The position numbers and the translations under genes are program-made. This document shows positions 1 through 64,000 of a stretch of DNA of 64,000 bases, in pieces. Where the stretch lies: positions 1-64,000 of the IMG/VR virus record IMGVR_UViG_3300037878_000134. One strand, written 5' to 3'. The DNA is from a virus. Its lineage: Duplodnaviria > Caudoviricetes. The notes beneath the pieces were generated by a model. It was given only the letters and a program-made list of their open reading frames with translations, had not been told where the DNA came from and searched no databases. Within the stretch, counting starts at the first letter, position 1. Every line of letters starts with the position of its first letter.

Positions 1-299
1 GAGTCACCCTGGATACCAGCGCGGTTCCGCAAGATCCCGTGGCCGCGGTGGCCATGACCGCCGAGCAATTGGCGGCCGTTGGCAAGACACCGACGCCAGC
101 TGCGCCCGCCCCTGCGCCGGCGGCCCCGCCCCCCCCAAGCGGCCCCACCCTGCCCATTTTGCGAGTGCTGGAAGCCAAGATGCTCTTCGTGAGCGGACGG
201 GCGACGACTCTGCGGCCGGGCGCCATCATCGATCCCAAGCACTACACCCTGGCCGAGTACCAGACGATCGCGCAGGCGGTGAAGTCAGAGCCGGTTTAG
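1..299 (+). CDS. 5'-truncated phage protein, Ala/Pro-rich (probably head region)
   Basis: Frame of ORF 39..299 stays open back to the window start; lies upstream of the neck genes. Confidence 0.55.
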   Translation, partial: VTLDTSAVPQDPVAAVAMTAEQLAAVGKTPTPAAPAPAPAAPPPPSGPTLPILRVLEAKMLFVSGRATTLRPGAIIDPKHYTLAEYQTIAQAVKSEPV

Positions 300-306
300 A
301 GATCTC

Positions 307-723
307 ATGCCGTTCTCCGTTACAGAGAAGGTGCGCATCCGACACCACATGGGTTATCCCAACGTGGCGCCGGCGCCGTCTCTCTCTGCCGGCGTGCCCA
401 TCCCGCTGCAGACCATGTTCCTGCTCGAGGATGCCATGAACCGGGTGATCGCGGAGGCCGAGCCGATGGTGCGCCAGCAGGTCGCGCGACTCGACACGCT
501 CGACGAGGACATCTTCCAGTCCCGGGTGCGCATGCAAGCCAGCCGGGTCGATGAGATCACCTTGCGCAAGGACGAGCCCGACGCCCTTGAGCGTGAGTAC
601 CTGCGGCAGGCAGCGCGGCTCTCCGAGATGCTGCACGCGCCGCTCTATCCGTTCGCGGCCCGCTTCGCGAACATCAACAGCATCGTGCCCGGCACCCAGG
701 TCGGGATGATCGGAGTCTCCTGA
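307..723 (+). CDS. putative head-tail connector/adaptor protein
   Basis: 138 aa; position at the start of the neck module; stop overlaps next start. Confidence 0.5.
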   Translation: MPFSVTEKVRIRHHMGYPNVAPAPSLSAGVPIPLQTMFLLEDAMNRVIAEAEPMVRQQVARLDTLDEDIFQSRVRMQASRVDEITLRKDEPDALEREYLRQAARLSEMLHAPLYPFAARFANINSIVPGTQVGMIGVS

Positions 724-1118
724 TGTCGATTCCGTCCATGGTCAAGCACACCGGCGTGCTGGTGAGCAGCACCAGCGCGAACAGCTGTGGGCCCCGGCCG
801 GCAAGCGACGCCATCGACACGGGCTTTACCGCGACCTACGCCGCTGCCAAGGGCGGGCAGTTCGACCTTACCACTGGCTCACCCGTGAGCCTCCCCTTCG
901 AAAACATCGCGAAGGTGCGGGTGCTGCAAATGACCGTCAGTGGCAACAGCCTGACCCTGCTGCTGACCTCCGCGGCCGGCACCGACCAGGCCATCCGCCT
1001 GTCGGCCGGCGTGCCCCTGCTGCTCCATCTGCCGAGCTTGGGAGACGAGCTGACCGCCATCAAGGTCCAAGGCAACGGCGCCAGCGGCTCCTATTTCATC
1101 GCGGGAGATCATGCCTGA
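723..1118 (+). CDS. virion accessory protein, paralog 1 of a beta-rich domain
   Basis: 131 aa; resembles the N-terminus of 21719..22480 and the whole of 25937..26311. Confidence 0.6.
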   Translation: MSIPSMVKHTGVLVSSTSANSCGPRPASDAIDTGFTATYAAAKGGQFDLTTGSPVSLPFENIAKVRVLQMTVSGNSLTLLLTSAAGTDQAIRLSAGVPLLLHLPSLGDELTAIKVQGNGASGSYFIAGDHA

Positions 1119-1725
1119 CGATCGCACCACCCCGAGCTCGATCCCGGCGGAGCTTCCCGAGGCTGGCCGCATCGTGCATCCGCTATCCCCGAGCGAGCAG
1201 AACGCGACCTTGGGGGTCGGACTCATTCCGACCGTCGACAACATCCGGCAGATCGCCGTGGACATGGGGTTGCGGCCCTACCGCGTGTACCTCGTGCACG
1301 TGATGTGGTCAGGCGGTCAGCGGGGCGCCGGCAAGCCGTCGGAAGTCAGCAGACGCGAGATCTTGCCGACCCCGAAGCTCCTGGACATGCAGGCCACCAC
1401 CGAGCTCTTGAGCGCCTTCGGCCACACCGAAGACGGCAGTCTGGTGGTGGACAAGATCAGCGCGAAGTACAGCGAGGACGATCTCCTCGGCTGGACCCCC
1501 GACCTCGCGGATCCCGCGAGACCGAACACCGGCAACCGGGGAGCCGACTTCTTCTGGGAGATCGCCGAGAGCCGGGCGACCCACCCCATGCCGATGGCCC
1601 GGCGCTACGATCCCCAAGGCGCGCCCATGCTGCGACTGCCGGGCGGGTGGCGCGTGAGCTTGGCCAAGCGGGATGCCGACCGCGATCCGAGCTTTCTGCC
1701 GTTTGACAATCGGGGGATGTCCTAA
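1111..1725 (+). CDS. putative head-closure/neck protein
   Basis: 204 aa; synteny between adaptor and gp10-like gene. Confidence 0.5.
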   Translation: MPDDRTTPSSIPAELPEAGRIVHPLSPSEQNATLGVGLIPTVDNIRQIAVDMGLRPYRVYLVHVMWSGGQRGAGKPSEVSRREILPTPKLLDMQATTELLSAFGHTEDGSLVVDKISAKYSEDDLLGWTPDLADPARPNTGNRGADFFWEIAESRATHPMPMARRYDPQGAPMLRLPGGWRVSLAKRDADRDPSFLPFDNRGMS

Positions 1726-2246
1726 TGGCGCAGCCCCTCGCGCTCGTGGATCTCAGCGGCTACGTGGTGGCCCTCACAAAGCGCCGTCGCGAGCAGGTCG
1801 TGCATGCCATCCAGCTGACTTGCGCCACCAAGGGATTGGCGACGATCCAGGAGGTCATCAACAACACGCAGCCGCACGTGCCCGTTGACCGCGGGGCCTA
1901 TCGGCGAGGGTTCAAGGCTCGCGACGATGCCAACGGCTGCAAGATCGTAAATACCGTCAGGTACGCGCCCGCCATCGAGTGGGGCCGTGCCCCCGGCACC
2001 ATGCCGCCCATCTTGGCTTTGGCGGAGTGGGTGGAGCGCAAGGGGCTGGTGCCGCGCGCCCGAGCCGGCAAGAAGAGCGGCTGGACATCCTGGGATCGCC
2101 GCCAAGGCGCTCTGCAGATCGCCTGGCTCATCGCCCGGAAGATCAAAGCGAGGGGCACCGAAGCGCGCCGGATTATCGCGAGATCCCTCGCGCGCGTCAC
2201 GAGTGACGTCATGCAGGCCGCGCACGCCGCGGCAGGGGGCCGCTGA
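1725..2246 (+). CDS. HK97 gp10-like neck protein
   Basis: PVDRGAYRRG...YAPAIEWG motif typical of the HK97 gp10 family. Confidence 0.7.
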   Translation: MAQPLALVDLSGYVVALTKRRREQVVHAIQLTCATKGLATIQEVINNTQPHVPVDRGAYRRGFKARDDANGCKIVNTVRYAPAIEWGRAPGTMPPILALAEWVERKGLVPRARAGKKSGWTSWDRRQGALQIAWLIARKIKARGTEARRIIARSLARVTSDVMQAAHAAAGGR

Positions 2247-2896
2247 TGTTCAGGCGGGAGGACTACAGCCGCAGAGCCACGCGCGACGTTCGCAGCGCGG
2301 CTGCGCTGACCTTGGCGCGCCACCTGGCCAAGCTGGAATTCAATCCCGGCGGGCAACATCAGCGGTTTACCAACGTCTTCGACGAGTGGCCGGCGTACCT
2401 CGACCGCTACTTGCCACCCGTGGCCTGCGTACTGCCAGCCTCCTGGACCTACGGGGCTTGGAGCTTCACGCCGACGCTCATCGAGGACACGTGGGAGCCC
2501 CAAGGCGCTCAGGGCTTTGGCCTGTACAAGACGGCCGAGCTGGAGTGCGAGATGGAGGTTTCGCTGCGAACCACCACCCCGGCTGAGCGCGAGACCATCG
2601 TGCTGGCCATCGAGGACGCCTTCCAAGATCCGCAGATGCTCATGTCGCAGGCCCGCGGGCCGCGCAACTCGGTCATCTTGCCCATGCCCGAATACTACGG
2701 CCTGACCGCGCGGTTCAGCCTGCAGCGCGGCCGCACCATCGACGATCCCGACAGTGCCCTGCGTGAGCGCCGGGACGCGGTCATGACCGTCTCTGTCCAG
2801 GCCAACAAGGTCAAGCTCGGACCGGTCTTCCCCATGGCGCTGCACCTGACCAAGCAGAGCGGCGAAATCGTAGTGGACAGCATTCCACCCACCTAG
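2246..2896 (+). CDS. putative tail terminator/completion protein
   Basis: 216 aa, immediately upstream of the sheath gene. Confidence 0.5.
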   Translation: MFRREDYSRRATRDVRSAAALTLARHLAKLEFNPGGQHQRFTNVFDEWPAYLDRYLPPVACVLPASWTYGAWSFTPTLIEDTWEPQGAQGFGLYKTAELECEMEVSLRTTTPAERETIVLAIEDAFQDPQMLMSQARGPRNSVILPMPEYYGLTARFSLQRGRTIDDPDSALRERRDAVMTVSVQANKVKLGPVFPMALHLTKQSGEIVVDSIPPT

Positions 2897-2906
2897 GAGC
2901 TGAGAA

Positions 2907-4754
2907 ATGTTCATCCTTCGGACAACCCAACCCCCCAGCACCCAGAAGCTACTGGAGCTTGAGCGGATCGTAATCGTGGACGAGGCTGGCGTGAACGTGC
3001 CGGCCGGCGGTGGCGCCGTCCGCGCGTGCCTGGTGGGCGAGTTCCCGCAAGGTCCGTTTGGCCCCACCGTGGTGCGCTCCTCGGGCGACACCCAGAACCT
3101 CTACATCGGCGCCAACGCGAACAAGTTCACGCTCATCAGCCAAGGCAGCTTCAACCCCGCGGGCTCGGGCGTCGATACCGACGGCTCCGGGGTGACCTTC
3201 GACGGCAACGGCTGGGCCGAGCTCAAGGGCAAGACCTTCAGCGGGCTGGTCATCCAGCGGGTCGACTGCGACGCCGTCGCGGCCGATTCCTCGGTCGTCA
3301 AGTCCTACGTGGCCTTCACGGTGACCGTGGACACCACCGACTACACCACCATCAGCGGCGTCAACTACACTAACAAGGACATCGTGATCCCGTCGGGCAC
3401 GCGCTTCGCCGAGACCACGATCGGTTCGGCGACCGTGGTGCTGGCGCTCTCCCAGCAGATCACCATTCCCGCGGGCTCTGTCGTCACGGGCGGTGGCGAG
3501 ATTGTTTGCGGCATCAACTTCACCCAGGATGCCGCGACCGGGATGCTCACCTACGTGGCGACCGGCGGGACCACCGGGGCCACTGCGTTCTTCGTCAAGG
3601 GCACGACGGCTGCCATCGCGGTCATCGATACCGTGATCGACGCGGCGATCCCGAATGTGGCATCGGTCATCAAGGCCACCGGGATCAGCACCATCGGCCC
3701 CACGGGATCTGCCGCGGCCGTGTTCGCGCCGGCGGGTGGCGGCGCGGCGCCCTCACCCGACACGCTTTCCAACCGCATCGTGGCCAACTACGCCGCGGCC
3801 ATCGACAAGACGCTGCCCGGCCAGGCCGCCACCAATGACATCGCGGGCATCTGGTCGGCCCGCAACTATCACTGCACGGTCACCAGCGCGATGTCGAACC
3901 TGCGCAAGAAGCTGTGGACCGCCAACGCCGTCGCAGCCAGCACCACCGGGCGCGGGCGTGTTGCCTGCGTGACCGCTGCCCCTTGCACCGATCTCACGCC
4001 CACGGTTGCCCTCTCGACGACGCTGGCTCTGTACACGGCCCAGCTCTCGACCGACAGCGTGGTGGGGCCGGACGCCGATCGCTACTGGCTCTCCGGGCCC
4101 TACGTTCAGGTGTTCAGCCAGGAGCTGAACGCCGATATCACGATCTCGAGCTGCGGGTTCCGCGCGGCCCAGAAGGTCAATCTCTTCAACGACGGTCGCT
4201 CGGAGTATCTGACCTCGTGCGGGGTTCCCTTCAACTCGACCATTCAGCAAGTCGATGCGCAAGAGCCGGGCTTCGCCGCCAACCCGCTGCCCGATGACAC
4301 CTACTACCGCGATCTCAAAGCCGCGGGCGTGGCCTGGTTCGTTCAGGACCGCACGGCTGGCTGGTGGTTCTATAGCGGCGTCACCGGCGCCAGCCCCGTG
4401 CTTTACGCCAATCGCGTCGACGACAACCGCCGCAGCTTCGCCGACGAAGTGGAAGACCAGATCCTGGCGCTGGCTTCGCGCTACTCGAAGCTGCCGGGCA
4501 CCACCGAGCGCCAGGACGCCTTCACGTCCGACATGCGGGCGTACCTCGACGGCATGGTGAACCCGCCACCCGGCGTCAACAAGCGGGCCAGGCAGTACCA
4601 GGTCCTCGACGGCGCCAAGGCCGGCAACACCGACACGCTCAACGGGCAAGGGATCTACCTGTTCAGCGCGTCGGTCGTGATGTTCGGGTCCATGAAGACC
4701 ATCATGATCACCGCGGCGATCGGCGCCACGGTGGTGATCACCCAGGTTTCCTAG
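2907..4754 (+). CDS. tail sheath protein
   Basis: 615 aa; N-terminal LVGEFPQGPFGP and C-terminal sheath-like region; followed by a tube-sized gene; RBS GGAG. Confidence 0.75.
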   Translation: MFILRTTQPPSTQKLLELERIVIVDEAGVNVPAGGGAVRACLVGEFPQGPFGPTVVRSSGDTQNLYIGANANKFTLISQGSFNPAGSGVDTDGSGVTFDGNGWAELKGKTFSGLVIQRVDCDAVAADSSVVKSYVAFTVTVDTTDYTTISGVNYTNKDIVIPSGTRFAETTIGSATVVLALSQQITIPAGSVVTGGGEIVCGINFTQDAATGMLTYVATGGTTGATAFFVKGTTAAIAVIDTVIDAAIPNVASVIKATGISTIGPTGSAAAVFAPAGGGAAPSPDTLSNRIVANYAAAIDKTLPGQAATNDIAGIWSARNYHCTVTSAMSNLRKKLWTANAVAASTTGRGRVACVTAAPCTDLTPTVALSTTLALYTAQLSTDSVVGPDADRYWLSGPYVQVFSQELNADITISSCGFRAAQKVNLFNDGRSEYLTSCGVPFNSTIQQVDAQEPGFAANPLPDDTYYRDLKAAGVAWFVQDRTAGWWFYSGVTGASPVLYANRVDDNRRSFADEVEDQILALASRYSKLPGTTERQDAFTSDMRAYLDGMVNPPPGVNKRARQYQVLDGAKAGNTDTLNGQGIYLFSASVVMFGSMKTIMITAAIGATVVITQVS

Positions 4755-4765
4755 GGAGATAAACC

Positions 4766-5206
4766 ATGTCTGACTTTCGAGTTCTAGGCCGAGACATCAC
4801 CCTGCGGGCGACCGAGGGCGGCGTCCTTCTGAACGAGACGACCGCCATCAAGAACCTGACCTTCAAGGCCGTGGTCAAGCTCATCAGCGAAGGCTTTCTG
4901 GGCGAGGCAGCGCTGCGCCACCGGGAGATTTTTGAGGAAGTGCAGATCGCTTGGGGCTGGGAGCCCGAGAGCAAGCAGGTCTTCGGCCTGGTCCGAGACG
5001 TGTACGAGCGCTCGCGGACCGGCCAAGCCAACCCCATCCAGATCAACATGGGCTTCCGCATCCAGTTCCCCAGCCAGGTCATCGCCCGCATCACGGTGCC
5101 GGACATCCAGTTCGACGACATCGGCAACCTGAACATGTCGGGCCGCGACGCCTTCGCCGACATGACCTTCAGCGGCAAGAGCGATCGCTACATCCTCGAC
5201 ATCTGA
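4766..5206 (+). CDS. tail tube protein
   Basis: 146 aa after the sheath gene; RBS GGGAG. Confidence 0.7.
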   Translation: MSDFRVLGRDITLRATEGGVLLNETTAIKNLTFKAVVKLISEGFLGEAALRHREIFEEVQIAWGWEPESKQVFGLVRDVYERSRTGQANPIQINMGFRIQFPSQVIARITVPDIQFDDIGNLNMSGRDAFADMTFSGKSDRYILDI

Positions 5207-5214
5207 GAGCGCCC

Positions 5215-5613
5215 ATGCCCGACCCCACCATCCCCCCCACGAGCCCCCACGCCGCAGCGTCAGCCGCGATCGCGCGCCTGCCGAAGTTCACGTTCACGAT
5301 CCCGGAGGAAGAGCGGGGACTCGACACGGATCCGAAGACCATCACGATTCGCGAGCTGACCTACGGCGAGGAGCAGCAGGCGCAGCAAGCCGCCAGCGCG
5401 CACGGAACGACCGTGCTCAATGAGTCGGCCATGCGCTCCGTCGTGGCGGCGGACGACAAGCCCGTCACCTGGGAAAACGACGGCAAGGAGCGCTTCTATC
5501 AGACGCTCTCGAACAAGGCGCGCGAGCTCCTCATGCAGGCGTTCGTGGATATCGCCCTGCCCAAGCCGGAGGGGCGCAGGGCTTTTTTAGCGTCTCGAAA
5601 GACAACGCTCTAG
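5215..5613 (+). CDS. tail assembly chaperone (lambda gpG-like)
   Basis: Between tube and tape measure; ends just after a T TTT TTA slippery site. Confidence 0.75.
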   Translation: MPDPTIPPTSPHAAASAAIARLPKFTFTIPEEERGLDTDPKTITIRELTYGEEQQAQQAASAHGTTVLNESAMRSVVAADDKPVTWENDGKERFYQTLSNKARELLMQAFVDIALPKPEGRRAFLASRKTTL

Positions 5614-5768
5614 GGGAGGCACAAGAGCGACATTGGCGCAACATCGCGTACATCGCGCGGTACGGGCGCCAACCGCTTTCGGAGATCCTGGCGCTCACCT
5701 CACGGGAGATCGCTGCGTTCAGCGAAGGCCTCGCCTATTGGGTCAAGCTCGAAAACGGGGGCAAGTGA
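5583..5768 (+). CDS. -1 frameshift extension of the tail chaperone (gpGT-like)
   Basis: Slippery heptamer TTTTTTA at 5583-5589; -1 frame open to TGA 5766-5768 (FSVSKDNALGEAQERHWRNIAYIARYGRQPLSEIL...), ending 3 nt before the tape measure start. Confidence 0.8.
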   Translation, partial: FFSVSKDNALGEAQERHWRNIAYIARYGRQPLSEILALTSREIAAFSEGLAYWVKLENGGK

Positions 5769-5771
5769 TCC

Positions 5772-7607
5772 GTGGCTGATGTTGGCGGCGATCCCAATCG
5801 CGAAGTTGCCATTGCCTTCACGGTCAAGGGCGACGCCGAGCAAAAGGCTAGCGGGCTAGCCCGCGCCTTCGCCGGCGTGCACCGGGCGGCCGACGCGGCC
5901 AAGGCACGCGTGAACGAAGTGGGTCGCAGCTTCGTGGTGGGCGCCGTTGGGGCCGCGGGGCTGACCCTCGGTCTGCGTGAGATCTGGGCGCAGTCGAAGG
6001 AAGTCAACTTGTCGATGGACGCGATGCAGAAGCGCATCGCGGGCTCCACCTTCGCGTTTGCGACCTGGAAGAAGGGCACGACCGGGCTCGAGAAGTGGCG
6101 CGAGTCCATGCGGGACGGCGTCGAAATCACCGAGAAGCTGGAGGGCGTGAGCCGCCGCCACAAGGTGTCGCGCGAGGAGCTGGTCGGGATCTACGCCAGT
6201 CAAGCGCAGATGAGCGAGCGCTACCGGCAGTCGCAGGCGCAGCAAATCGATTTCAGCGAGAAGCTGGCGGCCACCCAGAACGTGCTGGGCATCAGCGCCG
6301 AGGGCGCCGGCATGATGATCGCCCGAGCCGCGATGACCGGAGCGATTCAGCTCCGGACTCAGCTCGGGCGCCAACTGGCGGCCGGCGTCGGGGATCTGAA
6401 GGCCTTCAAACGCGCCTCGGAAGAAGTTCGTTTCGAGAAACTCAAGAAGGCGCTCGGCGACATGGTGCCGGCCTCGCAGGAGATGGGCAAGGGGATGAAG
6501 GGGGCACTCTTCGACTTGAAGGAATTCGGCGAGGAGGGGCTGCGGGATCTGACACGACCGATGTTCAGCCAGCAGACAAAGTCCCTGCGCGACTGGGCGG
6601 CCAACCTGACGAAGATTCGGGACGACGGCCAAAGCATCGTGGCCACGTACGGGGAGAAGCTCGCCAAGGCGTTCACGACCATCAAGGATGTCTCCGGCTC
6701 CATCGCGCAGCACTGGAAGCTCATCGCGGGCCTGTTCGTCGCGGGCAAGCTCGGCGGGATGGCGGGCGGGGCCATCCGGGCTTTCACCGCGCCCGCCGCA
6801 GGCGCAGGAGCCGCCGGCCTCTTGGGGGGCGGAACGGTCGGCAGCATGAGCATCCAGGCCGCCAACGTCGTGGTCAACTCGGCCGGCATGGGTGGCGCGA
6901 TCGGGGCCGCCACCAGCGCCGGCGTGACCAAGGCGACCTCCGGCGGGCTCGCGCGCTTCGCCAGCGGGCTCGCGGCGGGCGCCAGCAAGGCCTTCATCGC
7001 GGCCGAAGCCGTGGGGGCTTTGGCGGTTGCCGCGGCGGCCTGGGTTGACGAGTGGCAGACCGGAAAACTCAAGCAGCAGCAGGTGGCGCCCGTTCAGACC
7101 ATGAACGCCTTGCACGCCGGCATCACCGCCATGAAGACCGGGGGCGAGGAGCAGGCGCGGCACCTCAAGGGAGTCTCGGAAGCGTTCGGCCTCAAGGCTG
7201 GCCAGCACGTATCGGCCGCCGCCATCGAGGCCGGGCTGCGAACCATGCCTCTGACCGAAGCGCAGAAGCTGGCGCGCGGCTATGGGTTTTCGGGCCAGGT
7301 CTCGGCCAACGCCATGGGGGAATTCGCTCCCCACGTGGCTGCGCAAATTGCCAAGAACCTGAATGATCTCATCGATCAAGCCATGAAGGCGCACGGCGCG
7401 GCCTTCAAGGAGACCGAAGAGAAGTCCAACAAGGAGAAAGCCGCCCGGGCGGCCCCAGTCACCAACATCGGCGTAGTCAATCTCACCCAGGACTTCAAGG
7501 CCGACGATCCCGAGCGCATCTTCCACCGGGCGGCACGCGAGATGGTCTCGGAGCTCAACCAGCTCCATCAGCACCCCGACCACTCCCCCGCGGCGAGGCA
7601 CACCTAA
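5772..7607 (+). CDS. tape measure protein
   Basis: 611 aa, Ala/Gly-rich and helical; canonical position after the chaperones. Confidence 0.8.
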   Translation: MADVGGDPNREVAIAFTVKGDAEQKASGLARAFAGVHRAADAAKARVNEVGRSFVVGAVGAAGLTLGLREIWAQSKEVNLSMDAMQKRIAGSTFAFATWKKGTTGLEKWRESMRDGVEITEKLEGVSRRHKVSREELVGIYASQAQMSERYRQSQAQQIDFSEKLAATQNVLGISAEGAGMMIARAAMTGAIQLRTQLGRQLAAGVGDLKAFKRASEEVRFEKLKKALGDMVPASQEMGKGMKGALFDLKEFGEEGLRDLTRPMFSQQTKSLRDWAANLTKIRDDGQSIVATYGEKLAKAFTTIKDVSGSIAQHWKLIAGLFVAGKLGGMAGGAIRAFTAPAAGAGAAGLLGGGTVGSMSIQAANVVVNSAGMGGAIGAATSAGVTKATSGGLARFASGLAAGASKAFIAAEAVGALAVAAAAWVDEWQTGKLKQQQVAPVQTMNALHAGITAMKTGGEEQARHLKGVSEAFGLKAGQHVSAAAIEAGLRTMPLTEAQKLARGYGFSGQVSANAMGEFAPHVAAQIAKNLNDLIDQAMKAHGAAFKETEEKSNKEKAARAAPVTNIGVVNLTQDFKADDPERIFHRAAREMVSELNQLHQHPDHSPAARHT

Positions 7608-8899
7608 TGCCTCTTGCCGGTTACACGCCCGAGGCGACCGACTTTCGCATCATCCCCCTGGATGACACGCAGAACCTCCCGGTCATCTCGCTGCAGGGTT
7701 TCATGCTCCCCGTCCGGGGCGTGTCGTTCCCGACGGAGCAGCGGATCAAGACCACGTATTACCCCGGCAACGCCCAGGCGAGCCAGACCGTGCTCGGGCC
7801 CATCTTGCCCAACACCACCATCGTGGGCCGCTGGATGGACATCTCTCGCAACGTCGCGGACGGCGAGCCCCGCACGGTCGTGCGCCAGATCGAGTATCTG
7901 GTCCAGCACGCCGTTCCGGTCGAGGTGCAGTGGGGCGGGCGCAACTTCGGCGCCAGCAGCAACATCGATGACGATCCGGCCATCGTCAGGCGCGGACTCA
8001 TCAAGAAGATCGATCCCAAGTACAACCGCCTCGAGGACATCGAGTGGTCGATCGAATTCGAGTGGGCGGGCGGCGACGTCCAGTCGCAGTCGCCCACCCT
8101 GTCGAGCGACGTCGTTGACCAGGGCGGGGCCTTCGTCGACTTCAGCGACATGATGGGAACCACCGTCGACGCTACCCAGTCGTGGATGGAAACCGCCTGG
8201 AAACACCTGAACGACGGCGCCAACGAGCTTTTGGCCGTCTCGGACGCCCTGGACTACCTGCAGAACCGCCTACTCGACGCCATCAGCGTGGTGGACGGTG
8301 CCTCCGACCTTCTGCAATCGCTGGCCGAGCTGCCGGCCAATATCGGCAACCGCGTGCGGGGAGTCGCGGATCGGGCCGTGTTGGCGTGCGCGAACGGTCG
8401 CGCGGCAGTCGACGCCTTCTGTGGCACATGGGAGCTCGTGAGCCGCGGACTGCCGCAAGCGGCCACGCCCGGCAGCATCAACAACCCGCTGCGCGTGGAG
8501 GCCCGGCGGGCGCTGCTCGCCATGATGCCGACCGACGATCCGCTGGACCACCTCGATAAGCAAACCGCCCTGCACGACGTGATCGGCCAGTGGGACACCA
8601 CGGCGGCGCTGGCGGCCCGGCGCTCCGCCGCCGTGCAATCGCAGACGCTTCCCGATGTGATCGCCATCGAGCGGCCCCCAGCCGGCTCGGACCTGCGCGA
8701 TCTGGCGGTCCGTTACTACGGCGATTCGTCTCTGTGGATCGTGATCGCCGCCTACCCGGCCAACAACCTGGACAGCTCGGAAGTGCCGGCCACGCCCACG
8801 GGCCCGAGCGACATTGGCGCGCCGCCAATCTATATCCCACGACTGACGAGCGCCTCAACCGCGCTCGCAGCTCTGTGGGGGGAGGAAACCACGCCGTGA
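7607..8899 (+). CDS. tail tube initiator/baseplate protein with C-terminal LysM/gpX-like motif
   Basis: 430 aa; DLRDLAVRYYGDSSLWIVIA resembles gpX/LysM; follows tape measure. Confidence 0.6.
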   Translation: MPLAGYTPEATDFRIIPLDDTQNLPVISLQGFMLPVRGVSFPTEQRIKTTYYPGNAQASQTVLGPILPNTTIVGRWMDISRNVADGEPRTVVRQIEYLVQHAVPVEVQWGGRNFGASSNIDDDPAIVRRGLIKKIDPKYNRLEDIEWSIEFEWAGGDVQSQSPTLSSDVVDQGGAFVDFSDMMGTTVDATQSWMETAWKHLNDGANELLAVSDALDYLQNRLLDAISVVDGASDLLQSLAELPANIGNRVRGVADRAVLACANGRAAVDAFCGTWELVSRGLPQAATPGSINNPLRVEARRALLAMMPTDDPLDHLDKQTALHDVIGQWDTTAALAARRSAAVQSQTLPDVIAIERPPAGSDLRDLAVRYYGDSSLWIVIAAYPANNLDSSEVPATPTGPSDIGAPPIYIPRLTSASTALAALWGEETTP

Positions 8900-11061
8900 G
8901 CGCTTTTCCTGTCAAGCGCCCGGGCTGGTTCCTCCGCTTTTTCATCCGCCTGGAGGACTTCACAAACCCGCTCGACAACGACGCGCAGTCGGAGGATCAC
9001 CCGTACAACCCCGCGGGCAAGACCATCGATCAGCTCAGCGCGGCCGAGACTCGGGCCGCTATCAACCGCGCTGCCAGTGCGGTTCTGCGGACCCACAGTG
9101 ACCAGGTCCAGATCCAAGCCCAGAAAGACATTCTGGCGCTGCGGCGTCACCTGAAGAACGTCAAGACCGAAGCCAAGCCCGTGGCGGGAGACGCTGGGGC
9201 CGGGGACGAGTATTCGATCGAGTTCGCCACGGTCCCGCTCTCGCTGGACATCGAAGACAAGGGCTTCCGGCACGCCGCGGAGCTGACGGCGGAGTTTCCA
9301 TTCATCGACTTGCCGCTGGACCCGCGGGTGATCCGCGAGTGCCGAGTCGAGGCTTGGATCGGGGTGATCCCGGCGGCCGACTTCGCCTCGCCGGACAAGT
9401 GGATGCTGTCGGCGGTGCCGAGCTCGCAGCGCGTGCTGCGGTTCAACGGCTACATCGATCTGGGCGAGACGACCCACAATGAGACCGAGGGCACGCTGCA
9501 CATCAAGGCGCGCTCCTACGAGGCGGTGCTCATCGACGGCAAGATCAACTCGATGGCGTCCGCCTATCGGGTCCAGGGCAAGAGCGAGGCCATCACCGTC
9601 TACGTCAACCGTATTCTCGCGCAGTACCCGCCCACCAGCGGCGGCAAAGGCGGCGACCAGTTCAGAGCGTACTGGTACGGCGATCCGATGAAAGAGCCGT
9701 TGCTCGATCGCAAGACGCTGGTGCGCTCGCTGCAGACCGCCGCGAGCCGCAACGCCGCCGCGGGCTCGACCGGGCAGAGCACTCCCACGCCGCAGCCGGA
9801 CCAGGACAACCCGCAGCCCGACCCCCACGGCGCGGGTGACAGCGCGCCAGGCGGCAGCCCCGCGGTCGTGCCGGGCGCCATGAAAGAGGACGGCATTTCG
9901 ATCTGGGATCTGGTCACGCAGGCGTGCGAGCTGTGCGGGTGCATTCCCATGTACCGGCCCTCGCTGCCCAATCCGTTGGTGGTTTCGAGTCGAGGCCGCA
10001 CGGGCTCAGTCGATCCCGCGAATTGTCTTCTGCTGGTGCCGCCCGAGGCGTTCTTCGACGACATCAGCCACGGGACCACGATCGTGGGCGGCGCGCGCGA
10101 CGGCTTTTCGCGAACGCTGACCGTCCAGGACTCGCAAGAGCCGATCAAGAGCGACGTCCGCTTCATGGTCTGGGGCCACAACGTCAAGAGCATGAAGCTC
10201 TCGCGCAAGTACAATCGGGCGCGCCCCACGGCCGTGGAGATCAGAGCGTACAACCCTGACGCGAGCGACACCCTGCGGGTCATGACGTCGCGGTTCCCGC
10301 CGGTCTACACCAAGGCCAAGGGGCAGAAGGGCAAGCGGCATACTCGCATGACCGAGAAGGGCGGCGGCAAGATCGACGTCGTCCGAACCTTCATCATGCG
10401 TGGCGTGCGAGATCAACTCGCGCTGGATCAGGCGGCCATCTCCACCTACCATCAGCTCTGCCGGCCCGAGCTTTCCATCGAGCTCGATACTGACGAGCTG
10501 TCGAGCTACTACGATCCATTGGCGAGCCAGCAGAACGGCACGCTGGTGTCCTCGGACAACATCGATCCCGACTTGTTCCGGCTGTGCCCGGGCACGCCGG
10601 TGCACGTCGCGGTGGCGCGCAAGCAGGATACCGGGGGGCTGGTCATCAGCAGCCTATCGGCCTTCTACGATCGCAAGGGCCAGAGCACCGAGGCCATGAT
10701 CCGCCAGGCGGCCACACGCTGGGGCAACCAGCCGAGCGACGACAAGCTGGACCAGGCGATCGCCCGCATCAAGAAAGCCTACGAGACCGCCAAGCTGCCG
10801 GAGGTCTTCTACTGCCGGGCCGTGCACCTGCACTTCTCCGCGGAGAGCGACTTCTTCAGCGCCAAGATCGAGCTCGTCAACTACCTCGACGCCATGAACG
10901 CCCCGGAGCAGATCAGCCCCGAGGCGCGCGAGATGAACGAGCGCCGCAAGATCCACAAGACCATGGCTCTGGCCAAGCAGAAGGCCGCCCAAGACGCCAA
11001 GACCGCGGAGCTCAAGCGCGCCGCTTCGCTGGAGTCTCTCGGGAAAGGCAAGGCCGCGTGA
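8896..11061 (+). CDS. baseplate hub protein (gpD/gp27-like)
   Basis: GTG start overlapping the previous stop; synteny before the spike gene. Confidence 0.6.
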   Translation: MSAFPVKRPGWFLRFFIRLEDFTNPLDNDAQSEDHPYNPAGKTIDQLSAAETRAAINRAASAVLRTHSDQVQIQAQKDILALRRHLKNVKTEAKPVAGDAGAGDEYSIEFATVPLSLDIEDKGFRHAAELTAEFPFIDLPLDPRVIRECRVEAWIGVIPAADFASPDKWMLSAVPSSQRVLRFNGYIDLGETTHNETEGTLHIKARSYEAVLIDGKINSMASAYRVQGKSEAITVYVNRILAQYPPTSGGKGGDQFRAYWYGDPMKEPLLDRKTLVRSLQTAASRNAAAGSTGQSTPTPQPDQDNPQPDPHGAGDSAPGGSPAVVPGAMKEDGISIWDLVTQACELCGCIPMYRPSLPNPLVVSSRGRTGSVDPANCLLLVPPEAFFDDISHGTTIVGGARDGFSRTLTVQDSQEPIKSDVRFMVWGHNVKSMKLSRKYNRARPTAVEIRAYNPDASDTLRVMTSRFPPVYTKAKGQKGKRHTRMTEKGGGKIDVVRTFIMRGVRDQLALDQAAISTYHQLCRPELSIELDTDELSSYYDPLASQQNGTLVSSDNIDPDLFRLCPGTPVHVAVARKQDTGGLVISSLSAFYDRKGQSTEAMIRQAATRWGNQPSDDKLDQAIARIKKAYETAKLPEVFYCRAVHLHFSAESDFFSAKIELVNYLDAMNAPEQISPEAREMNERRKIHKTMALAKQKAAQDAKTAELKRAASLESLGKGKAA

Positions 11062-11729
11062 GTCGCCACAACTTCGGGACCGACATTCGGCGCGGGGTCG
11101 ATGCCATGGCCCTGGGCGAGGCGCTCGCGCGGCCGGGCAATGATCTGCGCTATTGGGTGTCCCACGGGACCGTGTGCATGGTCGGCGACGACGGGGCGAT
11201 CGACACCAAGAACCCCAACGCGGTTTGGATCGGGCCCGAAGGCGTGGAGTGCGACGTGCGGCTGGAGCCGCTCTGCATCCACGTGTGCTGCCAGTACGCC
11301 GGGATCTCGGCCGGCGACGTGACCATCTACCCGCCCATCCACCCGGGCGATCGCGTGCTGGTGAACCTGCCCGAGGGCTTCGCCCACCTGCCCATCATCG
11401 TGGCCATCCTGCACTCCCGCTCGCAGAAGCAGCCGCTCGGCCCGGACCGCAAGCCCCTCTTTGACAACACGCGCCTGCTGGTCTACGCCAAGACGGCGGC
11501 CATCGACGTGCGCAACGCGGGCGGCGTCCAGGTCCTGCTCGAGCAGAACGGCACGGTCACGACGACCGCCAAGAACGTGGTGGTCAAGGCCGATACCACC
11601 ATGCTCGGGGATGGGGGCCTGACGGCCCCGCAAGACGGCGTGGTTACCGGAGGGGGGATCGATCCGTGTACGGGCCTGTCCTACTACGTCCTCGGGAACG
11701 CTTCCTCAAGCGTGATGGCGAAGAAATGA
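11058..11729 (+). CDS. baseplate spike protein (gpV-like)
   Basis: OB-fold-like N-terminus (PPIHPGDRVLVNLPEG...PIIVAIL) then beta-repeat region; GTG overlap with previous stop. Confidence 0.7.
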   Translation: MSRHNFGTDIRRGVDAMALGEALARPGNDLRYWVSHGTVCMVGDDGAIDTKNPNAVWIGPEGVECDVRLEPLCIHVCCQYAGISAGDVTIYPPIHPGDRVLVNLPEGFAHLPIIVAILHSRSQKQPLGPDRKPLFDNTRLLVYAKTAAIDVRNAGGVQVLLEQNGTVTTTAKNVVVKADTTMLGDGGLTAPQDGVVTGGGIDPCTGLSYYVLGNASSSVMAKK

Positions 11730-11744
11730 AAGGATGCGCCAACA

Positions 11745-11996
11745 ATGCCACTCGCGGGTAGCGGGGATGTTCTCGGGGAAGCCATCCTGTCCGCCCAGGA
11801 CGCCGCTGCCGCGGCGTTTGTGGCTTCCCACCCCACGCCGCTCTCGGATGCCGATCGGAGGGCCCTGCGCCACGAAATGGCCAAAGCCTTGGGGCGCGCC
11901 GTCATTGCCCACCTGACCACCACCGCCGGCACCGCCGCCGTGACCGTGCCGGGCGCCCAGGCCGGTGTCTCAATCTTGCCGGGGAACCTCATCTAA
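11745..11996 (+). CDS. small baseplate-region protein
   Basis: 83 aa between spike and gp25-like gene. Confidence 0.55.
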   Translation: MPLAGSGDVLGEAILSAQDAAAAAFVASHPTPLSDADRRALRHEMAKALGRAVIAHLTTTAGTAAVTVPGAQAGVSILPGNLI

Positions 11997-12790
11997 TGCC
12001 GCCCCTCGTGCTCTTTCAGATGGTCCGGGCGCTTTCGGTAGGGGGCCAGGTGGTGCGCGTGGTGTTCAACGCGGAGCCCAAGCACAAGAGCCCCGCGGCC
12101 TCTGACGATGCCCTGAACGGCTCGAACTACCAGGTGAGCGTTATCGCCGGCCAAGGCCAGCCCCCGCAGTCGGTCGGGGTGCACCCGGATGTCATCCCGT
12201 ACCCGGCCTTCGGCGTGTGGAGCAACCTAGAAGTCGCGGTGGATCTGCAGACCGATCGCCCTTTGGTCGTCGGGCTGCGCTACCGCGTGCTGGTGTCGTC
12301 CGCAATGGTCGCCCAGGACGGGCGCCAGCTCGCGCCGCCCTATACCTGGGAATTCGACGGGGAGGCTCGGCCCATCGTCACCCTGCAGCAGCGGGGCAAG
12401 ATGGGCCTCGTGGATCTGGCGAGCGATCCCGTCGGCGGCGGCATCATGGTCGACAGCTCGGGTGACTGGACCGCCGACAACGGCGACACGGTGGGCACCC
12501 GCAAGCGGTGCTTCCGGCGCGTGCTCACCCGCAAGGGCGGCTTCGCGCACCTGCAGAGCTACGGCCTCGACTACGACGTCAAGCAGCCCGCCACGACCAA
12601 CAGGCTCGCCGGTCTGCGCAGCGATATTCAGGCGGGCCTGCAGCAGGAGCCAGACGTGGACTCCGTCGCCACCCAGGTGAGCATGGATAGCCGGGGCTTT
12701 CTCACCCTCGGCATGCGGGTCAAGACCAAGCAGGGAATCAACGTCCCCGCGGTTCTGTCCGTTTCCGAGAATGGAGTCACTGTCCGATGA
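11996..12790 (+). CDS. baseplate wedge protein (gpW/gp25-like C-terminal domain)
   Basis: C-terminal RRVLTRKGGFAHLQSYG...IQAGLQQEPDV resembles gp25. Confidence 0.65.
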   Translation: MPPLVLFQMVRALSVGGQVVRVVFNAEPKHKSPAASDDALNGSNYQVSVIAGQGQPPQSVGVHPDVIPYPAFGVWSNLEVAVDLQTDRPLVVGLRYRVLVSSAMVAQDGRQLAPPYTWEFDGEARPIVTLQQRGKMGLVDLASDPVGGGIMVDSSGDWTADNGDTVGTRKRCFRRVLTRKGGFAHLQSYGLDYDVKQPATTNRLAGLRSDIQAGLQQEPDVDSVATQVSMDSRGFLTLGMRVKTKQGINVPAVLSVSENGVTVR

Positions 12791-13893
12791 ACCAATTCGC
12801 GACCAGAGCTGACCTGTTTCAGGTGAGTCGAGCAGCCATCGCGGCCACCCCGAACATCAAGATAAACCCCTCGGTGATCGATGTTCCCGGATCCGACTTG
12901 AACCTGGTTGTGGGCGTGCCCTCGGTCATGGGCGAGGAAGTCTCGGCCCGGGCCGCCATGGCACTGCGGGGAGCGTTCGCCGAGCTGGCGCGCGGCTCCG
13001 CGCTCGATCGGGTGCTGTTTGATCGCTACGGCCTGCTGCGCTTCTCCGCCCAGCCGGCGACGGTTGACCTCGTGTTGTCGCGCCCAGGACCAGGGCTGCT
13101 GACCGGCACCATCGACGCCGGATCGGTTATCCAGACTCCCGATGGCGTCCAGTTTGCTCTCGACAACGAGCTCACGTGGGGCTCTGGCGAGCTGGGCATC
13201 ACGACGCCCGGGACCGCGCTCGTCAATGGCTCGGGCGGCAACGTGGTTGCGGGGACCGTTACCTCGTGGGCCACCGCGCCCTTTGACCCGTCGATTGTAG
13301 TCACCAATCCCTTGCCGGCCTCGGGCGGCATTGATGCCGAAGACGACGTGCAGTTTCTCGGGCGGGCTCGCGGCTTCTTCCCCACCGTCGCACGTGGAAC
13401 ACTGCGAGCCATCGAGTTTGGCGCGAAGCAAGTCCCCGGTGTCGCAGTAGCCACCGCGACCGAGATCGTGAACCCGTCGAATGGCTATCCGGCGGCGTTC
13501 GTGCAGCTCGTGGTCGGTGATCAGCAAGGCAATGCCTCCTCAGCGCTCCTCACCAAGGTCGCCAACGCACTGCTGGCGTATCGGGCCGCCGGGATCTACG
13601 TCCAGGTCATTGGCGGTATCGTGCTTGCACAGGCGGTCCACTGGTTGCTGACCTTCGTGGCCGACACGGACGAGGCGCTGGCCATATCGCGCATTCAGGC
13701 GGTAACCGTGGCGGTCGCCCAGTTCCTGGCCCCTGGCGCGCCCCTGCTGCGCGCCTCGCTCATCAGCGCCGCGGCCAGTGTGCCCGGCGTCATAGTGAGC
13801 GATCGCTCGCTGGCCTACCCGGCGGGCGACGTGGTCCCGAGCAGCGGAAATCAGATGATCCGCGTAGCCATGGGGGATGTGACTTTCGCGTGA
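12787..13893 (+). CDS. baseplate J-like protein
   Basis: 368 aa; ATVDLVLSR...GGIDAEDDVQFLGRA...GTLRAIE motifs of gpJ. Confidence 0.85.
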   Translation: MNQFATRADLFQVSRAAIAATPNIKINPSVIDVPGSDLNLVVGVPSVMGEEVSARAAMALRGAFAELARGSALDRVLFDRYGLLRFSAQPATVDLVLSRPGPGLLTGTIDAGSVIQTPDGVQFALDNELTWGSGELGITTPGTALVNGSGGNVVAGTVTSWATAPFDPSIVVTNPLPASGGIDAEDDVQFLGRARGFFPTVARGTLRAIEFGAKQVPGVAVATATEIVNPSNGYPAAFVQLVVGDQQGNASSALLTKVANALLAYRAAGIYVQVIGGIVLAQAVHWLLTFVADTDEALAISRIQAVTVAVAQFLAPGAPLLRASLISAAASVPGVIVSDRSLAYPAGDVVPSSGNQMIRVAMGDVTFA

Positions 13894-15569
13894 CCACCCA
13901 GCCCCTCTCCCAAGCGGATCTGCTCGCGTTGCTGAGGCGCATCTGCGACCCGGGGTGGCTATCAGGCATGCTCGCCCAGCCCGACGGCCAGGCCATCATC
14001 AACGCCTGGCTCGCCGCGTTCGAAGCGACCAGCGTGGCAGTCTGTAGGCAGGTCGACGCCTCGATGATCTCGACGGCGCCCACCGGGTCACCGGGAGTTT
14101 GCACCCTGGTGCTCTCCCGGGCCGATACGACCGTCGACGACTACATCCTCCAGGGCTACACCTTCGTGACGAACCTGGGCGTGCAATTGGTGGTCGCGAC
14201 CCAGGTGCACGTCCTGGCCGGTCAGGCGACGGTGGCGTTGCCGCTCCTCACTCTTCGGCAGACGGACATCGTCAACACGGTCGAGCCGGCCTTCGATGAC
14301 GTGCTGAATCCCGGCGATTACCTGGAGCCCATTCTCGGCAGCGCCGACCCGTCGTGCGTGTTCTTCGACGCTCCCCACAACGCGGGCACGCTGACCTACG
14401 TTTCCTCGACCCCCATCACCGGCGCCACGGATGACTGGCTGTCGGCCCATGGCGAGGAGCGCGGCTGCAAGCGCCAGGAAGGCGAAGACGGGGAAGCCTA
14501 CCGCGCGCGGGTGCGGCTCCTGCCCGATGCGGTCAGCCCGCGGGCCGTTGCCAGAGCCCTGGACGGCGCTTGCCAACTGCTGCCAGAAAGATGGCTGGTG
14601 GAGCCGTTCGGGGACGGCGCCGATCCCCTTGTGCGGCTGGCCTTGCAGCTCGGCCGGTTCGACGTTCCGGCGTGCGACATGTGCGGCGAGACCATCACGC
14701 TCAGCGCGGCGCCCGCCACCGATTGGGCACCCGGAGACGTCATCACGGGCCAGACCAGTGGCGCTAGCGCTGTCGTGGTGGCAGAGGCCTCGATCCTGCT
14801 CTACTACATCAAGCAGCGCAGCGGGGCCTTCGCGCTCGGCGAGACGGTTGGCGTGACCGGCGTGCCCGCCAAGCTGGCAACTCAGAACGGCTCCCACCCC
14901 ATCGTCTCCCAGATCCCTTCCGGTTTCTGCGACGACTGGCTGGGCGATCCCGTACCCGACAAGCAGCCCATCGCGACCTGCGAGATGGAGGGCCTCCGGG
15001 AAAGCCGCGCCTACGTGCGGGTCGACTTGTTTGGCGATCTGCAAGATCCCGATGGCTCCGTGCTGTACTGCGATGATGGCGGGTACTGCGATGACGAGCT
15101 CTGGGGGTATCCCGACATCGAGGTCCATCCGGCGATCGGCGCGGCCAGCAAGGCGCTGCTCGATGAGCTTCGGGGCAAGCTCGCGGCCGGCGTGCAGTGG
15201 GACATCTATCTCGAGAACGGAACTCAGCTTGCCGCCTACGACTTCATCGCCGGCCCCACGGGGCCACTCGGGGTTCCCGTGTGGAGCTTGGCGGCGCCGC
15301 CCGGCAAGGCCTGGTACATCAAAGAGGGCCTGCTGACTGTTGTGAGCCTCGATCCGACCGAGGCCATGCAGGTGATCCTGACCTTGGCCGATGCCAGTCA
15401 GATCATCAGCCCCTGGACAAGTGGCGCCTTTCCCCTTCGGACCTTTGAGCTTGCCAAGCTCGGCTACTGCGGACAACCCGTCGTCCAGATCGACGCCTGG
15501 GCAAGGTTGTCCGGTCCGCTCGCCCTGAACTTACAGGGTAATTTCGACGCAATTCAGGCTACCCTCTGA
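13890..15569 (+). CDS. baseplate wedge protein (gpI-like, extended); contains the protospacer of CRISPR spacer 5
   Basis: Follows gpJ; HGEERGCKRQEGEDGEAYRARVR motif; 15320-15353 is identical to 54126-54159. Confidence 0.65.
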   Translation: MTTQPLSQADLLALLRRICDPGWLSGMLAQPDGQAIINAWLAAFEATSVAVCRQVDASMISTAPTGSPGVCTLVLSRADTTVDDYILQGYTFVTNLGVQLVVATQVHVLAGQATVALPLLTLRQTDIVNTVEPAFDDVLNPGDYLEPILGSADPSCVFFDAPHNAGTLTYVSSTPITGATDDWLSAHGEERGCKRQEGEDGEAYRARVRLLPDAVSPRAVARALDGACQLLPERWLVEPFGDGADPLVRLALQLGRFDVPACDMCGETITLSAAPATDWAPGDVITGQTSGASAVVVAEASILLYYIKQRSGAFALGETVGVTGVPAKLATQNGSHPIVSQIPSGFCDDWLGDPVPDKQPIATCEMEGLRESRAYVRVDLFGDLQDPDGSVLYCDDGGYCDDELWGYPDIEVHPAIGAASKALLDELRGKLAAGVQWDIYLENGTQLAAYDFIAGPTGPLGVPVWSLAAPPGKAWYIKEGLLTVVSLDPTEAMQVILTLADASQIISPWTSGAFPLRTFELAKLGYCGQPVVQIDAWARLSGPLALNLQGNFDAIQATL

Positions 15570-15579
15570 GGAGAACACC

Positions 15580-17148
15580 ATGGCCGGTTCCAAGACTCAC
15601 CTGATTGAAAATGCTCGCGAGATGTTGCTTTCCACCGACATCACGCGCATCGGAAAGTTGGCCGCGCGCGAGCAGCAGAGCGCCGACCGCGCCAAGGCGC
15701 TGCGCGCCGACTTCTACCTGCCGGGCAGCTTCGACGACTTCAGCGCTTCGGGGCGACTCGCGAACTTCCAAGCCATTCCGGGCGCGCTTTCCGCTCCCTC
15801 CCTGGAAGGACAAACGGGGACGTTCGATATGGTGCTGGGCCCTGGCGAAACCGAGTGCGACACCACCGATCTCGCGGATCCCGACGTCTCGCCCCATCAG
15901 GTGGCCCGCTGGGATCAGCAGACGATCTCGTGGCCGCTCGACGCCTACCCGGATGGGGCCGCGCCCAAAATCGCCACCATCTGCGTGGAGCCGACCGATG
16001 CGCAGACGGACGCGGTCAGTCGCAACATCTTGCTCGACCCGGCAAGCCGCAGCTTCGCTCCGCAGACGGTCTACAAGACCAGCAATCCCTCGGGCACCAT
16101 CTTCGTCGTCGCGGGCGCGGCTGCCGCGGTCCCCTTGCCTCCCGCGCTGCCCTCCAATTGCGTGGCGCTGTTCGACGTCTTCATGTTTCCCGGCACGACC
16201 CAGTCTTCCGACTTCCAGATCACCCGCCGCGGCTGGCGGCGCATCGAGTTCCCCGGCTCTTCCCAGCACGGCATTGTCAAGGGCTGCACTCCCGAGTGGG
16301 ACACGACCGACGAGACGAGCGGCTCACCCGCCTACATTCCGCTCGGCTACGTGCCCCATCGCCTCGTGATCGATGGAGAGCTGCTGACCTTCGGCTCACC
16401 CGCGGCGGGCGGGTTCGTCGTGGCGACGCCCGATACCAACAACCCCCCGGGCAGTGCGCCTCCCACCAATGACTTGCCCACCTACCTCTATCTTTGCGGC
16501 GGACGCTGGTTCCCCTGGTGTGGAGGTATCGCGGGCTCCGTGCCCTATCCCTACAACGCCGCGCCGGTCGTGTTGGTCGAAAGCCTGACACCGCCGGATC
16601 GCATGGGATACCCGACCGCCGCAATGGCCGTCGCGGGCGCTACCATCCCGAGAAACGGCGCTCTCTTCGTCGGCAATGGCTTCCTGGTGATCAACAGCAG
16701 CGTCCACAAGTGCTGCAGGATCGACGGGGATTGGATACACGCTCTCACCATGAACAGCGCGCTTGTGCCGTCGGTCCTACCGAACGCTTGTTTCAACGAG
16801 AGCCTGACGACTCTGCTCACAGGACCTGGCCAAGACGTTGCGGTCACCACAATGCCGGCGAACGCCACTATGGCAGATTTCGAGCTGCTCGGCTTCTTTT
16901 CGCCCTACGGCGGCGGCGCTGAGATCAGGGTCTTCCAAGAAGCACTGTCGGCGTCGCCCGATCTCCAAGTCGCCCGGGCTATCGAGGTGGTGAACTCTGC
17001 AGGGGGCGGTCAGGCATTGATGTCTTGGCGGGGCGCGATTCCGGCGGGCGGGCTGTTCTTCGTGATCAATGACTCATTCGCCCTCAGCGCGTCGATCATG
17101 CTCTACGCGCGCGCCTACAACATGAATCTGCCCCGCCTCGCTCGCTAG
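15580..17148 (+). CDS. tail fibre/baseplate-attached protein
   Basis: 522 aa after the wedge genes; RBS GAGGAG. Confidence 0.55.
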   Translation: MAGSKTHLIENAREMLLSTDITRIGKLAAREQQSADRAKALRADFYLPGSFDDFSASGRLANFQAIPGALSAPSLEGQTGTFDMVLGPGETECDTTDLADPDVSPHQVARWDQQTISWPLDAYPDGAAPKIATICVEPTDAQTDAVSRNILLDPASRSFAPQTVYKTSNPSGTIFVVAGAAAAVPLPPALPSNCVALFDVFMFPGTTQSSDFQITRRGWRRIEFPGSSQHGIVKGCTPEWDTTDETSGSPAYIPLGYVPHRLVIDGELLTFGSPAAGGFVVATPDTNNPPGSAPPTNDLPTYLYLCGGRWFPWCGGIAGSVPYPYNAAPVVLVESLTPPDRMGYPTAAMAVAGATIPRNGALFVGNGFLVINSSVHKCCRIDGDWIHALTMNSALVPSVLPNACFNESLTTLLTGPGQDVAVTTMPANATMADFELLGFFSPYGGGAEIRVFQEALSASPDLQVARAIEVVNSAGGGQALMSWRGAIPAGGLFFVINDSFALSASIMLYARAYNMNLPRLAR

Positions 17149-17156
17149 GAGTCGCC

Positions 17157-19388
17157 ATGGCGTTCTCATCCGTCACGGTCCTCTTCAGCAAAAACGCCGA
17201 CCCCCCGCAGTCGGGCTGGCGACAAGATCTCGTGCCCGGCAACACGGTCACCTGCTCGCTCTCGAGCACAATCGGCATCACCAGCTACCGCTGGCGGGTC
17301 ATCGGGCGCCCCGAGGGCTCGGCGGCCGGCGGGGCCGGAGCCGAGCCCCGCCCGCTCGGCTCTGGCGCGGCGGTATCCTTTACGGCCGACATCAATGGGA
17401 CCTACATCATCGAGTGCCTCATCAATGGCGGGGCACCGGACGCCACCATCGTGACTGGCGGCTGCGCCATCTTGGAGTCCATCGTCGATCCGCTCGGCCG
17501 TCCTTTGCGGCTCATCGGGCCCGGCGAAACCGACGAAGACATCTCGGATGTGGGCGTCGCCGAAGGTTCGACCAAGATGCTGAACCGCTGGCTGCGCAAG
17601 CTGGCGGCTGGTGGTGGTGGCGGTGGCGGCACCCTCGCGGTCGACTACAACCTGGGCACGTCAGCTGCGGATCAGACGCTCACGATTGCCGACAGCAAGG
17701 GCGGTCCGATCATCCTCGACGCTCAGGGAGTCGGCGGCAGCTTCACCGGCCTCTACGCGCTGCGGACCATCGTGCCCGCCGGCATGATGAGCAGTATGGG
17801 CGTGGGGTTTACTTGGAGCGGCGGTTTGGAGTTGGGACCGGACAACATTCTCATCGGGAACCCCGGTTACCCCCCGACAGCGACAGACGCGACCTGGGGG
17901 GTTTGCGTTGGCGGATGGTCCGCCATAGGCAAAGCCGGAGGGTGCAACGCTGCGACCGCAGTCGGCTCCTTTACCCAGGCTTTGGATGCAAACGCCAGTA
18001 CCTTCGGCGCGTTCTCGTTGGCGGCGGGTCTGCTCTCTTCTGCGCTGGGGGCTTACTCGTCGGCTAACGATGAGCGCAGCATAGCGGTGGGGCCGTTGTC
18101 CTCGGCCTCCGGCTTGGCTTCCATTGCGATGGGAGATCATGCCTATACCGACTTTTTCGAGAGCGTTGCCATTGGTCAATGGGCCGCAGCCATCAGCCCC
18201 GAGACCATAGCCATTGGCCCCGCCACTCTCGCGGGCGCGCCTGTCGGCGGCGATAGCGCAGTCGCGATCAATGCCATTGCACGAAGCACACAGTCACTTG
18301 CGATCAGCGGTCTGGTTGGGACTGACGCGGCTTTCGCAACCGCCGTGGGCAACACATCTGTCGTTCGCGATGGCGCCGCTTACGCGCTGGCCCTCGGCTA
18401 CAACGCCCTCGTTGATATTGATGCCAGTCAGGGGATCGCAATTCTCGGAACGGTCACCGCCGTGGACGGGATTTCGGTGGGCCTCTGGTCGCAAGTGGAC
18501 AGCGTTGGCGCAATAGCCATCGGGCCCGGTGCCTATGCCGGAGCTCTCATCGGTGGCGAGAACGCTGTCGCCATCAACGGCGACGCGGAGGGTACGGCAG
18601 CCGTGGCCATTGGCGGAACTGTGTTGGTCGACAATTCGATCGCCATTGCCGCCTCGACGTCTCCCGAGGGGGCGTCTTGTCTAGGCATCCGGAGCGTTGG
18701 CTTGGGGTCGGACTTTCGCCCCAACAACAACTACGACGTGACCATCGGGTACCATCTTGCCACCCCCAACAACCGGGCCAGCTTTTCAGACCCCATCGGG
18801 GACGGCTACAACGTCTACGTGGGGCACAACATCGCGGGCCCCGCGGGCTATGGATACTCAGACGTCAGCCAGGTCGCGATCGGCGCCGACATCGGAATCG
18901 ACAGCAGCCACACCACCGCGATCGGCTCCGGCTCGCTCATTAGTGATCTTTCCGACTGGGCGATCGCCCTCAGCGGCTACGTGGGCGAAAGCGCGCCCAA
19001 CGCCTTTGCCGTGCTGGGGACAGTAGCCGCATCGGCGGATTCGTCACTGGCCATCGGCAACATGTCCGAAGCCGATTCGCCCTTCTGCATTGCCTTGGGG
19101 GCTTTCGCGGTTGCGGCGCCCGAGGGCACCGGATGGATGGTGGTCGGCGATAGCGGCACCCACGGAACCGCGGGCGCCGCCGCGATTCACCAATTCATCG
19201 TCCGAGGCTATAACGGCGGCGCTATCGACACCTTGAAGGTCTCGGACGCGCCATCAAATGACTACCAGACAGGTCTGACCATCCCGTACCGGTTCTCGGG
19301 CGGGGCTGTCGCCGCCGAAGACGTCTACGCCAAAGACGGCCCGCCCGAAGGCGCGCTCATTCTCTACATACCAGGACCCCCCTCCTAG
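17157..19388 (+). CDS. tail fibre with YadA-head-like (Hep/Hag) repeats
   Basis: 743 aa; repeated SIAVG/SIAMG/SVAIG/AVAIG beta-roll motifs; Gly linker. Confidence 0.7.
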   Translation: MAFSSVTVLFSKNADPPQSGWRQDLVPGNTVTCSLSSTIGITSYRWRVIGRPEGSAAGGAGAEPRPLGSGAAVSFTADINGTYIIECLINGGAPDATIVTGGCAILESIVDPLGRPLRLIGPGETDEDISDVGVAEGSTKMLNRWLRKLAAGGGGGGGTLAVDYNLGTSAADQTLTIADSKGGPIILDAQGVGGSFTGLYALRTIVPAGMMSSMGVGFTWSGGLELGPDNILIGNPGYPPTATDATWGVCVGGWSAIGKAGGCNAATAVGSFTQALDANASTFGAFSLAAGLLSSALGAYSSANDERSIAVGPLSSASGLASIAMGDHAYTDFFESVAIGQWAAAISPETIAIGPATLAGAPVGGDSAVAINAIARSTQSLAISGLVGTDAAFATAVGNTSVVRDGAAYALALGYNALVDIDASQGIAILGTVTAVDGISVGLWSQVDSVGAIAIGPGAYAGALIGGENAVAINGDAEGTAAVAIGGTVLVDNSIAIAASTSPEGASCLGIRSVGLGSDFRPNNNYDVTIGYHLATPNNRASFSDPIGDGYNVYVGHNIAGPAGYGYSDVSQVAIGADIGIDSSHTTAIGSGSLISDLSDWAIALSGYVGESAPNAFAVLGTVAASADSSLAIGNMSEADSPFCIALGAFAVAAPEGTGWMVVGDSGTHGTAGAAAIHQFIVRGYNGGAIDTLKVSDAPSNDYQTGLTIPYRFSGGAVAAEDVYAKDGPPEGALILYIPGPPS

Positions 19389-19400
19389 GAAAGACATTCC

Positions 19401-19871
19401 ATGATCCGAATCAGTTTGCGGGAACTGTACATGGCGCGGGACGTGCTGAGGAAGCTGGCCCAGATGGACTTCTCTCTGCGCACCGGCTACTCGGTTTCCA
19501 AGATCGCCAAGGCGGCGGACTCCGAGCTGCTGCCCGCCGAGGCGAAAAAGAACGAGCTGATTCGCAAGTATGGCGAGCAGGACAAATTCAACGGCGAGAT
19601 CTGGCACGTCAAGCCCGAGAACGAGGCGGAAGTCAACCAGCAATTCCAGCAGATGCTGGACGTCGAGGTGGACCTCAACTGCAACCCGATCAAGATCTCC
19701 ATGCTGGACGGGGAGCGGCTGCCGACTCACGACCGACTGTTGGCCATCCTGATGGAGGTGCGGGAGCAGAAGCGCGCTCCCCTCGATGCCATCCCGGAGA
19801 TCCGAGGCCTAACCGTGCGGCTCTCGCCGCTTGAAGTGATGCGTATCGAGAAATTCATCGATCCCGACTGA
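19401..19871 (+). CDS. phage protein (DUF1617-like, possible fibre chaperone)
   Basis: 156 aa; KKNELIRKYG...VNQQFQQMLDVEV pattern recalled from the family. Confidence 0.5.
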   Translation: MIRISLRELYMARDVLRKLAQMDFSLRTGYSVSKIAKAADSELLPAEAKKNELIRKYGEQDKFNGEIWHVKPENEAEVNQQFQQMLDVEVDLNCNPIKISMLDGERLPTHDRLLAILMEVREQKRAPLDAIPEIRGLTVRLSPLEVMRIEKFIDPD

Positions 19872-19886
19872 GAAAGGAAATTCCTC

Positions 19887-20177
19887 ATGGCAACGATTTC
19901 AAAGACACTGACGACTTCGGCCAAGTCCATCACCATCATGGCCGCTGGCGCGCGGGGCATGGTGAGCTTCGTGGACGAGAAGGGCCAGCCGGCCGGGCAA
20001 GCGACGATCACCATCAAGGACGGCGTGGTGGTGGAAACCGGCCAGACCGCCAGCGCGGCCCTGGTGGCGGCGCTCGGCACCGTCTCGACCGAGTTCGCGG
20101 CGCTCGTCGAAAGCATGGCCAAAGCCGGCGCGCTTGATCCGCTGAGCCGAGGCGTCCGCGCTGCCAGGGCCGCCTAG
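19887..20177 (+). CDS. hypothetical protein
   Basis: 96 aa; RBS GAAAGGA. Confidence 0.6.
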   Translation: MATISKTLTTSAKSITIMAAGARGMVSFVDEKGQPAGQATITIKDGVVVETGQTASAALVAALGTVSTEFAALVESMAKAGALDPLSRGVRAARAA

Positions 20178-20212
20178 CGCGAGCTGGCGTGCAACGAGAG
20201 AAGGAAAAGATC

Positions 20213-20659
20213 ATGTCGAACCCCGCAACGGTGGACAAGACTCTGACCATCACAATGCTGTCGCTGGCGGCCGGTAAGTTTGCGCCGAACGATCCCGCGG
20301 CAGCGGCCTCCGTGGCGGCCCAGCGGGCAGCGGCCCGGGCGGCGATCACCGGCAAGACGCCGCCGACTCTGGCATCGGTCCTGAGTCCGGCCAAGCCCGT
20401 TGCGCCCTTGCCACCCGCGCCTGCGCCTGCCCTGCCGGCCCCCAAGGACGGCTTTATGATCATGCTGGCTGCGGGTGACGCCTCTCGCACCTACGTCCGC
20501 AAGGCGTTGACCTTGTGCGATGGCAAGGTCTCGACCGACAAAGGCGCGACCGATCTGGGCGCGATCCCCGACTCTCTGGCAACCGCCATCGCCACCCTGC
20601 AAGGCGAAGTCGCCGCGCTCGTGACCTCCCTGACCGCCTCGGGACAACTGACCTTCTGA
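20213..20659 (+). CDS. hypothetical protein
   Basis: ATG 20213 with purine-rich RBS; N-terminal TVDKTLT resembles TISKTLT of the previous gene. Confidence 0.6.
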   Translation: MSNPATVDKTLTITMLSLAAGKFAPNDPAAAASVAAQRAAARAAITGKTPPTLASVLSPAKPVAPLPPAPAPALPAPKDGFMIMLAAGDASRTYVRKALTLCDGKVSTDKGATDLGAIPDSLATAIATLQGEVAALVTSLTASGQLTF

Positions 20660-20672
20660 CCGGAGACCCAAT

Positions 20673-21194
20673 ATGTCCAACAACAACCTCATTATCGAAT
20701 GCGATCGCGCGTTCGTGGCCAACGTCCCAGCCGCCCCCGGCAACAACGCCACATGCGTGCTGTTCGCGACTCACCCGCGTAAGCCGGGTGGCAGCGGCAG
20801 CGCCGTGGTGTCCACGTTTGAAAGCGGCGCGGGCACCGAGCCGATCGACGTCAACCCCGACGCGATCGAAGAAGTCGAGGTGACGTTCCACGCGCACGAC
20901 AAAGCCAGCGCGGCCAACGGCTTACGCGCCTACGTGACAGTGGACGGCGGGACCACATGGAACGAGACCGACATGAAGGGCTACGTGGCCGGGGCCGCGA
21001 ACCAGCCGAGCATCGGCGCCGCCGCGCCCATCCAGGTCCCGGCGCTTTCTGCGGGCCAGGAGTGGGTCGAGACCTTCGACGTGGGCCGCTATCGGGGATT
21101 CGCCATCGAGTACACGGCGGGCGCCACCGGGCCCACGCCTAGCACGGGTTGGAGCCTCAGCGTAACCGTAAACCACGCCTCGCAAAAGGACTGA
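20673..21194 (+). CDS. hypothetical beta-sandwich virion protein
   Basis: 173 aa; RBS GGAG. Confidence 0.6.
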   Translation: MSNNNLIIECDRAFVANVPAAPGNNATCVLFATHPRKPGGSGSAVVSTFESGAGTEPIDVNPDAIEEVEVTFHAHDKASAANGLRAYVTVDGGTTWNETDMKGYVAGAANQPSIGAAAPIQVPALSAGQEWVETFDVGRYRGFAIEYTAGATGPTPSTGWSLSVTVNHASQKD

Positions 21195-21196
21195 CC

Positions 21197-21706
21197 ATGG
21201 GACTGCATCCACCGCGCGAAGAGCCCGAAGGCGCCGGCATCCCGCCCATCGGCCCAGCCGGGGGCAAGCTCTCGGGCACGTACCCAAACCCAGGCCTCAA
21301 CGCCACTACGAGCGACGTCCCGCCCGCCGGAGATCGCCAGTACCTGAGCGCCCTGCAGCTCGCGGGCCTCGATACCTTGCTCGCCGGCGCTCCGTTGACC
21401 GACGCAAGCGTGACCATCAACCCGGGCAGCGATGCCGCGTCCGAGTACACGCTGCCCGCCGCCACCCTGACCGACGATCGGACTCTCACGCTCGGGGTGG
21501 CGGGACCACCGCTAACCGAGCAGCGCGGCCGCATCGTTCGCCGGGACGCTACCGCCCACAGCTACACCGTGGTCAACGGCGGGGCAGGGGGCGCGGGATC
21601 CATGTCGATCGCCATACCGGCTCCCACCGGGGGGCACGCGCTGGCCTTGGACTACATCTTCGATGGCACCAACTTCACCAGCCTCGGTCTGACGTACCTC
21701 ATCTGA
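21197..21706 (+). CDS. hypothetical virion/tail protein
   Basis: GPAGGKLSGTYPNP motif seen in tail proteins; ATG after AGGA. Confidence 0.55.
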   Translation: MGLHPPREEPEGAGIPPIGPAGGKLSGTYPNPGLNATTSDVPPAGDRQYLSALQLAGLDTLLAGAPLTDASVTINPGSDAASEYTLPAATLTDDRTLTLGVAGPPLTEQRGRIVRRDATAHSYTVVNGGAGGAGSMSIAIPAPTGGHALALDYIFDGTNFTSLGLTYLI

Positions 21707-21718
21707 ACACGTTGGCTC

Positions 21719-22480
21719 ATGGCCCAGAGATTCACATTGAGCGGACTTCTGACAGCAGAGCCCAGTAAGTGCGACGGGGCCCTGACCGATCGGTTCGACC
21801 TGGGCTTTGAGCGCACCTATCCCGCCAGCGACTACGGCAACATCACACTCGACGCCGTCTCGACGCCGTTTGTGCTCGGCGACGGTGTCATGCAGACCAT
21901 CAACTTGCTGGGCCTCCGCGTGCAGTCCGGCGGGCCCATCTTGGTGCTGGTCACCTCGTCGAGCGGTGACAGCCAGGCCTTCTCGGTAAGCAGCGTTCTC
22001 ATCTTGCATTGCCCCAACCCCGCAACCGCCCTTTCGTCGGTGCAGCTCCTCGGGCAAGCCGAGCTCTCCTATGCGGTAGCCGGCACCGGGGTCGCGTCAG
22101 CCCCGGGCCCGGCCCCGCCGTCGCCCCTTGACGTCGAGTACGATTGCGATCCGAGCGTGCAAGTCCGAGATGCGGTCTATGTGGAGGCGGCCAACCTGGT
22201 GAACCGGGCCAGCGCCGCCACCACCACCGAGTCGCCGGCCATTGGTTTTGTGGTCAGCAAGATCACGAGCACCAAATGCGTGGTGCGGCGAGATTCCGAG
22301 CTCGGAGGGTTTACCGGACTCACGGCCGCCTCGCCCTACTACCTCGACCTCGCAGCTGGTCAGATCGCCGATACCCCGCCGACGCCTCCCGGCGCCGCTG
22401 TTTTTCAGCGAGTCGGCTTCGCCAAGTCAGCCTCTGTGCTGAGCATCGAAGTCGACCAAGATAGGATCTCGCTCACCTAA
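21719..22480 (+). CDS. two-domain virion protein (paralog 2 domain plus cement/DUF2190-like domain)
   Basis: N-terminal half resembles 723..1118; C-terminal SVQVRDAVYV...AIGFV...YYLD...QRVGFA. Confidence 0.6.
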   Translation: MAQRFTLSGLLTAEPSKCDGALTDRFDLGFERTYPASDYGNITLDAVSTPFVLGDGVMQTINLLGLRVQSGGPILVLVTSSSGDSQAFSVSSVLILHCPNPATALSSVQLLGQAELSYAVAGTGVASAPGPAPPSPLDVEYDCDPSVQVRDAVYVEAANLVNRASAATTTESPAIGFVVSKITSTKCVVRRDSELGGFTGLTAASPYYLDLAAGQIADTPPTPPGAAVFQRVGFAKSASVLSIEVDQDRISLT

Positions 22481-22505
22481 GACACAAAACAAAGGAGCCA
22501 CCACC

Positions 22506-23243
22506 ATGCCTAGCGTTTGGCAACCACTCATCATCGATCTGACCGACGGGCGCACCAAGCGGATGCCCGAAACCGACAGCCTCGACGTCGGCACCGGCAT
22601 TTCCTCCGCGGCGGCAACCGATCTGACCTTCTCCGCCGGCAGTGGCACGATCACCATCGCCGCCGGGAGTGTTCTCGGGACGACCGGCAGCGGCAACATC
22701 AATCTGCCGAACAACGGATCGGCGAAGTTCCAGATTGAAGGAACGGCGGTTGGCTCGACGGTTACGGCTCCCAACCTGGACACCCTGACCGACGGCAGCG
22801 ACGCCAGCGCCTTGCACACGCACGCCGGCTTGGCTCAGCTCACCGTCACCTCGGGCGAGGGCATTTCGGCCGGATCCCAGGTGGGCATAGAAAACGTCAC
22901 GGGCTCGCCGCGGGCTTTCTTGTCGTACGCTGATGCCACGGGCAACAGGGCCCGATCCATCGGGACCGCCGATGCTACCGTGCTCATCAGCACGCCGTTG
23001 ACCGTGCTCACGACCGGCAACGATCGTGTGATCCCCGATGCCAGGTGGGAAGGTGGCACCCCGCCCGTGGCGGCGGATCTCGGAGCGCGCGTCTTCGTGA
23101 GCAAGACCACCCACGGATGCATCACCCTCGACGTGAGCGCTTACGTCGCCGGAGACATCGTCCAGGAAGTGGGCGAAGTCATCGAGATTGGGACAGGCAC
23201 TTCCGCCATCCTGATCAACACCCATCGCGAAATTCTCCTGTAG
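22506..23243 (+). CDS. virion accessory protein (C-terminal cement-like domain)
   Basis: 245 aa; RBS AGGAG; C-terminal domain resembles that of 21719..22480. Confidence 0.6.
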   Translation: MPSVWQPLIIDLTDGRTKRMPETDSLDVGTGISSAAATDLTFSAGSGTITIAAGSVLGTTGSGNINLPNNGSAKFQIEGTAVGSTVTAPNLDTLTDGSDASALHTHAGLAQLTVTSGEGISAGSQVGIENVTGSPRAFLSYADATGNRARSIGTADATVLISTPLTVLTTGNDRVIPDARWEGGTPPVAADLGARVFVSKTTHGCITLDVSAYVAGDIVQEVGEVIEIGTGTSAILINTHREILL

Positions 23244-23248
23244 GCGCC

Positions 23249-23686
23249 ATGGCGCGCAAGCCCCCCAAGGTCAAACGGGTAAAGGCGGTTGCTCCCGAGG
23301 CAACCGCCTCCGTTCCCGATGTCCCACTCTCCGAAGCCGAAGCGGCCGAGATCCGCGAGCTCGACGGGTCCATGGTGGTGCAAACCCTGCGCATCGCCGA
23401 GATGAGCGTGGCGTACGATGAAGATCGCCAGACGCGGGAAACTCTCATTGTCGTCATTCGGGAACGCGGCTCGAACCTGGAGATCTACGAGAAACGGAAA
23501 CTCGACCTGGGCGAGCTGGTCGTGCGCATGCGCGACAAGGAAGAGGCGATCCGGCAAGCCATCAACGAATACCGGAACATCCGCTCGCGCTACCAAACGC
23601 GGGTCGAAGAAATCGCGGCAGAGCGAGGGATCCATCGCGATACCCACAAGTTTCTCGCAACCGCAATGGCCTTCGTTCCGAGGTAA
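23249..23686 (+). CDS. coiled-coil hypothetical protein
   Basis: 145 aa from ATG 23249, charged and helical. Confidence 0.6.
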   Translation: MARKPPKVKRVKAVAPEATASVPDVPLSEAEAAEIRELDGSMVVQTLRIAEMSVAYDEDRQTRETLIVVIRERGSNLEIYEKRKLDLGELVVRMRDKEEAIRQAINEYRNIRSRYQTRVEEIAAERGIHRDTHKFLATAMAFVPR

Positions 23687-23689
23687 GTC

Positions 23690-24241
23690 GTGGCAACCCG
23701 GCAGCCACTCGTCATCGACCTGGCCACTGGCCGGACGCGCCAACAGCCAACCACCGATACGCTCAACGCGGGAGCGGCAGTCAAGGTCACCGGCTACATG
23801 GAGATCACCGCGGCGGCGGCGCCAGCTGCCCCGGGGGCCGGCGTCTGGCGGCTCTATGTGGACAGCACCACCGGGCGGGTCACCCTGTTCAACTCGAGCA
23901 GCCAGGCCTTCACCGTGCGCCAGCGCCGGGTGGTTATCTTGGCGGACACGACCCCGATCGCTACCGACGCGGCGACGGGGGATATCTTCGAGCTCGATAC
24001 GCTTTCGCAGGACACCACAATCAACAACCCCAGCAACGTGACTTTCGACGGCCAGACGGTCGAATATCGCATCAAGAGCACAGCCAAACGGACGCTGGTG
24101 TGGGGCGGGAATTTCCGCGGCTCGTCCGATGTGCCCCTGCCAACCAAGACCACCGGGTCAAGTAAGATCGATCGGTTTGCCTTTGAGTATCACCTCACCG
24201 ACGGCAAGCTCGACTGTGTCGCCGTGAACAAGGGCTTCTAA
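23690..24241 (+). CDS. tail fibre-associated protein
   Basis: 183 aa; TLSQDTTINNPSNVTFDGQ...RTLVWGGNF tail-domain pattern. Confidence 0.6.
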   Translation: MATRQPLVIDLATGRTRQQPTTDTLNAGAAVKVTGYMEITAAAAPAAPGAGVWRLYVDSTTGRVTLFNSSSQAFTVRQRRVVILADTTPIATDAATGDIFELDTLSQDTTINNPSNVTFDGQTVEYRIKSTAKRTLVWGGNFRGSSDVPLPTKTTGSSKIDRFAFEYHLTDGKLDCVAVNKGF

Positions 24242-24254
24242 GGAGAACTCAGCC

Positions 24255-24671
24255 ATGGCCTCAGCATTCGCAGTAGACTTTCCGGACTTCACACAGCCGA
24301 GCGTCTACGACCACGGCGTGGTGGAAACGCCCCCAAACCCGAAGAATGAGATCCCGCCGGTCGTCGAAGATCTACGAAAGCTCGGCTGGCTCGGCGCAGA
24401 CGAGACGATCGCCCCCGCAGACGTCGCAACGGAGCTCGCCAAGCTCCTAGGCGCGCTCTTGAAGGATGAGGTGACGCTCGATCCTACCGGCCAGGGATAC
24501 GCCGGCAAACCGACTCCGGAGCTGGTCGAGCTGCTCAACAAACCGGTGGCGCCAAAGGAGACGCCCGATGGGCCACAGCAGTCGCGCTGGAGTAGCATCG
24601 TGGCTGGCTTTCCATGGGGGCCCAACAGTGTGACAGAAGACATGGTCAAAGAGGCCATGGAAGGAGCGTAG
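24255..24671 (+). CDS. hypothetical protein
   Basis: 138 aa; RBS AGGAG. Confidence 0.6.
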   Translation: MASAFAVDFPDFTQPSVYDHGVVETPPNPKNEIPPVVEDLRKLGWLGADETIAPADVATELAKLLGALLKDEVTLDPTGQGYAGKPTPELVELLNKPVAPKETPDGPQQSRWSSIVAGFPWGPNSVTEDMVKEAMEGA

Positions 24672-24674
24672 TCC

Positions 24675-25139
24675 ATGCCTTCGGATATTCTGCAAAGTTG
24701 GCAAGCAGCCGCCTCCTTCACCATCACGCTGGCGAACCTGGGCAATGGCTCGGGCCGCCAGTCGACCATGATCACGAACGCTTCGCCCTCATATCCGAGG
24801 GCGAAGATTACCGCCAAGATCACGACCGGAACCACGCCAACCGCCGGGACCACAGTGGACTTGTATCTCCTGCGATCGAATGGCACGATCCGCACCGACA
24901 GCGCGGGCGCCAGCGACGCCGCGCTGACCGTGGTGAACGCCCAGCCCATCGGGTCGATTTACGTGCCGACCAACACCACCAACGCCGTGTTGATCGGCGA
25001 CTTCATGATGGACGATCTCGGTCCGAGCTGGGGAATTGCGGTCGTCAACCGCTCGGGCGTCGCCCTTTACAACAACGCGGTGAACAACAACTCCATCACG
25101 TACGAGTACACGGACATGCAGGCGTCGGCGTACACGTAG
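24675..25139 (+). CDS. hypothetical beta-rich virion protein
   Basis: 154 aa, Thr/Asn-rich. Confidence 0.6.
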   Translation: MPSDILQSWQAAASFTITLANLGNGSGRQSTMITNASPSYPRAKITAKITTGTTPTAGTTVDLYLLRSNGTIRTDSAGASDAALTVVNAQPIGSIYVPTNTTNAVLIGDFMMDDLGPSWGIAVVNRSGVALYNNAVNNNSITYEYTDMQASAYT

Positions 25140-25148
25140 CGGCTCGCC

Positions 25149-25922
25149 ATGGGCGCACCACTAGATTGCAGAGCTCTGAACGTGCCGCGAACGCTCGATC
25201 GCGGCCGGGAGCTCATGCGCGGCCTGCGGTTTTTCTGGGCGCCCGCCAAGTCGCCCGCCTTGCAGACCAATCTCATCGACGGCCGCCAGGGCACCATGGC
25301 CGGGGGCTCGCCTTTCACGGCAGCCGATATCTACATGGCGAGAAATGGCCTGGCGGTGCAAGGGAAAGCCAACGCCTACATCAATTTTTCGAGCGCATAC
25401 CTGCGGTTCACGGATCTCATCTATGTGACGTTCGCGGTCTTGGTGCACATTCCTGCGAGTCCCGCCGACGCCTACTTCATGTGCCTTTGTGGGGCGAACA
25501 GCGGGACGGTATTCATGAGTCTGCGGATTGTGTTCGGCGCGCTCGAACTGAAAACGTACGTGGGCGGATCATCGCCGTCCGTCACCACGTCCCTGCCGTC
25601 GACGCCCAGCTACGCAATGGTGCTCGGTACCTATGACGGCTCGGCCCTGCGAATCTACCTCAACGGCATTTACGCAAACTTCATCTCCGCATCAGGCGCA
25701 CTCGGTTGGGGAGCGGGGACAACGCCACTGTGCCTGTTCAACATGTACGACGGATCGCAGTCGTCGTACACGGGAAAGATTCTGGGAGCCTGGGTCTGGG
25801 ACAGGGCGCTCAACAATGCCGCCATCATGCGGTTCTCGGCGCGACCGTGGGACATGTTACGCTGGAAAGAACGACCGTTCCGAGACAAGGCGCGGGGCTC
25901 GGACTACCTAATTGTGATGTGA
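25149..25922 (+). CDS. LamG/concanavalin A-like lectin domain protein
   Basis: YAMVLGTYDGSALRIYLNG and WVWDRAL signature. Confidence 0.75.
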   Translation: MGAPLDCRALNVPRTLDRGRELMRGLRFFWAPAKSPALQTNLIDGRQGTMAGGSPFTAADIYMARNGLAVQGKANAYINFSSAYLRFTDLIYVTFAVLVHIPASPADAYFMCLCGANSGTVFMSLRIVFGALELKTYVGGSSPSVTTSLPSTPSYAMVLGTYDGSALRIYLNGIYANFISASGALGWGAGTTPLCLFNMYDGSQSSYTGKILGAWVWDRALNNAAIMRFSARPWDMLRWKERPFRDKARGSDYLIVM

Positions 25923-25936
25923 GACAGGAGATCCCC

Positions 25937-26311
25937 TTGAGCACAGCACGCAACATCAAGATGACCGGAGCGCTCATGGCCGAGCCCCCGCAATGCGGAG
26001 GGCGCAGTACGACCTTGATGCTCGACTTCGCCGGGCAATTCGACCAGTCGGCGGAAGCGGCGATCCACATGTCAGGGACCGATCTGGCTCCCTACGATCT
26101 GAACCTCTCCGGTATCACGGCGGTGCAGCTCGTCGGGATCACGATCTTGTCGGGCGGCCCACTCGTCCTGCTGCTCGATTCGACCGCCGGGACCGCGCAA
26201 GCGGTACCCGTGTCGGAGGAGTTTCTCCTCAGCAACCGCAACGGCCCTCCCATCACGCGGATTCAGATCGTCGGCACCGCCGATATCGAGGTCATGTTAG
26301 CCGGCCATTAG
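25937..26311 (+). CDS. virion accessory protein, paralog 3
   Basis: TTG start 25937 after AGGAG; resembles 723..1118. Confidence 0.6.
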   Translation: MSTARNIKMTGALMAEPPQCGGRSTTLMLDFAGQFDQSAEAAIHMSGTDLAPYDLNLSGITAVQLVGITILSGGPLVLLLDSTAGTAQAVPVSEEFLLSNRNGPPITRIQIVGTADIEVMLAGH

Positions 26312-26332
26312 CGGCAGAAGGAAGTAGTACCC

Positions 26333-26716
26333 ATGTCCGTCATTCTGCAGGGTCTCGCGAACTACGGCCCCATCGGGATGATTCTGCTGGCGTTCCTGCT
26401 GCTGTTCCTGAAGCTGTTCAATCGGATGTTTGACAACTTGCTCGGGCAGCAGGCCAAGTCCGACAAATTCATGACGAGCTGCCTCGAGGCGCTCCACGAG
26501 CTGAAGCGCAACTGCGTACAGTGCCGCAACGATACCGTCAACGCCGCCCACCAGGCCCAGAAGGCGGCCGAGGAACGGATCCTCTTCGGCCTCAAACAAG
26601 AGGCCGACCGGATCATCTTGGACAACCGGCGGGACAATGATCTGTCGCGTCCCCACGACATTACGCCGCTGCCGGTGCGGGGATTGCCCGCGCCCGCGAA
26701 GCCGAGAGCGAGGTGA
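26333..26716 (+). CDS. putative holin/antiholin (single N-terminal TM helix)
   Basis: YGPIGMILLAFLLLFLKLF hydrophobic stretch; start of the lysis region. Confidence 0.55.
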   Translation: MSVILQGLANYGPIGMILLAFLLLFLKLFNRMFDNLLGQQAKSDKFMTSCLEALHELKRNCVQCRNDTVNAAHQAQKAAEERILFGLKQEADRIILDNRRDNDLSRPHDITPLPVRGLPAPAKPRAR

Positions 26717-26910
26717 TCGGGGTCGCGACATTCCTTGTGGCGACCGGGTTCTTTCTGGGTGGCTGGGCTTTCGGGGTCTGGCTGTGCAGCAAGCGCCGAT
26801 GGTGCCCCCTCTATCTGCAGCACGCACTTGATGAATGGAAGCATCGCCTGGAAGAAGAGAACGCAAAACGCAAGCAAGAGAAAAACGCAAGCAAGAAAGG
26901 AAATCAGAGG

Positions 26911-27543
26911 ATGAAGGCTAAACTCAGCAGCATCATCGCATTCCTCGGGGCTCTGGCCCTGCAAGTCGCGGTCGTCTGGCAGGACGCCAATGCCCCGCTC
27001 GCCGACAAGCTGGCCGCCACGTTCGTCTCGGGCCTGGCGCTCGCCATCACCACAGCCAAGCTGCGAGAGATCGAGCAGGTCTTGATCGCCGGCTGCACAA
27101 TAGCCGCGACCATCGCGACCGTCATTCTGGCTCACCTCTCGACTGGGTCGAAGTGGGCCACTATCGGATCGGTGCTGCTCGCCACTATCGTCCAGATCCG
27201 CGGTCTGCTGAGCGCGCAAGGCGTGCAACGCCTCGGACTGACAGCGCTACTGGGCCTGCTCCTGGGACTGCCCTCGTGCTCGTGGTGGCAGAAGCACAAG
27301 AGCGAGATCGACTGCGCGGCCATCGTCTCGGTTCAAGATGCGGCGCTACTCGTGACCATCGTGACCCAGTGCGCGGAGATCGCAGTCGATACCTCGGCCA
27401 TTTTGCCGTGCATTGAGGGCGCCGCTGGCTCCAAGTGGACGAGCGACGTTCTCAAATGCTTCTACGCCGCCCAGCAGGGCAAGGCAGCTTGCCCGGCGTA
27501 CGACAAGATCGCACCTAGCAAGCCGCCTCGGGCCAAGAAGTAG
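26911..27543 (+). CDS. multi-TM holin-like membrane protein with C-terminal Cys-rich domain
   Basis: ATG 26911 after AGAGG; several hydrophobic segments, then LLGLPSC and a Cys-rich tail. Confidence 0.55.
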   Translation: MKAKLSSIIAFLGALALQVAVVWQDANAPLADKLAATFVSGLALAITTAKLREIEQVLIAGCTIAATIATVILAHLSTGSKWATIGSVLLATIVQIRGLLSAQGVQRLGLTALLGLLLGLPSCSWWQKHKSEIDCAAIVSVQDAALLVTIVTQCAEIAVDTSAILPCIEGAAGSKWTSDVLKCFYAAQQGKAACPAYDKIAPSKPPRAKK

Positions 27544-27548
27544 TCAGC

Positions 27549-27638
27549 ATGTGGTGGCACTATGTGCTGGTCGGGACCGCGACGTTTCTCGTCGGCTGCT
27601 TTGTCGGACCGGCGATCTTGCGCAGACTGATGTTTTGA
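27549..27638 (+). CDS. small membrane peptide (29 aa)
   Basis: MWWHYVLVGTATFLVGCFVGPAILRRLMF, read by hand; below the ORF-track cutoff. Confidence 0.35.
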   Translation: MWWHYVLVGTATFLVGCFVGPAILRRLMF

Positions 27639-27744
27639 GGAGAGGTCCAGCGCCCGAAACCGAGATCGGCGTGGTGAGCGACGCGGGGGCGGGTCGCTGG
27701 ACTCGTTTGTGGACTGAGCAACCGTAAAAGCGAAAGGAACTCTC

Positions 27745-28569
27745 ATGCTGATAACTCCGCGCTCTCTCGGCTGGAACAAGCCGAAACCGCACCACTACGC
27801 TCGCTGTCGCGCCGGCGTCGGAGCCCACGCGCTTTTGCGGGGGGTCGTACCCAAGACCAAGGTCGACTTGTCGAGTCTTGTTACGATCATCGATCAGGAT
27901 GGCCTCGGCTCGTGCACAGTCAACAGCACGGCTCAGCTCGTGCACGCCGCCATGGTGGCCGCCGGGCTCGACCCTTCGACCGAGTTCTTTTCCCGGCTGT
28001 TCGCGTACTACTTGGCGCGCGCGGAGGACGGCAATCAGGCCATCGACGCGGGCTCGCAGAATTGCACGGTCATCGACGCCATCTGCCGGGCGGGCTTCTG
28101 CCCCGAGAGCGCGTGGCCTTACGATCCGAACCAGTTCGCCCAGCTTCCGCCTCCCGAGGCGTGGCGCGAAGCCATCGACCAGCGGGGGAAGATCGATCTC
28201 AACTACCACCGCATCGACCAGGGCGTCACCGGAAACGATCTCCTCAAGGTCATCTACCAGGCCCTGACCGCCGGGTGCCTGGTCAACTTCGGAACGCCGG
28301 TGACCAATAGGTTCTGCTCGGGGGATCTGGGATCGGAGCCCATCTTGCCACCCAGCGACGGCCGGGACATCGCCGGCGGGCACTCCATGGGCATCTGTGG
28401 CTATGATCTGACCGTTGCCAAGCCGTACCTCCGGGTGTTCAACTCGTGGGGGAAGGACTTTGGCGACAACGGCTTCTGCAACTTCGACCCGACCTACTTC
28501 ACCTGGTTCGAGACGACGGACATGTGGTGCTGCATAGTCAGCCCAGTCTACTCGGGAGGTGCAAAGTGA
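27745..28569 (+). CDS. papain-like cysteine peptidase (C1 family)
   Basis: DQDGLGSC (Gln/Cys), GGHSMGICGYD (His), FNSWG (Asn) catalytic motifs. Confidence 0.9.
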   Translation: MLITPRSLGWNKPKPHHYARCRAGVGAHALLRGVVPKTKVDLSSLVTIIDQDGLGSCTVNSTAQLVHAAMVAAGLDPSTEFFSRLFAYYLARAEDGNQAIDAGSQNCTVIDAICRAGFCPESAWPYDPNQFAQLPPPEAWREAIDQRGKIDLNYHRIDQGVTGNDLLKVIYQALTAGCLVNFGTPVTNRFCSGDLGSEPILPPSDGRDIAGGHSMGICGYDLTVAKPYLRVFNSWGKDFGDNGFCNFDPTYFTWFETTDMWCCIVSPVYSGGAK

Positions 28570-28862
28570 AACGCTTGCTCGTGCTCGTGGTTCTGGCCTG
28601 CCTTGGGACGGCCAGCAAGTGCAACCCCACGCCGGCCACGCCGGATGCGGCGGCGCCGGCGACCCAGGACACGGCCCCCACGGGAGTCTCGTGCGCGACC
28701 GCCTGCGCGCGCGCGGCCGCGCTCCACTGCGACTACGCGGCGCCCTCGCCCAAGGGCGTGACATGCGAGCAGGTCTGCGAAAATGCCCAGAGCTTCCAGG
28801 CTTGGGACTTGGCCTGCCGGACCAAGATCAAGACCTGCGCCGACGTGCTGGGCTGCCAGTAG
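28566..28862 (+). CDS. Cys-rich secreted protein/lipoprotein (possible spanin-like)
   Basis: GTG overlap with previous stop; MKRLLVLVVLAC signal/lipobox-like; many Cys. Confidence 0.55.
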   Translation: MKRLLVLVVLACLGTASKCNPTPATPDAAAPATQDTAPTGVSCATACARAAALHCDYAAPSPKGVTCEQVCENAQSFQAWDLACRTKIKTCADVLGCQ

Positions 28863-28868
28863 CCCCCG

Positions 28869-29084
28869 ATGAGCCGCCTCGAAGCACTCGCCGAGATGGC
28901 CGCGCGCCACGAGCTGACGCACGCCGAGGTGCAAGAGGCGGTGGGTATTCTGCTGCACGAGATGATCGCTCGGCTCGGCGCCGGAGCGATCCCGATCCCG
29001 CGGGGCGATGACGTTCTCACGATCCCGAACGTCATGGGCGAGCGTGGGAAGCCCCCCAGCAAGCCGCCGGAGGATGAGCCCTGA
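28869..29084 (+). CDS. hypothetical protein
   Basis: 71 aa. Confidence 0.5.
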   Translation: MSRLEALAEMAARHELTHAEVQEAVGILLHEMIARLGAGAIPIPRGDDVLTIPNVMGERGKPPSKPPEDEP

Positions 29085-29102
29085 TGGACTGGGCCCACCG
29101 GT

Positions 29103-29702
29103 ATGCTAGTCGCAGGGATCACGACGTTCGCCGAGCTCTGGGCTTCACACCGCAAAGACGTCGAGTCCGTGGTCTGCAGCCTCTTGGGGTACAAGCGCAA
29201 CCCCGAGAACTTCGCTCACCTGGTGGCGGTTGGCCAGGAAGCCCTGTGGCAGGCGAGCCTGCGGTTCGTCGAGGAGAAGCAGCGCACCAAGGCGTTCTGG
29301 CCCTTCGCCGCCCACCGGGTCCGCGGTGCCGTGCTGGACGAGCTGCGCTCCTGGGACCATCTGCCGAGAGACGCGCGGACCAAGCTCAAGCGTGGCGACA
29401 ATGCGGCCGAGGAGTTCGGCTGGGGGCTCGTCCATCGCCGCACACTCAGCGCGGCTCACGGCGTCCCGGTGGCGGACAACCCCGAAACCAATGTGGAACG
29501 CAAGGAAAGAGGGACGCGTCTGCGCAAGGCGATCGACGCGCTCTCACCGGCCCAGCGCCGCGTCGCGATCGCGTTTCTGGTCGAGCAGAAGCGCTTGCCG
29601 GAAGTGGCCCGTGAGATGGGGGTTTCCACCGTGCGCATCTGTCAGATTAGGCAAGCTGCGATGAAGTCGCTCAAAGAGCGCATGCGGGAGGAGGAGCCCT
29701 GA
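29103..29702 (+). CDS. sigma-70 family RNA polymerase sigma factor, FliA/WhiG-like
   Basis: Region 2 GQEALWQASLRF...FAAHRVRGAVLDELRSWD; region 4 HTH LPEVAREMGVSTVRICQIRQAAMKSLK. Confidence 0.85.
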   Translation: MLVAGITTFAELWASHRKDVESVVCSLLGYKRNPENFAHLVAVGQEALWQASLRFVEEKQRTKAFWPFAAHRVRGAVLDELRSWDHLPRDARTKLKRGDNAAEEFGWGLVHRRTLSAAHGVPVADNPETNVERKERGTRLRKAIDALSPAQRRVAIAFLVEQKRLPEVAREMGVSTVRICQIRQAAMKSLKERMREEEP

Positions 29703-30280
29703 TGGCCCAGAGCGTGCACCTTTGGATCCCTGGTCCACTTCCGGGCCTCAACGAAGTGATCGACGCGGCAAAAGGCTATGGGGGACGAGGCTACGGCTAC
29801 TCCAAGCTCAAGCGGCAATGGACGAACACGATCGACTTGCTGGCCCGGGCCGCCAAAGTCCCTTCTTTCAGCCGGGTGCACATGGCCTATCGCTGGGTGG
29901 AGCGCAACCAGCGCAGGGATCCGTCAAACGTGGCCTGCGCGAAAAAGTTCGTGGAAGATGGCCTCGTGGAAGCAGACGTGCTGGCCAACGACGGCTGGAA
30001 GCAGATCGCTGGCTTTTCAGACGAATTCGAGGTCGGTCCAGAGGCCGGCGTCGCGGTCTCGCTCAAGGAGGGTCCATTGATCGCTCAGCTCGTGCGCGAA
30101 GGCCACTGCTACCTCGATGTCTACGGCAACCGGGTCTGTGCGCGCAGCGCCGGAATCTATGTGGACAAGCCCGGCTTCGTTTCGGCCGCCGAAATGGCGG
30201 CACTGCTCGATGAGTTGTCCCGCAACCCCAATTGCCGGAGGGAAGACGCCGATGCTCACGATCACGCTTCAGAAACTTAA
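29702..30280 (+). CDS. rusA: RusA-like Holliday junction resolvase
   Basis: PGPLPGLNE...RRDPSNV..KKFVEDGLVEADVLANDGWKQI motif. Confidence 0.75.
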   Translation: MAQSVHLWIPGPLPGLNEVIDAAKGYGGRGYGYSKLKRQWTNTIDLLARAAKVPSFSRVHMAYRWVERNQRRDPSNVACAKKFVEDGLVEADVLANDGWKQIAGFSDEFEVGPEAGVAVSLKEGPLIAQLVREGHCYLDVYGNRVCARSAGIYVDKPGFVSAAEMAALLDELSRNPNCRREDADAHDHASET

Positions 30281-30965
30281 CCCGCCGCCGCTCGGCGTCT
30301 ATGGCCCGGCTGGCAGCCCGCTGCCCGGCCGCATGGCTTTCTTGCACCCTGATGCCGCAGTCTCCTTCGCCGCGCTGGAAGCCGAGTCCGGAGGGCTCGT
30401 CTACAGCGACGTCTACCGAGATGCGATGGGCTCACTGACGGCCCACCGGGCGAAGGCCGGCGTGGAGCCCCCTGGCTACAGCGCTCACGGCTACGGCCTG
30501 GCGTTCGACCTGGCGGTGGACGAGTCCGTCGAGCGCAGCGGGAAGTCGTACGAGCAGCTCCTCGCGCTCCTGCAGTCGCATGGCTGGTATTGCTACTGCC
30601 GGGATGGGCAGCGGGGCAAGGAGGACTGGCATTTCAACTGGCTCGCGGATCGCGCTGCGAATATCATGGTGCAGCTCGAGCTGGACAACCGGCGCACCTG
30701 GTGGTTTGCGGCCGAGCAGAACATCTTGGCTCTCTACCCCGAAGTCGGTCACCGCATGAATCCGATCGAGATTCAGCAGGCACTGGCCGAGCTCGGCCTC
30801 TATCGGGGCGCGATCGACGGCAACTTGGGTCCGCTCAGCACCAGCGCGGCCGTGCACTTTGGCGCGGCCTGGGACACGCCCCCCCGGGGCAACGTGTTCG
30901 AGCGCACCCTGCGCTTCGCCGCCGCCAAGGTCGTGATTGTGGACGTTGCGCCGCCGGTGGCCTGA
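30252..30965 (+). CDS. endolysin: M15-family Zn peptidase with C-terminal peptidoglycan-binding domain
   Basis: YSAHGYGLAFD and EDWHF motifs; IQQALAELGLYRGAIDGNLGPLS PG_binding_1-like. Confidence 0.8.
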   Translation: MLTITLQKLNPPPLGVYGPAGSPLPGRMAFLHPDAAVSFAALEAESGGLVYSDVYRDAMGSLTAHRAKAGVEPPGYSAHGYGLAFDLAVDESVERSGKSYEQLLALLQSHGWYCYCRDGQRGKEDWHFNWLADRAANIMVQLELDNRRTWWFAAEQNILALYPEVGHRMNPIEIQQALAELGLYRGAIDGNLGPLSTSAAVHFGAAWDTPPRGNVFERTLRFAAAKVVIVDVAPPVA

Positions 30966-31159
30966 TGAGCGAAGATCCGCAGACTGGCAAGCCACCGAAG
31001 CCGCTCGGCCGACCGCCCAAGCGCTACCGGCGCGAAGAGCCGCCCGGCCCGCGGTGCCCTCGCTGCGGCCTGCTGGAGCCCCACGTCTGTCTGTCAGGGA
31101 CCGGCACCGGCTGGGCTCGCATCGCCAATCCGGATTCGGCTGGCTTCCGCCGCTCCTAG
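30965..31159 (+). CDS. small Zn-finger protein
   Basis: CPRCGLLEPHVC. Confidence 0.5.
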   Translation: MSEDPQTGKPPKPLGRPPKRYRREEPPGPRCPRCGLLEPHVCLSGTGTGWARIANPDSAGFRRS

Positions 31160-31195
31160 CCCCGCGAGAGGGGGGATGGGGGAGCATGGGGGAGA

Positions 31196-31242
31196 GGGAT
31201 GGGGGAGTAGGGGGCATTCCCCCCCTATACCCCGCCCATCCC
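31196..31242. other. G-tract-rich intergenic hairpin
   Basis: GGGATGGG(31196-31203)/CCCATCCC(31235-31242) and TAGGGGG/CCCCCTA arms; G-runs from about 31170. Confidence 0.5.
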
Positions 31243-31313
31243 TGCCTGTGCCGGGCACCGAATTCGGTCGCGCAGTAAATAGACGCGGGTGCTGGCTGCG
31301 ATAACATGCCAGC

Positions 31314-31718
31314 GTGTCCCCTGACGTTGCCGCCGCGCTCGCGGAAGAGCTCAACAGGCTGCGCGCCGAGCGCGCGCGCATCGACGTCGAGATCAAGCGA
31401 TACGAGAAAGCCCTCGCGGCCATCAGGGGGTTGACGGGCCGCGAACGGTCTGTTACTACTAATGGCATGAGCACAATGGAAGTCGCCTCTCGTCTAGCGC
31501 ACAGCCGCGCTCGCTCCTCCGATCCCCTGGTCCTCGCAGCGATCGAGCACCGCTTGACCCTGCAGGCGCTGGCCGGGAAGGTCGGGTGCACCGCCTCGCT
31601 GCTCACCCAGGCCCGACGGGGCGGCAGAACGATCTCGCCGAAGGTGGCGCGCAAGATCGAGGGACTCATCGGTTTTGCGGCCACCCGCGAGAACTGGCCT
31701 GGATTACGCACCGAGTAA
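31314..31718 (+). CDS. XRE-type HTH transcriptional regulator
   Basis: LTLQALAGKVGCTASLLTQARRG HTH. Confidence 0.7.
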   Translation: MSPDVAAALAEELNRLRAERARIDVEIKRYEKALAAIRGLTGRERSVTTNGMSTMEVASRLAHSRARSSDPLVLAAIEHRLTLQALAGKVGCTASLLTQARRGGRTISPKVARKIEGLIGFAATRENWPGLRTE

Positions 31719-31723
31719 TTACC

Positions 31724-31747
31724 GTCCCCACAGGGGGCTTTTTTTTC
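31724..31747 (+). terminator. Rho-independent terminator
   Basis: GTCCCC-ACA-GGGGGC hairpin followed by a T-run. Confidence 0.7.
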
Positions 31748-31780
31748 GTGCATCCTGTAAATAGTCTGTTAGAATTAACA
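31747..31780 (+). promoter_or_regulatory. extended -10 promoter with overlapping palindrome
   Basis: TG-T-TAGAAT at 31767-31775 inside TGTTA-GAAT-TAACA. Confidence 0.55.
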
Positions 31781-31798
31781 TGTAGGGGGAACAGACAA

Positions 31799-32131
31799 AT
31801 GACGCGCCAGCACCAAGCCCAGCTAAAGATGGAACGCGAGACTGCCGAAGAGCCCGGGCGTGGCTCTCCTCTGCAGCTCACGTCCGCCGCGGCTCGGGAA
31901 TCCAGCGACGCCTACATGCTGGCGCGTATGGCTGGGGCCAGCCACGAGGAGTGCGACCGGGTGGCGGCCGCGGTCGCGGCCAAGGCGCAGGAGCGCGAGG
32001 AGCGGTTGGGGCGCGGCATCTGCCAGGACTGCTTCAGCGGCTACGTCCAGATCAACGGTCGTTTCGCACGGTGCGCTCGCTGCCACGGGACCGGGCGCGC
32101 GCGTCCCCGACGATTGGAGGAGGTGCTCTGA
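31799..32131 (+). CDS. Zn-finger protein (CxxCxG motifs)
   Basis: CQDCFSG...CARCHGTG. Confidence 0.55.
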   Translation: MTRQHQAQLKMERETAEEPGRGSPLQLTSAAARESSDAYMLARMAGASHEECDRVAAAVAAKAQEREERLGRGICQDCFSGYVQINGRFARCARCHGTGRARPRRLEEVL

Positions 32132-32472
32132 TGCGTTTTCGTGATTCGCTGACCGAGGAAGTTGCGACCGACCGCACGACCGCGGCCGAAGCTGCCCAGC
32201 AGCTCGTCCGCCTGCTGGGCGAGGTCCAGGGCTCCGAGAACCTAGTGGCGGTGCACGACCTCGGGCCGACCCTGCGCAAGCAGCGCGAGACGGGCTTGCT
32301 GCGGGATCTGCGCTGCCACGTGCTGGTCTCGCTGTGCGCTGTCCATCACTGCGACGTCCGCGAGACCGCGGCGCTCTTGACCATGATCGGCATGGATGCG
32401 GACAGACAGGCTGCCTGGTGGGACGGGACCTGGGGGTGCTACTCCGCCGAGGGGCCGCTGGGGGTAGCATGA
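32131..32472 (+). CDS. hypothetical protein
   Basis: RBS GGAGGAGG; ATG overlaps previous stop. Confidence 0.55.
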   Translation: MRFRDSLTEEVATDRTTAAEAAQQLVRLLGEVQGSENLVAVHDLGPTLRKQRETGLLRDLRCHVLVSLCAVHHCDVRETAALLTMIGMDADRQAAWWDGTWGCYSAEGPLGVA

Positions 32473-32504
32473 TGCTCGGATCAACGGAAACTAGGAGGAT
32501 CACT

Positions 32505-33029
32505 ATGACGACGAAATCTTGGCTGATGTTGATTGTTGTTGGCCTCGCGGGATGCTCGGACAGCGAGGCGCTGACTCCGCCCGACAGTCTGCCGCCCACC
32601 CCGGTGACCGCTAGCCAGACGGACACGGTCACGAGCACGGGCACCCCAGCGACCGCTAGTCAGACGATCACGGCTACGGTGACCAGCACGGGCACCCCGG
32701 TGCCGCCCCAGCCAGATGCCGGCGCGCCGGCCGACGCGCGGCCTCCCACTACGAGCCTGGTCACGGCCGTGAACACCGGCCGCGGGACAGGGTCCGGCAC
32801 GACGGTCGATGCGCGCCCCGACGTCAAGCTGGACGCGATGCCGTTGAATCCGAATCACATCTACCCGTGCATAGGGTATCCGCCCGAAGCGCCGACGCGA
32901 TGGGAGTGCGCTTACGGCATTCCCTGCGGGAGTTGGAGCACGATCTGCCAGGGCGGCGAAGTGCCTGGCGTTTGGTACCGCAGCGTAGCCGAGGGTCCGA
33001 TCTGCGCGTGCACGCGCCCCGGAGTTTGA
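32505..33029 (+). CDS. Thr/Pro-rich lipoprotein
   Basis: Lipobox LAGC; RBS AGGAGG; duplicated TVTSTGTP; Cys-rich C-terminus. Confidence 0.75.
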   Translation: MTTKSWLMLIVVGLAGCSDSEALTPPDSLPPTPVTASQTDTVTSTGTPATASQTITATVTSTGTPVPPQPDAGAPADARPPTTSLVTAVNTGRGTGSGTTVDARPDVKLDAMPLNPNHIYPCIGYPPEAPTRWECAYGIPCGSWSTICQGGEVPGVWYRSVAEGPICACTRPGV

Positions 33030-33129
33030 GGCGGGTTTCGCCATGAGGTTTCCGTTGCCCACAGTCCTCCGAAATGACCCCGCCAGACAATACCTACACC
33101 CAAGTGACCCGCTGAGAAAGGATGCTCCG

Positions 33130-34131
33130 ATGGCAAATGGTGAACCGAACGCATTGACCAAGACCGCAGGGGCCGCACTCGCCACGCCAGACTATGGGAT
33201 CGACGTTGGCCGCGTGATCGCCATGCGCGCCGCTGTCGAGGAAGTGGTCGCGAAAGTGCTCCGACGAGGCGAGCACTACGGCGAGATCCCCGGGACGACC
33301 AAAGAGGGCGAGCGGCCCAAGATGACTCTGCTCCAGCCGGGCGCGGAGGTGCTGAGCCAAGTCTTCCGGCTGCGCCCCGAGTACGAAGAGATGGCGCTGA
33401 TTGAGCGCGAGGACTTCGTGGCGGTGAAAATTCGCTGCAGGCTCTACCACTCGCTCACGGGCGAGCTGGTGGGCGAGGCGATCGGCTCGGCGAATACCCG
33501 CGAGGAAAAGTACGTCGCGCAGACGAGCGCGCGCATCTGTCCCGCCTGCGGCAAGCCCACGATTTTCAAGAGCAAGGAAGGCGGCTGGTTCTGCTGGGCG
33601 AAAAAAAACGGATGCGGCGCCCAATTTCCCGACGGGGATAAGCGGATGGTGCAAGACCAAGGCGCGGTCGTCAATTCCGCGAAGGTGTGGGGGTTGTACC
33701 ACACGCTCGAATCGATCGCGCAGAAGCGGGCTTTCGTGCGGGCGACCCGCACCGCCACGGCCACGTCGGATCTGTTCACGGACGAGGAGGCAGTTGCCGA
33801 CGAGGACGAAGAGCGCGGCGCGCCCGGCAAGCAAACGTCTGTTCGCCGGGCCGAGACGCCGGCGCCAAAGCCGGCCCGAGCCACGCCCGTGCAGATTCGC
33901 GATCTGCGCGAGGCACTCGATAGCCTCGAAGTCGGAGTCAAGGCTGCGGCAGAGCTGAAAAACGGAGAGCGCGAGAAGGTGCTCAACGAAGCGCGACTCG
34001 CCTGGATCAATGGGATGTTGATCTCCCACGAGCAGGCAGCCGTGAAGGCGTTTATCGACTTGACCCCGAACCTGGCCACCCGGCTGACCGAAGCGGCCCG
34101 CAATGGCGAGATGCCACCGGCGGGAGGCTGA
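33130..34131 (+). CDS. putative single-strand annealing/recombination protein with Zn ribbon
   Basis: LQPGAEVL, CPACG..C, IAQKRAFVRA; directly before an exonuclease. Confidence 0.55.
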   Translation: MANGEPNALTKTAGAALATPDYGIDVGRVIAMRAAVEEVVAKVLRRGEHYGEIPGTTKEGERPKMTLLQPGAEVLSQVFRLRPEYEEMALIEREDFVAVKIRCRLYHSLTGELVGEAIGSANTREEKYVAQTSARICPACGKPTIFKSKEGGWFCWAKKNGCGAQFPDGDKRMVQDQGAVVNSAKVWGLYHTLESIAQKRAFVRATRTATATSDLFTDEEAVADEDEERGAPGKQTSVRRAETPAPKPARATPVQIRDLREALDSLEVGVKAAAELKNGEREKVLNEARLAWINGMLISHEQAAVKAFIDLTPNLATRLTEAARNGEMPPAGG

Positions 34132-34133
34132 CC

Positions 34134-35273
34134 ATGGCAACGCCCGTTAGGCCAAGCTCCTTCGCGCTGGCCGAGCTATGCGATCTCGCGCCATACCTAT
34201 CGACCAAGTTTCCCCGGTCGAACGCGCGGACAAAACACGGCTCGGGCGTCGATGGCCAAGTCTCGCGCGCCTTGCAGGCTGGCGAGCTGGTTCTCGAACC
34301 CGGCGAGGAGCTGCTGCCCGAGGCCGAGCAGGTCCTAAAGTGGGTGCGCCAGACCTTCCTGGCCGACGCCGAGTTCTTCGTCCAGCAGAAGGTCGAACTA
34401 CGTGACCCAGCCACGGGCGACTTGGTCACGGCGGGCACCCCCGACCTGGTGGTACTGCTGCGCGAGCAGCAGCGGCTCGTGATCGTCGATTGGAAATCGA
34501 TCGGCCAGATGTGGGCCGGGCACCTGCCGCCCCCGCGCGAGAACATGCAGCAGCTCATCTACGGCGTGGCCGCCAGTCTGCAGTTGTCGGCCGAACTCGG
34601 GGTCGAGATCGATTCATTCAAAGTCTACCTGGTCTGCTTCGACAAGGACGGCGTCCGCCCGCAAATGTCAGACGAGATCCCGCAGGACGAGTGGTGGGAG
34701 ATCCTGGAGCGGGTCAAGGCGGTCCCCCTCGTGGACCTCGACGCCCCCGCCCCCGAGGCCTCCGTGGGCCCGCACTGCACGCACTGCTACCAGCGGAGCC
34801 ACTGCCCAGCCTACATTTTGCCCGAGCGGCCTGACATGCCGGTTGCCCTGGTGCCGTTTGCCCAGCCCGGCGAGCTGACGCCGGATGCGGCCGCCGCGGG
34901 CCTGGCATGGCTGGACCTCGCCGACATGGCCATCAAGCGCGCCAAGGAGCTGCGGGACATCGTGGAGGACAACATCAACGCGTTTACGGCCCTGCACGGC
35001 CCGGTGCTGGTGGGCGATCGTCAGTACGGCCCCAGGGAGAAGCGCGGGAACCGGCGCGGGCCGACCCTCGGCGAGCTCGAAGCTGGCGGGCACGCGGACA
35101 TGATCAAGCCCGGCGCCATCAAGATCGTGTACGACTGGATGCCCGCGGGGGCGCCGGTCGCCATTGTGCCGGCGGGCGCAGAGCCCGAGAAGCCGGCCAA
35201 GCGGAGCAAGAAGGCGCCGGCTGCCGTATTGATCGGCGCATTGGATCCTCCGCCCGAAAGCGGGCGGAGATAG
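34134..35273 (+). CDS. PD-(D/E)XK exonuclease (RecB/Cas4-like fold)
   Basis: GTPDLV...IVDWKS...QQLIYG; C-terminal CTHCYQRSHC cluster. Confidence 0.8.
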   Translation: MATPVRPSSFALAELCDLAPYLSTKFPRSNARTKHGSGVDGQVSRALQAGELVLEPGEELLPEAEQVLKWVRQTFLADAEFFVQQKVELRDPATGDLVTAGTPDLVVLLREQQRLVIVDWKSIGQMWAGHLPPPRENMQQLIYGVAASLQLSAELGVEIDSFKVYLVCFDKDGVRPQMSDEIPQDEWWEILERVKAVPLVDLDAPAPEASVGPHCTHCYQRSHCPAYILPERPDMPVALVPFAQPGELTPDAAAAGLAWLDLADMAIKRAKELRDIVEDNINAFTALHGPVLVGDRQYGPREKRGNRRGPTLGELEAGGHADMIKPGAIKIVYDWMPAGAPVAIVPAGAEPEKPAKRSKKAPAAVLIGALDPPPESGRR

Positions 35274-35305
35274 GGGCAAGGCAACCCTCGTCCGAGGATG
35301 AAGCA

Positions 35306-35503
35306 ATGAAGTCACCGCTTGAATCTGTGGAACACGGTTGGTCCCTGGCAGGCTACTACTACGTCCGAATCCAGACGGGCGCGAACGGTCCACATGGTGA
35401 CCAGCTCATTTGCGTCGACCAGAACCAAGCGCGCAGAATCGCCGAGGCGTTGCACCCGCTTTTACGGCCAGGATCTGACGAACATGACGAGAGCGATACC
35501 TAG
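35306..35503 (+). CDS. hypothetical protein
   Basis: 65 aa. Confidence 0.45.
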   Translation: MKSPLESVEHGWSLAGYYYVRIQTGANGPHGDQLICVDQNQARRIAEALHPLLRPGSDEHDESDT

Positions 35504-35512
35504 GGGCACGCA

Positions 35513-35749
35513 ATGAACCGCACGGCCTACGTGATCGCCTTCTTTCGCGCAACGGTCGGTGGCCCCGAGTTCGTCCGCGCCGGCATTTTCTCCGAGAGCG
35601 CGAAAAACATCACCCTGGAGCCCAACACCATCGCGCTTGATGTCCTGTTGGCCGAAGGTGACGACTATGAAGACGCTTGCGCGAACGCCAGAGCCTTGTG
35701 CGCAAGGCATTGGCGGTACTGTTGGGTGCTGCCCCACCTGGAGGATTGA
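35513..35749 (+). CDS. hypothetical protein
   Basis: 78 aa. Confidence 0.5.
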   Translation: MNRTAYVIAFFRATVGGPEFVRAGIFSESAKNITLEPNTIALDVLLAEGDDYEDACANARALCARHWRYCWVLPHLED

Positions 35750-35750
35750 C

Positions 35751-35963
35751 GTGTTCACGCGGAATCTCGGAAGCAAACGACTGCGGGCCCGAACGAATGA
35801 CGGCCGCTTCAAGCGCGCCACCCTCGCGGACCTTGGCATCCACATGACCGCGTGCGCGGCCTGCGGACGCTTCTTCGAGAACCGCACAGTCGACCATTCA
35901 GAACCTTTCCCCATGCCGAAACGAGTGACCATTTGCCCGCACTGCGGGCGTGAGCAGGAGTGA
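35751..35963 (+). CDS. small Zn-ribbon protein
   Basis: CAAC...CPHC; GTG after GGAGG. Confidence 0.5.
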   Translation: MFTRNLGSKRLRARTNDGRFKRATLADLGIHMTACAACGRFFENRTVDHSEPFPMPKRVTICPHCGREQE

Positions 35964-35967
35964 CCCC

Positions 35968-37563
35968 ATGCCGAAGTTGACCCGCATCGAGATTCGAAAT
36001 TTCCTAGGTCTGGAACACCTGGCTTTCGACGTACCCGCCGCGGGCGCGATCATCGCGGGGGCCAATCGCGTCGGCAAGACGTCCGTGCTCAAGGCCATCA
36101 GCGCGGCCCTGGCCGCCCAGGGCGTGGGGCCCGAGGCCATCCGGAGCGGCGCGGACAAGGCCGAGATCCTCGTAGACCTGGACGCTGTCGGCCGCGTGCG
36201 CAAGGCCATCACGGCCAAGGGCGACTCGGTGTCGGTGACCACGCCCGCGGGCGATCGCTGGGCGCGGCCTCAGTCGCGCCTTGATGAGCTGCTCGGTACG
36301 GCGGCGCTTGATCCGCTGGACTTCTTCCTGTCCAAGCCGGCCGAGCGCAAGGCCAAGGTGTTGGCCGCGATCCCGATGGAGGTGACGGCGGAAGATCTTC
36401 TGCGCTGGACGGGAGACAACTGGCAACCCGAGGCCGGGCGCCACGGGCTCGAAGTCCTCGACGAGGTGGGCAGGCACTACTACGAGCAGCGCCGCGAGGC
36501 CAACAAGGCTGCGGCGGATCTGGCGGTCAGGTACGCGGACGCGACCGCCAAGGCCAAGGCGCTGCAGTCCGATGCGCACGTGGGCGTGAGCGTCCCCCCG
36601 GCGGGCGAAGAAGACCAGCCGGTTCGCGCGGCAGAGCAGGCGCGCGCGGCGCTGACGCAGCGGCAGCATCAGGCCGAGGATCACAAGATTCGCACTGCCG
36701 GTACGCGTGGGCGCATCGCAGACCTGCGCGCCGAGGTTCTCGCCATGGAGGAAGCCCAGGGCGATCCACCTACCCAGGCCGAATGGGCAGACATCTGCAT
36801 CGCGTTCGACAACAAGAAGGCCGAAGTCGATGCGCTCAAGGCAAAGCTGGCCGCCGCCGAGGCGGAGCTGGCGCCCTTGCGCGAGCGGGCCATAGGCTGG
36901 AATCGCAGGACCGAGGCCTACAGCGCGGCCCAGGCCCCGATCGAAGCGAAAGAGCGGACGGCCAACGAGTTGGAGGCCACGCTTGCCGAGAGCGCCATCG
37001 TCCCGCCCGGTCCAGACGAGTTTGCTGCCGCTGCCGAGGCGGTCAAGACAGCCGAGGGCCAGCGTGATCTCATCCGCGCTGCCCGCGCCGCCCACGATGC
37101 GCTGGCCGCCGCTGCGGCTATTGGTGACGAGCTGGCGATAGCCAAAGCCAAGGCCGAGTCCCTGGACGCCATCGTGACCCGCCTCAAGACGGAGGCCCCG
37201 CTTGAGCTGACCGCTCGGGCGTCCAGCATCCCGGGGCTTGCGGTCTCAGGTGACGGCATCACCCTCGATGGCAAGGCGCTCGACAACCTCTCGGGCGCCG
37301 AGGCCATGGAGTTCGCGGTCGCTCTGGCCAAGCGACTCAATCGTGGCTCCAAGCTCCTCCGGGTCGACAAGCTCGAACAGCTCGACCCGGACACCTTGGA
37401 GAAGTTTGTCGCCATGGCCACGGCTGATGACTGGCAGCTCATCGGCTCGCGCGTGGAGAGGGGCGAGCTGGCCATCTACGCGATTGAGGCGGGAAAGCCC
37501 AGGGTGAGAATCGAACTCGAAGCCGAGAAGTCTGCGGGGACCTCATGGCATGCAGGATCTTGA
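35968..37563 (+). CDS. SMC/Rad50(SbcC)-like ATPase
   Basis: Walker A GANRVGKTS, coiled coil, LSGAE signature, Walker B region LRVDKLEQLD. Confidence 0.8.
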   Translation: MPKLTRIEIRNFLGLEHLAFDVPAAGAIIAGANRVGKTSVLKAISAALAAQGVGPEAIRSGADKAEILVDLDAVGRVRKAITAKGDSVSVTTPAGDRWARPQSRLDELLGTAALDPLDFFLSKPAERKAKVLAAIPMEVTAEDLLRWTGDNWQPEAGRHGLEVLDEVGRHYYEQRREANKAAADLAVRYADATAKAKALQSDAHVGVSVPPAGEEDQPVRAAEQARAALTQRQHQAEDHKIRTAGTRGRIADLRAEVLAMEEAQGDPPTQAEWADICIAFDNKKAEVDALKAKLAAAEAELAPLRERAIGWNRRTEAYSAAQAPIEAKERTANELEATLAESAIVPPGPDEFAAAAEAVKTAEGQRDLIRAARAAHDALAAAAAIGDELAIAKAKAESLDAIVTRLKTEAPLELTARASSIPGLAVSGDGITLDGKALDNLSGAEAMEFAVALAKRLNRGSKLLRVDKLEQLDPDTLEKFVAMATADDWQLIGSRVERGELAIYAIEAGKPRVRIELEAEKSAGTSWHAGS

Positions 37564-37578
37564 ACCATGCTTATCCGG

Positions 37579-37607
37579 TTGACACACCCAAGTGAATCGA
37601 TTAGGAT
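37579..37607 (+). promoter_or_regulatory. sigma70 promoter in the IS left end
   Basis: TTGACA-17 nt-TAGGAT. Confidence 0.6.
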
Positions 37608-37817
37608 TTGAGTATGAAGACACAAACGCCCGGTCCCTACTTGCTGGAGAAGTGCCCAGAAGGATATGTGGTAAGAGGTAAGTACGGTGTCATAGTGGCT
37701 TACTTCGGCACCTCTTCAATCTTCCATTTTCACCCTCGCGAGTCTTATAAGATCTCCATGGATGAGGCTAAGTGCAATGCCGAAAGGTTTTTGACTGCCT
37801 TGGAGATTAACCCATGA
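37608..37817 (+). CDS. IS passenger hypothetical protein
   Basis: 69 aa inside the TIRs. Confidence 0.55.
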   Translation: MSMKTQTPGPYLLEKCPEGYVVRGKYGVIVAYFGTSSIFHFHPRESYKISMDEAKCNAERFLTALEINP

Positions 37818-38470
37818 TTGCGGCTTTGTACGTCGAAACCAATGGTGTCTATTTCGGCCGTACCGACGTGGATCCGTGGGACGAGTCACGCGATGCTCGT
37901 CAGTATGCGGGGCCGTGGCCTGTAGTTGCTCATCCTCCGTGTCAACGATGGGGAAGTTTAGCGATAGCCAACTTTGCGCGTTGGGGAGGGGAACATAATC
38001 GTCCAGGAAACGATGGTGGTTGCTTTCTGGCAGCCTTGATCGCTGTGCGCAAATGGGGAGGGGTGTTGGAACACCCAGCAAAGACGCGAGCTTGGAAATT
38101 CTTTGGGCTTACCCGACCGTCGTCATCTGGCGGCTGGTCTCCTTGTGATTGCGGGTGGGTATGCGAAGTGTGGCAATCGGTCTATGGTCACAAAGCCAAT
38201 AAGGCCACGTGGCTGTACTACTGCGGAGAAGCTAAACCAGTCGAGCTGGATTGGCGTCACTTGATAGGCACACACCAATGTGGTTTTCACGATCAAAGAG
38301 GAAAATCTCGAAACAAACCAACTATTTCAGGGCCTGCGGCTTCAAGAACACCCAAGGCTTTTTCTGAGGTTTTATTGAGTCTGGCTCGCACCTCTAGACC
38401 GGCGAAACAGGATGATCTGGATCTTGAGGATTCGCGGTCAAGTCGTGAACTTTTCATGGGTCTGCTTTGA
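37814..38470 (+). CDS. IS passenger, putative C5-cytosine methyltransferase-like protein
   Basis: VVAHPPCQRW (Pro-Cys catalytic-type motif), VLEHP, VWQSVYGH..NKATWL. Confidence 0.5.
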   Translation: MIAALYVETNGVYFGRTDVDPWDESRDARQYAGPWPVVAHPPCQRWGSLAIANFARWGGEHNRPGNDGGCFLAALIAVRKWGGVLEHPAKTRAWKFFGLTRPSSSGGWSPCDCGWVCEVWQSVYGHKANKATWLYYCGEAKPVELDWRHLIGTHQCGFHDQRGKSRNKPTISGPAASRTPKAFSEVLLSLARTSRPAKQDDLDLEDSRSSRELFMGLL

Positions 38471-39507
38471 TGAAAAATCTTCCATTCCCCAAGAGTCTCC
38501 TGGACTTCCAGCGTCTGTTCGGAAGTAATGAAGCTTGCGCCAAGTACCTGGAACAGGTGCGCTGGCCTGACGGCTGGACTTGCCCACATTGCCAAGATAA
38601 AGCCGATCCGATTCGGATCTCTACCCGTCCGCACGTCTTGCGCTGCCGGGCCTGCAAGAAGGAAACGAGGCTCACCGCCGGGACGGTCATGCAGGATAGT
38701 CACACCGACCTTCTGACGTGGTTCTGGGCCGCCTACCTCGTCACGAGCTTAACGCCGGGCATGTCGGCCGTACAGTTTCAGCGTCAGCTTGGAATCAAGC
38801 GATACGAAACGGCTTTCCAGCTTTTACACAAGCTCCGAGCTGGCATGGTCCGTATGGACGCAGACCAAATTGGCGGCGTCAACACGGTCGAGCTGGACGA
38901 GGTTTGGATTGGTGGACGAACCCGTGGTGAAGGTAAGGGCACCCATCACAAGACGCTCGTGGTGGGCTGCGTGGAGGTTTGCCATCGCAAAGGCCCCAAG
39001 CCGACCGAGAATCCCTTTGGCGAGCACAGCAAGGCCGTCCCGCGTCGATCTGGGAAGTACGCCGGACGCATTCGCCTAGCCGTGGTGTCTGATCGCACAT
39101 CCGAGTCTCTGGTCGGGTTCGCGCGCTCGGCCATTGCGCCGGGCTCGGATGTCATCACGGACGACTGCCCGAGCTACGCAAGCCTCAAGAAGTACGATTT
39201 CAAGCACCAGGCTTTCGCGGAGAACGGCGATCCGAACGTGGCCGAGGAGAAGATGCCCCTCATTCACCTGGTCTTCTCAAACCTCAAGGCGTGGCTGCTG
39301 GGGATTCACCACGGTGTGAGTCCGCAGCACCTACAGACCTACCTGAACGAGTTCACGTTCCGTTTCAACCGGCGCTTCTACCCGTTCAATTCGTTTCGGT
39401 CGATCTTGGGCATCGGGGTAAATACCAAATCGCTCACCTATGAAGAGCTTTACGACCCAGAGTGTAAACACAGCAGTTTCGCGGATGTTCACTTTGTCGG
39501 AGAATAA
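38470..39507 (+). CDS. IS1595-family DDE transposase
   Basis: Zn ribbon CPHC...CRAC, ELDEVWIGG, ITDD, YLNEFTFRFNRR. Confidence 0.92.
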   Translation: MKNLPFPKSLLDFQRLFGSNEACAKYLEQVRWPDGWTCPHCQDKADPIRISTRPHVLRCRACKKETRLTAGTVMQDSHTDLLTWFWAAYLVTSLTPGMSAVQFQRQLGIKRYETAFQLLHKLRAGMVRMDADQIGGVNTVELDEVWIGGRTRGEGKGTHHKTLVVGCVEVCHRKGPKPTENPFGEHSKAVPRRSGKYAGRIRLAVVSDRTSESLVGFARSAIAPGSDVITDDCPSYASLKKYDFKHQAFAENGDPNVAEEKMPLIHLVFSNLKAWLLGIHHGVSPQHLQTYLNEFTFRFNRRFYPFNSFRSILGIGVNTKSLTYEELYDPECKHSSFADVHFVGE

Positions 39508-39761
39508 CAAGTGTATGAACCGGATAAGCATGTCTTGAACGTCGGCGGGTGTACAGTGATCGCCTGCGGCCGCGGCGGCTTCAAGCGGTGCTCTGTGCCT
39601 GGCTGCACTCGCCGCGGTGAGCGCCTTTGCGACTACCCCGTCACACGGGCCGGTGTGCAGGAAACGTGCGACGTGCGGCTGTGCCTCGGGCACGCTGCCA
39701 GCCAGGGGCCGGACCGCGACTATTGTCCCGCGCACGCCAAGCTAGCGGGCAGGGTCGCGCC

Positions 39762-39959
39762 ATGAAAAAGGCGGCGACCTCATCTCCCGACCCGAACGCG
39801 CGCTGTCCGCACGTCACGCCGTCGGGTGATCCGTGCTGCGCGCCGGTTGACCATTGGGACGGCAGGCATCTGTTCCGCTGCCCCGGGCCCAGCTGCCCAG
39901 GCCTGCCCAGTCTCCCGCGCGAACACCCAATAACCTGCAAAGAGGAGTTTAAGGCGTAG
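39762..39959 (+). CDS. small Cys/His-rich protein
   Basis: 65 aa. Confidence 0.45.
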   Translation: MKKAATSSPDPNARCPHVTPSGDPCCAPVDHWDGRHLFRCPGPSCPGLPSLPREHPITCKEEFKA

Positions 39960-40112
39960 CTGTTTCGACGTCACTACCCCGAAAGGAAAGCAATTGTCTG
40001 ACATGACCACACAGGCGCTTACGGAACAGTCGCGCAGTTGTGGAGAAGTTGTTGATTGGGACACACTCGGCGCCCCAGTCGCTTTCTCTTACCGCTCGAT
40101 CCTGGTTGCCGG

Positions 40113-40571
40113 ATGAAATCATCACTGAAGAAAACGGCCCCGAACCTCATCACTGCCGCCCAGTTCGCGCGGATCCTCTCCCACACGCCCTTGGCGACAT
40201 TCCGGGTGCTGCTCCTGCTCTTGTGGGACACGGGCATGCGTGTCGGCGAGGCACTCCCTTTGCGCCGGGTGCAGTTTTCCCGACGGGGAAACGGCGGAGG
40301 AGCAATCGAGCTTGGGCCCGACAGGAAGACCGGGCGAGCGCGGACGGTGTTTCTCACGAGACGCGCCGCCAAAGCACTCGAATCCTTGCCCGATCGCGGG
40401 CCCTACTTTTTCTGTGGGCGCGACGGCGAGCCGCTCGGCTACACGTACCTGTACAGAATCTTCGCAGTCGCCGTCAAAAGGGCAAAAGTGCCGTGGGCTC
40501 CGGGCCTGCACACACTGAGGAAGTCCGCGTTCTACCGGATGACTCACCACTCGATCCTGGTTGCAAAATGA
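40113..40571 (+). CDS. internally deleted duplicate of the adjacent integrase
   Basis: N-terminal KSSLKKTAPNLITAAQ fused directly to FARILSH...DTGMRVGE...HTLRKS; lacks the core-binding domain and the catalytic His/Tyr. Confidence 0.75.
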   Translation: MKSSLKKTAPNLITAAQFARILSHTPLATFRVLLLLLWDTGMRVGEALPLRRVQFSRRGNGGGAIELGPDRKTGRARTVFLTRRAAKALESLPDRGPYFFCGRDGEPLGYTYLYRIFAVAVKRAKVPWAPGLHTLRKSAFYRMTHHSILVAK

Positions 40572-41656
40572 AGCCGAAATCATCGCTCAGCAAAACAGAT
40601 CCCAACCTCATTGCCGCCGCTCAGCTGCTCCTGTCCCACGTCCAGGACCAACTGGAGGAATCGCCGACCATAAAGGACTTGTGGGAGAAGTATTTCGCCT
40701 CGGAGGGACAGCATCTCCGTAGTGCAGATAGACTGAGCGCGGCCTGGAAGTTCTTTCACGCGATCCGTGGCACCGACGGCATCCCGTTCGAGAAGCGCCA
40801 GGCGCTCACGATCGATAATGCCGTCATCGAAGAATTCCGGGCGGCCATGCGCATATCGCCGCTCAGCGGCCGTGCGACCAAGCCGGCGACCCGAAACCGA
40901 ATGCTAAGCGTGGTTCAGCGCGTGCTCCACTGGTCGCATCAGAATGGCCTGATCTCGCACATGCCGATTGCGGGAGTCCACCTCGAAGCGGAGCACAACA
41001 TCCCGAAGACAAAATTGCGCACGGACGAGGAATTCGGGCGGATCCTCGCCCACATACCGGTAGCGACGTTCCGAGTGCTGCTTTTGCTGCTTTGGGATAC
41101 CGGTATGCGTGTCGGCGAGGCTTTGAAACTGCGGCGGGTGCAATTCTCCCCACGCATTAACGGGGGTGGAGTCGTCGAGCTCGGGCGCGACGAAACCAAG
41201 ACCGGGCGAGCGCGGACCGTGTTTCTCACGAGACGCGTCGCCAAGGCGCTCGAATCCTTGCCCGATCGCGGGCCCTACTTTTTCTGCAAGCCCAATGGCG
41301 GCACCTTCAGCTACGCCTATCTGTACAGGATATTTGCGTTGGCGGCCGAGAGGGCGAAGTTGCCCTGCGCTCCCGGCGAGACGATCCACCTGCACACGCT
41401 CAGGCATTCCGCGCTCTACCGGATGCGGACGCTCTGCCACTGGCCCCAGCAGCTCTGCATGCGCCAGTCCGGTCACACGACAACCAGCGCGTTTTTTCGC
41501 TACGGCATCGCTGACGAGCAGGAGATGACCACGGCCATGGACACGTATGAAAGCGTGCTTCAGGGCCGACTCCCACCGCGACCAGCGCACAACCCCCACG
41601 CGATGGAGAGCACGGAAGACTTGGCAAACGCAGACGTACTGGCCGCTCAAAAATAG
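40568..41656 (+). CDS. int: tyrosine recombinase/integrase
   Basis: DTGMRVGE (R), TKTG (K), HTLRH (HxxR), SGH (H), FRYG (Y). Confidence 0.9.
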   Translation: MKPKSSLSKTDPNLIAAAQLLLSHVQDQLEESPTIKDLWEKYFASEGQHLRSADRLSAAWKFFHAIRGTDGIPFEKRQALTIDNAVIEEFRAAMRISPLSGRATKPATRNRMLSVVQRVLHWSHQNGLISHMPIAGVHLEAEHNIPKTKLRTDEEFGRILAHIPVATFRVLLLLLWDTGMRVGEALKLRRVQFSPRINGGGVVELGRDETKTGRARTVFLTRRVAKALESLPDRGPYFFCKPNGGTFSYAYLYRIFALAAERAKLPCAPGETIHLHTLRHSALYRMRTLCHWPQQLCMRQSGHTTTSAFFRYGIADEQEMTTAMDTYESVLQGRLPPRPAHNPHAMESTEDLANADVLAAQK

Positions 41657-41842
41657 TCGAGACAAAGTGATTGACAGCGGAATGGCGGGCGATGCAGTAT
41701 GCTGCCCGATGGGATGTAGGGGCATACAGATTCTGCTTTCGGACATTCGAGGCGCGGTCTCTCCGCCACCGGCCCCGGGCATCTCATCAATCTCCGCAAA
41801 CCGGCGTCGACGGGACCGCGCCTCAAGTGCCCGAAAGTCAGA

Positions 41843-42236
41843 TTGCCAAAGCCTGCTCAGGGGGCCCTGCCTTGAGACGGACTCGACTGCTTGCCGAGCA
41901 CGGCTCAGACCGCCTCACAACGCTTGCTCAGGGAGCTACGCCTTGAGACATGCTGCCACATCCTGCAGCCATCCCGGCCCCGATGGGTCGCAACGCCCGC
42001 TCAGGGGGCCCTGCCTTGAGACGTACTGGACTGCTTGGCCAGCATGGCCCGGCCCGCACCACAAAGCCTGCTCAGGGGGCCATGTCTTGAGACACCGAAT
42101 AGGTGATCTCGTGGTGCGCCGGATGGTCGCGCGCAACGCCCGCTCAGGGGGCCCTGCCTTGAGACAGTCGACCTGGCCGTCCATCATCGCAGCCGCGGCA
42201 GCTCCTAATGCCCGCTCAAGGGGCCACGCCTTGAGA
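41843..42236 (+). CRISPR. satellite CRISPR array 2: 6 variant repeats, 5 spacers
   Basis: Repeats at 41843, 41914, 41987, 42058, 42130, 42202 share the core GCTCAGGGGGC-NNN-GCCTTGAGAC; spacers 35-37 nt. Confidence 0.88.
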
Positions 42237-42484
42237 TCCGCAGATGTGGCAGTGAGAGAGGCGGAGTTGAGTGCTGTTTTTCAGCACAAGATAAAGTGCA
42301 TTCGGACTGCATTTGGTCAAATGCCGAAAATAGCACTCTACTTTCCTCTACAACTCCGCGAATTCATTGGGGCCAGCCGCGGATGGGGTCGCCGATGCGG
42401 TCCCGCACATCAACTGCGCAGGGGCGATGCAAGGCCCCCAATTCTTCGCCCGCTCGCCCGCGCGCTGGCTATCATCGACAGAAC

Positions 42485-42558
42485 TGCAGGGTCGCCAAGT
42501 GGACAAAGGCTCCAGGCTCATAACCTGGCATTCGTGGGTTCGACTCCTACCCCTGCAA
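42485..42558 (+). tRNA. tRNA with CAT anticodon (Met or Ile2), no encoded CCA
   Basis: Acceptor TGCAGGG/CCCTGCA; D-arm; CCAGG-CTCATAA-CCTGG; T-arm GTGGG-TTCGACT-CCTAC. Confidence 0.88.
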
Positions 42559-42724
42559 CTGCCTTAACGCTCTCTTTCCTGGCTGGGGGAAGCGCAGGCA
42601 ACAAAGGGCAACGGCTAGGTGGGGCTCCGCGGGGGCCTGAATGGTCCGCCCGCCCACATTGTGGAAAGTCCCTATCAGCGCTCCGGCCCGCGGCCGCCGC
42701 TGGGGGCAGCGAGAGCTCGTGGTC

Positions 42725-43510
42725 ATGAGACGCAACATGTTCGAGCTTCTCCGCGATCGCTACCCGGCGCAGTCCTACGCGTTGTTTCGGGAGGTCCAAT
42801 CTGCAACGGCCTACCAGGGCAGACAACGCGCCGACGCCGTGGCAATGGGTTTGTGGCCGTCCCGCGGGCTCGACATGATCGGCTTTGAATTCAAGGCCCA
42901 TCGGGGGGACTGGCTGCGTGAGCTGGGGCATCCCAGGAAAGCAGAGGAGATCTTCCAGTATTGCGATCGTTGGTATCTCGTCGCGCACCCGGGCGTCGCC
43001 CAGGCTGCGGAGATTCCGACCACTTGGGGCTGGCTGATTGCGGAAGAACGTCTGGAAGAGGCCAAGCAGGCTCCGCAGTTGCAGCCGAAACCGATCGGAA
43101 GAGAATTTCTGGCCTCCCTCTTGCGCTCAGCACAGACGGACCGCGATCGCCCAGCGAAAGAGATACGCCTCGCGCTAGCCGGTGAAATACGTCGAGAAGT
43201 GGCGGAGGAGTCAGAGAGGGTGCTCAACCAGCTTCGCGAGCAAATCACGACCGACGGCGAGCAACACCGCAAGCAGATCCAACACATCGAAAGCGCGCTC
43301 GGTGTGAGTCTTAGTGGCTGGAATCTCCCCGTAGAGACGGTGGGCGCGGCGCTGGGCCTCGTGATGGATGACTCAGGTGGGCTGTTGCAACGTTTTTCCC
43401 GTGCAAAGGGCATAATCGCCGATTTGCTGACCAGCATCGAGGACGCGGAAACCGAGCTTGGCGGCCTCTGTAAAGCACAAGCGCGGCAAGGCGCCGAGGT
43501 AACACCATGA
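42725..43510 (+). CDS. MmcB-like PD-(D/E)XK nuclease
   Basis: RADAVAMGLWPSRG...GFEFKAHRGDWLREL..KAE...YCDRWYLV. Confidence 0.7.
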   Translation: MRRNMFELLRDRYPAQSYALFREVQSATAYQGRQRADAVAMGLWPSRGLDMIGFEFKAHRGDWLRELGHPRKAEEIFQYCDRWYLVAHPGVAQAAEIPTTWGWLIAEERLEEAKQAPQLQPKPIGREFLASLLRSAQTDRDRPAKEIRLALAGEIRREVAEESERVLNQLREQITTDGEQHRKQIQHIESALGVSLSGWNLPVETVGAALGLVMDDSGGLLQRFSRAKGIIADLLTSIEDAETELGGLCKAQARQGAEVTP

Positions 43511-43722
43511 AGTCCATCGTTTTCCTGCGGAGTCTCCTCCGGTTTCTCGCGGGCCTCCCCTGCCTCTTTGGCCGCCACCGCTGGACCGAGGCGTTCATGC
43601 TCGAGCGGCCCCACCTGGTCGTGCGCGCGTGCGAACACTGTCCCCGCCACCAGCGCCGCGTCGGCGGCTGGTGGTGCCCGTGCGACGAGGGGGGCTCGTT
43701 CGTCCTGCAGCCGCAGAGGTAA
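43507..43722 (+). CDS. small Cys/His-rich protein
   Basis: 71 aa; CLFGRHRW motif. Confidence 0.5.
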   Translation: MKSIVFLRSLLRFLAGLPCLFGRHRWTEAFMLERPHLVVRACEHCPRHQRRVGGWWCPCDEGGSFVLQPQR

Positions 43723-43728
43723 TCACCC

Positions 43729-44979
43729 ATGGACTGGGCAAACGAAAAATACGTCCGCGTCTACACCCGGGACACGACCACATGGAAGCTGCTCCCGTGG
43801 CAGGCCAAGGCGATCTTGCCGCTCATCTTCCGCAAGGTCGATCGATCCGGGCTGCTCGACCTAGGAGCCGATGGCTTGCCGGGACTCGCCGCCCTTCTCG
43901 AGATGCCAGTCGAGCTCGTGGAGGCAGGGATGCCGGACCTGCTGCGCAGGGAGATCGTGGTCATCGAGGGAGGCACCCTCGTCGTACTGAATTTCATCGA
44001 AGCGCAGGAGACGCCATCGACCCCGGCCAGCCGTCAGAGAGACAGCAGGGAGCGCCGGCGGGACATGATCCGGCGCGGCCTGGCGCCCGAGCAACGTGGG
44101 TCCGTCGTCTACTTTTTGCAGTCCGAAGACGGCGGCCCGATCAAGATCGGTCGGAGCGACGACGTCGCCAAGCGAATCCTGCAGATGCAAATGGCACGAC
44201 CGGACAAGCTCGTCCTGCTCGCAGCCGTCCCGGGCGAGTACGCGGACGAGACGAGGATCCACCGTGCCTTCGCGGCTGAGCGAGTCTACGGCGAGTGGTT
44301 CGCGGCCTCCCCTGGGCTCGTCCAGCTGGCCGGCATCGCGGCGCGCGACAACGCGATCCCCTGTGACCTGTCACGATTCGTGACCAGTCACGCTGACGCG
44401 GTAGGGTGTGACATGTCACAAAACGTGACCAGTCACAGTGACACGGCGAGGTGTGACCAGTCACGAAACGTGACCAGTCACTCTGTACTGGACTATGCTG
44501 TACCGAGATCGCCGCGCGTGGGATCCGGATCTGGATCCGATCCTCTCTCAGTTCAGGATCCGGATCCGGAGCGCGCGCGTAGCAAGTTGCCTGCCAATGA
44601 GCCGGGCAAGCCCACCGCCCGGCACGTGCTCAACCGCTTCGCGGCAATCCGGGGCGAGGTGTGCGCCACCAACGTGCTGTTCTACCAGCCCACCGAGGCG
44701 GCCGAGCAAAAGGGCGCTGCCTGGCTGAGCGAGATGCCACGGGACGCGGTCCCAGACATCGAGCCGGCGATCCGCCTGGCCTGCGAGCACGTCAAGCGCG
44801 GCGACGAGGGATGGACCGGCCAGAAGATGGCCGACGCCAACTTTCTCTGGGGAACCGTGCTCGCGAGGTGGACCGCCCTGCGCGAGGAGTTACACGGCTG
44901 CACTCCGCGGTCGCCTCCGCAACGAGGGGACAGGGCAACCGAACGGCAGAAGCTCATCGACTCATGGGGGAACGCATGA
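43729..44979 (+). CDS. replication initiator with an embedded GIY-YIG (T5orf172/MUG113-like) domain
   Basis: VYFLQ...IKIGRS....KRI..MQ...E..IH..F...RVYGEWF; iteron-like repeats inside the gene. Confidence 0.65.
   Translation: MDWANEKYVRVYTRDTTTWKLLPWQAKAILPLIFRKVDRSGLLDLGADGLPGLAALLEMPVELVEAGMPDLLRREIVVIEGGTLVVLNFIEAQETPSTPASRQRDSRERRRDMIRRGLAPEQRGSVVYFLQSEDGGPIKIGRSDDVAKRILQMQMARPDKLVLLAAVPGEYADETRIHRAFAAERVYGEWFAASPGLVQLAGIAARDNAIPCDLSRFVTSHADAVGCDMSQNVTSHSDTARCDQSRNVTSHSVLDYAVPRSPRVGSGSGSDPLSVQDPDPERARSKLPANEPGKPTARHVLNRFAAIRGEVCATNVLFYQPTEAAEQKGAAWLSEMPRDAVPDIEPAIRLACEHVKRGDEGWTGQKMADANFLWGTVLARWTALREELHGCTPRSPPQRGDRATERQKLIDSWGNA
44363..44481. repeat. iteron-like repeats (candidate replication origin)
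   Basis: Six GTGAC-NN-GTCAC palindromes at 44363, 44380, 44408, 44425, 44453, 44470; 45-bp period. Confidence 0.8.
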
Positions 44980-45341
44980 CGAACAACATCGACGAGGAAC
45001 AACGCAAGAAGGCACTGAGGGACGGGATGACCATGCTCGCGGCGGTGCCCGCCTACCGCTTCGAGGTCACCACAGCGACGCTCGACGTGTACTGGATGGT
45101 GCTCGGCCAGTACGACGCCCGCGTGATCAAACAGGCATTCGAGAAGGCGATCGCCGAAGAGCGAACCTGCCCCACCCCGGCGACGATCCGTGCCCACGCG
45201 CGCGGCTTCCAGGCCGAGCAGAATCGGACGCAGCCCCGGCCCTTTCGGTACCCCACCCCCGAAGAGGAAGCCGAAATCCAGCGCGAACTGCAAAGGCTCC
45301 GCAAGGACTGGCGGGCGAACAGCTCACGCTTCCGCGAGTAA
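44976..45341 (+). CDS. putative helicase loader/inhibitor (G39P-like)
   Basis: 121 aa after the initiator; YWMVL..YD...AFEKAI.....PTPATIR. Confidence 0.55.
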   Translation: MTNNIDEEQRKKALRDGMTMLAAVPAYRFEVTTATLDVYWMVLGQYDARVIKQAFEKAIAEERTCPTPATIRAHARGFQAEQNRTQPRPFRYPTPEEEAEIQRELQRLRKDWRANSSRFRE

Positions 45342-45359
45342 GCGAAAGGACCGACGACG

Positions 45360-45824
45360 ATGAAGGACAAGAAAGACAAGCCCGAAATCACGACGCAGAT
45401 CCTGCACTGCCGCCTCTCCACCGACGAGCTGCTGAAATACTCCGACCAGCTCTCCTGCGAGGTCAACGAGGTCGCCTCGCTGCAGGCCAAGAAGGCGGCC
45501 GCGGCCTCGGACTACAAGGCCAAGATCGAAGCCAAGGAAGAGATCATCACCGACCTGGCCCGCAAGGTCCGCACGAAGGAGGAAGATCGCGAGGTGGAGT
45601 GCGAGATCGTCAAGGACTGGGAGCACAAGTGCGTGCGCACCACCAGGAGGGACACCGGCGAGGTTGTCGGCGAGCGGGCGATGACGGCGGAGGAGATGCA
45701 GCGGATGATGTTCGACAAGGACGGCAAGCCGATGCAGTTCCCGAAAGCCCAGGGCGATGAATTCGCAAGCCCAGCGGCCAAGCCCGAAGGCACCGCCGAT
45801 GCCGCGCCACCCGCGCAACCCTAG
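45360..45824 (+). CDS. hypothetical coiled-coil protein
   Basis: 154 aa. Confidence 0.6.
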   Translation: MKDKKDKPEITTQILHCRLSTDELLKYSDQLSCEVNEVASLQAKKAAAASDYKAKIEAKEEIITDLARKVRTKEEDREVECEIVKDWEHKCVRTTRRDTGEVVGERAMTAEEMQRMMFDKDGKPMQFPKAQGDEFASPAAKPEGTADAAPPAQP

Positions 45825-45827
45825 GCG

Positions 45828-46514
45828 ATGTACGAGGCCGAGCCACCCACGTTCTGGGCCGAGGCCGGCGAGACCAGGAAGCCCTGGGCTCCGGACTGCG
45901 TTCTCTCTGCCATTCGCGATTGGCTGTTCGAGGCGGAACACGCAAAGGAGCTGTCGAGCGCGGGCGAGAAGGTGATGCCCTTGCTACTCGCCGGGCCGAC
46001 CAGGTGCGGGAAGACGTCGGTTGCCTGCGGTATCGCGCGCCACTTCGGGCTACCCGCACAGCGGATGGCCATCAGCTCGGTGATCGGGCAGTTCATGGGG
46101 CAGACGACCAAGGCCATGAAGAACGCCCTGGACGAGGCCTACCGGTCGCAACTGGGGGTGTGGATCATCGACGAGCTGGACGGCCTGTTCCAGCAGCGCA
46201 CGGGCGGGCACGGCCCGGAGCAGGAGATGACCAGCGCGATCTCCGTGGCCCTGGCCACCATCGAGGCGATGCCAGCCCACGTCTTGCTCGTCGGAACCAC
46301 CAACGAGATCGAGCTCATCGATCGCGCGATGGTGGCGCGCTTCTGTCTCGTCGAGTGGCCCCCCTGGGAGCGACTCTGCGAGGCCGATAAGAGGCAGTTT
46401 GCCAAGTCCCACGGGTGCGAGGAGGCCTGCGACGCTCGCTCGTACTCAGGCGCCGTCCAGTGGGCGCGCCGGGCCCGGGTGCGGAAGATCGTCCAGCAGG
46501 TGGCGGAAAGGTAG
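45828..46514 (+). CDS. AAA+ ATPase
   Basis: GPTRCGKTS, IIDELD, GTTNEIELIDRAMVARF (second region of homology). Confidence 0.85.
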   Translation: MYEAEPPTFWAEAGETRKPWAPDCVLSAIRDWLFEAEHAKELSSAGEKVMPLLLAGPTRCGKTSVACGIARHFGLPAQRMAISSVIGQFMGQTTKAMKNALDEAYRSQLGVWIIDELDGLFQQRTGGHGPEQEMTSAISVALATIEAMPAHVLLVGTTNEIELIDRAMVARFCLVEWPPWERLCEADKRQFAKSHGCEEACDARSYSGAVQWARRARVRKIVQQVAER

Positions 46515-46516
46515 CC

Positions 46517-46879
46517 ATGTCCTTGTTCAGTACGATCACGGGAAAGAAAATCGATCTCGCAGCCGAGAACCGGCGGCTACTTGATACGATCGCCAGCCTT
46601 CGCGCCCAGCTCGCCGACGAGCAGGCGCGGACGAAGCACGCGCACCAGGTCCTCGCACTGCTCGAGCGACGCTGGCGCGAGCTGCTAACCGCGCACATCG
46701 TCCGCGACACGTGCGTAGTGTGCGGCGCTTCCCTGGAGTTGCTAGAGGAGGCGCCCCACTGCGACGACTGCAAGCCGACGAGCGATGACATGGCCGAATG
46801 GTCCGCGAAGGCATCGGAAATCAAGAGTCTCATAACGCCGGTGCGCGAGAGGCACCCCAACCCCAGGAACGCCACATGA
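46517..46879 (+). CDS. coiled-coil and Zn-ribbon protein
   Basis: CVVC...CDDC. Confidence 0.5.
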   Translation: MSLFSTITGKKIDLAAENRRLLDTIASLRAQLADEQARTKHAHQVLALLERRWRELLTAHIVRDTCVVCGASLELLEEAPHCDDCKPTSDDMAEWSAKASEIKSLITPVRERHPNPRNAT

Positions 46880-47139
46880 GAGAAATCTACCACCGCGAAG
46901 GCAAGCGCCGCGACCAAGAGGCCGCTGAGCTGCTCACCAAGATGACCGTCGAAGACGTGGCGAAGGTCATGGGCATCAGCCCGTTGTCCGTGCGCACCTA
47001 CGGCAAGCACATGGCCTTGTCAAAGGCACGCCAGACCGACAACCTGCCCCGATGCCACTGCGGCTTGCTTCTGCCCTGCACCTGCACCGGGCGTCGGCGG
47101 GTCGAGGAGTTCATGGGACGCAAGGATGAGGTCTGGTGA
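46876..47139 (+). CDS. HTH protein
   Basis: TVEDVAKVMGISPLSVRTY. Confidence 0.55.
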   Translation: MREIYHREGKRRDQEAAELLTKMTVEDVAKVMGISPLSVRTYGKHMALSKARQTDNLPRCHCGLLLPCTCTGRRRVEEFMGRKDEVW

Positions 47140-47666
47140 TGGCGCCAAAGCAGAAACCGGGCAAGTCGAGGCAGGACTACCGAACCCCGCCGGAACTGCT
47201 CCGCGCGATCGAGTGCGAGTTCCACGTCGAGCAGTGGGATCGGGACTTGGCCGCCAACCAGTGGACGGCCATTCGCGCCGCGCATTCCGAGGACGAGACG
47301 ACGGGCAAGCCGCATCACTTCGACCAGGTGGAGTATCTCGGGCCGGGCTCACCGATCTGCGAGGACTCATTGGCATTCGATTGGGCAAACCTTCCGGGCG
47401 AGGCGTGGCTAAACCAGCCGTTCGCGAACATCGCTCCCTGGGCCAAGAAGTGTGCGACCACGAAAAGAGATGGTCGGATTTTCCAGCTGGTGCCCGCCTC
47501 GGTCGGCTCCAACTGGTACCAGGAATACGTGCATGGGAAGGCGCATGTCGTGGCACTGAGCCCACGGGTGACCTTTGTAGGCGAGGCGCAGACGTATCCC
47601 AAGGACATCGCGCTGGCCATTTGGTCGGGCGTGCGGGGAGGGTTCTCAACCTGGCGGTGGAAGTGA
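47139..47666 (+). CDS. phage Dam-like DNA N6-adenine methyltransferase
   Basis: DYRTPPELL, DLAA, WLNQPF (variant motif IV), RVTF. Confidence 0.75.
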   Translation: MAPKQKPGKSRQDYRTPPELLRAIECEFHVEQWDRDLAANQWTAIRAAHSEDETTGKPHHFDQVEYLGPGSPICEDSLAFDWANLPGEAWLNQPFANIAPWAKKCATTKRDGRIFQLVPASVGSNWYQEYVHGKAHVVALSPRVTFVGEAQTYPKDIALAIWSGVRGGFSTWRWK

Positions 47667-47875
47667 TGGTCGACTTTCTCAACAAGGCCGAATTCGAGGA
47701 CGTGCGCGCCATCCGGCTGAGCGACAGTGGCGCGGGCCTTCTCTGCGGGATCAACGGCAAGGAAGTCTGGATACCGGTGTCGCAAATCGACGATGACAGC
47801 GAAGTCTTCGAGGAAGGCCACGAGGGCAAGCTGGTAGTCTCGCAGTGGATAGCCGAGCAGAAGGGTCTCGTATGA
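47666..47875 (+). CDS. hypothetical protein
   Basis: 69 aa; WIPVSQI motif. Confidence 0.55.
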   Translation: MVDFLNKAEFEDVRAIRLSDSGAGLLCGINGKEVWIPVSQIDDDSEVFEEGHEGKLVVSQWIAEQKGLV

Positions 47876-47910
47876 ACGCGACCGGCAGCCGATCCCCGAG
47901 GCGTTGACCC

Positions 47911-48891
47911 ATGACCAAACTCGGTCCGTATCCCATTCCGAGCTATCAGGTCGGCGACTGCCGCGAGCTGCTCGCGAAGCTGCCGGATGAGTGCATCGAC
48001 TGCGTGGTGAGTAGCCCCCCCTACTGGGGGCTTCGCTCATACCTACCAGAAGGAGATCCGCACAAGCACATCGAGCTTGGGACCGAGCGGACCTATCCGC
48101 AGTACGTTGAGAAGATGCGCGCGGTGTTCGAACAGGTCCGTCGTGTCCTCAAAGCCGAGGGCACGCTGTGGTTGAACCTCGGTGACTGCTACGCGACCGG
48201 CGCTGGCGCCGTGGGAGAATGCCCAGGTGGGGGAGAACAGGGCGCGCGATGGAAAGGGAATCGCGCGACCCGCACGGGGGCGAATAGCGAGAAGCATGAA
48301 CCAGCGCTGGCGCAGATGGGACCACTTACCCAACCGAACCGGATGCCTCAGCCTGGACTCAAGCCCAAGGACTTGGTGGGCATTCCTTGGCGCGTAGCCT
48401 TCGCGTTGCAGGCTGATGGCTGGAGGCTTCGTTCGGACATCATCTGGTCGAAGCCCAACCCGATGCCGGAAAGCGTGCAAAGCCGCCCGACCAAGGCGCA
48501 CGAGTACCTTTTTCTCTTTTCCAAGGCGGAGTCCTATTACTACGACAGCGAATCCATCGCGGAGCAGGCGGTCAGGGCGGGGTCTATCCCCGGAGGCGGT
48601 GGTGGCCATGAGGCGGTTGGGGCCAAGCGCAATCGGCGCTCCGTCTGGACGATCCCAACCGAGCCTACGTCAGAAGCACACTTCGCGACCATGCCGACCA
48701 AGCTGGTCCAGCCCTGCATTCTGGCCGGGTGCCCCGCTGGCGGAGTAGTTCTCGATCCCTTCGGGGGCAGCGGCACGGTCGGGCGCGTAGCCGAGGACCA
48801 CGGGCGGCTGTGGCTGCTGTTCGATCTCAGCCCGGCTTATGCCGAGATCGCGAAGCGCAGGACCGCCCAGACCTCTCTTCTTCGGGGTTGA
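47911..48891 (+). CDS. DNA N4-cytosine/N6-adenine methyltransferase (beta class)
   Basis: VVSSPPYWG; VLDPFGGSGTV. Confidence 0.9.
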   Translation: MTKLGPYPIPSYQVGDCRELLAKLPDECIDCVVSSPPYWGLRSYLPEGDPHKHIELGTERTYPQYVEKMRAVFEQVRRVLKAEGTLWLNLGDCYATGAGAVGECPGGGEQGARWKGNRATRTGANSEKHEPALAQMGPLTQPNRMPQPGLKPKDLVGIPWRVAFALQADGWRLRSDIIWSKPNPMPESVQSRPTKAHEYLFLFSKAESYYYDSESIAEQAVRAGSIPGGGGGHEAVGAKRNRRSVWTIPTEPTSEAHFATMPTKLVQPCILAGCPAGGVVLDPFGGSGTVGRVAEDHGRLWLLFDLSPAYAEIAKRRTAQTSLLRG

Positions 48892-48915
48892 CATCGCATA
48901 GCGGAGCGATATGCT
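48888..48915 (+). promoter_or_regulatory. sigma70 promoter with overlapping inverted repeat
   Basis: TTGACA-16 nt-TATGCT; GCATA...TATGC arms. Confidence 0.55.
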
Positions 48916-48922
48916 TCGCAGT

Positions 48923-49051
48923 GTGAAGAAGCACCTCCTGAGTTTTTCCAAGCCCGCTGACGGCTGGCTGCGCAAGGAAGCCGCCCGTCTGGGAATTCCC
49001 GTGACCGAGCTGGTTCGTCGCATCGTCGACGAAAAGCGCAAAGCTGGCTGA
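48923..49051 (+). CDS. ribbon-helix-helix (CopG-like) regulator, 42 aa
   Basis: Hand translation (M)KKHLLSFSKPADGWLRKEAARLGIPVTELVRRIVDEKRKAG. Confidence 0.65.
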   Translation: MKKHLLSFSKPADGWLRKEAARLGIPVTELVRRIVDEKRKAG

Positions 49052-49055
49052 GACG

Positions 49056-49358
49056 ATGGGCAAGCGCGAACAAGAAGCGTGGGAGATCTACAGACTAGAT
49101 GCGCCAACGCATGCCGCTCGCCCCGTCGAGTTTTGGGAAGAGCTGAGCCCAGAATGGCAACGGCACTACCTTGCAATGCGCGACCGCCTCGCCGAGCTTT
49201 TCCGCCCCGAGTTCGTGCGGGAGACAAACGGGTCGCCTCCTCGGCCCAGCAGCCACCCGGAGCCGCAGGCCGAAGTGGCTGACAATGCGGCCAGCCTCCA
49301 AGTGTCGCCCGAAGAGCCGAAGACCGGGACGGGCCAAGGGCTCGAGAGCAAGAGCTGA
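49056..49358 (+). CDS. hypothetical protein
   Basis: 100 aa. Confidence 0.5.
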   Translation: MGKREQEAWEIYRLDAPTHAARPVEFWEELSPEWQRHYLAMRDRLAELFRPEFVRETNGSPPRPSSHPEPQAEVADNAASLQVSPEEPKTGTGQGLESKS

Positions 49359-49891
49359 TGACCAACTCGAGATGGCGCGCGCTGGGCCGCGCACGGAGGC
49401 AACAGATTGCGCAGCGGATTGTGGATGTCGCTCCAGGGATAATGGAGGGTCTCTATCTGAACATGCTTGAGCATCGCCCCGCGAAGATCGAAAGCCTCCA
49501 CGCCTACAGGAGCGCCGTCCTGTCCGAACTGCAAGCCGGTGACGAAGAGTTCCCGCCGTTCTTTTTCGGGTTCGAGCTGGAAGCCATGCTCCGCGGATGG
49601 CCTCGCGATGCAGGTCGCTTCGACATCCCGATCTACGAACACGACTGCGACAAATGCCAATACCTTGGGCAGATCTCCGGTTCTGTTACCCGCGATCTGG
49701 AGACGGACGCAGCAGTTGACGCCTACATCTGCACCGGGGCGGGCTACGCCTCGATCGCGCTTCGGCGCAGTGACGATCCCGAGGACTACACGTCGATGCC
49801 GTACTCTTGGGCCTTGAAGGGGCCGGCGCTGGCAGCCTTTCGGATCGCCATCGAACGTCTGCACTTCATTGGAGCGCCCGGGGTGCAATGA
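49358..49891 (+). CDS. hypothetical protein
   Basis: 177 aa, coupled starts and stops. Confidence 0.55.
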   Translation: MTNSRWRALGRARRQQIAQRIVDVAPGIMEGLYLNMLEHRPAKIESLHAYRSAVLSELQAGDEEFPPFFFGFELEAMLRGWPRDAGRFDIPIYEHDCDKCQYLGQISGSVTRDLETDAAVDAYICTGAGYASIALRRSDDPEDYTSMPYSWALKGPALAAFRIAIERLHFIGAPGVQ

Positions 49892-50421
49892 AACCCATGA
49901 AGAACAACCACGTGCCCGACCAACTGAAGCTCTACGCGGTAGTCCGGCCCGACGGCACGACGGTCAAGATTGTGACCGACGAAGAGTCAGCACGTCGGGC
50001 GATGGCGGAAGATCTGCAGAAGCAACTCAGCCCCAAAGAGTTCGAAGCGATTCGTTCATGCATGATGAAAGGAGAGCGCTCGCCAGAGGCCGATCGTCTG
50101 ATTAGAACCGTCGACAGCTACAAGGTGGAGCTGGTCCATTCCCGAAAGCTGAAAAAGGGGGAGCTAGCGCTGCTGCTCTCCGCCCAGGAAGCTGAAGAAG
50201 AAAAACCGAACGAGCACGATCGCCTGAGTTCAAGAGTGCGGAAGATCGTCAAGGCTCTAGCAAATCTCTTCGGCGACTTGAACGTCAATCCCTACGAAGC
50301 CGCGAGCGCCATGGGGTTGATCTTTACCTTCATGGCCGAGAGACAGCCCGCGAACAGGACCGCCATCGTAGGAACGCTCAGGACAACTGCGGACATCATT
50401 GAAGGGCCGGAGAGCGAGTAG
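49888..50421 (+). CDS. hypothetical protein
   Basis: 177 aa from ATG 49888. Confidence 0.55.
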   Translation: MKPMKNNHVPDQLKLYAVVRPDGTTVKIVTDEESARRAMAEDLQKQLSPKEFEAIRSCMMKGERSPEADRLIRTVDSYKVELVHSRKLKKGELALLLSAQEAEEEKPNEHDRLSSRVRKIVKALANLFGDLNVNPYEAASAMGLIFTFMAERQPANRTAIVGTLRTTADIIEGPESE

Positions 50422-50426
50422 CCCCG

Positions 50427-50927
50427 ATGGCCTACGCCGAAGGAACCCTCGTCGCGGCCGAAAAATCGCGCTCCGAGATCGAGGCCCTCGTCCAGAAGTA
50501 CGCTGGGCGCGATGCGGACTTCACCTACGGCAAGAGCTGCGGCCAGGCCGGCATCAGCTTCGTCGCCAAGGCACGCCGGGTGCAGTTCATGCTCCCGCTG
50601 CCCACGATGGAAGAAGCCAAGCAGGAAGCGCGAGACCGGCGGGCCCCATCGCGCGCTCCCTCGCCCGCGAGGTGCGAAGAGTGGTTGGAGAAAGAGACCC
50701 GCAGACGCTGGCGCTGCCTGCTCTTGATCATCAAAGCAAAGTTCGCCGCGGTGGAGATCTGGGAAGAGCTGGGGCAAGGCGACGCCGCCAAGACAGCCTT
50801 CGATCGGGAGTTCTTGAGCCACATCGTCAGCCAAGACGGCAAGACGATCTGGGACACGATCACGTCGATGCCCGGCCAGAAGCTCCTGACCGCGGCGCCA
50901 GACGCGGACAGCAAGAAGAGTCGATGA
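50427..50927 (+). CDS. conserved phage hypothetical protein
   Basis: YAEGT.V..EKSRSEIE...RRWRCLLLIIKAKF...EFLSHIV pattern. Confidence 0.65.
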   Translation: MAYAEGTLVAAEKSRSEIEALVQKYAGRDADFTYGKSCGQAGISFVAKARRVQFMLPLPTMEEAKQEARDRRAPSRAPSPARCEEWLEKETRRRWRCLLLIIKAKFAAVEIWEELGQGDAAKTAFDREFLSHIVSQDGKTIWDTITSMPGQKLLTAAPDADSKKSR

Positions 50928-52024
50928 CAAAGACCAGCATTTCCTGGTGTCTCGGTCCCGACGGCGCGCCGGGCTTTTCGTGGAACCCCGTCGTAGGATG
51001 CTCGCCTGTCAGCGCCGGGTGCGCGCACTGCTGGGCCGCTCGCCTGGCCAGCACGCGGCTGGCACACTTGCCCGAGTACAAGGGACTGACCGAGCCAACG
51101 GTCATAATGTCCGCCAACCCGCCCGGAAGTGGCCCGGGCCCGTCAATCTGGACCGGCCAGACCCGCTTCCTGCCCGACCGCCTAGGCGAGCCGCTGCGCA
51201 GACGGCAGCCATCGGGGATCGCGGTGGGGCTGATGGGTGACATCGGCCATCCGACGATCCGAGATGTTGATAGGTTCCGCATCTGGCTAACGATGGCCAG
51301 GGCTTTTTGGCATCAGTTTTTCGTCCTCACGAAGAGACCGGCAGAGCTTTCGCGCTTCATTGAGCGATGGTGCAGCGTAGAGGAGGACACCTTGGAGCCT
51401 CGGCTAGTGCGGGGCCCAGAAGAGGTCAGACGATGTTACCGGAGTGAGCGGGCCAGACTCTTCGCCGACATGCTCGAAGGGATGGGAGAGCCTCCGCCTG
51501 GAGCTGCCTACCCGACGTTTGACTGGATGGAGGGCCCGAGGTGGTTCGAGGCGATCTTGGCCAACGTGGCGATCGGCGTCTCCATCGAGGACCAGGCCAC
51601 GGCGAATGACCGCATGCTGGAGCTAGAAGAAACGCCGGCCGCCTTGCGCTTTATCTCGGCAGAGCCGCTTCTCGAGGATCTCCAGCGCATCGACTTGAGC
51701 GGGATTTCGTGGGTGATCGTCGGGGGAGAATCAGGGCCCAACGCCCGGCCATGTCACGTTGATTGGATCCGCTCCGTCATCAGAGAGTGTCGCGAAGCAG
51801 GCGTTGCCTGCTGGGTGAAACAACTCGGCACGAACTGCGTGGACCGCAACGACGCTGGTTTCGACGGGGCCGAAGGCGAATGGCCAGCAGGCACACGAAC
51901 CCGAGGCAGCGAGAGGTTTCAGGGCGCGCCGGTGCACATTCGCTTCCGCGACCGCGCCGGTGCCGACCCGTCCGAATGGCCCGAAGATCTCAAAGTGAGA
52001 CAAACGCTGGAGGCTCGCCGATGA
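50924..52024 (+). CDS. DUF5131 (phage Gp37/Gp68) family protein
   Basis: SISW...WNPVVGCSPVSAGCAHCWA; LTKRP; FISAEPLL; WVIVGGESG; CWVKQLG. Confidence 0.85.
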   Translation: MTKTSISWCLGPDGAPGFSWNPVVGCSPVSAGCAHCWAARLASTRLAHLPEYKGLTEPTVIMSANPPGSGPGPSIWTGQTRFLPDRLGEPLRRRQPSGIAVGLMGDIGHPTIRDVDRFRIWLTMARAFWHQFFVLTKRPAELSRFIERWCSVEEDTLEPRLVRGPEEVRRCYRSERARLFADMLEGMGEPPPGAAYPTFDWMEGPRWFEAILANVAIGVSIEDQATANDRMLELEETPAALRFISAEPLLEDLQRIDLSGISWVIVGGESGPNARPCHVDWIRSVIRECREAGVACWVKQLGTNCVDRNDAGFDGAEGEWPAGTRTRGSERFQGAPVHIRFRDRAGADPSEWPEDLKVRQTLEARR

Positions 52025-53838
52025 AACGAAAAACTAGTCACCTACCGACCCGGATCTACAGCTACGGCTGCCGCCTCCCAACCGAGGGGGCGCAGATCAT
52101 CGAAGAGCAGCTCAAGCTCGCCCGCGTCTATCACAACAAGCTCTTGGAAATTGAGCTTGCGCGACGGGCGGCCGTGAGGACGGCGATGGCGTCCTGCCCT
52201 GACGTGGCGACGGCCGCAGCGGAGGTTGCGGAGATCGATCAAAAAATCGAGGCCGAACGCGTGGTGATCAAGGCAGCTCGGCAGGCGGCTCGATCCGGGG
52301 CGGTCGATGTGCGGGCGAACAAAGAGCGATTGAAAGAGCTCTTCGTGGAAGTCAAGGCCGCGCGGCAAGCCCTCAAAGCGGCAAAGACCGCCAGCCGTAC
52401 CCCGCAGATGCTGGCGAAATTCAAGTCGGCCCAGGAGACGGCAAACCAAGCCGTGCGCGACGCGCGCGCGATCTGCGGCGTGTACTGGGGTACATACTTG
52501 CTGGTCGAGCAGGAGATCGAGGCAGCCCGCAAGAGCAAGACGGATCCCCAATTCCGCCGGTGGACCGGCACAGGACGCATCGGCGTCGAGTTGATGCACG
52601 GCCTGTCAGTTGCCGATCTCATGGCCGGGAAAGACACTCGGCTGCAGATCCACATGACCCCGGGCGCAAGCAAGCGGAGCCAGAGCATGGCCGTGGTCCG
52701 GATCCGCGTGGGATCCGCCGGTCGCGATCCAATCTGGGCCGCGCTCCCGTTCCGCCTGCACCGCCCCTTGCCAGCCGACGGCCGGGTGAAGTGGGCTTGG
52801 ATTCATCGCACGTTCAAGGGCCGGTGGGTCAACTGGGATCTGCAGATCGTACTCGAGGCCGCCTCATTCGCGGTGCCTGAACGCCCAGCCCACGATGGCG
52901 GCGTGGTGGCGCTCGATCTGGGCTGGCGCGCGCGACAGTCTACTGCGGGCGATGGTTCGCAGACCATTCGGGTCGGCTACTGGTGCGACGACCGCGGCCA
53001 GCACGGCGAGCTTGTTATGCCGGCCGATCTCAAGGGCCGCCTGGAGCACGCCAACAGTCTGCGGGCAATCGAAGACCGCAACTTCGACGCCGCGAAAGCG
53101 CGATTGATAGAATGGCTCAAGGAGCACACAGCTCCGGAGGGCATAGATCTGGCGAATCTCGCGGCCTGGAAATCCGCGAAGCGGTTGGGTCGGACGGTGT
53201 CCGAATGGGAGAATCTGGGCGAGGTGCCCTGCGACTTGCTGGCCTGGTGGAAGCAGCATCGCCACCTCTACGATTGGGAAAGCTCGGAAAGGGCCCGCGC
53301 GCTGAACGCTCGGAAGAACCACTACCGGAACATCGCCGCGCAACTCACGACTACCTACGCCGTCTTGGTGCTCGAAGACTTCGACATGCGCGGCGTGGTC
53401 GAGCTGAACCAGCCCGAGCACAAGGAAGACGATGCGGTCAAGCCCGCCCGGCGCAACCGGGTGTTCGCGGCGCCGTCGGAGTTTCGCCTGGCGCTCAAGT
53501 CGGCCGCGCCGCTGCGCGGTTGTCGCATCGCCGAATTGGCCTGCGCGTTGACAACCCAGCCCTGCCACGTGTGCGGAGAGAGCGAGCGGTGGGACGCGGC
53601 GAAGTCTGTCTGGCACACGTGTCGCAACGGGCACCAGTGGGATCAGGATTACAACGCGGCTCGCAATCTACTCGGTGTCTACGCGAGCGGCGATGCGCTG
53701 AAGCGCGAACCCCCGTCGGACAGAGGGAAAAAGAGCGACGAAAAACCGAGCCTCGCGCACACGGAGGTGCAAGATAGCGAAACCACGGGCGAATCTCTGG
53801 TGCCCGTTGCAATGCCTGCTCAGGGGGCTGTGCCTTGA
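52021..53838 (+). CDS. cas12m: compact type V CRISPR effector, Cas12m-like (V-U1/V-M), 605 aa
   Basis: RuvC-I VALDLGWR (D299), RuvC-II LVLEDFD (E452), Zn finger CHVC..CRNGH, RuvC-III DQDYNAA (D543); long N-terminal helical insert; abuts a CRISPR array. Confidence 0.82.
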   Translation: MKRKTSHLPTRIYSYGCRLPTEGAQIIEEQLKLARVYHNKLLEIELARRAAVRTAMASCPDVATAAAEVAEIDQKIEAERVVIKAARQAARSGAVDVRANKERLKELFVEVKAARQALKAAKTASRTPQMLAKFKSAQETANQAVRDARAICGVYWGTYLLVEQEIEAARKSKTDPQFRRWTGTGRIGVELMHGLSVADLMAGKDTRLQIHMTPGASKRSQSMAVVRIRVGSAGRDPIWAALPFRLHRPLPADGRVKWAWIHRTFKGRWVNWDLQIVLEAASFAVPERPAHDGGVVALDLGWRARQSTAGDGSQTIRVGYWCDDRGQHGELVMPADLKGRLEHANSLRAIEDRNFDAAKARLIEWLKEHTAPEGIDLANLAAWKSAKRLGRTVSEWENLGEVPCDLLAWWKQHRHLYDWESSERARALNARKNHYRNIAAQLTTTYAVLVLEDFDMRGVVELNQPEHKEDDAVKPARRNRVFAAPSEFRLALKSAAPLRGCRIAELACALTTQPCHVCGESERWDAAKSVWHTCRNGHQWDQDYNAARNLLGVYASGDALKREPPSDRGKKSDEKPSLAHTEVQDSETTGESLVPVAMPAQGAVP

Positions 53839-54825
53839 GACCATCAACGACGGGACCGTCGAAAAGATCGGCGAACGTTGCAATGCCTGCTCAGGGGGCT
53901 GTGCCTTGAGACCATCGGCGTGGCCAGGTTCGTCCGAGTGAGTGACGGTTGCAATGCCTGCTCAGGGGGCTGTGCCTTGAGACACGGGCGGGCAGAACAG
54001 CCCACGGGCGCGAGGAGTTGCAATGCCTGCTCAGGGGGCTGTGCCTTGAGACTTCTTGGGGGTGCCGGGGGGAGCATTCCCCTTCCCGGTTGCAATGCCT
54101 GCTCAGGGGGCTGTGCCTTGAGACACAAAGAGGGCCTGCTGACTGTTGTGAGCCTCGATGTTGCAATGCCTGCTCAGGGGGCTGTGCCTTGAGACAGCCA
54201 CCGTTGCCGCCGCTCCCACCGCCGCCCGGTTGCAATGCCTGCTCAGGGGGCTTTGCCTTGAGACCCCGAATTGCTGGAGGCCGGCCCGGATCGGATCGTC
54301 CACCTGGAAATGCCTGCTCAGGGGGCAATGCCTTGAGACTGCCCGACCTTTGCCCGCCAGATCGCAAAGCCTGCGCAAGGGGCTGTGCCTTGAGACCAGA
54401 AGTCGAGTGCATCGAGGTGGGCAGTAGGTCGTTGCAATGCCTGCTCAGGGGGCTGTGCCTTGAGACACCACCAACTATTTCGTGGGGCCGGATCCCGCAG
54501 GGTTGCAATGCCTGCTCAGGGGGCTGTGCCTTGAGACGTCCATGTCCGATTGGTACCAAGACCGACCGACACGTTGCAATGCCTGCTCAGGGGGCTGTGC
54601 CTTGAGACACCTCCCCGCTCAGCTTGCTCGCTGTTTCGTCCAGTCTCTCAACGCCTGCTCAGGGGGCCACGCCTTGAGACACGATGTAGTGGGAATCGCC
54701 CAGCCGCACGGCCTCCGACCCGCAACGCCCGCTCAGGGGGCTATGCCTTGAGACCAGCGTGCGACTGCTGCCAGTCGGGCAGCTTCCTGCTCAGAAAGCC
54801 TGCTCAAGGGGCTACGCCTTGAGAC
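53806..54825 (+). CRISPR. main CRISPR array: 15 repeats, 14 spacers
   Basis: 36-bp repeat GTTGCAATGCCTGCTCAGGGGGCTGTGCCTTGAGAC at 53806, 53877, 53948, 54017, 54089, 54160, 54229, 54304, 54361, 54431, 54502, 54573, 54645, 54719, 54790; spacers 33-39 nt (one of 21 nt). Confidence 0.97.
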
Positions 54826-54859
54826 GTGTACTCCGCGTCGTAGCCAAAGGAGATTGATC

Positions 54860-56479
54860 ATGACCGACGACAAGCAACCCGAGTTGACTGAGGCCAAGCG
54901 CGAGCCGCGCAGCCACGATTTGAAGTGCTGGCCCCCTCAGTTCGACGCGCTCATGGATGGCACAAAGACACACGAGGTGCGCGTTGATGATCGCGGCTAC
55001 CAAGTTGGGGATCTGTTGGTGCTTCACGAGTGGGATCCGAACGGAAAGGAGTATTCTGGCCGCGAGATTCGCCGGGTAGTTTCTCACGTCACATCGGGAG
55101 GATCCTTCGGATTGCCTCCGGGCTTGGTGGTTATGAGCGTGAAGCCCGACATCGAGCACGGCCCCCGCCTGTCTGATGCGGAGCTACTCGGAAGCGTCGA
55201 TGCCGCCGTGTGGGCTCGTGAATTTTGCAAGACCTGGCGACAGGTCGTCCACCCCGATCAGCCCTGCCCGGACGAAGGCTGGATGATCGCCTGGTTTGCG
55301 AATGCGATGATGGCGATGCACGATCACGTCGAACCGAAGCACGAGCAGCAGGACTCTTCCGCGCCCACGTCAGGCGACGCGGAGATGGCGCGCAAGTGCC
55401 TTGATGCTGGCAGAGCAGCACGGCGTCTGACTCCAATCGAGGACAAGGTTTGGGATAGCCAAGTGAGCGGGTGGGCTACGGCCATGTTCATCGAGGCTCG
55501 CCGCCTCCTCGAGGTCGATGCGCTGCGGGCCGAGAACACGCGAATCTCCGACCATCTGGCGCGCCTCCTCGCCCGTATCGACGACTTCGAGCGACTCCAC
55601 CAGGCGGACCAGGAGCGCATCGCCTACCTGGAGCATGAGCTGGCGATACTGCCGGCACCACGTCCACGAATTGTCTGTCTCTGCGGGTCCACGCGCTTCT
55701 ATCAGCAGTTCAAGGAGGCGAACTACCGCGAGACGATGGCCGGGAAGATCGTGCTGTCGGTGGGGTTCTACCCGCACGCCCAGGTACAAGAACACGGACA
55801 GCATCTCGGCGTAACCGCCGAGCAGAAGGTCGCCCTCGACGAGCTCCACAAGCGCAAGATTGACTTGGCTGACGAAGTCTTGGTGCTCGACGTTGGTGGG
55901 TACATCGGGGAATCGACCAAGAGTGAGATTGAGCACGCCAAGAGAGCCGGGAAGCCAATTCGATACCTGAGCGCCCAAAGCGCGCCCTCGGGAGCGCTCC
56001 GGGCCGAACAAGCCATCGGCGTCGCGTTGTCGGTGGTCATGTGCAAGACCGAAATGGGAGAATGCCAGGAACTGGCCCCCGGTTTCCTTCGGCACTTGGC
56101 AGCCATGGGATGGACACTGGCGCCAGTGCAAGAACAAACCGCTGCTCAGGCGCTCGCGAAGGTGACGCTGGCAATCGGCTCTCAGCGGCTCGCCATCCAG
56201 GAAGACTTCATCAAGGCGTTTGTCGAAGAGACCGGGGCTAAGATTGCGGACTGCGTGCTGAAAGAGGAGATCAAGGACGGGAAAATCTCGTGGTGGCTGG
56301 AGCATCGGCCCACGCCGAAGGCCCAGCCTCCCGAGGTCTACGTCGGGTTGGATCTTGGCAACAAGGCCTTGGACAACGTCGCGATTGGCGTGTCCATCGG
56401 AGAGAGGCACCCATCTGCTCCCGCGGAACCGCTGACCGCGTCGGCGCCGAACGTTCGCCTACCCGGAGAAAAGGAATGA
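54860..56479 (+). CDS. mosaic protein: DUF3850 (PUA/ASCH-like) plus a nucleoside-deoxyribosyltransferase-like domain
   Basis: HDLKCWPPQFDALMDGTKTHEVRVDDRGYQVGD; CLCGSTRF...HKRKIDLADEVLVLDVGGYIGESTKSEIEHA. Confidence 0.65.
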   Translation: MTDDKQPELTEAKREPRSHDLKCWPPQFDALMDGTKTHEVRVDDRGYQVGDLLVLHEWDPNGKEYSGREIRRVVSHVTSGGSFGLPPGLVVMSVKPDIEHGPRLSDAELLGSVDAAVWAREFCKTWRQVVHPDQPCPDEGWMIAWFANAMMAMHDHVEPKHEQQDSSAPTSGDAEMARKCLDAGRAARRLTPIEDKVWDSQVSGWATAMFIEARRLLEVDALRAENTRISDHLARLLARIDDFERLHQADQERIAYLEHELAILPAPRPRIVCLCGSTRFYQQFKEANYRETMAGKIVLSVGFYPHAQVQEHGQHLGVTAEQKVALDELHKRKIDLADEVLVLDVGGYIGESTKSEIEHAKRAGKPIRYLSAQSAPSGALRAEQAIGVALSVVMCKTEMGECQELAPGFLRHLAAMGWTLAPVQEQTAAQALAKVTLAIGSQRLAIQEDFIKAFVEETGAKIADCVLKEEIKDGKISWWLEHRPTPKAQPPEVYVGLDLGNKALDNVAIGVSIGERHPSAPAEPLTASAPNVRLPGEKE

Positions 56480-56483
56480 GCTA

Positions 56484-56861
56484 ATGGGTTGGTCAGTCGG
56501 GTACGATGAGAACTGGAAGCGCGACATCGGGTATGGAGTCCCGGCCACCTGCGATTACCCGGAGTGCGGTGCAGAGATTGATCGCGGTCTCAGCTTCGTG
56601 TGCGGGAGCGAACCATACGGCGGGGAGCACGGCTGCGGTCTCTATTTCTGTGAAAAGCATCTCTCATATGGGAGCGACAGGAAGCCCGTCCAACTGTGCT
56701 GCCGTTGTGCCCAGGGCAGAGAACCATTCGTCCCTACGCCGGACACAGAGGAATGGAATCAGCACAAGGCAACGCATCCAAGCTGGGCCGCATGGCGAGC
56801 GGAACATCCAGAGTTTGCTGCCTCCCATTCTTCCGGGACGGTGGAGAAGCTGCGACCATGA
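56484..56861 (+). CDS. conserved phage hypothetical protein (Cys-rich)
   Basis: RDIGYGVPATCDYPEC...IDRGL. Confidence 0.6.
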   Translation: MGWSVGYDENWKRDIGYGVPATCDYPECGAEIDRGLSFVCGSEPYGGEHGCGLYFCEKHLSYGSDRKPVQLCCRCAQGREPFVPTPDTEEWNQHKATHPSWAAWRAEHPEFAASHSSGTVEKLRP

Positions 56862-57235
56862 AAGACCTGGAGATCCAGATCGCCAGGCTCATCCGCAGCG
56901 CCGTCAGGGGACAATGCCTGATGGCAATCAGCCGATTCCGCGCTGGAATTCTGAACGCGATACCTGGGCACGCGAGATCAACATCGCCGCCACGCGAGAG
57001 GCGCCTTGCTCCCGGACAGCCGGGCAAGCGAGGCCGAAAGGCTGAGCTCGTCGAATTTCGTGGCAAGACACAGACGCTGGACAAGTGGGCTGCGGACACC
57101 GGGATCGCAGTTGACACCATCCGCTGTCGTCTCAAGCGTGGGTGGACGATGGAACAGGCGCTGACGCGTCCTAGTCGCACCAAGCGGGCCGCTCGCGAAT
57201 TGTCTGGCCCGGAAAATACACGCGTGCTAAAGTGA
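56858..57235 (+). CDS. putative DNA-binding protein
   Basis: FRGKTQTLDKWAADTGI..TIRCRLKRGWT.EQALT, a motif often found in HNH-associated DNA-binding domains. Confidence 0.55.
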   Translation: MKDLEIQIARLIRSAVRGQCLMAISRFRAGILNAIPGHARSTSPPRERRLAPGQPGKRGRKAELVEFRGKTQTLDKWAADTGIAVDTIRCRLKRGWTMEQALTRPSRTKRAARELSGPENTRVLK

Positions 57236-57240
57236 GGACT

Positions 57241-57438
57241 ATGAACACGCAGAAAAGGTCGCCTGGTCGTGGCCGCCCTCGGGTCGCTGACCCGAAAGTC
57301 TCCTCGCATGTTCGCCTGTCGTCGTCGGAGCGTGAGCTGTGCAATGCCGCCGCTAATCTGCGGGGGATGCCGTTTTCCACCTGGTCCCGCGTGCGGCTCG
57401 TGGACGCCGCACGGGCGGAACTAGCGTCAACGCACTGA
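57241..57438 (+). CDS. small RHH-like regulator
   Basis: GRGRP...VRLSSSERE...AA..GM.FSTWSR. Confidence 0.55.
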   Translation: MNTQKRSPGRGRPRVADPKVSSHVRLSSSERELCNAAANLRGMPFSTWSRVRLVDAARAELASTH

Positions 57439-57483
57439 GATAATGCCACACATCATAATCATACGGGGCGGTGTTGATTTCTC

Positions 57484-57511
57484 TTGCCCCGTAAATCCCA
57501 CATGCTAGAAT
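57484..57511 (+). promoter_or_regulatory. sigma70 promoter (extended -10)
   Basis: TTGCCC-16 nt-TAGAAT with TG at the extended position. Confidence 0.55.
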
Positions 57512-57520
57512 GTATGTGTG

Positions 57521-57745
57521 ATGATGACAACAGCGACAAAAGCCAAGCTCAGTAGGACCCAGGAAATGCAGGCCGCGGACGAGGCCACCGGGCTCTCCGA
57601 ATCTGCCAGCCCGATGCTGGTCACCGCGGCCGAGGCCGCCTACCACGCTCGTCCGATCACGATTCCAGGCACTGAGCGCGCCACGCTGGCGGAGCGCCGC
57701 CGCGGACTGCGCCGCACCGTAACCCTCCCCGCGTTTGCCGCCTGA
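57521..57745 (+). CDS. hypothetical protein
   Basis: 74 aa just downstream of the promoter. Confidence 0.45.
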   Translation: MMTTATKAKLSRTQEMQAADEATGLSESASPMLVTAAEAAYHARPITIPGTERATLAERRRGLRRTVTLPAFAA

Positions 57746-57757
57746 AAGGAGACGATC

Positions 57758-58021
57758 ATGGCAACCAGGGTTTTCCCAATCGTCCACCTGAATGGGACAT
57801 CCAAGCGGGAATTGATTGATCAGGCATGCGAGGCCGGCAGGGCCCTGCGGGCGGCTTACGATGCGTGCAGCAACGCCGCTCCGAACGCTCGGGACTACTA
57901 CTTGCGGGAAGGAAGTTTCGGCCTGGCCCAGGCTGCGCACGTGGCGCGAATGAACGCACTGTCAGAGCAGATCGCTTTTTTCCAGGCACTGGCCATCCAC
58001 TGTGACGGCGAGGAAGAGTGA
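57758..58021 (+). CDS. hypothetical protein
   Basis: RBS AAGGAG; PIVHLNGTS motif. Confidence 0.6.
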   Translation: MATRVFPIVHLNGTSKRELIDQACEAGRALRAAYDACSNAAPNARDYYLREGSFGLAQAAHVARMNALSEQIAFFQALAIHCDGEEE

Positions 58022-58278
58022 CCACCATGATGAGCGTACGCAACACAAATGAGGCCTTTGGGGAATCAGGGCCGTTCGAGACCGAGAGCATCAATGCGCT
58101 GGTCGAGGAATACCGGCGCGAGACGCTGCCCAGCTGGGCCGCCGATGCATGGATGACCGCAGACGACGACGACAGTAAACGACCTGCGCTGGCCGGCGAA
58201 TCTCGTGAGCAGTACATCGAGCGCGTAGTGGATGAGCTGGCGGGGGAATTTGAGGACGGCTTGGAAATCGTCGAGTAG
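58018..58278 (+). CDS. acidic hypothetical protein
   Basis: 86 aa. Confidence 0.5.
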   Translation: MTTMMSVRNTNEAFGESGPFETESINALVEEYRRETLPSWAADAWMTADDDDSKRPALAGESREQYIERVVDELAGEFEDGLEIVE

Positions 58279-58397
58279 CTCCCGCGTCGCTGTCCGCACG
58301 CTGTGGTCAGTGTGCGGACACTGGCGAGGAGCCAGACCCCGACGAGATGTCTCGACGGGAACCGCGGGCCGGGCGGCCCGCAGAAAGAAGAGAGACC

Positions 58398-59453
58398 ATG
58401 GCAACCGTGACGATCAAGTACAAGCTCTCCGAGACTGGGCGCAAGGCGCACTTGTTGGCCGGCGGCAACGGCAAGCAAGCGCAATCCGTCGAGGTCACGC
58501 TGACCCCGGAGCTACTCGCAATCGCAGACGTCGATACCGAGGGCCGGGCGAGCATCACAGTCGGCCAGTTCGCGGGAAGCTACACCGCGTCGAATGATCA
58601 TGTCTATCGCGAGCCGATCCTGGAGTTTGATGCCATCGCCCCGAGCGACGCGGGACAATGGGTCCTCGACGTACACCGGGCGGCCGAGGAGTCCCGCCAG
58701 CAGGCGGTTCAGGCGGCGCGTGAATGGACCGAGGCGCAGAAGGCCGAGCGCGCCGCGAAGACGGCGGAATGGCGCGCCCTGGCCGCGCGATACATCGCGG
58801 GAGATCCGGAGGTGAGCTGCACGAACAGTTACTACGGAACTCTGTGCGGCATTGGACCTGCCCTCAGTGCCACCGACACGGACGCCACGGAGAGCGAGCG
58901 CCGGCCGGTAGACGTGGAATGCGAGCGACGCGAGGCCGCAGCCAAAGCTGCGAAAAACGCGGAATTCGCCCGAGGCCAGGCCGAAACCGCCGCGAAAGCG
59001 GCGAGCGTCTTGGCGGCGCGGAGAGCGCTCCTCGTCACAGTCGGCGCACCCGCGCATGCGCTGGAGCGTCTCGATGCTGGCGTGTTGCCGGAGGCCGAGC
59101 TGCTCTCGACGGTCCGCGATTACGTCCTGCCGGAGACCCTCACTGGCGTCCAGGTCTATCAGCCGCACGACCGCGATGACATCGACCACGCCTCGGGCTG
59201 CAATTACGGGGGGGACTGTAACATCATGTGGTCCGTGCATCCCGGGGACGGCGATCCGCTCACGGCCGAGGAGTGGGGGAATCTCAAGGCGGTGCGCGCG
59301 GCGGCCGAACTAATTCCCGGCGCCAAAGTCGACGTACGCGAGCACCGCGCCACGCTCGCCTGCGATTGCCCGAACCAGAACTGGTACACGGCGCGAGTCC
59401 AGGTCACCTACCCAGACGCCGACCTGACCGTGCAGCGGCAATACGCGCTGTAG
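58398..59453 (+). CDS. hypothetical protein
   Basis: 351 aa from ATG 58398. Confidence 0.6.
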   Translation: MATVTIKYKLSETGRKAHLLAGGNGKQAQSVEVTLTPELLAIADVDTEGRASITVGQFAGSYTASNDHVYREPILEFDAIAPSDAGQWVLDVHRAAEESRQQAVQAAREWTEAQKAERAAKTAEWRALAARYIAGDPEVSCTNSYYGTLCGIGPALSATDTDATESERRPVDVECERREAAAKAAKNAEFARGQAETAAKAASVLAARRALLVTVGAPAHALERLDAGVLPEAELLSTVRDYVLPETLTGVQVYQPHDRDDIDHASGCNYGGDCNIMWSVHPGDGDPLTAEEWGNLKAVRAAAELIPGAKVDVREHRATLACDCPNQNWYTARVQVTYPDADLTVQRQYAL

Positions 59454-59548
59454 TCCGCAGCGGTCCGCCTGTCTCGGCGGAGGCGGGTGGGACGAAGCGA
59501 ACTACCGAGCCGGCCGGACGCCGGCAGCCCCAAAGAAGGAGCAAGGTC

Positions 59549-59914
59549 ATGAAGATGAGCAGCGGATTTAAGACGATCGCGGAAGCATGCAAGGGTCACG
59601 AGTACGGCCACGTGCCGGGTCACCACTACCATGACGTCGAGGTCGGCGTGGGCCACAAGGGTGCACAGTACCGCGCGGTCGTGCTGGAGACCTGGGGAAG
59701 CGCGCAGGGATACGACGAGGAGCACGGCAGGCGCAAGGTCGTGGCTCGTGGGACCGACCCGCGCGATGTATTGCGAGAGTGCGCCACACGCGCACGCGCA
59801 GCGGGCATCGGAGGCGACGACCCGAAGCACGCCAGCTATCTGGTGCAAGCGCTGAGCGAGTGTGAGGACGCGTTGGAGGATGCGCTCGAAACTCAGCAGG
59901 CCACGTCCGCGTAG
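59549..59914 (+). CDS. hypothetical protein
   Basis: RBS AAGGAG. Confidence 0.55.
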   Translation: MKMSSGFKTIAEACKGHEYGHVPGHHYHDVEVGVGHKGAQYRAVVLETWGSAQGYDEEHGRRKVVARGTDPRDVLRECATRARAAGIGGDDPKHASYLVQALSECEDALEDALETQQATSA

Positions 59915-59973
59915 CACACCCCATCCCGGCGGCGCTGATTGACTCGGCCACCGGGAACCACGAGGAGACGAGG

Positions 59974-60144
59974 ATGCGAGACACCGACCACGAGACAGTG
60001 AGGCGCGAGACCGCGCATCTGCGCCGCGTCCTGGACCAGCTCCAGGAGCAGCTCGAGGAGGCGCAGGAGGCCCTGAGCAAAATCGAGCAAGCAGCCGGGC
60101 TCGTGGACATGAACACCGGCGCGCGTTTCGACGGAGAGGAGTAG
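59974..60144 (+). CDS. small coiled-coil protein (56 aa)
   Basis: Hand translation; RBS GAGGAG. Confidence 0.45.
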   Translation: MRDTDHETVRRETAHLRRVLDQLQEQLEEAQEALSKIEQAAGLVDMNTGARFDGEE

Positions 60145-60147
60145 GAC

Positions 60148-60384
60148 GTGGGCGAAGCCGCAGGGCTCTACGCGCTGGTGGCGCCCGATGGGGTAATGGT
60201 CAAGGTCACCAGAGATCCGAACGAGTTTCGCGGCGCGGTCACCGAAGACATCTTGTTCCGGATGCTCTTCGCCAAGCTCAACGAGATGTACCAGTCCGGG
60301 AAAGAGCCCCACGAAGCATTCCTGGCCATCGAGAAGGAAGCGGCCGAGCTGCGGAGCAAGTACCAGCTGCAGAAACTCCGGTGA
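60148..60384 (+). CDS. hypothetical protein
   Basis: 78 aa. Confidence 0.5.
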   Translation: MGEAAGLYALVAPDGVMVKVTRDPNEFRGAVTEDILFRMLFAKLNEMYQSGKEPHEAFLAIEKEAAELRSKYQLQKLR

Positions 60385-60423
60385 TAGTCAAGCGGCAGCG
60401 AACAAGTGGCCATCTGTTCGCTG

Positions 60424-60531
60424 CTCGAAATGCCTGCTCAGGGGGCTATGCCTTGAGATTGGCTATCTGGACGCTGCCAAAGACGGGGGCATGCTCTCGC
60501 AAAGCCCGCTCAGAGGGCCATGTCCTGAGAC
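60424..60531 (+). CRISPR. satellite mini-array 3: 2 variant repeats, 1 spacer
   Basis: CTCGAAATGCCTGCTCAGGGGGCTATGCCTTGAGAT (60424-60459), 36-nt spacer, CTCGCAAAGCCCGCTCAGAGGGCCATGTCCTGAGAC (60496-60531). Confidence 0.8.
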
Positions 60532-60678
60532 ATTACTTCGGTGGTCTTGTCGAGGGGGCGTAGCTCATCGCTTGCCTCGCGACCAATTAGAGCACTTTTC
60601 GCGCAAGTGCCTGAAAACACTTAGATGTGCTTGGGTTGACCGCGATCGCGGCGCCTGGGTACAATTAGAGCAGTTTTC

Positions 60679-60945
60679 ATGTTGCAAACGCGCATTCTGC
60701 GGGGGCTCGTCGGCATCACCCAGAGAGAGCTGGAGGAAGAATCCGGGATCCGGCACGCCTCGATGGTTCTGTACGAGCGGGGCCACGCATTCCCCTCGCG
60801 GCGTCAGTGCAAGCGCATCGACGACGCCATGATCCGGATTCTCGAGCGGCGCTATCTGACCGCCGTGGCGGAGCAGCACAAGGAGCGTGCTGACCCCGGG
60901 CCGGAGCTGCCGGAAGGCGACGCGGACGAGCTGGCGGCGGACTAG
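60679..60945 (+). CDS. XRE-type HTH protein
   Basis: GITQRELEEESGIRHASMVLYERG. Confidence 0.7.
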   Translation: MLQTRILRGLVGITQRELEEESGIRHASMVLYERGHAFPSRRQCKRIDDAMIRILERRYLTAVAEQHKERADPGPELPEGDADELAAD

Positions 60946-60948
60946 TCC

Positions 60949-61725
60949 ATGGCCGCGAAGGTGATCACGCCCGTGCAGCGGCGGAAGCGGCGCCCGCCGG
61001 ATCCGCCTGGGCCCTCCGCGCAGAACACCAGGAAGGACGCGCAGGTGGAAGAGAATCTGCGCGCCATGGGCGGCGATCCGACACTGAGCCCGCCCGGGAG
61101 CATGAAGCCGGAGCAGCGCGAGCTGGAGGAGATCGAGCAGTACATCGCGGGCGACGGGACGCTCTCGCGCCAGCCGCAGGTCCGCCGCCTGCTGCGCGAG
61201 GTTTCCATGGAGCAGGCGTGCAACCTGGACGGTACGCCGCTCATGATCGGGCCGGAGGGAAAGCAGCGTCAGATCCCGGGAACCTGGTGGAAGGTCTTGT
61301 GGCGGGCGGGCTTCCTGAAGGCCATCCAGGGAGACCAAGAGTGGGCCGAGCGCATCTGGCTGACGCTGTTCGGCAAGCCTCGCGAAGCGATGGAGTTGAG
61401 CGGGGCGGGCGGCGGCCCTATTCAGATTTCCGAAGCACCGACGGACCCCGCCGAACTGACCAAGATGATCACGGGCAGCCTGCGCGTGCTGTCGGAATAC
61501 GCGGTAGGGGATAAGCAGGACCTGCCTGAGCCCTTGGAGGTACGGTCCATTCGCGCGCCCGAGGCACCGCCGGTCCTGGAGGCCCAGATAGTGCCGGTAG
61601 GCGCGCCGGGCGGCGTCCCGGGCGGGATACCGGGGGGAATCCCCCCCAGCATGCCGGGCGGCGTACCGGGCGGCCGCTCGCAGATTCCGGTGCCGCCCTT
61701 CGTGGGGAGCGTGAAAATTCGTTGA
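60949..61725 (+). CDS. putative terminase small subunit
   Basis: Position before terL; LFGKPREAMELSGAGGGPIQI tail typical of TerS; PGG repeats. Confidence 0.55.
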   Translation: MAAKVITPVQRRKRRPPDPPGPSAQNTRKDAQVEENLRAMGGDPTLSPPGSMKPEQRELEEIEQYIAGDGTLSRQPQVRRLLREVSMEQACNLDGTPLMIGPEGKQRQIPGTWWKVLWRAGFLKAIQGDQEWAERIWLTLFGKPREAMELSGAGGGPIQISEAPTDPAELTKMITGSLRVLSEYAVGDKQDLPEPLEVRSIRAPEAPPVLEAQIVPVGAPGGVPGGIPGGIPPSMPGGVPGGRSQIPVPPFVGSVKIR

Positions 61726-61771
61726 TGGACTGGCAGCCGAAGGAGGCAGTATCCACGTCGATGAGTAGCCG

Positions 61772-63211
61772 ATGAGCACCCTGAAGTCCGAGCGCATCAC
61801 ATCCCTGGTTCCCGATCCGGCGAACCCGCGACGCATGACTGACGAAGCGACGGCGGGCCTGGCGCGCAGCATGGAGCGCTTCGGGGCTCTGGACATCGTC
61901 TTCAACCGCCGGACGAAACAGCTGGTGTCCGGGCATCAGCGCGTGGCGGCGCTCAAGGCCGCGGGCGCGAAGAGCATCCAGCGGAGCGGCGACTGGGGCT
62001 TCATCCTGCACCCGAAGACCAAGGAGCGCTTCCCGGTGCGCTACGTCGACTGGACGCCCGAGGAGCAGCGCATCGCGAACATCACCGCCAACAACATGAA
62101 CATCATGGGCGCGTTCCAGCCGCTGGTGCTGGAGCAGCTCGACGCGCTCAAGCTGGACGCGGACTTCGGAACGCTGCAGCTCGATGCGCTTCAGGTGCAG
62201 CAGTGGGAGAGTCAGCCCGAGCCCGACAGGAAGGATGGCAACTGTGACCCCGACGAGGTGCCCGAGCCCCCCGCCGAGCCGGTCTCGAAGCGCGGCGACC
62301 TGTGGATTCTGGGCGAGCATCGGCTGCTATGCGGCGACTCCACGCAGGCTGAGGATGTGGCGCGCCTTCTCGGCACCGAAAAGCCTCACTTGATGGTCAC
62401 TGACCCCCCCTATGGAGTGAAATACGATGCCGAGTGGAGAGACGAGGCCGCGAAACATTGCGCATCGATGGGCAACAGGAAAGATAGCGCGCTTGGGCGA
62501 GTCGCGAATGACGAGCGAGCAGACTGGCGCGAGGCCTGGGCACTCTTCCCCGGAGATGTTGGCTATGTGTGGCATGCAGACCTGCATGCCACGGAGGTGC
62601 TCGGATCCTTAGTGGCCGCTGGATTCAAGGCGCGCTCTCAGATCATTTGGGCCAAGAGCCACTTGGTCATCGGGAGAGGCGATTATCATTACCAGCACGA
62701 GCCTTGTTGGTACGTTGTGCGATCCGGCAAGACCGGGCACTACAACGGCGACCGGACGCAAACGACGCTTTGGCAGATAGCCAAGCCGCAGAAGTCAGAG
62801 ACCGGCCACAGCACGCAGAAGCCAGTGGAATGCATGTCACGGCTCGTCGCGAACAATTCCAAGCGCGGTGAGTCCGTTTATGATCCATTCTGCGGCAGCG
62901 GCACCACGATCATCGCCGCCGAGATGCACGGCCGACGCTGCTTCGCCATGGAACTGGAGCCCCGCTATGTGGACGTAGCCGTAGCCCGATGGGAGAAGTT
63001 CACGGGCAAGGCCTCGGTGCTGGCGAGCACGGGTCAGCGGCTATCGGAGCTGAAAGCCGGCGGGCGACGCCGGGCCAAGGGCAATAGCCGGCACGAAGAC
63101 GAGCGGGATGCAGCCATCGCCCGCGAACGGCTGGTGGAGATATCCGAGCACCCTGAGCGCGTAGTCAGCGGGACGGAAGTTGAATCCATCCTGGAAGCCA
63201 AGGCGCGGTAG
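61772..63211 (+). CDS. ParB-like domain fused to DNA N6-methyltransferase
   Basis: PDPANPRRM...GHQRV; HRLLCGDST; TDPPYG; YDPFCGSGTT. Confidence 0.9.
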   Translation: MSTLKSERITSLVPDPANPRRMTDEATAGLARSMERFGALDIVFNRRTKQLVSGHQRVAALKAAGAKSIQRSGDWGFILHPKTKERFPVRYVDWTPEEQRIANITANNMNIMGAFQPLVLEQLDALKLDADFGTLQLDALQVQQWESQPEPDRKDGNCDPDEVPEPPAEPVSKRGDLWILGEHRLLCGDSTQAEDVARLLGTEKPHLMVTDPPYGVKYDAEWRDEAAKHCASMGNRKDSALGRVANDERADWREAWALFPGDVGYVWHADLHATEVLGSLVAAGFKARSQIIWAKSHLVIGRGDYHYQHEPCWYVVRSGKTGHYNGDRTQTTLWQIAKPQKSETGHSTQKPVECMSRLVANNSKRGESVYDPFCGSGTTIIAAEMHGRRCFAMELEPRYVDVAVARWEKFTGKASVLASTGQRLSELKAGGRRRAKGNSRHEDERDAAIARERLVEISEHPERVVSGTEVESILEAKAR

Positions 63212-63213
63212 CG

Positions 63214-64000
63214 GTGGAAATCCAGTCGGTCGAGCTCGGTCAGAAGTTCGCGGCTCGCCCTCCACCCCTGGACTTTCTGCGCGCGGAAGCGAGCAAATAC
63301 CGGCGCGAGCTCATCAAGCTGGCCCGCATCGACATGCCGACGTTTTTCTCGTTCGTCATGCGGGACGAGACCACGGGCGGCATGATGGAGGTGAGCGCGA
63401 CGCAGAGGCTCTGGCATCGGCTGGCCGACAAGTACGACCGGCTTGTGATGTGGTCACACATGGAGGCTGGCAAAACCCTCCAGATGTCCGTGGCGCGCAC
63501 GCTCTGGGAGCTGGGCCGCAACCCGGGTCTCCGCTTCGCGATTGTGAGCGCGACGGCCACGCAGGCCGCGAAGATCGCAGGCCTCATCGGGAACTACGTC
63601 GTCAACTCGCCCGAGCTGCGGGAGGTCTTTCCCGACCTGGTTCCCGATCCCAATGGCCCGTGGAACACGCAGCAGCTCACGGTCAAGCGGCCCGGAGTCA
63701 TGGCCAAGGATCCGAGCGTCCAGGTGGTAGGGATCGGCTCCAATATCCAGGGCTCGCGTCTCAACCGGGTGATCCTCGACGACGTGCTCACCTGGGACAA
63801 CACGCACAGCCAGCACATGCGCGACGGGTGCTGGGACTGGTACCACAAGACGATACCAGGCCGCGTCTCGCCCGTGGATGGGCGGATCCTCGGGATCGGG
63901 AACGTCTGGCACAACCAAGACTTGCTGCATCGGCTGGCAGACAACCCGCTCTGGCACGGCTTCAAGTTTCCCATCCAGAACCCGGACGGCAGCTCGACCT
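63214..64000 (+). CDS. terL: terminase large subunit, 3'-truncated by the window
   Basis: Hand translation: Walker A-like SHMEAGKT, IVSAT, IQGSR...ILDD (Walker B), GIGNVWHNQDL. Confidence 0.85.
   Translation, partial: MEIQSVELGQKFAARPPPLDFLRAEASKYRRELIKLARIDMPTFFSFVMRDETTGGMMEVSATQRLWHRLADKYDRLVMWSHMEAGKTLQMSVARTLWELGRNPGLRFAIVSATATQAAKIAGLIGNYVVNSPELREVFPDLVPDPNGPWNTQQLTVKRPGVMAKDPSVQVVGIGSNIQGSRLNRVILDDVLTWDNTHSQHMRDGCWDWYHKTIPGRVSPVDGRILGIGNVWHNQDLLHRLADNPLWHGFKFPIQNPDGSST

Follow-up and report, generated by a model that had tools for sequence, protein, structure and literature searches.

The genome considered here is an 80,138-bp contig (IMG/VR record IMGVR_UViG_3300037878_000134) with a 128-bp terminal overlap, classed as carrying direct terminal repeats and as 100% complete, and its GC content is even along the record. 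The window, meaning the whole stretch of DNA that was analysed, is the first 64 kb (64,000 nucleotides) of that record. It encodes a tyrosine integrase, which indicates a temperate life style, together with a Cas12m effector, CRISPR arrays and a baseplate gene that is matched by one of the spacers of the phage itself. The genes that frame the locus are the following.

12787–13893, plus strand, Baseplate_J gene lying directly upstream of the target gene (PF04865, E 3e-20; phrog_6, baseplate wedge)
13890–15569, plus strand, target gene encoding a 559-aa protein of the baseplate-wedge class, with no Pfam family and with the matched site in its C-terminal beta domain
40040–41656, plus strand, tyrosine integrase gene (PF00589, above the cut-off)
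52021–53838, plus strand, cas12m gene encoding 605 aa, with a GGAGG ribosome-binding site and an ATGA overlap with the upstream DUF5131 gene

The effector is identified by homology as a full-length Cas12m, type V-M, in agreement with the assignment made in an earlier sequence-only reading of this DNA. The protein matches PDB entry 23vw with E 1.7e-70 over residues 13–557, Cas12m2 (8hhl) with E 2.5e-23 and GoCas12m (8pm4) with E 2.5e-17, and it matches the PADLOC Cas12u1 model with E 2.8e-97. Alignment to 23vw places the RuvC triad at D299 (within ALDLG), E452 (VLEDF) and D543 (DQDYN), and a zinc-ribbon TNB domain is recognized by PF07282 (E 5e-09). Tested Cas12m proteins with D-E-D, H-D-D and N-D-D triads all bind DNA in a PAM-dependent manner without cutting it (PMC11013384). 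PAM-dependent binding without cleavage is known for 6–8 Cas12m orthologs, and the same behavior would be expected of the present protein from its membership in the family. Searches of the whole 80-kb genome for cas1 (PF01867) and cas2 (PF09827) returned no match, with positive controls detected. The cas12m stop codon falls within repeat 1 of the adjoining array.

Four co-oriented arrays, holding about 33 usable spacers in total, were located by a repeat scan; three lie within the window and the fourth lies beyond it.

41843–42237, plus strand, array A, following the integrase gene, with six diverged repeats that belong to the same family and no self-like spacer
53806–54825, plus strand, array B, directly downstream of cas12m, 14 spacers set between 15 repeats, each of 36 nt
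54755–54789, plus strand, spacer B14 of array B, the oldest, identified by array comparison as the sole spacer in common with the sibling array L009
60424–60531, plus strand, array C, two repeats and one spacer
71802–72792 of the genome (L005:7802-8792), outside the window, array D, 15 repeats

In array B, repeats 1–7 and 10–12 are perfect or nearly so, and repeats 8–9 and 13–15 are degenerate. Within the repeat, the 28 nt at the 3′ end, which adjoin the spacer, are invariant. When 35 repeat variants are compared, the pairs of a 7-bp stem (positions 14–20 with 28–34) and of a 3-bp pseudoknot (9–11 with 21–23) form in 99.1% of cells; two double-sided compensatory changes are found among these stem and pseudoknot pairs, and the signal exceeds that of slid controls. 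The stem positions, −23 to −20 with −3 to −6, are those described for the PmCas12m crRNA, and on contigs L010 and L011 the orthologous repeats show covariation at the pseudoknot. The end of the array far from cas12m combines degenerate repeats with the spacer that is shared with a sibling. Because of the invariant 3′ repeat part, the stem and pseudoknot, the PmCas12m-like stem positions and the distal placement of the old end, the sense of the crRNA is assigned to the plus strand. Read in this sense, each unit consists of a 5′ repeat handle with stem and pseudoknot followed by the spacer, the arrangement of a type V-M crRNA.

A sibling Cas12m, P0059, which is 92% identical to the one described here, is encoded on a 45,161-bp JGI contig and also on contig L009, where an array of eight repeats and seven spacers is present. 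The last spacer and terminal repeat of the L009 array are B14 and repeat 15 of array B, and all of its other spacers differ. Since the two arrays share only the trailer-end spacer, new spacers appear to be gained at the cas12m end, and spacer B5, described below, would have been acquired after the two lineages split. Modules consisting of cas12m plus an array of the same repeat family are also found on the mobile-element-like contigs L002/L004, L003 and L010–L012, none with cas1 or cas2 nearby, and many Cas12m homologues lie on contigs of 75–110 kb. Both cas12m and the repeats are missing from a distant phage relative, G001, whose target protein is 66% identical.

The self-match joins three short features, all on the plus strand.

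15313–15318, plus strand, 5′ flank GGTACA, in the place where a PAM of type V would be expected, encoding Trp475-Tyr476 and the first base of Ile477
15319–15353, plus strand, self-protospacer, 34/35 identical to spacer B5 and encoding (I)KEGLLTVVSLD
54125–54159, plus strand, spacer B5, the guide that matches the phage itself, the fifth spacer counted from cas12m and with perfect repeats on either side

Spacer B5 (ACAAAGAGGG...CTCGAT) is the exact interval between two perfect 36-nt repeats, and 34 of its 35 nucleotides agree with the protospacer, which lies on the same strand, the sole difference being position 1, which is A in the spacer and T in the target. A search with B5 that allowed up to three mismatches found two sites, B5 itself and 15319–15353, and dinucleotide-preserving shuffles gave 0 in 100. 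The self-match is real and non-random. With the arrays masked, B5 is the only self-like spacer of the approximately 33 in the four arrays; the others match the genome at the level of their own shuffles, with 20–25 matches for ordinary 33–39-nt spacers. A single self-like spacer in about 33 indicates that the system overall is not aimed at self or at sequence shared with kin, and use of the whole array against siblings or for self-regulation was rejected on this count. A search with the 25-nt core through IMG/VR, JGI metagenomes and GTDB genomes, sets that near relatives may fall outside, returned no further copy of protospacer or spacer. The 34 nt of B5 that are otherwise perfect, and the perfect repeats around it, show that the guide has not decayed. 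B5 reads in the same sense as the coding strand of the target ORF (13890–15569), and its crRNA pairs with the template strand. A guide of coding-strand sense has the orientation that is effective for dCas12a. The earlier reading had described the 34/35 match with its PAM-proximal A-versus-T difference, a 5′ flank of GGTACA in place of TTN, and a crRNA of coding-strand sense; the sequence comparison, the shuffles and the four lines that place the crRNA on the plus strand bear out these descriptions.

The target gene begins within the end of the Baseplate_J gene, in the same operon, and is followed by fibre-like genes at 15580–19388. The earlier description of it as a gpI-like baseplate gene stands in part. 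At the thresholds used, Pfam, PHROG and NCBIfam place the protein in no family. An AlphaFold model built with 39 homologues is confident at residues 1–210 and 445–559 and poor in the middle, and its top 10 Foldseek matches are all myovirus baseplate chains (phi812, Mu, Pa193, XM1, A-1(L) and phiCD508), with E-values of 4e-05 to 7e-04 and low TM-scores of 0.12–0.24. The position after Baseplate_J and the baseplate-like fold predicted by the model make "baseplate gene" a reasonable name, and the more specific "gpI-like" would follow from position and predicted fold only. The gene is essential-looking. The protospacer lies approximately 250 nt ahead of its 3′ end and covers the motif W-[YLHM]-[IL]-[KRQ]-E-G-L-[LV]-T, at which conservation within the C-terminal domain is highest among about 40 homologues. 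No promoter-like site is found at or near the protospacer, which is located in mid-operon coding DNA.

Positions −7 to −1 relative to the protospacer read TGGTACA, with ACA at −3 to −1. The PAMs of characterized Cas12m enzymes are TTN, YTN, YTTS, TTV or "T- and C-rich"; in all of these, −2 is T and −3 is a pyrimidine. The ACA flank is without T at −2 and does not fit a T- and C-rich PAM, a rule that derives from other Cas12m enzymes and may not be that of this ortholog. The A at −3 is kept in relatives by the same codons (flank ATGGTATC in L001 and CTGGTACT in L008), and, given the Trp-Tyr codons, only position −2 can vary in kin, as C or T. Judged from these sequences, neither the carrier nor its close kin would have a Cas12m PAM of known type at this site. 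In MmCas12m and PmCas12m, a single mismatch in the first 11–12 nt abolishes activity; B5, mismatched at position 1, does not pair perfectly over this PAM-proximal segment, although the requirement comes from those two orthologs and is not specific to position 1. By analogy, the combination of a non-PAM flank and a position-1 mismatch would abolish binding in the characterized Cas12m enzymes. The residues that read the TT of the PAM in Cas12m2, Y141, N156, Q195 and Q197, align in the present protein with D, L, E and M, with only W152 kept, in a pairwise alignment of low confidence. Since these residues are not conserved here, this ortholog could accept ACA or TACA as its PAM. Other protospacers from which a PAM might be read were sought in several collections: the spacers of arrays B, D and L004 gave no match among INPHARED phages, array B gave none among PLSDB plasmids, the cores of spacers B1 and B10 gave none in IMG/VR, and the spacers of six related arrays (L002–L004, L009–L012) gave none in this genome or in all fetched loci.

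Codon 477 is ATC (Ile), and its middle base, T15319, is the one opposite position 1 of the spacer. At this residue the approximately 40 homologues all have Ile or Leu, and the A of the spacer would turn the codon into Asn. Because codons for Ile and Leu always have T as second base, the A of the spacer is taken to be the derived state, and it most likely arose in the spacer or during its integration rather than as an escape mutation of the target. Escape through a seed change in the phage's own target, which the sequence-only reading had suggested, is rejected on account of this codon constraint on the T. The codon-fixed T also means that no functional allele in kin would match B5 better than does the gene of the carrier. 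The chance that a single random mutation falls on position 1 of 35 is about 3%, and the location of the lone mismatch hints at selection, either for attenuation or for tuning, and not at pure neutrality.

The same target protein and the same Cas12m, both identical, are recorded elsewhere only on an independent 80,081-bp ENA/Logan contig. The 90% cluster of the target protein also includes a sibling allele, P0055, which differs at 20 positions, none of them in residues 464–498, and which is carried on the same 45,161-bp JGI contig as the sibling Cas12m P0059. Because target and Cas12m co-occur on independent contigs, an assembly chimera, named earlier as a condition that would void any interpretation of the match, is unlikely. 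The record is a metagenome assembly, and a chimera or a mis-called array could in principle have brought together a spacer and a target that do not belong to one genome; this explanation is nevertheless extremely improbable given the co-occurrence on the 80,081-bp contig and, as sibling alleles, on the 45,161-bp contig, the terminal overlap, completeness rating and even GC content of the record, and the standard 35-nt length of B5 between perfect repeats. Guide and target are not conserved together in the one sibling that allows the comparison: B5 is absent from the L009 array, and P0055 keeps the target peptide. No spacer of the sibling array matches the present genome. Sibling sequence at the target site was also sought through short C-terminal fragments, and this search returned nothing.

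The most probable explanation, in our view, is that B5 is a spacer derived from the phage itself or from its kin, tolerated since Cas12m binds only, and that it is now probably inert. B5 would have been copied fairly recently, in this lineage only, from the phage's own DNA or from that of a near-identical kin phage, and inserted at the end of the array nearer to cas12m; the adaptation proteins for this step are not encoded by the phage and were presumably supplied in trans. It would persist because Cas12m blocks transcription without cutting and needs for this both a 5′ PAM and a perfect PAM-proximal seed. With the ACA flank and the spacer-side mismatch at position 1, the B5 complex is predicted to bind the baseplate gene weakly or not at all, and B5 would thus have little or no present function, being neither a regulator nor a working weapon. 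The cost of any residual binding may be kept low by the silence of late genes in the lysogen, by the dilution of B5 as one of about 33 guides and by the many copies of the target during replication. Counting against inertness are the odds of a mismatch at position 1, the pairing with the template strand, the conserved motif in an essential-looking gene, the undecayed state of the guide and the chance that the PAM of this ortholog fits the flank. A guide in useful service would be expected to look much like B5, which pairs with the template strand and is directed to the motif that is best conserved in an essential late gene.

These points would suit an active guide, for which the sequence-only reading had proposed two uses, and both are weakened by the present results. 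If B5 was taken from, and is active against, kin phages that superinfect a lysogen, the Cas12m complex would block their baseplate and tail-fibre operon and spare the carrier's own copy. Virus-borne arrays directed against close relatives are known, with the locus of the carrier altered (SPV1/SPV2, PMC6858448), and the present phage is temperate, has siblings in the same kinds of samples, directs its guide to the least mutable motif of the gene and shows the fast turnover of array B that would accompany an arms race. Such a role is unlikely all the same, in that the distinguishing base is on the side of the spacer and the Ile/Leu codon leaves kin never better matched than self, and the non-PAM flank is common to kin through the Trp-Tyr codons, with variation only at −2 (C or T). 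No other spacer is even partly similar to the genome, as would be expected if sequence shared with kin were a usual source, the sibling spacers do not match this genome, and the collections searched, which near relatives may lie outside, contain no perfect protospacer.

The second use, regulation of the phage by its own guide, we consider quite doubtful. According to this proposal, Cas12m with B5 forms a working but deliberately weakened roadblock on the template strand that acts on the distal baseplate and tail-fibre genes. Cas12m silences by binding, coding regions included; the guide is of coding-strand sense, its site is 250 nt before the end of the gene that precedes the fibre-like genes 15580–19388, and the position-1 mismatch could tune the strength of the block. 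Non-cutting type IV-A systems borne on mobile genetic elements offer a precedent, regulating through natural self-targeting spacers, as described in work cited in PMC11656645. A fuller version, in which this ortholog reads a PAM compatible with TACA, the mismatch tunes affinity and the roadblock determines how strongly or when the distal baseplate and tail-fibre genes are expressed, is similarly improbable. The sibling that has the same target peptide does without B5, so phages of this type work without it; only one of about 33 guides is self-directed; no promoter-like site is found at the target; the flank does not resemble the PAMs known so far, and both orthologs tested lose binding when the seed is mismatched; and B5, as one of 14 guides in a long co-transcribed array, has no dedicated expression.

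Compared with the type V-M systems that have been characterized (MmCas12m2, GoCas12m, MsCas12m and PmCas12m; PDB 8hhl, 8pm4 and 23vw), the present system exhibits full-length homology of the effector with RuvC and zinc-ribbon TNB domains, a 36-nt repeat with stem and pseudoknot at the PmCas12m/Cas12m2 positions, an array directly downstream and no adaptation genes. It differs in being carried by a temperate phage, in having four dispersed arrays, in the lack of conservation of the PAM-reading residues of Cas12m2, and in the match of one spacer to an essential-looking gene of the carrier itself. Self-targeting spacers of bacteria and archaea were reportedly interpreted by Stern et al. in 2010 as accidents of autoimmunity. 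B5 resembles these in being a single self-matching spacer that has a defect on the PAM and seed side and is itself absent from the nearest relative; in contrast, its carrier is a phage and its effector does not cut, so that self-targeting is not lethal and the system need not be inactivated.

The mini-CRISPR arrays of SPV1 and SPV2 (PMC6858448) are likewise virus-encoded, without adaptation genes, and hold a spacer from the same group of viruses. In that pair the rival has a perfect target and the carrier's copy has been mutated or lost, whereas in the present phage the own locus is intact, the spacer is the changed partner, and no better-matching rival is known. The type IV-A systems, as far as the work cited in PMC11656645 describes them, are also binding-only, are without an adaptation module of their own, show array turnover and have natural spacers against the carrier cell or element. 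The same source cites the acquisition of spacers in trans by type IV-A systems on mobile genetic elements. The type IV-A examples cited there belong to a different effector class and have a host gene as target, with regulation demonstrated by experiment, whereas the present case is built from sequence.

The only description to date of a Cas12m encoded by a phage is a preprint of 2026 on the myxophage MV-1, reported as the first such case, in which no protospacer was found for any of eight spacers (bioRxiv 10.64898/2026.09.14.751636). In the present phage, the target of one Cas12m spacer is identified, and it is an essential-looking structural gene of the phage itself. If the guide is inert, a binding-only CRISPR system would allow a virus to hold a memory against itself that would be lethal under a cutting effector. 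If it is active, B5 would represent natural CRISPR interference by which a virus controls its own late genes. The fast array turnover in a phage without adaptation genes raises the question of who inserts the spacers. The locus provides a compact D-E-D Cas12m together with a natural guide and a natural target. MV-1 and the present phage are both temperate, come from engineered or wastewater-type samples and have a suggested host of the Polyangiales type. The Cas12m of MV-1, at about 610 aa, likewise has a D-E-D triad and an array beside its gene, and cas1, cas2 and cas4 are again absent. MV-1 has one array and no protospacers, whereas the phage described here has four arrays, and one of its spacers finds a protospacer in its own genome. 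It seems to belong to the broad group of MV-1 with a different genome, and the RuvC residues, D305/E463/D555 in MV-1 and D299/E452/D543 here, point to a related protein and not the same one.

A single effector gene, cas12m, stands against four co-oriented arrays of the same repeat family, three of them in the window and the fourth beyond it, with a total of 38 repeats across the whole genome:

Window 41843-42237, array A, co-oriented with the others
Window 53806-54825, array B, co-oriented with the others
Window 60424-60531, array C, co-oriented with the others
Genome 71802-72792 (L005:7802-8792), array D, co-oriented with the others

The 38 repeats vary mainly over their initial 8 nt and within the loop, and the stem and pseudoknot pairing is retained across the repeats of all four arrays despite their sequence differences. 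The pseudoknot is also supported by clean covariation in the repeats of two contigs carrying orthologous cas12m genes, where the arm GCC/GGC is replaced by CCC/GGG and AAC/GTT:

L010:11817-11998, orthologous Cas12m repeats on a 98-kb contig
L011:11816-12425, orthologous Cas12m repeats on an 85-kb contig

Array D contains irregular units, which point to an old array that has undergone deletions and fusions, though its repeats keep their structure:

Genome 71985-71996, spacer of 12 nt (L005)
Genome 72327-72328, spacer of 2 nt (L005)
Genome 72365-72379, spacer of 15 nt (L005)
Genome 72488-72543, spacer of 56 nt (L005)

In array A, spacers A1 (41879-41913) and A3 (42023-42057) match each other at 27/35 positions, and would stem from the duplication and later divergence of one unit or from separate acquisitions at homologous sites of related targets.

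The cas12m stop codon lies within repeat 1 of array B, such that the repeat encodes the last residues of the protein (..MPAQGAVP), and the reading frame likewise ends in the first repeat in the sibling phage (L009) and in a 45%-identical ortholog (L002). Thus the gene's 3′ end doubles as the leader of the array.

Window 53806-53838, overlap of the cas12m end and repeat 1
L009:3220-3252, the same overlap in the sibling
L002 near 6028-6055, the same overlap in the ortholog

The sibling Cas12m proteins (P0058 and P0059) differ at just a handful of positions outside a C-terminal tail of ~45 residues (~552-597; window ~53674-53811), which is unrelated in sequence between the two and directly precedes the repeat-encoded end, suggesting a linker that is replaced or fast-evolving.

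Array B and the homologous sibling array (L009:3220-3742) have just two elements in common, the spacer at the trailer end and the terminal repeat, with 13 private spacers in the former and 6 in the latter. The turnover is polarised and occurs in a phage that has neither cas1 nor cas2; the adaptation machinery must therefore come from some other source.

The self-matching spacer B5 shares 14 consecutive bases with a Polyangia MAG contig (L008:5038-5051) at the same motif (REGLLT), and this contig carries the gene for a distant homologue of the baseplate target protein; the motif is therefore conserved even in DNA within this high-GC group.

Well over 100 metagenome Cas12m homologues (protein matches P0060-P0178) were found at 31-59% identity, many on contigs of 75-110 kb and some adjoining integrases. 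Phage-borne Cas12m may be much commoner than the single published report implies. Nucleotidyltransferase/HEPN-type toxin-antitoxin pairs and faint AbiEii matches (L011:2915-9921) adjoin the related cas12m of L011, and a weak AcrVA2-like match (L010:114-1109) lies ~9 kb upstream of that of L010, surroundings that look like defence and counter-defence islands.

Follow-up and report, generated by a model that had tools for sequence, protein, structure and literature searches.

The closest described relatives of the locus reported here belong to CRISPR subtype V-M (formerly V-U1), whose Cas12m effectors (MmCas12m2, PDB 8hhl and 8hio; GoCas12m, 8pm4; MsCas12m; PmCas12m; 23vw) are proteins of ≈600 aa with a WED domain, a REC1/REC2 coiled coil, a split RuvC and a Zn-ribbon TNB domain, guided by a single crRNA without tracrRNA, the 36-nt repeat of which adopts a two-helix pseudoknot and ends in GAGAC. 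These systems reside on mobile elements without other cas genes, the absence of adaptation genes being the norm for V-M (PMC10691335), and Cas12m proteins with a D-E-D, H-D-D or N-D-D RuvC triad all bind dsDNA, leave it uncut and provide defence against phage and plasmids (PMC11013384). Cas12m of phages and prophages has already been published, in a 2024 review (PMC11656645) and in a September 2026 preprint (bioRxiv 10.64898/2026.09.14.751636); it is not a new observation that a phage encodes Cas12m and no adaptation genes. The preprint concerns MvCas12m (610 aa, D-E-D triad) of the temperate, integrase-encoding myxophage MV-1, which has an adjacent array of 8 spacers with one consensus repeat, lacks cas1, cas2 and cas4, has no spacer targets found and was assigned a host in the Polyangiales. 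Cas12j (CasPhi) of huge phages is likewise a phage-borne effector with an array but without adaptation genes, for which inter-virus competition has been proposed, a role also proposed for viral mini-arrays aimed at kin, which need a host effector. In IS200/IS605 elements, TnpB has the RuvC and TNB core, and its guide-RNA scaffold (omega-RNA) overlaps the 3’ end of tnpB.

In the current work, a stretch of 64,000 nucleotides (referred to as the window; positions 1 to 64,000 of IMG/VR record IMGVR_UViG_3300037878_000134) was analysed, which is part of a genome of 80,138 bp rated 100% complete by CheckV in the IMG/VR record, with 127-nt direct terminal repeats at its ends. PHROG matches to a baseplate wedge protein (phrog_6, E 3e-27), a portal and head morphogenesis proteins, together with a weak match to a major head protein, and the encoded integrase identify the carrier as a complete, integrase-bearing tailed phage of ≈80 kb from peat, in agreement with the phage origin assumed in an earlier, sequence-only reading of this DNA. 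The phage sequence recurs across several peat metagenome runs, and the Cas12m protein is also recorded on an 80,081-bp Logan/ENA contig. The locus shares the above V-M traits of protein size and fold, repeat architecture, lack of tracrRNA and of other cas genes, and carriage on a mobile element, and differs from characterised members in being carried by a complete tailed phage rather than a plasmid, in the replacement of the fourth Zn-ligand Cys, and in having repeats of 30 variants dispersed over four arrays. It resembles MV-1 in effector size, triad, adjacent array, integrase, the lack of cas1, cas2 and cas4 and a search for external spacer targets that found none, while its effector is a different protein, set apart by the published residue numbering (D305/E463/D555 in MvCas12m, D299/E452/D543 here), and its 14 main-array spacers are accompanied by three further arrays. 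It represents a complete-genome, well-documented case of a phage equipped with a CRISPR effector of its own that is non-adaptive and probably does not cut. The coordinates of all features are collected in Table 1.

Table 1 Features of the cas12m locus and associated arrays. Positions are those of the window unless indicated otherwise.
Feature	Position	Strand	Remarks
Self-protospacer	15319..15353	+	in ORF 13890-15569
Array A	41843..42237	+	6 variant repeats, between integrase (40040-41656) and tRNA-Met (42485-42559)
DUF5131 (phage Gp37/Gp68-like) gene	50867..52024	+	Pfam PF07505, E 4.4e-57
cas12m	52021..53838	+	605 aa, ORF intact
RuvC residue D299	52915-52917	+	
RuvC residue E452	53374-53376	+	
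RuvC residue D543	53647-53649	+	
Zn finger C515-H537	53563-53631	+	
Main CRISPR array	53806..54825	+	15 repeats of 36 nt, 14 spacers; covariance-model scores 51-56 bits
Spacer 5	54125..54159	+	own-genome match at 34/35 positions
Terminal spacer	54755..54789	+	35/35 identical in relative L002
Array trailer with RBS (AAAGGAG), then DUF3850/ASCH gene	54826..56479	+	ATG at 54860
Array C	60424..60531	+	2 variant repeats flanking a single 36-nt spacer
Array D	genome 71802-72792 (L005 7802-8792)	+	15 variant repeats; beyond the window

The 605-aa protein is almost certainly a full-length, genuine Cas12m, its placement there, away from TnpB and Cas12f, being based on four independent tests, namely sequence, a curated HMM, predicted fold and crRNA repeat architecture. 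A phmmer search retrieved PDB 23vw, entitled ‘CRISPR-associated DNA-binding protein Cas12m’, with an E-value of 1.7e-70 over residues 13-557, followed by Cas12m2 (8hhl, E 2.5e-23) and 8pm4 (E 2.5e-17), and the PADLOC Cas12u1 model matched along its full length (profile positions 3-527 of 533) with an E-value of 1.4e-97. In the AlphaFold2 model (pLDDT 84.4), long helices at 24-151 form part of a predicted Cas12m fold that includes the REC1/REC2 coiled coil, the split RuvC and the TNB Zn ribbon, and the best Foldseek matches were 8hhl, 8hio and 8pm4 (TM 0.74-0.80, E 1e-28 to 1e-31), with alignments to 8hhl and 8pm4 spanning ≈600 columns at TM 0.77-0.80. Next came Cas12f (E 1e-12, TM ≈0.4), TnpB 8h1j (E 2e-8, TM ≈0.4) and Cas12j (E 1e-8 to 4e-7, TM 0.28-0.33), the latter representing a separate branch whose members cut DNA. 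The six motif pairs with MmCas12m that the sequence-only reading had listed were all retrieved in the HMMER alignment to 8hhl, and its description of the protein as Cas12m-like was borne out by both HMM and structure searches. By tblastn, the protein is 32% identical to the product of an Allomeiothermus silvanus plasmid gene, which, from the organism name, we take to be MsCas12m; identity to characterised Cas12m members is thus low. Being compact, D-E-D and only distantly related to the Cas12m proteins studied so far, with a PAM that probably differs from theirs, it offers a handle for experiments.

The cas12m start codon is preceded by GGAGG 9 nt upstream and is considered correct because homologues begin at the same MKRKTS..PTRIY. 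This ATG and the stop (TGA) of the upstream DUF5131 gene overlap (ATGA; cgccgATGAaac), as stated in the earlier reading, which took this for translational coupling, and this gene order is also found in relative L002 and on a 45-kb contig. The split RuvC and Zn finger that had been read from the sequence were recovered, the former with a canonical D-E-D triad, as in MsCas12m and 23vw (H-D-D in MmCas12m2 and GoCas12m, N-D-D in PmCas12m), and the latter with ligands C515, C518 and C534, N536 in place of the fourth Cys, and H532 and H537 close by. The triad is present in 28/35 homologues of the clade, suggesting that the site is still used, and it has been lost sporadically within the clade (GPD, NPD, NED, NDD, DEN). 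The tail (residues 561-605) is disordered, with its last 11 codons and the stop encoded by the first repeat of the main array. The array had been described as lying directly against the ORF, a description that holds for its 15 repeats and its adjacency but not as mere abutment, since repeat 1 overlaps the final 33 nt of the ORF. The stop codon lies within the first repeat in 5/6 relatives as well, a parallel to the omega-RNA overlapping the end of tnpB which may bear on an origin of arrays from omega-RNA-like scaffolds overlapping a gene’s end. With the end of the cas12m ORF located inside repeat 1, the main array has no separate leader, and its last repeat is separated by 34 nt from the start codon of the DUF3850/ASCH gene. 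No terminator-like site separates cas12m from the array or the array from the DUF3850/ASCH gene, and promoter and terminator scans around the cas12m locus and array A returned matches at chance level only. An Rfam search returned tRNA only, and none of the sequencing runs listed for the locus is an RNA run. The earlier statement that neither cas1, cas2 nor insertion-sequence ends flank the gene holds, and in the whole 80-kb genome neither Cas1, Cas2 and Cas4 nor Y1 TnpA was found, although the lack of adaptation genes is a rule for V-M (PMC10691335) and not a peculiarity of this phage.

Across the genome, 38 repeats with 30 sequence variants are distributed over four arrays on the same strand. 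In the main array, 9/15 repeats equal the consensus GTTGCAATGCCTGCTCAGGGGGCTGTGCCTTGAGAC and 6/15 are variants, the leader-side repeats being mutually identical, and spacers measure 21-39 nt, mostly 33-36. Some repeats are irregular, and spacers of 2, 12, 15, 21 and 56 nt occur. Single-sequence minimum free energy folding of the repeat was no better than that of shuffled sequences, and the structural evidence is therefore that of covariation: helices pairing positions 9-11 with 21-23 and 14-20 with 28-34 are paired in 99.2% of cells (40 repeats), with compensatory changes at 4 pairs and an observed score reached by 0/500 shuffles. This geometry agrees with the published crRNAs of PmCas12m and Cas12m2, in which positions -23 to -20 pair with -3 to -6 and a 3-bp helix lies upstream, so that the Cas12m-type repeat architecture claimed earlier is upheld and the 36-nt repeats, on the evidence of covariation, adopt the crRNA pseudoknot of Cas12m. 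Columns critical to the structure hardly vary, whereas unconstrained ones change freely, which points to selection rather than decay; the 30 natural variants also map the crRNA positions that tolerate change. No tracrRNA-like anti-repeat was found on the opposite strand.

Turnover of the main array is apparent from relative L002, the Cas12m of which is 92% identical at the protein level, with cas12m DNA only ≈86% identical. The trailer-end (terminal) spacer is the only one common to both, and their leader-side spacers differ. The related phage G001 carries neither the cas12m gene nor repeats, and the system thus appears, from these genomes, to be accessory among related phages. The pairing of gene and array persists in relatives with identities of 45-92%.

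Among the 34 spacers of at least 30 nt, one (spacer 5) has a match to the phage’s own genome above shuffled controls. The corresponding protospacer is situated in a tail-fibre- or baseplate-like ORF directly 3’ of the baseplate J/wedge gene, is flanked 5’ by TACA, and deviates at position 1 only (T in the target, A in the spacer), which provides a natural guide with a known near-perfect target for experiments. A homologue of the target gene in a Polyangia MAG is the sole hint of a host. Comparison of the main array and arrays A and D with INPHARED and PLSDB by blastn revealed no real target, the matches being at chance level, to one GC-rich low-complexity spacer, or none. Exact words of 22-25 nt from the self-protospacer, spacers A1 and A3 (degenerate), main spacer 1 and the terminal spacer had zero occurrences in IMG/VR, as had the self-protospacer word in JGI metagenome contigs, and all 73 spacers of the phage and its relatives, compared with all fetched loci and G001, yielded only the self-match and the shared terminal unit.

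The best overall explanation, which we regard as reasonably probable, is a bona fide V-M Cas12m system that silences rivals, and competition by binding is, by a slightly narrower judgement, the function favoured on balance. Under this explanation cas12m would be co-transcribed with the upstream DUF5131 gene and the downstream array, and, by analogy with characterised members, Cas12m would cut the transcript into crRNAs comprising most of a repeat and ≈17 nt of guide. The resulting complex would bind matching dsDNA flanked by a PAM, most likely without cutting, and so keep rival mobile elements, above all closely related phages, from being transcribed or replicated (superinfection exclusion). 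In contrast to the viral mini-arrays, the phage would do so with its own effector. Spacers would enter at the cas12m-proximal repeat through a putative host Cas1-Cas2 acting in trans, and the locus is relevant to the question of spacer acquisition in V-M arrays that lack Cas1-Cas2. The phage’s own target copy would escape because the first guide position is mismatched and the PAM position is A-rich instead of T/C-rich, the T/C-rich PAM being that of other Cas12m and possibly not that of this orthologue. Inter-phage competition or gene control, as originally suggested, is what we infer from one kin- or self-matching spacer together with array turnover.

Gene control rather than defence, with Cas12m as a programmable repressor of the phage’s own or host genes, is the strongest of the rival explanations, though an unlikely one. 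The four same-strand arrays, with 38 repeats and 30 variants under apparent selection, would belong to separate transcription units (following int, following cas12m, ahead of packaging and inside the head genes), so that guides could differ over time. Moreover, conservation of the terminal spacer exceeds that of the sequence around it (35/35 against ≈86% for cas12m DNA), a pattern more in keeping with a fixed regulatory guide than with adaptive immunity, spacer 5 matches a tail-region gene of the phage itself, and the next gene’s start codon follows closely on the last repeat. However, just 1/34 spacers is self-matching, with a mismatch at position 1 and a TACA flank that is not a T/C-rich PAM, and leader-side spacers are wholly different between close relatives, as immunity predicts.

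Somewhat less likely still is an active nuclease, in which a D-E-D Cas12m would, as most Cas12 enzymes do, cut target DNA and thereby destroy rivals instead of silencing them. D299, E452 and D543 are intact, the triad prevails in the clade, and the MV-1 preprint suggests nuclease activity for its own D-E-D phage Cas12m (bioRxiv 10.64898/2026.09.14.751636). Yet one tested D-E-D Cas12m displayed neither dsDNA cutting nor collateral activity (PMC11013384), reversion of Cas12m2 from H-D-D to D-E-D did not regain cutting (PMC10442227), the closest solved relative, 23vw, likewise aligns with a D-E-D triad and bears the name of a DNA-binding protein, and the sporadic triad losses fit the ‘gradual inactivation’ of V-M (PMC10691335). 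We give a similarly low probability to the proposal that one effector and four arrays in separate transcription units make up a phage gene-silencing network, timed and programmable, rather than a simple immunity module, possibly with a D-E-D site that is still useful. In such a network, some guides, such as that of the terminal spacer, would be fixed between relatives, diversified repeats that keep the crRNA pseudoknot would make the arrays resist recombination, and the stop codon in repeat 1 would cause crRNA processing to cut the cas12m mRNA, resulting in autoregulation.

Counter-defence, with guides that silence host defence genes (restriction, CRISPR loci) and so aid infection or lysogeny, is improbable: other phage CRISPR systems do this (PMC11656645), but the sole recognisable protospacer here is in a phage structural gene. 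Both an IS200/IS605 TnpB guided by omega-RNA and a functionless CRISPR remnant in decay are rejected as highly improbable despite Pfam detecting the TNB domain only, a weak NCBIfam TnpB match and the irregular repeats and spacers, given that the TnpB model (NF040570) reaches 34 bits where its cut-off is 100, no TnpA or transposon ends accompany the gene, fold and curated HMM are those of Cas12m, including a REC2 coiled coil that TnpB lacks, a true 15-repeat array is present, and the intact ORF, confident model, strong repeat covariation and conserved gene-plus-array arrangement argue against decay.

As regards wider distribution, searches of IMG/VR with Cas12m and with the portal protein retrieved no related loci, and the general repeat pattern gave six single matches there, none with an array or cas12m. 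In four peat runs, the Logan contigs covering the locus are broken or collapsed within the main array; one X2 contig links 53804 to 54572 via a 37-nt repeat, a join that is indistinguishable from assembly collapse and therefore carries no information on array variants. GTDB representative genomes contributed one distant match, at 31% identity, in a Deferribacteres MAG, and the GenBank phage KX853510 was found to carry a previously unrecognised Cas12m.

The subtype V-M system of this phage genome is genuine and intact. Its 605-aa protein, proposed from the sequence alone to be Cas12m, keeps that identification in sequence searches, in the PADLOC model and in Foldseek. In a phmmer search of PDB sequences, residues 13-557 matched the entry 23vw, "CRISPR-associated DNA-binding protein Cas12m" (E 1.7e-70, 242 bits), with further matches to Cas12m2 (8hhl, 2.5e-23), GoCas12m (8pm4, 2.5e-17) and UnCas12m4a (4.7e-15). 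The PADLOC model for Cas12u1, V-U1 being an earlier designation of V-M, was covered over its whole length (E 1.4e-97), and the HMMER alignment to 8hhl shows all six of the motif pairs that had been drawn earlier between the protein and MmCas12m. An AlphaFold2 model based on 35 homologues (mean pLDDT 84.4, pTM 0.75, with disorder confined to the tail 561-605) retrieved Cas12m entries as the top four Foldseek matches in the PDB (E 4e-31 to 2e-24; TM 0.74-0.80 for three complete Cas12m complexes), followed by Cas12f (E about 1e-12, TM about 0.4) and TnpB (8h1j, 2e-8). The sole Pfam domain recognised in the protein is TNB, and the NCBIfam TnpB model reached 34 bits, where the cut-off is 100. Considering that Cas12m outranks TnpB in both sequence and fold searches, the protein does not cluster with TnpB, and a TnpB identity is rejected.

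The phage record (80,138 bp, its first 64 kb being the window) possesses 127-nt direct terminal repeats, is 100% complete according to CheckV and has a GC content of 64.5%. Logan/ENA lists an identical Cas12m protein on a contig of 80,081 bp, and the locus occurs in four peat-metagenome runs, the contigs of two of which cover cas12m with zero differences. Portal and head-morphogenesis matches are present, the major-head match being weak, and an AAA ATPase and a MUG113/T5orf172 protein are encoded in addition to the baseplate and integrase genes listed in the table. The phage methyltransferases are likely to represent anti-restriction functions beside the CRISPR module; in a 45-kb relative, the corresponding place is taken by an MT-A70 gene. 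Cas1, Cas2, Cas4 and Y1 transposase are absent from the whole 80,138-bp genome, in agreement with the sequence-only reading, which had seen no cas1, cas2 or IS ends flanking the gene. Missing adaptation genes are typical of subtype V-M, which as a rule lacks other cas genes (PMC10691335). The only relative found in IMG/VR (G001, record IMGVR_UViG_3300031344_000005; complete, 82.8 kb, with structural genes about 65% identical at the nucleotide level) contains neither cas12m nor the repeats, which makes the system an accessory one in this lineage.

Coordinates of the Cas12m locus, the arrays and other features
Feature	Position	Strand	Details
Baseplate wedge/J protein	12787-13893		phrog_6, E 3e-27
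Tyrosine integrase	40040-41656		
Array A	41843-42237	+	6 repeats; integrase on one side, tRNA-Met on the other
DNA methyltransferase gene	47911-48891		N6/N4 DNA methylase
DUF5131 gene	50867-52024		upstream of cas12m; 385 aa; Pfam E 4.4e-57
cas12m	52021-53838	+	ORF, 605 aa
Main CRISPR array	53806-54825	+	15 repeats of 36 nt; spacers mostly 33-36 nt
Array C	60424-60531	+	2 repeats
DNA methyltransferase gene	61772-63211		ParB-like/methyltransferase fusion (phrog_498, E 6e-112)
Array D	genome 71802-72792, beyond the window	+	15 repeats
Rctr197k cas12m homologue	L025 (KX853510.1 109477-117168) 2950-4818		
Rctr197k annotated CRISPR region	L025 4852-6366		directly after the cas12m homologue

The cas12m gene is placed in the early/DNA-metabolism block of the phage. 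Its ATG shares bases with the TGA of the DUF5131 gene (…cgccgATGAaac…), an overlap which had been described before and is confirmed here, and a GGAGG motif is located 9 nt 5' of this ATG. The assigned start is correct, since homologues share the N-terminal MKRKTS..PTRIY. Downstream, a DUF3850/ASCH gene begins 34 nt past the last repeat, with its RBS inside the array trailer. No terminator-like site was found between the DUF5131 gene, cas12m, the array and the next gene by a scan which was at chance level overall, and we therefore only infer that these elements are co-transcribed.

The structure of the repeat was derived from an alignment of 40 repeats from the phage and three relatives' loci with cas12m (L002-L004). 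Two helices are supported, formed by columns 9-11 with 21-23 and by columns 14-20 with 28-34, and 99.2% of the cells are paired. Compensatory changes were observed at four pairs (9-23 GC/CG/AU, 10-22 CG/AU, 11-21 CG/UA and 20-28 GC/AU), and one-sided variation at pair 18-30 (GU/AU/GC); the observed covariation was reached by none of 500 shuffles, and slid controls collapse. Because helix 2 begins within the loop of helix 1, the repeat is a pseudoknot, the same as that of the Cas12m2 and PmCas12m structures, in which C(-23)..C(-20) of the crRNA pairs with G(-3)..G(-6) and a 3-bp helix lies upstream (PMC10442227 for Cas12m2). The first seven nucleotides of the repeat are disordered in the Cas12m2 structure (PMC10442227), and the most variable columns of the phage repeat fall among these first seven nucleotides. 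Searches by regex and covariance model retrieved no anti-repeat on the opposite strand, so that a tracrRNA is not expected.

Regex and covariance model (filters off) gave the same result of 38 repeats in four arrays, all on the + strand. Thirty of these 38 are distinct sequences, and arrays A and D do not contain any identical pair. Given that hardly any variation occurs in the pairing columns and the GAGAC end of such diversified repeats, selection for crRNA function, not decay, is indicated. Array D includes some irregular units whose spacers measure 2, 12, 15 and 56 nt. In array A, spacers 1 (41879-41913) and 3 (42023-42057) represent two versions of one sequence (local score of 19 across 35 nt) and look like two guides against diverged forms of one target.

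The main array lies directly against cas12m, as had been reported, and repeat 1 even extends over the final 33 nt of the gene, the stop codon being the TGA of the repeat's ...CCTTGAGAC end. This arrangement is kept in the relatives' loci L002, L004, L013, L014 and L015, with L003 as the exception (Cas12m of the relatives compared being 45-92% identical to the phage protein). The array leader is therefore nothing but the end of cas12m, an overlap which recalls that of the omega-RNA with the end of tnpB. If repeat 1 is processed as in relatives, Cas12m would cleave the mRNA that encodes it, at a site 5' of the stop codon.

Locus L002 encodes a Cas12m that is 92% identical at the protein level (about 86% in DNA), in the same DUF5131-cas12m order and followed by 8 repeats. 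What the two arrays have in common is limited to the terminal spacer (54755-54789, 35/35), the final repeat and the trailer; the cas12m-proximal spacers are all different, and in both the proximal repeats are identical among themselves. Divergent proximal spacers and a shared terminal unit fit a polarity of addition at the first repeat, where new units would be inserted, presumably by a host integrase in trans. Conservation is higher in the terminal spacer than around it (about 86% identity to L002 in the flanking DNA), and this spacer could be a fixed guide or part of the 5' UTR structure of the next gene. One Logan contig, from peat run X2, joins 53804 straight to 54572 via a repeat, representing either a natural variant without 11 spacers or an assembly collapse. 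The terminal spacer also holds a 6-bp hairpin (GCTGCC-AGTCG-GGCAGC).

Spacer 5 (54125-54159) matches the + strand of the phage itself (15319-15353) at 34 of 35 positions, and no other spacer matched the own genome above shuffled controls. The single mismatch falls on the first guide position, where the spacer has A and the genome T, and the 5' flank of the self-protospacer, TACA, is unlike the T/C-rich PAMs known for Cas12m. The protospacer is located in an ORF (13890-15569) which follows the baseplate J gene and whose homologues have a conserved N-terminal half (about 75% identity, many metagenome proteins) and a variable C-terminal half, with Kelch repeats in some; this pattern, as in tail fibres, is typical of receptor-binding tail proteins. 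One homologue from a Polyangia MAG, the sole host clue, hints at a myxobacterial host. In the 45-kb relative, the orthologue is 96% identical and does not differ in amino acids at the protospacer site. The simplest reading is that spacer 5 was acquired from a very close relative, the own copy being spared because the seed is mismatched and a PAM is missing; the alternative is that this spacer serves to self-regulate the tail-region ORF. Spacers of all arrays gave no target match in INPHARED phages, PLSDB plasmids, G001 or the relatives whose loci were compared, nor did three spacers and the self-protospacer as exact words in IMG/VR, or the self-protospacer word in JGI metagenome contigs. Spacer targets were likewise not found for the Cas12m of the myxophage MV-1 (bioRxiv 10.64898/2026.09.14.751636).

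For the system as a whole, inter-phage competition or gene control had been proposed, a direction which we judge to be right. A regulatory role as such appears unlikely; room is left for it by the four arrays with their diversified repeats, the position of the cas12m stop codon within repeat 1, the conservation of the terminal guide and the near-self spacer, which are also the more interesting parts of the locus. Phage Cas12m lacking adaptation genes has been published before: temperate MV-1 carries a 610-aa D-E-D Cas12m, termed the first phage Cas12m by its authors, with an 8-spacer array and no cas1/2/4 (September 2026, bioRxiv 10.64898/2026.09.14.751636). By tblastn, the 605-aa protein matched 17 PLSDB plasmids, including one of Allomeiothermus silvanus at 32% identity, and a single GenBank phage, KX853510.1 Virus Rctr197k (35% identity, E 1e-70). 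In this 197-kb virus from a DAMO enrichment the Cas12m homologue is unrecognised, being annotated "similar to transposase", and the 36-nt repeat (…AGAAGCTCAGATCTTTGGGTTCTGAGAC) has the same two-helix Cas12m layout and GAGAC end as the phage repeat. The protein database contains at least 170 homologues, many on 70-110 kb contigs with integrases and many small ORFs.

The RuvC residues D299, E452 and D543 constitute a canonical D-E-D triad, whereas H-D-D is found in MmCas12m2 and GoCas12m and N-D-D in PmCas12m. D-E-D is present in 28 of the 35 aligned homologues, and the sporadic changes in the remaining seven (GPD, NPD (twice), DEN, NED or NDD) fit the "gradual inactivation" described for V-M (PMC10691335). 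D-E-D, H-D-D and N-D-D Cas12m alike bind dsDNA without cutting it, and process pre-crRNA independently of RuvC (PMC11013384). Within the Zn ribbon (residues 515-537, 53563-53631), the fourth Cys is replaced by Asn536 in the phage protein and its 92% relative, this position being Cys in nearly all other aligned homologues; His532 or His537 may take its place.
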